Part shown: positions 1 to 13,276 of the stretch, piece by piece
Layout of the letters: each line of letters opens with the position of its first letter
How positions within the stretch are numbered: the stretch's first letter is position 1
DNA from: Octopus sinensis
Lineage: Eukaryota
Reading direction: 5' to 3'
Length of the DNA: 13,276 bases
NCBI RefSeq assembly: GCF_006345805.1
Contig: NW_021826300.1
Location: 1 to 13,276 of the forward strand
The notes under the pieces: model-generated
Seen by the model: the letters and a program-made list of their open reading frames with translations, nothing else
Database searches by the model: none
What the model was told of the DNA's origin: nothing
Program-made: the position numbers and the translations under genes

Positions 1-63
1 GTGGCAGACGAAATACGCTAAACATTTTGCCCGGCGTGCTAACGTTTCTGCCAGCTCACCGCC
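1..63 (-). mobile_element. 5' head of SINE family A, cut by window edge
   Basis: Reverse complement (ggcggtgagctggcagaaacgttagcacgccgggcaaaatg...) matches the heads at 1893 and 10326. Confidence 0.85.
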
Positions 64-120
64 AATGTAATCGACTTACCCTCTCCCCGGGAATTGATGG
101 CCTTGTGCCAAAATTTGAAA
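64..120 (+). mobile_element. 3' fragment of a SINE A-related element with a different tail
   Basis: Begins atgtaatcgactta, as in the SINE A 3' part (10480-10493), then diverges into ccctctcccc...ggccttgtgccaaaatttgaaa. Confidence 0.5.
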
Positions 121-314
121 TAAATAACTACAAGAGAGATTAAGTTAATTCTACATCACTATTATCATTACATCACATCGGATACGGTTTTCAGTTACTG
201 ATATCGTCTGTGTGTCGCCATTTTCTAGTGAGCTGAGCCAGGATACCATAAGGTAAGCCATAAATATAATTTGCCAATAATAACATTCTTAGTTTAATGT
301 CAGAGAAAAGTATA

Positions 315-369
315 GAACCCGGAACCATGAGGTTAAGAACCAAACTTCTTACGACAGCACTATGACTGT
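315..369 (-). mobile_element. Degenerate SINE family B head
   Basis: gaacccggaaccatg is the reverse complement of catggttccgggttc in SINE B heads (3970-3984); flanking similarity is decayed. Confidence 0.55.
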
Positions 370-391
370 TCATATATATATATATATATAT

Positions 392-493
392 TTAATCAAT
401 ATAGGGTGGCAAAAAATTTTGTAGAATTTTTTTGCCACCAGCGGCCTAGTGGGAAAAAATTAAATAGTCATAGACCATTTATAAGTTCAACAT
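392..493 (-). repeat. 102-bp inverted segment of the 499-bp unit
   Basis: Reverse complement matches 663-764 and 1162-1263 (1 mismatch to copy 2, 3 to copy 1). Confidence 0.95.
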
Positions 494-510
494 TGGTTTA
501 CCATTAAACA

Positions 511-539
511 ATAGATGAAACGGTGCACCGTATAAGAAA
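511..539 (+). ncRNA. 3' half of hammerhead motif (CUGANGA half absent at the inversion junction)
   Basis: ATAGAT-GAAA-CGGTGCACCG-TA-TAAGAAA, identical to the complete copies. Confidence 0.7.
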
Positions 540-924
540 TTACAGGGTAAATGTTTTTTTTAATTTTCTCCTGGTTTGCGGAATTAATGTTATTTTGCGG
601 TTGAAGCTTTGGCTGTTATTTCTAGTGGGTGAATGGCCTATTATGGCCGTTCCTTGATTGTGATGTTGAACTCATAAATGGTATATGACTATTTAATTTT
701 TTCCCACTAGGCCGCTGGTGGAAAAAAAATTCTACAAAATTTTTTGCCACCCTATATTGATTAATTATGAATTTTCTGGTTAATTCCGTAATGGAATCGG
801 CGGCTTATATTTATTTGCTGCCGATAAATTTGGCGCGAGTGCGATGATTTGAAAATTTTAGGTCAGATATTGCCGAGGCAGGGAGAGAAGTGCCTCGTGA
901 AAATATCTGTTCCGATCTGGCTGT

Positions 925-1038
925 TTTCTTACTGACGAATCTATCGGCCTATGGAAGATTGGCTTGATTTAATTTAATCAATTTAATCAGGTTGGTTTAC
1001 CATTAAACAATAGATGAAACGGTGCACCGTATAAGAAA
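925..1038 (+). ncRNA. Type I hammerhead ribozyme, copy 1
   Basis: Stem I TTTCTTA 925-931 / TAAGAAA 1032-1038; core CTGACGA 932-938; stem II ATCTAT 939-944 / ATAGAT 1010-1015; GAAA 1016-1019; stem III palindrome ACGGTGCACCGT 1019-1030; GUA triplet, predicted cleavage after 1031. Confidence 0.88.
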
Positions 1039-1423
1039 TTACAGGGTAAATGTTTTTTTTAATTTTCTCCTGGTTTGCGGGATTAATGTTATTTTGCGGT
1101 TGAAGCTTTGGCTGTTATTTCTAGTGGGTGAATGGCCTATTATGGCCGTTCCTTGATTGTGATGTTGAACTTATAAATGGTCTATGACTATTTAATTTTT
1201 TCCCACTAGGCCGCTGGTGGCAAAAAAATTCTACAAAATTTTTTGCCACCCTATATTTATTAATTATGAATTTTCTGGTTAATTCCGTAATGGAATCGGC
1301 GGCTTATATTTATTTGCTGCCGATAAATTTGGCGCGAGTGCGATGATTTGAAAATTTTAGGTCAGATATTGCCGAGGCAGGGAGAGAAGTGCCTTGTGAA
1401 AATATCTGTTCCGATCTGGCTGT

Positions 1424-1537
1424 TTTCTTACTGACGAATCTATCGGCCTATGGAAGATTGGCTTGATTTAATTTAATCAATTTAATCAGGTTGGTTTACC
1501 ATTAAACAATAGATGAAACGGTGCACCGTATAAGAAA
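1424..1537 (+). ncRNA. Type I hammerhead ribozyme, copy 2
   Basis: Same as copy 1 shifted by 499: CTGACGA 1431-1437, GAAA 1515-1518, predicted cleavage after 1530, TAAGAAA 1531-1537. Confidence 0.88.
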
Positions 1538-1657
1538 TTACAGGGTAAATGTTTTTTTTAATTTTCTCCTGGTTTGCGGAATTAATGTTATTTTGCGGTT
1601 GAAGCTTTGGCTGTTATTTCTAGTGGGTGAATGGCCTATTATGGCCGTTCCTTGATT

Positions 1658-1660
<3 letters not shown>

Positions 1661-1693
<33 letters not shown>

Positions 1694-1825
1694 GTGTGTG
1701 TGTGGTGTGTGTGTTGTGTGTTGTGCTGCGTGTTGTGTGGTTGTCTTAACGTATGTCTATGCGTATATATGGTGTGTGTGTGTATGTATATATATATACA
1801 TATTTGTATGTGTAATATATAGTAT

Positions 1826-1870
<45 letters not shown>

Positions 1871-1890
1871 CAAACATATATACATACATA
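1661..1890. repeat. (TA)n/(TG)n compound microsatellite
   Basis: Direct reading. Confidence 0.9.
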
Positions 1891-1892
1891 AA

Positions 1893-2119
1893 GGCGGCGA
1901 GCTGGCAGAAACGTTAGCACGTCGGGCGAAATGCTTAGCGGTATTTCGTCTGCCGTTATGCTGTGAGTTCAAATTCCGCCGAGGTCCACTTTGCCTTTCA
2001 TCCTTTCGGGGTCGATAAATTAAGTACCAGTTACGCACTGGGGTCGATGTAATCGATTTACTCCCTTTGTCTGTCCTTGTTTGTTCCCTCTATGTTTAGC
2101 CCCTTGTGGGTAATAAAGA
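1893..2119 (+). mobile_element. tRNA-derived SINE family A, full length (central part resembles the Nin/Deu domain)
   Basis: A-box-like tggcagaaacg, B-box gagttcaaattcc, central gcctttcatcctttcggggtcgataaattaagtacc. Near-identical copy at 10326-10550. Domain name recalled, not searched. Confidence 0.85.
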
Positions 2120-2382
2120 TATATAAATATATGTGTGTTTGTGTATAAATGTATGTATGCATTTATTACAGAGTAGCTCATTCTAAAATCTCTGTAAGAG
2201 GTGCAAGTAGGAGCTCTAGTGGAAAGTAATGTTTGTTGCTACTTCAAACATGGCTGTCACGTATGGAACGACGTTACTACCCTTAACTACTTGCAAACCA
2301 TGGGACTCACAGTAACAATATTTTTTGTCGACAAAACAAATTTAAACAAACATTAATGAAGCAGTGTTTTATTATTTTCTAT

Positions 2383-2660
2383 TCTTTTATCTCTTCTCAC
2401 TCATTAGACTGCGGCCATACTGGAGCACTGCCTTGAGAATTTTAGTCGAACTAATCGAAACAAGAGCTTATTTTCTTTCTAAGCCTGGTTCTTATCCCAT
2501 CGATATCTTTGGCTCAACTGCTAAGTTACGGGGATGAAAACCCTTCCAACACCCATCGTCAGGCGGTAGTGGAGGACAAGTTAGCCCCTTGTGGGTAGTA
2601 AAGAAATAGGTAGTGGGGGACAAGCAAAAAGCCACACACACTCACAACACACACACACAC
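2383..2660 (-). mobile_element. Diverged 3' half of a SINE B-like element, interrupted at 2581-2608
   Basis: ctgcggccatactggagcactgcc and ctaagttacgggga are reverse complements of SINE B 3' motifs (about 4308-4332 and 10967-10980); ends in (CA)n. Confidence 0.75.
2581..2608 (+). mobile_element. 28-bp 5'-truncated SINE A tail with 16-bp TSD
   Basis: ttagccccttgtgggtagtaaag matches SINE A 3' ends; flanked by ggtagtggaggacaag (2565-2580) and ggtagtgggggacaag (2609-2624). Confidence 0.8.
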
Positions 2661-2681
2661 TCATGCATATGTATATATGAC

Positions 2682-2752
2682 GGGGACGTAGCTCAGTGGT
2701 AGAGCGTTCGCTTTGCATGAGAAAGGCTCCGGATTCGATCCCGGCTTCTCCA
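2682..2752 (+). tRNA. tRNA-Ala(TGC), probably a pseudogene or degenerate copy
   Basis: Cloverleaf GGGGACG-TA-GCTC-AGTGGTA-GAGC-G-TTCGC-TTTGCAT-GAGAA-AGGCT-CCGGA-TTCGATC-CCGG-CTTCTCC-A. Anticodon TGC 2714-2716, G3.U70 Ala determinant. Mismatches in acceptor and anticodon stems; T arm one base short with G53>A. Confidence 0.85.
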
Positions 2753-2757
2753 AAGTG

Positions 2758-2761
2758 TTTT
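2758..2761 (+). terminator. Putative Pol III terminator (TTTT)
   Basis: T4 run 5 nt downstream of the tRNA 3' end. Confidence 0.45.
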
Positions 2762-2767
2762 ATTATA

Positions 2768-2796
2768 GGCGTAGGAGTGTCTGTGTGGTAAGTAGC
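2768..2796 (+). mobile_element. 5' end of SINE B copy split by an insertion (continues at 3942)
   Basis: ggcgtaggagtgtctgtgtggtaagtagc matches the intact head at 11680; gtgtggtaagtagc is duplicated at 2783-2796 and 3942-3955. Confidence 0.8.
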
Positions 2797-3007
2797 CAAA
2801 TGGACTATTAAGTCCAATAATTGTCGTTTTCGCTAGAAAAAAAAAAAAAAGAACAATGTTTCAGAGAAGTAGAAAATCGGTGGGCTTTTTCTGCCTTCTC
2901 TCATCAATATCATCCTTGTTTCATCATTCACCTCATCAATGTATATGTCCAGCCCGCAAGCTACTCTTTGTAATGTCTTTATGGCAAATCTTAATGAAAT
3001 AAAGTAG

Positions 3008-3560
3008 CCAGCGGAGGTAGGATTTGAACTGTTATCCTCATTAAGAGGAAAGAAATATTATAGGTTTCCCGGTTTTGGGGATAATCAATTTATTACTGCG
3101 TGAAAAATTAAATTTTAGCCGTTGTAGGCTCTATTGTGGCACCCGTCCCTAGCGTCGGTGAGATTTGAACTGTTGTTCTCGTTGTGAGGAAAAAAATATT
3201 ATAGGTTTCCCGTTTTGGGGAATTCTATATTTTTATTACTGTGTGAAAAATTTAATTTCGAACATTGTAGGCTTTATCGTTACGTCTCGCCCCCCCCCCC
3301 CCATGGGGGTGAGATTTGAACTGTTGTCCTCGTTGTGAGAAAAAAAAATTATAGGTTTCCCATTTTTGGGGATTCTGTATTTTTATTATTGTGTGGAAAA
3401 AATAAAATTAATTTCGAACGTTGTAGGCATTGTTGTTACGTCTCGCCCCCCAGCGGGGGTGGGATTTGAACTGTTGTCCTCGTTAAGAGAAAAAAAAAAG
3501 TAAAAAATTATAGGTTTCCCATTTTCTGGGATTAAATTGTGTATAAATTATTTCGAACGA
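3008..3560 (+). repeat. Imperfect tandem repeat, unit about 141-151 bp, about 3.7 copies
   Basis: gatttgaactgtt at 3021, 3162, 3313 and 3463; each unit also has ttataggtttccc and the first three have ttgtaggc. Confidence 0.9.
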
Positions 3561-3562
3561 AT

Positions 3563-3864
3563 ATGTCGGTCGAAATAATTCAAGAAACAAACCAGCTGCA
3601 TGAGCCAGCAAAAAAGTTCGCGGCAGTAGCCGCTGTATCTTGTAAATATGTTGTAATAGAAGCGGAGAAGTTCTTCGAGATTTTTGAGAGAATGAAAGAG
3701 GAGGGTGGGGATATAAAGATCTCACCCTCCCCTTCTGTGGAAAATCTGAAGACAAGGACGGTCGTTTACAAAACGTACAGTCCTTCATCGAAAAAATTCA
3801 AGCACTTCGAAGAGTGCGAAATAGAAAAATGCCTGGCCCCTATATGGAAACAAGTAAAAGAGTA
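3563..3864 (+). pseudogene. Truncated ORF, possibly the N-terminus of a non-LTR retrotransposon ORF1 (L1/Tx1-like)
   Basis: About 100 codons of normal-complexity, K/E-rich protein (MSVEIIQETN...NLKTRTVVYKTYSPSSKKFKHFEECEIEKCLAPIWKQVK) right after the monomer repeats, then runs into microsatellite. Family call is inference from architecture. Confidence 0.5.
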
Positions 3865-3889
3865 TATAAATAAATATATATATATATAT

Positions 3890-3942
3890 ACACACACACA
3901 CAACGGGTTCTTAATTTACGCGTCCCACATCCACTCACAAGG
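3890..3942 (-). mobile_element. Inverted internal fragment of SINE B
   Basis: Reverse complement ccttgtgagtggatgtgggacgcgtaaattaagaacccgttg resembles 4045-4090. Confidence 0.6.
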
Positions 3943-4360
3943 TGTGGTAAGTAGCTTGCTTACCAACCACATGGTTCCGGGTTCAGTCCCACTGCGTGGC
4001 ACCTTGGGCAAGTGTCTTCTACTACAGCCTCAGGCCGTCCAAAGCCTTGTGAGTAGATTTGGTAGACGTAAACTGAAAGAAGCCCGTCGTATGTATATAT
4101 ATATATGTGTGTGTGTGTGTGTATGTGTGTGTGTGTGTGTACATGTATGTGTGTGTTTGTGTGTCTGTGTTTGTTCCCACCAACATCGCTTGACAACCGA
4201 TGCTGGTGTCTTTATGTCCCCGTAACTTCGCGGTTCGGCAAAAAGGACTGATAGAATAAGTACTGGGCTTACAAAGAATAAGTCCTGGGGTCGATTTGCT
4301 CGACTAATGGCAGTGCTCCAGCATGGCCGCAGTTAAATGACTGAAACAAGTAAAAGAGTA
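3942..4360 (+). mobile_element. tRNA-derived SINE family B body (CORE-like central motif, internal microsatellite)
   Basis: B-box gggttcagtccc, central accttgggcaagtg, internal (TA)/(TG)n, tail gactgaaacaagtaaaagag; homologous to 11680-12075. Confidence 0.85.
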
Positions 4361-4373
4361 ATTATTATTATTA

Positions 4374-4414
<41 letters not shown>

Positions 4415-4646
4415 TATTATTATTATTATTATTATCATATTATTTTTTATTATTATAATAATTATTATTATTATTATCAATTATTATTATTATATGTTAT
4501 TATTTATTTATTATTATATTATTATTTAATTATTATTATTATTATTATTATTGTATGATTATTTATTATTATTATTTTTATTGTTATTATATTTTTATTA
4601 TTATTGTAATTATTATTATTATTATCTATTATTATTATTATTGTTA

Positions 4647-4679
<33 letters not shown>

Positions 4680-4732
4680 GTTATTATTATTGTTATTATT
4701 ATTTATTATTATTATTTTTATTGTTATTATTA

Positions 4733-4767
<35 letters not shown>

Positions 4768-4805
4768 CATTATTATTATTATTATTATTGTTATTATTAT
4801 TTATT

Positions 4806-4851
<46 letters not shown>
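4361..4851. repeat. (ATT)n microsatellite, about 490 bp
   Basis: Direct reading; starts at the SINE B tail. Confidence 0.95.
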
Positions 4852-4853
<2 letters not shown>

Positions 4854-5061
4854 TGTGTTGGGGGTGCAAGCCTTCTTTCACTTGAAATAACTCCATTCTT
4901 TTTGACTTCTTATTTTTTCCATTGTGAATCTGTTCTTTCGGCATTGTGTTGTATGTAAGCATCGTATAAACATCCTTCTAAGCATTTAACTATGTATATG
5001 TTATACATTGTGTACACGTTCATGTAGTATATATGCATGTGTATATTACGGATATAGACAT

Positions 5062-5152
5062 TATGTAATATATATGGTATATATATATAGTATTATATAT
5101 GTATATATATATATATAACATATATATATATATATACATATATATATATTAT

Positions 5153-5207
<55 letters not shown>

Positions 5208-5218
5208 TATATAATATA
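5062..5218. repeat. (TA)n microsatellite
   Basis: Direct reading. Confidence 0.9.
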
Positions 5219-5303
5219 GGAGAGCTTGCGAAAAACAAAAGACGAAGACAGGTGGTGTACAAAACAAACAGATGTATTAGTATAACGCTCAGGAATAGAA
5301 AAA

Positions 5304-5342
5304 GTCTTTCACGTTTCGAGTCTACGCTCTTCTACACAAAGG
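5304..5342 (-). other. Possible degenerate minimal hammerhead relic
   Basis: Minus strand reads ctttgtg-TAGAAGA-Gcgtagact-C-GAAA-CG-TG-aaagac; core and cleavage triplet are both non-canonical. Confidence 0.25.
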
Positions 5343-6032
5343 GACAAAGAAAAAAACAAGGAAAGAAACAAGGAGAGAAAATATATATATGTATGTATGT
5401 ATGTATGTACGTATATATGTATATAAGTATGCATATACGTATATGGTATATGCATTCATGCGCTATAACTTCCCCTCCTTTTTTCTCAGAATCTTTCGTT
5501 AAATATTTGTTATCCATTATTTTCCCGTTCGTTCTTTACTTATTCCCCACTTCTTTCCTTTCTTCCTTCCTTTCTTTCCTCTCCCTTATACATATCCTTT
5601 TTCCATTGCTTCCTCTGTTCCTTTTACCCTATGTTTACGCTCTTTTTCCATTCTCGTTCTGTAATTACCTCGATTTCAGCATTCGTACTCATTGTATTAT
5701 ATATATATATATGTATATATATTTTTTTATTCTTTAATTCAATTTTACTTCAACTGTTGTTTGTATTTTTCGTTCTTTCTTTCTCTTCTTCTATTTTTTT
5801 TAATTCCTTCTCTCCTTCATTTTACTTCATTTATTTTATTTCATTCTTCCTCTTTTCACTTCATATTTTCATTCCTAAATATGTTCCCTTAAATTTTTTT
5901 TATCTTCCTTCCCCGGGACTTAATAGATCTTTTATCATAAAAGTAAATATAGGTATGTGCCTCTGTGTTTGTATACACATATATACATATTATACATACA
6001 AACACCAACTTATCCCCTTTACACCCCACTTA

Positions 6033-6550
6033 CATATATATAGATACAGATATATATATATATACATATATATATATACATATATATATATATACATATA
6101 GATATATAGATATATATATACACACATATATACACATAGATATATTTATGTATATATAAGTATACATATATATATATATATAAATAATATGTAATGTATA
6201 TATATATATATAATGTATATGTATAAGTATTTATATATATATATATGTATGTATGTATATATATATATGTGTGTGTGTGTATATGTGTATATTATATATA
6301 TATATATATGTATGTATGTATATATATGTCTATGTATGTATGTATATATATGTCTATGTATGTATGTATATATATGTCTATGTATGTATGTATATATATG
6401 TCTACGTATGTATATATATATGTCTATGTATGTATATATATGTCTGTGTATGTGTATATATATTTATATGTATATGTATGTATGTATACATAACTATACT
6501 CTACTTGCATATATAATATATGTACCTCTAATAAATATATATATATATAC
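6033..6550. repeat. (TA)/(TATG)n tract including a 24-bp higher-order repeat at about 6305-6445
   Basis: gtct marker recurs at 6328, 6352, 6376 and 6400, then 6422 and 6442. Confidence 0.85.
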
Positions 6551-7010
6551 CCTTATGTATGTAGAACGCAAGTACCCATTTACATATCGAGCCCTTCGTC
6601 AGTGTTTCTATTTTTTGCCTCTTCTCCGTCACTGGTTTTCCTTATTGATCCAAAATATTTATAAACAGATTTATAGTCATATAGGAACACTCATTAACAA
6701 GCATATATACACCTATATACATCTGCCTGAATCCACACACACACACACCCACACATATAAGTATAAATATACGTATATATATATATCTGCATATGTGCAT
6801 ATATATGCATACATTTATGTGTATGCTTGTGTGTATATCCACTTATATTCATACATATATGCATACATGTGTGTGTTTGTGCGTGTCTGTGTATCTGTGT
6901 GTGTTTGTGTGTGTGTGCATACATGTATACATATAGTTATAGATGTGTGCATATATTCACGTATGCGTATGTGTCCATATTATTCAAGATTATATATTTT
7001 CATTATCATT

Positions 7011-7066
7011 TTCTTCTTCTTCTTCTTCTTCTTCTTCTTCTTCTTCTTCGTCTCCTCCTCCTCCTC
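7011..7066. repeat. (TTC)n followed by (TCC)n
   Basis: Direct reading. Confidence 0.9.
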
Positions 7067-7185
7067 ATCTTCCTTTTTTTGTCTTTTCCTTTTTTCTTTT
7101 TGTTTTCGCTTTCTTGCACTCCTCTCTTTATCCGGCTAAAACTCTGTCAACACAACGCAAGGTGTGGCGTGATACGGTGCTGTGT

Positions 7186-7340
7186 TGGGTTGGTTGGTGG
7201 TGGTGGTCGTGGTGGTGGCGGTAGTGATGGAGGTCATGATGGTGATAACGAAGGTGATGCGTGTGCTGTTGCTGTGGTTGTTGATGGTGGTGATGGTGGT
7301 GGTAGTGTTTGTGTTGGAGGGATGGTCGTTGGAGGTGGCA
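7186..7340. repeat. Degenerate (GGT)n/(GAT)n
   Basis: Direct reading. Confidence 0.8.
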
Positions 7341-7579
7341 GGGGTACGCGAGAGAAAAATGTAAATAAACGGATTTAAGATTGAATGAATGCGTTGAGGA
7401 ATTGCATTTTAAGCATTGCTACAGATTTCCCAAGATAAGCAAAGATAAGTGACATCTGGGTATTTGCTAAAGACAGTCAACACAAGAGCACAACAATGGC
7501 AAGAAAATGGAATTACCAATTCAATTGTCCAGCCCGACCGAAGAATTCAAATCTGACTGCTGAAACGTTTCGTCGACGC

Positions 7580-7955
7580 TGACAACGCCAACACAACAAA
7601 AACAACAACGAATACAGCAACAAGAACAAAATGGGTAACTGCTACAATAACAGCAACGATAACGAGTATCATAACAACGATAATACTCTTGACTACGATG
7701 GCTGTACAATGGCTACCACCGCCGACGACGCTATTAAGAATAACAAGGATTTCAACGCCATTGCTAACACTGACACCGCCGCCATGGCTTTACAACGCAA
7801 TGGCGGCCGATAACAAGAACTGTCACTACAACAACGAGAAGTATAACAACAATTGTAAGGATTATAATGCCACAACCACTCACAACACCATCACGGACGA
7901 CACCGTATGAAAAACGTTAACAACATAGGTAGCAATATTACTGCCACCACCACTC
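7580..7955. repeat. Degenerate (AAC)/(ACC)n low-complexity tract
   Basis: Triplet periodicity with scattered stops. Confidence 0.7.
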
Positions 7956-8063
7956 GTGCCCCAGTGCCACTGCATCGTCCTCCCGAGACATTAAAACCAC
8001 TTACGTTTTTGTATATAGTTTATACATACATGCACACAAATATAGAGATAAGTAGAATAGAGC

Positions 8064-8220
8064 GTGTATGTATGTGTATATATATATATAATATATATAT
8101 ATGTATATATATTTGTATATATATATGTTATATATGTATATATATGTATTTATATATATATATTATATAATATATATATATATACATGCATGTATATATG
8201 GATATATATATATATATATC

Positions 8221-8254
<34 letters not shown>

Positions 8255-8510
8255 ATATATATCTGTATGTATGCACAGAAATCCACCACCGCATATCTAC
8301 AATATCAACATGAAATCGAATGTTTTACATATATATATGTGTATGTGAGTGTGTATGTGTGTTGTTTTGCGTTCATGTGTCATTTTGTGTCTGTGTATAT
8401 ATATATATATTCATATACATATATATACATATATATATATGTGTGTGTATATGTATATATATATATATGTGTGTGTACATATATATATATACATACATAT
8501 ATACACATGT
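8064..8510. repeat. (TA)/(TG)n microsatellite field
   Basis: Direct reading. Confidence 0.85.
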
Positions 8511-8779
8511 AGACATCTGATGACAGTTCATATGAATGGTTACAATACGGGTAAGTGCAGGTGCCTGTTGGGAAAAGAGAGGGCGTGCTTGTGTGTTTGT
8601 GCATGTGTGCGCGCGCTGGTCGGATTTGGCAGGTGAGGTAATGATTTGAGCATGCAAGTTTAGATAACCAACCAGTTGATTTGCAATTACTGGAAACGTT
8701 GGAGTGTAAACACTGGTATAATTGAAGTTATTAGAACTTGTGTGTAACCTGGACAAACACGCATTCAAATACACATCCA

Positions 8780-9090
8780 ATCTCATACATACATGCTCAC
8801 ATATCTGTGCGCACATGCATGTACAAATACATATAATATATACATATATATATATACACAACATATATACAAACACATATATACATACACATATATAACA
8901 CGTTCCGACATGAAAACACTTATATATTTATGTTGCATTGCATACGTCCATACTACACATATTACTCATACATACATACATTACATACATACACGTACAC
9001 ATAATACATATATACATACATACATACATACATACATACATACATACATACATACATACATACATACATTCGTACGTACATACAGATACG
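8780..9090. repeat. (CA/TA)n and (TACA)n microsatellite
   Basis: Pure (TACA)n at about 9012-9068. Confidence 0.85.
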
Positions 9091-9223
9091 TCCATGTTAA
9101 GATATCGGCACGAACGAATATAAGACATTTACATACATTATAATCACGACGAAACATATTTAGGGATAAACTCTCAGAAAATCTGAGGGGTTTTTTCAGA
9201 CTTGTGTATTTACATACTTATGT

Positions 9224-9225
<2 letters not shown>

Positions 9226-9261
<36 letters not shown>

Positions 9262-9619
9262 TATATCTATGTTGTGTGTATATATATATATATATATATG
9301 TATATATAGTATATATTATGTGTTTATAATATGTATGCATATATATGTATGTATATGAATGTATATAATATATGTATGTATATGAAATGTATCTATATGT
9401 TATATATATATGTATATATATGTTATATATATATGTATATATATATGTGTGGTGTGTATATATATATATGTATATATATATATTGTATATGTGTGTATAT
9501 ATATATATATATGTGTGTATATATATATGTGTATATATGTATATATATATATATGTATATATACATATATATATGTATATATGTATATATACATGTATAT
9601 ATATGTGTATATGTATATC

Positions 9620-9661
<42 letters not shown>

Positions 9662-9870
9662 TCTGTGTGTGTGTACATGTGTGTGTGCGAGTGAGTGTAT
9701 GTATGTATGAATGTGTACGTGTATGTATGTATGTATGTATCTATATGTGTATGTGTGTATATATGCATGTGTACGCGTATGTATGTATATGTGTTTGTAT
9801 GTACGTATGAATGTGTATGTGTAAACATATGTACATATGTACGTGTCTGTTGGTGTTTGTGTATGCATAG
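9226..9870. repeat. (TA)/(TG)n microsatellite field
   Basis: Direct reading. Confidence 0.9.
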
Positions 9871-10325
9871 GTAGATACGTTTATATCAACAGTAAAATTA
9901 AGTATTCTTTATATGCGTTCAGTTTATGTCGTTAGATGCCCTCTACATTCTAGATAGGTGTATGTTGGGGGGTTGTGTTTGTGTATCTGCATGTGTGTGA
10001 GTGTGTGTGTGTATGTGTGTGTGTGTGTTTTAAATAAACAAACGCATCAGAATTTGCTCAATACATATGCTGGTTCATATTTATTTCTCGGGATTTGATT
10101 GTTCCTTTCGTACCTAATCAGATTTTCCCAGCGCGCACGATCCTTCCGAACAGATTAATACGTACATTGATACGAATGGGAGACATTAATACGTATAGGA
10201 GAACATCCTTGCCGATTGAGGGAATATAGGCATGCATCGACATATTTTCGGTTTCATTGGTCGGTTTGGGGTTATGATATAATAGTCGAAAACGTAGCAC
10301 CAGTAATCTCTTGAGATGTGGGCTA

Positions 10326-10550
10326 GGCGGCGAGCTGGCAGAAACGTTAGCACGCCGGGCGAAATGCGTAGCCGTATTTCGTCTGCCATTATGTTCTGAG
10401 TTCAAATTCGGCCGAGGTCGACTTTGCCTTTCATCCTTTCGGGGTCGATAAATTAAGTACCAGTTACGCACTGGGGTCGATGTAATCGACTTAATCCCTT
10501 TGTCTGTCTTTGTTTGTCCTCTCTGTGTTTAGCCCCTTGTGGGTAGTAAA
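10326..10550 (+). mobile_element. SINE family A, full length, fused at its 3' end to a SINE B body
   Basis: Aligns with 1893-2119 along its length. Confidence 0.85.
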
Positions 10551-10770
10551 CTGAAAGAGGCCCGTCGTATATATGCATATATATATATATATTAGAAGAA
10601 ATGAGATACTCAGAAAATCAGATGGTTTGTATTTACAGATATTTATTTGTATATTACATTTTTTATATATCATATAACTTAGATCATGTATTAGCGCCTT
10701 CTCCAATTCTAGTGGGGTTTTCAAATCAAACTAAGTTCCTGTGTGTGGAGTTCTGACCATTTTATAGTGG

Positions 10771-10838
<68 letters not shown>

Positions 10839-10850
10839 TATGTGTGTGTG

Positions 10851-10884
<34 letters not shown>

Positions 10885-11130
10885 TGTATGTATGCGTGTG
10901 TATATGTTTGTGCGTCTGTGTCTGTACCCCGAATATCACTTGTCAGCCGATGCTGGTGTGTTTACGTCCCCGTAACTTAGCGGTTAGGCAAAAAGAGACC
11001 GATAGAATAAGTACTAGGCTTACAAAGAATAAATCCCTGGGTTCTATTTTTTCTCGACTAAATTCGGTGCTGCAACATGGCCACTGTCACATGACTGAAA
11101 CAAGTAAAAGAGTCAAAAGAGTCAAAAGAG
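10547..11130 (+). mobile_element. Headless SINE family B with a unique insert in its microsatellite
   Basis: taaactgaaagaggcccgtcgtat matches 4069-4092; 3' half 10920-11130 matches 4170-4360; tail (AAAAGAGTC)n. Confidence 0.75.
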
Positions 11131-11136
11131 GGTAAC

Positions 11137-11138
<2 letters not shown>

Positions 11139-11167
<29 letters not shown>
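11139..11167. repeat. (GA)n microsatellite
   Basis: Direct reading. Confidence 0.85.
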
Positions 11168-11508
11168 TGGGAAGAAGAGAGAGGAGGCAAAAAAGAGTGA
11201 AAAAAGAGTGAAAACATTATTTACAATAGACATCTTCCCTGCCACTCACATGATAATTAATATATAATGTCATTATGAAATTTGATTTTTAATTAATAAA
11301 TTTTTGTCTGGTCTGTATGCAATAAGAATAATGCATATGCCTGCACGTGTCTAAGTGTACGAGTGTGGGTATGTTTGCGACTGGTTGCACTGTATAACCA
11401 TGACAATTATTTATTCTTTATTTATTCTTGCCGTTGTTGCTGGCGTTCGTAGTGTCGTTGTTGTTGTTCTTGCTGTCGTCATCATTGTTTATTATATTTG
11501 TTACAGCA

Positions 11509-11664
11509 ATTCATGTTTCGGTGTTATTGTTGTTGTTTTTTTTATATCGGTATTCCTGCTTAATTATCATGAAATTTATCATTTTTGTTAATGCAGATGT
11601 CCTTTGCATCTGTTGACCTTTCCACCAGACGTTTGTGATATTTTTTGCCAGCACACGTATACAT
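11509..11664 (+). repeat. Left copy of about 150-bp direct repeat flanking SINE B
   Basis: Matches 12076-12221 with a few substitutions and small indels. Confidence 0.9.
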
Positions 11665-11679
11665 ACAAACGTGTACATA

Positions 11680-12075
11680 GGCGCAGGAGTGGCTGTGTGG
11701 TAAGTAGCTTGTTTACCAACCACATGGTTCCGGGTTCAGGCCCACTGCGTGGCATCTTGGGCAAGTGTCTTCTGCTATAGCCTCGGGCCGACCAAAGCCT
11801 TGTGAGTGGATTTGGTAGACGGAAACTGAAAGAAGCCTGTCGTATATATGTATATATATGTATGTGTGTGTATATGTTTGTGTGTCTGTGTTTGTCCCCC
11901 TAGCATTGCTTGACAACCGGTGCTGGTGTGTTTACGTCCCTGTCACTTAGTGGCTCGGCAAAAGAGACCGATAGAATAAGTACTGGGCTTACAAAGAATA
12001 AGTCCCGGGGTCGATTTGCTCGACTGAAACAAATGACTGAAATAAGTAAAAGAGTAAAGAGTAAAGAGTAAGAGT
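11680..12075 (+). mobile_element. SINE family B, near full length with a small 3' internal deletion
   Basis: Head ggcgcaggagtggctgtgtggtaag (A box), gggttcaggccc (B box); lacks the ggcagtgctccagcatggccgcag segment near 12025; tail (AAAGAGT)n. Confidence 0.88.
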
Positions 12076-12221
12076 ATTCATATTTCGGTGTTGTGTTTTT
12101 TATATCGGTATTCCTGCTTAATTATCATGAAATTATTATTTTTGTTAATGCAGATGTTCTTTGCATCTGTTGACCTTTCCACCAGACGTTCGTGATATTG
12201 TTTGCCAGCAAACGTATACAT
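12076..12221 (+). repeat. Right copy of about 150-bp direct repeat flanking SINE B
   Basis: Matches 11509-11664. Confidence 0.9.
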
Positions 12222-12269
12222 GCATATATGCATGATTATTTGGGGCTCTGTTATCATATATGCATATAT

Positions 12270-12558
12270 TGTTTGTTCCTTCTCCAGCCACGCCTGGCCG
12301 GTTTCCCGGTTTCCTTGGCGTATAGGTTCCCAACCTCGATGGGACGCCGGTCCGTCGCATGTGAGCTGCAAGATGCAGGAGGAAAGAGTGAGAGAAAGTT
12401 GTGGTGAAAGAGTCAGCAGGAAGTTCGCCATTATTCGGCCGGAAGCCGCACGAAGCTTAGATGTTCGCTCATAAAACACACACATCGCCCGGTCTGAGAT
12501 TCGAACCCGCGATCCATCGACTGCGAGTCCGCTGCTCTAACCACTGGCCATGTGCCTC
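12270..12558 (-). mobile_element. tRNA-derived SINE family C (tRNA-Arg-like head)
   Basis: Minus strand gaggcacatggccagtggttagagcagcggactcgcagtcgatggatcgcgggttcgaatctc has an A box, a CTCGCA loop and a perfect B box, but no closed acceptor stem. A GC-rich body follows and ends in ggaacaaaca. Confidence 0.75.
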
Positions 12559-12698
12559 AATATGCATATATGCTTCAAGTAAATACAGTAATAGGATCTT
12601 CTCGGTTGAACGGCCAGTTTTTTCTAGCGGTGGTGTCATATGAAATTGTCACCCATAACTATGAGCCTAGTATAGATCTATTGCATTTCAATCTGTTT

Positions 12699-12753
12699 TT
12701 AGGGTTTGGGTAGTTAGGGTTAGTGAGGGTAGGTTTAGGGGTGGGGGGAAGGG
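12699..12753 (+). repeat. Degenerate telomere-like (TTAGGG) G-rich tract
   Basis: ttagggtttgggtagttagggttagtgagggtaggtttaggggtggggggaaggg. Confidence 0.6.
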
Positions 12754-12808
12754 ATCTTTTTTCTTCACTAATGTAAATAAACCCAATCTGTTTCTTAAAC
12801 GAGGAACA

Positions 12809-12952
12809 TGATGGTGGTGGTGGTGATGGTGGTGGTGGAGGCGGTGGTGGCTCGGTACTGGTGGTGATGGTGATGGTGCTGGCGGCGGAGGTGGGTGGTG
12901 GTGGTGGTGGTGGTGGCAGTGATGCTGGTGGTGTTGGTGTTGGTGGTGGCGT
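12809..12952. repeat. (GGT)n microsatellite
   Basis: Direct reading. Confidence 0.85.
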
Positions 12953-13146
12953 TGTGTATTCAGTCGGTGTCATTTTCGTTCCAGTTGTTGAGTTGGTGAG
13001 TTGCTCTGCTGGTTTTCTCTTGTGTATTCGAAATCTCTCGTTTCTGTTTCCTTTTTGCAAACGATTAGAGGAGGCCGCAGCAGTAGCTATGGTGTTTACG
13101 TCGCTATTGTGGATTTAGTGTCGTTTGGGATCGATGAGGAGTCGTT

Positions 13147-13232
13147 TACTACTACTACTACGACTACTACTACTACGACTACTACTACTACGACTACTAC
13201 GACTACTAATACTAATACTACTACTACTACTT

Positions 13233-13274
<42 letters not shown>

Positions 13275-13276
13275 AT
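13147..13276. repeat. (TAC)n microsatellite with GAC/AAT variants
   Basis: Direct reading. Confidence 0.9.

What the first reader, a model, noticed from the sequence alone, without database searches (positions are those of the whole stretch)
372..1690. Inversion geometry of the array matches a twin-priming-like insertion into (TA)n
Seen: copy 3 stops at ...ttgattgtgAT (1660-1662). The exact next 102 nt of the unit (atgttgaac...attgattaa) appear inverted at 392-493, and both outer ends abut (TA)n. The inverted piece matches copy 2 at three diagnostic sites and copy 1 at one, so it looks like the continuation of copy 3 rather than a duplicate of either. Established: L1 twin priming gives this arrangement, and Penelope-like elements often have inverted partial terminal repeats. 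Inference: one reverse-transcription event primed from both ends of a break in a TA microsatellite.
Basis: partly seen in the sequence, partly recalled or inferred. Interest (0 to 1): 0.7.

Follow-up and report, generated by a model that had tools for sequence, protein, structure and literature searches.

The report
Ribozyme retroelement with double-primed insertion scar
This is a short, non-coding jumping repeat, probably from an octopus, that carries a predicted self-cutting RNA motif (hammerhead ribozyme) and sits in an AT microsatellite with junctions suggesting both broken DNA ends copied the same RNA, a clue to how such elements and their Penelope-type helpers insert.

Summary
A 499-bp unit is repeated 2.34 times (493-1662). 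The next 102 nt of the unit sit inverted at 392-493, and the whole lies between (AT)10 and (AT)15. The twin-priming geometry works only if the RNA is that same strand. So this is a non-autonomous hammerhead repeat (non-LTR retrozyme type), probably from Octopus, with the layout known for Penelope-like elements (PLEs): head-to-head inversion, one-sided 3' 'tail', (TA)n target. It is not L1-type: there is no poly(A) and no ORF. Best reading: a PLE enzyme primed both target ends at two internal RNA sites 102 nt apart, and the distal copy stopped where the proximal one began. The inverted piece is then a bare tail, about three times the usual 30-40 nt. This asymmetry mildly favours an uncleaved linear multimer as template over the circular RNA proposed for retrozymes. 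The diagnostic-site argument is weak. This is one locus: no sister copies, reads or helper element could be examined.

The parts
372..391 (.). (AT)10, left half of the target microsatellite; inferred primer for the short cDNA
392..493 (-). Inverted 102-nt piece = unit positions 1162-1263 equivalent; read as the PLE-type 'tail' between two initiation sites. 392 is the distal 3' end (232 nt after the predicted ribozyme cut); T493 is a 1-nt overlap with copy 1
493..991 (+). Unit copy 1 (499 bp, 36.5% GC), 5'-truncated inside the long helix II insert of a hammerhead
493..539 (+). 3' half of a hammerhead (GAAA at 517, helix III, predicted cut after 532, 3' strand of helix I)
   Evidence: identical to 992-1038; positions minus 499
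925..1038 (+). Complete type I hammerhead 1: helix I 925-931/1032-1038 (7 bp), CUGACGA 932-938, helix II 939-944/1010-1015 (6 bp) with a 65-nt hairpin insert, GAAA 1016, helix III 1019-1030 (perfect 12-nt palindrome), GUA with predicted cut after 1031
992..1490 (+). Unit copy 2
1174..1250 (+). Two predicted hairpins inside the tail interval (1174-1194, 1216-1250); the copy-1 private changes at 683 and 722 weaken them
1424..1537 (+). Complete type I hammerhead 2, predicted cut after 1530
1491..1662 (+). Partial copy 3; its end (1660-1662) is the proximal 3' end, 130-132 nt after the predicted cut
1661..1690 (.). (AT)15, right half of the target microsatellite; inferred primer for the long cDNA; followed by a mixed TG/TA tract to about 1890

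Best explanation
The insert is a non-autonomous hammerhead-ribozyme retroelement (non-LTR retrozyme type, PLE-related) integrated in trans by a Penelope-like RT/GIY-YIG protein. SHOWN in sequence: the tandem unit, the hammerhead motif and its strand, two 3' ends 102 nt apart facing outward, 5' ends joined head-to-head at 493, and the (AT)n target. INFERRED: (1) a + strand transcript covering several units is bound by the PLE protein, which nicks both strands of (AT)n; (2) the right target end primes at the proximal site (1660/1662) and copies 1170 nt, across three hammerhead cut sites; (3) the left target end primes at the distal site (1263 equivalent), copies 102 nt and stops where the proximal primer sits; (4) the two cDNA 3' ends are joined with 1 nt of overlap and filled in; (5) the few differences between copies arose mostly afterwards. 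One RT was blocked at the other's start site while the second passed both sites twice, so an uncleaved linear multimer is the more economical template. My split among templates: linear about 0.55, circle about 0.3, later tandem expansion about 0.15.
For: Hammerhead: a descriptor scan finds 2 hits in the whole window, both strands, both in the array on +; 0 of 20,000 unit shuffles are as good and 35 of 20,000 pass the loose descriptor; it is the MFE fold of 915-1050; Rfam Hammerhead_1 aligns all core bases. Helix III is palindromic, a PLE-hammerhead trait (PMC4209133). Strand agreement: B.C RNA gives rc(B).C only for + strand RNA (logic). PLE layout: inverted 5'-truncated copy, 30-40 bp tail at one end, (TA)n preference (PMC8557442; PMC3846280). 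In vitro, an Anolis PLE extends both target strands, starts at two internal RNA sites that bound the tail, needs no homology to the target, prefers AT-rich DNA and uses uncleaved RNA (PMC11167929); its start lies about 85-92 nt downstream of the ribozyme cut (my arithmetic), the same polarity as here. Active Penelope families are listed for O. vulgaris (30 families; PMC13282606), and a (TA)n-targeting, hammerhead-bearing Hydra PLE for O. bimaculoides. In longer RNA contexts the helix I pairs have P <= 0.14 against 0.65-0.90 locally, which fits uncleaved multimers surviving.
Against: Single locus; no sister copy, empty site, read or helper protein could be examined (0 hits; 1 hit, rejected as chance). 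The tail is 102 nt, not 30-40. Rfam score is 16.1 bits against a gathering score of 34 (E 0.23), seen only in a 161-nt search and absent. Position 10.1-11.1 is A-U rather than the canonical G-C. The active fold is disfavoured in 7 of the 8 contexts' wider members (6 wide contexts of 8 tested), so self-cleavage is unproven. No exact match of window motifs to the PLE consensus set of PMC8557442. Microhomologies are short (2 nt, 1 nt, 0 nt). A later DNA inversion gives the same geometry. 4 of 6 copy differences cluster in the 102-nt interval (P = 0.018), which a pure post-insertion clock does not explain.
Confidence: 0.7

Rival explanations
1. Same element and same PLE-type double priming, but the template was a 499-nt circular RNA (self-cleaved, ligated monomer) copied by rolling-circle reverse transcription, as proposed for animal retrozymes.
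For: Exact 499-nt units with no indels and star-like private differences. The monomer between cuts folds as a well-paired circle, 62-65% paired, z about -5 on 40 shuffles. The model is proposed in PMC7229834.
Against: The long cDNA would have to displace the short cDNA and pass its priming complex twice, while the short one could not pass once. The minus strand folds equally well against its shuffles (z -5.6), so folding does not show a circle.
Confidence: 0.2
2. L1-style twin priming by a LINE acting in trans (for example a microsatellite-inserting Tx1 or R4/Dong family), with a chance internal priming site chosen by microhomology.
For: Breakpoint continuity. At the proximal site the (AT)n primer can form 4 pairs including one G-T, reached by 19 of 499 unit positions. 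Dong-R4 and L1-Tx1 families are listed as active in O. vulgaris.
Against: No poly(A) or simple-repeat 3' tail, and a terminal mismatch at the distal primer. 5' inversion is rare in L1 trans-mobilised elements (PMC2912911). The hammerhead links the unit to PLEs.
Confidence: 0.07
3. An ordinary direct insertion (array plus 102 nt) whose first 1168 bp were later inverted at DNA level between the target's AT and the internal AT, which is self-complementary.
For: It yields exactly the observed sequence, including AT at both 492-493 and 1661-1662.
Against: One breakpoint must fall exactly on the insertion's 5' boundary with only 2 nt of homology, whereas head-to-head inversions are routine in PLE insertions.
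Confidence: 0.05
4. Self-priming (fold-back) on an antisense template, the model offered for rotifer Penelope inversions.
For: Head-to-head arrangement as in PMC3846280.
Against: That model rests on palindromes at the inversion junction. Here the longest hairpin arm centred within 480-506 is 5 nt and none is centred on 493; the joined sequences lie 170 nt apart in the unit.
Confidence: 0.03
5. A MITE/foldback DNA transposon with internal tandem repeats, or an assembly artefact.
For: TA-flanked. Microsatellites on both sides can cause mis-joins (general knowledge).
Against: The ends are not inverted repeats: 7 of 30 bases match, at most 13 of 30 over seven offsets. The inverted piece has a base combination found in neither copy, and the 493 junction has only 1 nt of overlap, too little to mislead an assembler (inference).
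Confidence: 0.04

Closest known systems
Animal non-LTR retrozymes (Cervera & de la Pena 2020, PMC7229834; Li et al. 2026 preprint 10.64898/2026.07.22.740005)
   Same: Non-coding, low-GC tandem repeats with one type I hammerhead per unit; well-paired predicted monomer; proposed PLE dependence.
   Different: Unit 499 nt (above the 170-400 nt RNAs of the first paper, within the 51-972 bp of the second); 65-nt insert in helix II; a head-to-head inverted tail and defined priming ends. 'inverted' occurs 0 times in the first paper; 'tail' and 'junction' occur 0 times in the second.
EN+ Penelope-like elements; Anolis PAc/Poseidon (PMC11167929), rotifer Pen2a (PMC3846280)
   Same: Partial tandem, inverted 5'-truncated copy, one-sided tail bounded by two RT start sites downstream of a hammerhead, AT-rich target.
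   Different: No RT/GIY-YIG ORF; tail 102 nt against 30-40; the inverted copy is the tail alone (Pen2a's inverted pLTR is 181 bp); no junction palindrome.
Hydra-clade PLEs, including Hydra-1_Obim (PMC8557442 supplements S1/S2)
   Same: (TA)n target; hammerheads with a short AC..GT helix III, U before GAA in 17 of 25 families and GUA cleavage in 11 of 25 (my count, one duplicate row dropped); present in Octopus.
   Different: No sequence identity found with window motifs; short loop 2. A candidate helper only; Neptune or Penelope/Poseidon are not excluded.
L1 twin priming (Ostertag & Kazazian model, read as described in PMC2912911)
   Same: Two target ends prime on one RNA; the outer end of one piece is continuous with the inner end of the other; short microhomologies.
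   Different: No poly(A), no L1 sequence, no discernible TSD; priming sites expected to be fixed rather than variable.
pDo500 satellite of Dolichopoda crickets (PMC2837043)
   Same: Roughly 500-bp tandem unit with an embedded hammerhead.
   Different: Large satellite (about 5% of one genome) with a compact 49-nt ribozyme; no sequence comparison was made.

Membership tests
Non-LTR retrozyme | Tandem repeat of a few hundred bp | tested here: met
   499 bp x 2.34
Non-LTR retrozyme | Complete type I hammerhead in at least two consecutive units | tested here: met
   925-1038 and 1424-1537; 0 of 20,000 shuffles as good; Rfam match below gathering score
Non-LTR retrozyme | Low GC, no protein coding | tested here: met
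   GC 36.5%; longest stop-free frames 52 aa (+) and 60 aa (-); no Pfam scan of these frames was obtained
Non-LTR retrozyme | Highly self-paired monomer | tested here: met
   62-65% paired, z about -5 on 40 shuffles; the minus strand scores alike
Non-LTR retrozyme | Self-cleavage; expression as linear and circular RNA | not testable with these tools
   Active fold dominant in the 2 local contexts, minor in the 6 wider ones
Non-LTR retrozyme | Dispersed multi-copy family | not testable with these tools
   No eukaryotic genome collection available; no second copy in the window
Autonomous PLE | ORF with RT and GIY-YIG endonuclease | tested here: not met
   No long frame in the element
PLE-type insertion structure | Head-to-head inverted 5'-truncated copy with both 3' ends outward | tested here: met
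PLE-type insertion structure | 30-40 bp tail at one end | tested here: inconclusive
   One-sided extension present but 102 nt; whether both ends are fixed needs sister copies
PLE-type insertion structure | Hammerhead upstream of the 3' ends on the template strand | tested here: met
   Ends 130-132 and 232 nt after the predicted cut
PLE-type insertion structure | AT-rich or (TA)n target | tested here: met
   (AT)10 and (AT)15 in phase; such tracts are common in this window, so this is weak alone
PLE-type insertion structure | Homology to a PLE pseudo-LTR | tested here: inconclusive
   Exact-motif search of one paper's supplement only: no match; Repbase and Dfam not available
L1 twin-primed insertion | Poly(A) at the non-inverted 3' end | tested here: not met
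   junction print
L1 twin-primed insertion | Breakpoint continuity between inverted and non-inverted parts | tested here: met
   0-2 nt overlap
L1 twin-primed insertion | Target-site duplication | tested here: inconclusive
   Cannot be read inside (AT)n
MITE | Terminal inverted repeats | tested here: not met
   7 of 30 matches

The most novel reading that the evidence does not exclude
The locus is a frozen record of the PLE integration step: an RT dimer primes both target strands on one RNA molecule at two fixed sites, and the 'tail' is the cDNA made before the distal RT meets the proximal one. It would also be direct junction evidence that an animal retrozyme is inserted by PLE machinery from an uncleaved linear multimer rather than from its circular RNA, in a cephalopod family with an unusually long tail, a shared TTGATT start signal and an extended hammerhead.
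Probability: 0.35. Interest if true: 0.7.

Novelty: new variant of a known kind. Interest (0 to 1): 0.52.

Why it matters
How PLEs make their inverted ends and tails, and how hammerhead retrozymes get back into the genome, are stated as open questions in the papers read. A tail-only inversion is the limiting case predicted if both target ends prime on one RNA. It turns those questions into a simple survey: fixed ends at two unit positions, and inverted arms that stop at the proximal site more often than chance. The element types and the general layout are already known, which caps the score.

Tried and rejected
Sister copies: two scans of the bacterial and archaeal genome collection gave 0 hits and 1 hit. 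That hit lies inside a 756-codon frame of a SAR86 contig and has no real similarity to the unit (best blastn E 0.011); rejected as chance. No eukaryotic genome or read collection was available, and the viral and metagenome contig collections were not searched, so copy number, empty site and junction support stay unchecked. Rfam over 1-4300 (E <= 1) and over the whole window (gathering) found only the tRNA; the hammerhead appeared only in the narrow search. A Pfam scan of the unit's frames gave no result; the frames were inspected by translation. The ORF at 3563-3871 had no homologue of similar length. Exact window motifs were absent from the PMC8557442 supplement, and FASTA line breaks can hide matches there. 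The text-held supplements of PMC11167929 had no hits for tail, inverted or initiation, so its Fig. S2 on tail ends was not seen. Supplements of the bioRxiv retrozyme preprint could not be read and may list related families. TIR, junction-palindrome and poly(A) tests were negative. A-to-I editing as the source of copy differences: only 1 of 6 is A/G; rejected as a general cause. The TTGATT motif before both ends: 11 of 460 positions would share a 6-mer with the proximal end; this is post hoc and kept as a lead only.

Full report
Observation. Tandem Repeats Finder gives a 499-bp array at 493-1662. Copies 1 (493-991) and 2 (992-1490) differ at 6 of 499 sites; partial copy 3 (1491-1662) equals copy 1 and differs from copy 2 once. 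Copy 3 follows the unit to G1660, and the next AT is shared with (AT)15 at 1661-1690. The reverse complement of 392-493 aligns without gaps to 663-764 and 1162-1263, so it begins at the unit position of 1661. It has the copy-2 base at 3 of 4 diagnostic sites and the copy-1 base at 1. (AT)10 at 372-391 is in phase with the right tract. Continuity within 2 nt has a chance of 5/499. The description is accurate. The SNP inference is weak: the piece carries the majority base everywhere, and a 102-nt stretch would lack private changes with P = 0.62.

What the unit is. A descriptor scan of both strands of the whole window found exactly two type I hammerheads, both on + in the array, at 925-1038 and 1424-1537. 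They have helix I of 7 bp, CUGACGA, helix II of 6 bp enclosing a 65-nt hairpin insert, GAAA, a short helix III and GUA, with predicted cuts after 1031 and 1530; copy 1 starts inside a third. None of 20,000 dinucleotide shuffles of the unit gave a motif this good, and 35 passed the loose descriptor. The hammerhead topology is the MFE fold of 915-1050 (z -2.8). Rfam Hammerhead_1 aligns every core base but scores 16.1 bits against a threshold of 34, with the insert unmatched; wider Rfam searches missed it. Helix III is a perfect 12-nt palindrome, which would allow dimeric cleavage as described for PLE and amphibian hammerheads. Against efficient cleavage: the 10.1-11.1 pair is A-U, and helix I forms with P 0.65-0.90 in the 2 local contexts but at most 0.14 in the 6 wider ones. 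The unit is 36.5% GC and non-coding. These features meet the sequence-level definition of an animal non-LTR retrozyme; activity and expression are untested.

Host. A frame read through an interspersed repeat at 11716-11931 hit an Octopus vulgaris hypothetical protein (66% identity, E 1.4e-23; 1 of 2 hits carried a name). That the flanking repeats are octopus SINEs is recalled, not shown by a call. The target tract lies between a decayed copy of one such repeat (315-356) and a copy of another (from 1892), both of which recur in the window.

Geometry. Twin priming turns an RNA B.C into rc(B).C. The minus strand here reads (AT)n, rc(array), 102-nt piece, (AT)n. This fits only a + strand RNA, array followed by piece, which is the hammerhead strand. 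Both outer ends are 3' ends, 130-132 and 232 nt after the predicted cut, and the two 5' ends meet at 493 with 1 nt of overlap. This is the PLE layout: partial tandem, inverted 5'-truncated copy, a 30-40 bp tail at one end, often in (TA)n. Frangieh et al. showed that an Anolis PLE protein cuts and extends both strands of AT-rich DNA, starts at two internal RNA sites that bound the tail, needs no homology to the target, and uses uncleaved RNA. The inverted piece is therefore best read as a tail with nothing beyond it. At the proximal end an (AT)n primer could form 4 pairs (19 of 499 positions do as well); at the distal end it has a terminal mismatch, unlike L1 priming. Both ends follow TTGATT and lie in mostly unpaired predicted regions, but the motif is a post hoc observation (11 of 460).

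Mechanism. A PLE protein acting in trans nicks both strands of (AT)n. One end primes at the proximal site and copies 1170 nt; the other primes 102 nt further 3' and stops on reaching the first primer. The cDNA ends are joined and filled. Confidence 0.7. On a single circle the long cDNA would have to pass the other priming complex twice while the short one failed once, so I favour an uncleaved linear multimer (about 0.55) over a circle (0.3) or later tandem expansion (0.15). This is an argument from economy on one locus. Unexplained: 4 of 6 copy differences fall in the tail interval (P = 0.018), and two copy-1 changes weaken its hairpins. A candidate helper is the Hydra clade: (TA)n target, a member in O. 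bimaculoides, and similar hammerhead style (U before GAA in 17 of 25 families, GUA in 11 of 25; one duplicate row dropped). No sequence identity was found. Penelope families are also reported as recently active in O. vulgaris.

Rivals. A circular template (0.2), LINE-type twin priming in trans (0.07), a later DNA inversion between two AT dinucleotides, which reproduces the sequence exactly (0.05), MITE or artefact (0.04; ends match at 7 of 30), and self-priming (0.03; no junction palindrome).

Novelty. Retrozymes, PLE inversions and tails are known. In the library searched I found no report of a cephalopod retrozyme, or of PLE-type junctions on a retrozyme array (searches; term counts). Subscription papers, Repbase and Dfam were not searchable, so the family may already be catalogued. 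What I saw of each paper: PMC11167929, parts 1-2 of 4 (abstract, main text, start of methods) and a supplement term search with no hits; the retrozyme preprint, parts 1-3 of 5 (abstract to discussion), supplements not seen; PMC7229834, part 2 of 6 plus passages; PMC8557442, passages and supplement parts 2 and 52 plus term searches; PMC3846280, PMC4209133, PMC8969392, PMC13282606, PMC2837043 and PMC2912911, passages only. Ostertag and Kazazian 2001 was not read; its model is taken from PMC2912911.

Verdict. Observation confirmed; interpretation partly supported and sharpened. It is a hammerhead retrozyme-type element with a Penelope-type, tail-only inversion: a new variant of a known kind, interest 0.52.

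Noticed in passing
window 3008-3532: Tandem repeat of about 150 bp, 3.3 diverged copies (76-80% alike), each with a motif resembling a reversed pol III B-box (recalled) at 3020, 3160, 3311, 3462; no hammerhead and no Rfam match.
   Followed up: partly
window 3563-3871 (+): A 103-codon ATG frame of ordinary composition directly after the 150-bp array; no homologue of similar length.
   Followed up: partly
window 2682-2752 (+): tRNA-Ala(TGC) with several stem mismatches (48.9 bits), immediately followed by a SINE-like head; possibly a pseudogene.
   Followed up: no
window 663-764 versus 1162-1263: 4 of the 6 differences between copies 1 and 2 fall in the 102-nt tail interval (P = 0.018); 3 of 5 polarised changes are C>A or G>T.
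   Followed up: partly
window 654-662, 757-764, 964: TTGATT occurs three times per unit; two of the three lie 2-3 nt before the two outer ends, a possible shared initiation signal.
   Followed up: partly
window 3-63, 1892-2117, 10325-10550; 3920-4360, 10842-11113, 11695-12025, 2380-2534: Two families of SINE-like interspersed repeats, each in several copies and tied to TA/TG microsatellites.
   Followed up: partly
PMC8557442 supplement: In Hydra-clade consensus sequences the distance from the hammerhead to the 3' end seems to fall in two groups (about 90-130 and 150-210 nt), which might reflect a long tail in that clade; judged by eye only.
   Followed up: no

What the first reader, a model, noticed from the sequence alone, without database searches (positions are those of the whole stretch)
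493..1662. Tandem 499-bp hammerhead ribozyme array: candidate retrozyme / Penelope-dependent circular RNA element
Seen: each unit carries all type I hammerhead core nucleotides (CUGACGA, GAAA, GUA) with perfect stems I, II and III. Predicted cuts after 1031 and 1530 would release an exact 499-nt monomer (1032-1530). There is no coding capacity, and copies 1 and 2 differ at only six sites (582/1081, 673/1172, 683/1182, 722/1221, 759/1258, 896/1395), none in the ribozyme. Established: tandem type I hammerheads mark metazoan non-LTR retrozymes and the pseudo-LTRs of Penelope-like elements, and monomers can circularise. Inference: a young non-autonomous element copied from a multimeric or circular RNA template; this unit may be an undescribed family.
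Basis: partly seen in the sequence, partly recalled or inferred. Interest (0 to 1): 0.92.

Follow-up and report, generated by a model that had tools for sequence, protein, structure and literature searches.

The report
Hammerhead retrozyme with Penelope insertion signature
A non-coding repeat of about 490 bases with a conserved hammerhead-ribozyme fold sits at hundreds of places in this animal genome, mostly as two back-to-back arms that end at two different fixed sites inside TA repeats, so it is likely a 'retrozyme' copied by Penelope-type jumping-gene enzymes, probably from a circular RNA.

Summary
Confirmed: 2.3 copies of a 499-nt unit, six differences, two complete type I hammerheads with predicted cuts after 1031 and 1530. 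The family is large (512 exact ends of one type; usual unit 485-490 nt). Its hammerhead keeps four compensated base pairs across subfamilies. Insertions carry the Penelope signature: two divergent, 5'-truncated arms whose outer ends lie at two fixed sites, about 132 (A) and 236 (B) nt past the cut. Of 81 two-armed insertions, 78 have one A and one B end, none A/A. Sister arms share haplotypes. A coding Neptune-type Penelope element in this genome has the same two-end rule, but no sequence match to the unit. Verdict: a new member of the known non-LTR retrozymes, with unusually clear evidence of Penelope-type insertion. Cleavage, expression and circles are untested. The scan had no look-alike sequence but noted similar ribozyme-free elements in other genomes.

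The parts
372..390 (.). left (TA)n target tract (overlaps the arm's last 3 bases)
   Evidence: sequence
388..493 (-). inverted arm: unit positions 131-236 (numbered from the hammerhead cut), outer end at site B (236) facing the TA tract
   Evidence: self-BLAST 388-493 vs 1267-1162, 98%
493..1662 (+). long arm: starts at unit position 460, runs 2.3 units, outer end at site A (132)
493..539 (+). 5'-truncated partial unit holding only the 3' half of a hammerhead (no CUGA core)
925..1038 (+). type I hammerhead 1: stem I 925-931/1032-1038, core 932-938, stem II 939-944/1010-1015 with long extension, GAAA 1016-1019, stem III 1019-1022/1027-1030, predicted cut after 1031
1032..1530 (+). one whole monomer between two predicted cuts (499 nt, 36% GC, non-coding); circular fold z about -5.9
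1121..1250 (+). predicted multibranch domain (1121-1209) around site A and a 12-bp hairpin (1216-1250) before site B; candidate binding region for the reverse transcriptase
   Evidence: z = -5.60, 0 of 200 shuffles; role inferred
1164..1267 (+). 104-nt 'tail' between site A (1163) and site B (1267); also at 665-768
   Evidence: end positions in the family
1424..1537 (+). type I hammerhead 2, identical to the first; predicted cut after 1530
1661..1690 (.). right (TA)n target tract

Best explanation
This is a dispersed, non-coding hammerhead repeat (a non-LTR retrozyme) that is likely copied into (TA)n tracts by the enzyme of a Penelope-like element, probably from a circular RNA. Shown: the family, the conserved ribozyme fold, the two-armed layout, the two fixed ends, the one-A/one-B rule, shared haplotypes of sister arms. 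Inferred steps: (1) tandem loci are transcribed; (2) hammerheads cut out monomers of about 490 nt, which a host ligase closes; (3) a Neptune-type RT/GIY-YIG protein, plausibly a dimer, binds the structured region around unit positions 90-240 and nicks both strands of a (TA)n tract; (4) one DNA end primes at site A, the other at site B, on the same RNA or on RNA from the same source; (5) each cDNA runs back through the template, across the ligated cut and round again, stopping at near-random places (one stop per about 775 nt in this sample); (6) the two cDNA ends join with little or no overlap, leaving an inverted, tandem insertion made in one step.
For: Two-armed insertions with both outer ends visible: 62 A/B, 1 B/B, 1 A/off-site of 64 in samples 1-2; 16 A/B and 1 off-site of 17 in an older subfamily (counted by eye); no A/A. 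142 of 143 typed ends abut (TA)n. No outer end lies at the hammerhead cut. About 247 passes over the cut, 9 of 148 inner ends stop there (2.5 expected, p about 0.001): mostly read-through, with a small excess that fits some cleaved templates. The cut junction is clean in 219 of 221 copies matched. Sister arms are closer than the median foreign arm in 45 of 45 insertions; 17 of 66 variants seen in exactly two arms are in sister arms, 0.4 expected. Arms of 4-8 whole units occur in several different haplotypes, each with its marks in all or nearly all units, which needs a single-unit bottleneck and re-multiplication. Hammerhead: 98.2% of cells paired, 4 pairs with changes on both sides, slid controls 28-45%; position 7 varies C/A/T. 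A coding RT + GIY-YIG element ends in (TA)n at two sites 38 nt apart, with 9 divergent A-B pairs and no divergent A-A or B-B pair in the first 100 listed of each (by eye). In vitro a Penelope-like protein nicks and extends both strands and starts at two internal sites that bound the tail (PMC11167929).
Against: No sequence link to a coding element: best BLAST E = 0.05 over 50 GIY-YIG loci, out of 5029 candidates. PMC11167929 found that uncleaved RNA was the main template in vitro, hammerhead mutants still inserted, and start sites did not differ between strands (a Poseidon element). Some long arms are mosaics (L046, L054 near period 2; L043, L045, L051), which a single monomer circle does not give without later duplication or conversion. 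Core columns carry no variant shared by 3 or more elements (0 of 11) against 73 of 394 elsewhere, which alone is not significant (about p = 0.1). The number of compensated pairs was reached by 84 of 500 shuffles, and cells count related sequences repeatedly. Only 1 of 9 predicted Xenopus retrozymes cleaved in the preprint. The tail (104 nt) is longer than the 30-40 bp reported.
Confidence: 0.66

Rival explanations
1. Same Penelope-type insertion, but the template is an uncleaved linear multimer read through a parent array; arrays regain length by local duplication, and the hammerhead serves another step.
For: Uncleaved RNA was the main substrate in vitro (PMC11167929); mosaic arms L046, L054, L043, L045; the preprint favours local amplification; over 96% of passes cross the cut.
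Against: Linear copying can only shorten arrays, yet long uniform arrays recur in many haplotypes with the marks in both inverted arms. The window's 9-nt duplication is in both whole units and in no other locus examined, and the next best genomic copy is 97% alike. The ribozyme stems are kept by compensation.
Confidence: 0.23
2. The template is a cleaved linear monomer, and the enzyme builds tandem copies by jumping from the 5' end of one monomer to the 3' end of the same or another.
For: Small excess of inner ends at the cut (9 vs 2.5); mosaic arms could come from jumps between monomers.
Against: Junction at the cut is exact in 219 of 221 matched copies, although template jumps usually leave added or lost bases (own knowledge; the pattern would miss copies with deletions); units of most arms share one haplotype.
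Confidence: 0.07
3. The unit is just the broken-off tail of a coding Penelope element, a locally grown satellite, or an assembly artefact.
For: Earlier notes of this scan found that explanation for other hammerhead repeats. The assembly shows homopolymer-length noise.
Against: The unit closes on itself (499 to 1) up to 8 times; no fetched family locus showed it running into a long unrelated stretch at a defined breakpoint (flanks; flanks were not translated); loci lie on many large scaffolds with their own flanks; independent public runs show the A end followed by TA and contigs across the cut.
Confidence: 0.04

Closest known systems
Metazoan non-LTR retrozymes (Cervera and de la Pena 2020, PMC7229834; review PMC7761336)
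   Same: Tandem non-coding units with a canonical type I hammerhead in each, low GC, dispersed loci, strongly self-paired monomer; Penelope-like elements proposed as mobilisers.
   Different: Unit of 485-499 nt is above their 150-450 bp. Their main text has no occurrence of 'inverted', 'microsatell' or 'octopus'; the review says the repeats show no motif that points to the helper element. Here the insertion ends do. Cleavage and circles were shown there, not here.
Retrozymes as non-autonomous Penelope derivatives (Li, Clavereau, Pollet 2026, bioRxiv 10.64898/2026.07.22.740005)
   Same: Meets their definition of an active retrozyme (two consecutive units with complete hammerheads); size within their 51-972 bp; coding Penelope-like elements in the same genome.
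   Different: They argue from co-occurrence and pLTR homology and propose local growth of the tandem; no mention of 'tail' or molluscs. Here no pLTR homology was found, but tandem arms appear to be inserted ready-made.
Endonuclease-bearing Penelope-like elements, Neptune/Nematis type (Craig et al. 2021, PMC8557442; Frangieh et al. 2024, PMC11167929)
   Same: [quoted passage not shown]
   Different: No coding frame; canonical rather than minimal hammerhead; tail of 104 nt, not 30-40; the one-A/one-B split is almost absolute here, while no strand difference in start site was seen in vitro.

Membership tests
non-LTR retrozyme | canonical type I hammerhead in each tandem unit, at least two in a row | tested here: met
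non-LTR retrozyme | short low-GC non-coding unit | tested here: met
   36% GC, longest frame 60 codons; 485-499 nt, above the 150-450 of PMC7229834, within 51-972 of the preprint
non-LTR retrozyme | dispersed multi-locus family, dimers to multimers | tested here: met
non-LTR retrozyme | self-cleavage of the RNA | not testable with these tools
   only indirect: compensation, small excess of inner ends at the cut
non-LTR retrozyme | accumulates as circular RNA | not testable with these tools
   needs RNase R/northern or stranded raw reads
non-LTR retrozyme | target duplication longer than 4 bp when present | tested here: inconclusive
   both ends lie in (TA)n, so a duplication cannot be read
Penelope-type insertion (non-autonomous) | 5'-truncated partial tandem with an adjacent inverted copy | tested here: met
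Penelope-type insertion (non-autonomous) | two internal 3' ends bounding a tail | tested here: met
   A at 124-147 (39 of 73 at 132), B at 231-240 (43 of 70 at 236); tail longer than reported
Penelope-type insertion (non-autonomous) | microsatellite/AT-rich target | tested here: met
   142 of 143 typed ends abut (TA)n, (sample 2 was picked by one such end)
Penelope-type insertion (non-autonomous) | sequence shared with the pLTR of a coding partner | tested here: inconclusive
   none in 50 GIY-YIG loci; 5029 candidates exist, 150 scored
autonomous Penelope-like element or its truncated tail | RT and GIY-YIG frame in or joined to the unit | tested here: not met
   unit closes on itself

The most novel reading that the evidence does not exclude
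One Penelope enzyme complex holds a single circular ribozyme RNA and primes the two strands of a cut (TA)n tract from two dedicated sites on it, each subunit rolling round the circle. The genome would then record target-primed rolling-circle copying of a circular RNA, and the 'tail at one end' of Penelope elements would be an obligate division of labour between two start sites rather than an optional extension.
Probability: 0.4. Interest if true: 0.78.

Novelty: new member of a known kind. Interest (0 to 1): 0.52.

Why it matters
The class is known, but two questions are open in the papers read: which enzyme moves animal retrozymes, and how Penelope elements make their tandem/inverted insertions. 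This family answers the first with insertion-site evidence rather than co-occurrence, and gives the second a sharp rule (78 of 81 two-armed insertions with one end of each type, both arms of one haplotype) that differs from the in vitro result. A short non-coding template and intact candidate enzymes in the same genome make it directly testable.

Tried and rejected
Rfam scan: no hammerhead hit. No RNA holder listed: none of the runs is on record as RNA, so nothing is concluded on expression; the four runs laid are contigs. Search for a coding partner: 50 GIY-YIG loci gave no match better than E = 0.05; weak hits in L088/L099 belong to another small inverted element; a search with a diverged copy returned only more family members; the tail motifs were not found in coding loci. 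A first pair count used a stem II shifted by one column and is void (corrected). over-counts the reverse strand, so only the forward 566 is used. Fold-back copying of one cDNA was rejected: it would give two like ends, and the window's short arm (131-236) is not contained in the end of the long arm. Twin priming with one arm stopping where the other starts was rejected: inner ends are spread over the whole unit, although 12 of 63 pairs of inner ends lie within 15 nt of each other (3.9 expected), unexplained. Apparent pile-up of inner ends at position 1-10 was partly a BLAST edge effect and was re-measured; position 350-355 shows a similar excess. Literature: 8 full-text searches listed no paper describing this family or the one-A/one-B count; Repbase and Dfam could not be searched, and the supplements of PMC7229834 and of the preprint could not be read and may list it. 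Scan notes: nothing by sequence or in this genome.

Full report
Observation. The motif is well beyond chance (1 of 3000 shuffles loose, 0 of 3000 strict; fold z = -3.11). Stem I is predicted to extend past a small bulge, as in canonical type I motifs, and stem III is a palindrome that could also pair between two copies. Rfam missed it. The element is therefore 388-1662: two arms joined at their 5' ends, with 3' ends pointing out into TA tracts.

Host. The genome has 2.72 Gb with about 30 large scaffolds; I take it for an octopus from recalled features, which no call tested.

Family. The unit has 922 candidate places, of which 40 were scored and gave 230 matches. An exact end-plus-TA pattern occurs 512 times for end A and 566 times on the forward strand for end B, so roughly a thousand loci is a fair estimate. 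I examined three samples: the 40 best loci; 40 loci on scaffold C1 picked by one end only, namely 20 consecutive A ends and the first 20 B ends lacking an exact A partner (L154 and L155 dropped as copies of L153); and 30 loci of an older subfamily (6 dropped as repeats of the same locus). Identity to the window unit runs from about 84 to 97%. Spacing between cuts is mostly 485-490 nt; 499 is due to a 9-nt duplication private to this locus. Public runs from 8 studies and 4 organism labels hold part of the unit; in the 4 laid, contigs show end A followed by TA (X1, X3, X15) and cross the cut (X1, X8), so neither is an assembly artefact.

Ribozyme under selection. In 32 copies chosen as representatives of the 65 loci with a motif match (29 distinct), 98.2% of cells pair, four pairs change on both sides (two in stem I, two in stem II), and slid controls give 28-45%. 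The free position 7 is C, A or T, while the 11 core columns differ from the commonest letter in 7 of 2518 letters against 2084 of 90671 elsewhere; that contrast is inflated by inherited variants, and counted by column (0 of 11 vs 73 of 394) it is not significant. Cleavage itself is untested.

Insertion geometry. Outer ends fall at two sites: A (124-147, mostly 132) and B (231-240, mostly 236); 142 of 143 abut (TA)n. In samples 1-2, 81 elements comprised 62 A/B, 1 B/B, 1 A with an off-site end, 3 cut by the fetched edge and 14 scored as one-armed; some one-armed ones have a tiny opposite arm of about 10 nt. Sample 3 added 16 A/B and 1 off-site among 17 two-armed. Free choice of ends would give half A/B. 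Either end can be on the longer arm (A longer in 34 of 62). Inner ends scatter over the unit, one stop per about 775 nt in this length-biased set, with 9 of 148 at the cut against 2.5 expected. The arms meet with small overlaps or insertions. Sister arms come from one haplotype: 0.89% apart against 1.06% within an arm and 2.24% between loci in sample 1; closer than the median foreign arm in 45 of 45 testable insertions, with 17 of 66 two-arm variants in sister arms against 0.4 expected. Against a pure single-circle story, several long arms are mosaics.

Candidate enzyme. GIY-YIG domains are abundant. One young family has a 479-aa frame overlapping a 781-aa RT + GIY-YIG frame with a C-x4-C-x2-C motif before the nuclease, the mark that PMC8557442 gives for Neptune and Nematis. 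It ends in (TA)n at two sites, 67 and 105 nt past a hammerhead-like motif; exact patterns give 438 and 134 ends. Among the 23 B ends in the range covered by both lists, 9 have a divergent A end within 7 kb; no divergent A-A or B-B pair occurs in the first 100 listed of each (read by eye, loci not fetched). The geometry is shared, the sequence is not, so the actual partner is not identified. A sister non-coding family (538-nt unit, L106/L107) aligns at about 61% over unit positions 48-261 with both ends at matching places, which points to this region as the conserved recognition site.

Mechanism. Shown: layout, end rule, haplotype sharing, conserved fold. From the literature: Penelope-type proteins nick and extend both strands, start at two internal sites bounding the tail and are predicted dimers (PMC11167929); retrozyme monomers circularise (PMC7229834). 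Inferred: a Neptune-type complex primes the two target strands at A and B. That it is Penelope-type insertion I put at about 0.93; that the template is mainly a circle, about 0.66, because linear copying cannot lengthen arrays while long uniform arrays recur in many haplotypes and in both inverted arms. The main rival is an uncleaved linear multimer (0.23).

What was read. PMC11167929: parts 1-2 of 4 (main text, part of methods). Preprint 10.64898/2026.07.22.740005: parts 1-3 of 5 plus a term search. PMC7229834, PMC8557442, PMC7761336, PMC10886601: passages around search terms only. No supplements. The family may already be in Repbase or Dfam.

Verdict. A new member of a known kind. Its value lies in the insertion record, which ties a retrozyme to Penelope machinery and turns the known 'tail at one end' into a near-absolute, testable rule. 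Interest 0.52.

Noticed in passing
L106:6760-7880 and L107 (G000:C6 near 12.735 and 12.762 Mb): A sister hammerhead family with a 538-nt unit, about 61% alike over unit positions 48-261, also two-armed in (TA)n with one end of each type and a tail of about 130 nt.
   Followed up: partly
L104:1136-5958, L108, L109: Young two-frame Neptune-type Penelope family (479 aa + 781 aa), 438 + 134 exact ends; its hammerhead-like motif has the core TTGATAA (U3-A8 type); RNAfold did not give the hammerhead fold.
   Followed up: partly
L033, L038, L073, L102, L107:1351, L126; L088 and L099: At least five further hammerhead-like motif families, some tandem or inverted, in unrelated loci; small inverted elements with a CCGATGA core in L088/L099.
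   Followed up: no
L046, L054, also L043, L045, L051: Long arms with two or three interleaved unit variants, close to period 2 in L046 and L054: dimer template, later duplication or polishing error.
   Followed up: partly
family-wide, unit positions 350-355; pairs of inner ends: Inner ends pile up at 350-355 (7 vs 1.7 expected) and 12 of 63 arm pairs stop within 15 nt of the same unit position.
   Followed up: no
window 2682-2752: tRNA match (Rfam RF00005, 48.9 bits, TGC in the anticodon position) with several broken pairs, probably a pseudogene.
   Followed up: no
window 3008-3499: 150-bp tandem, 3.3 copies, 77% matches.
   Followed up: no
window 2-63, 1892-2117, 10325-10550; 3942-4359, 10842-11113, 11695-12028: Two dispersed SINE-like repeats in several copies within the window.
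   Followed up: no
L153-L155 (G000:C1 81.885, 82.128, 82.151 Mb): One insertion with identical flanks at three places: segmental duplication or assembly redundancy.
   Followed up: no
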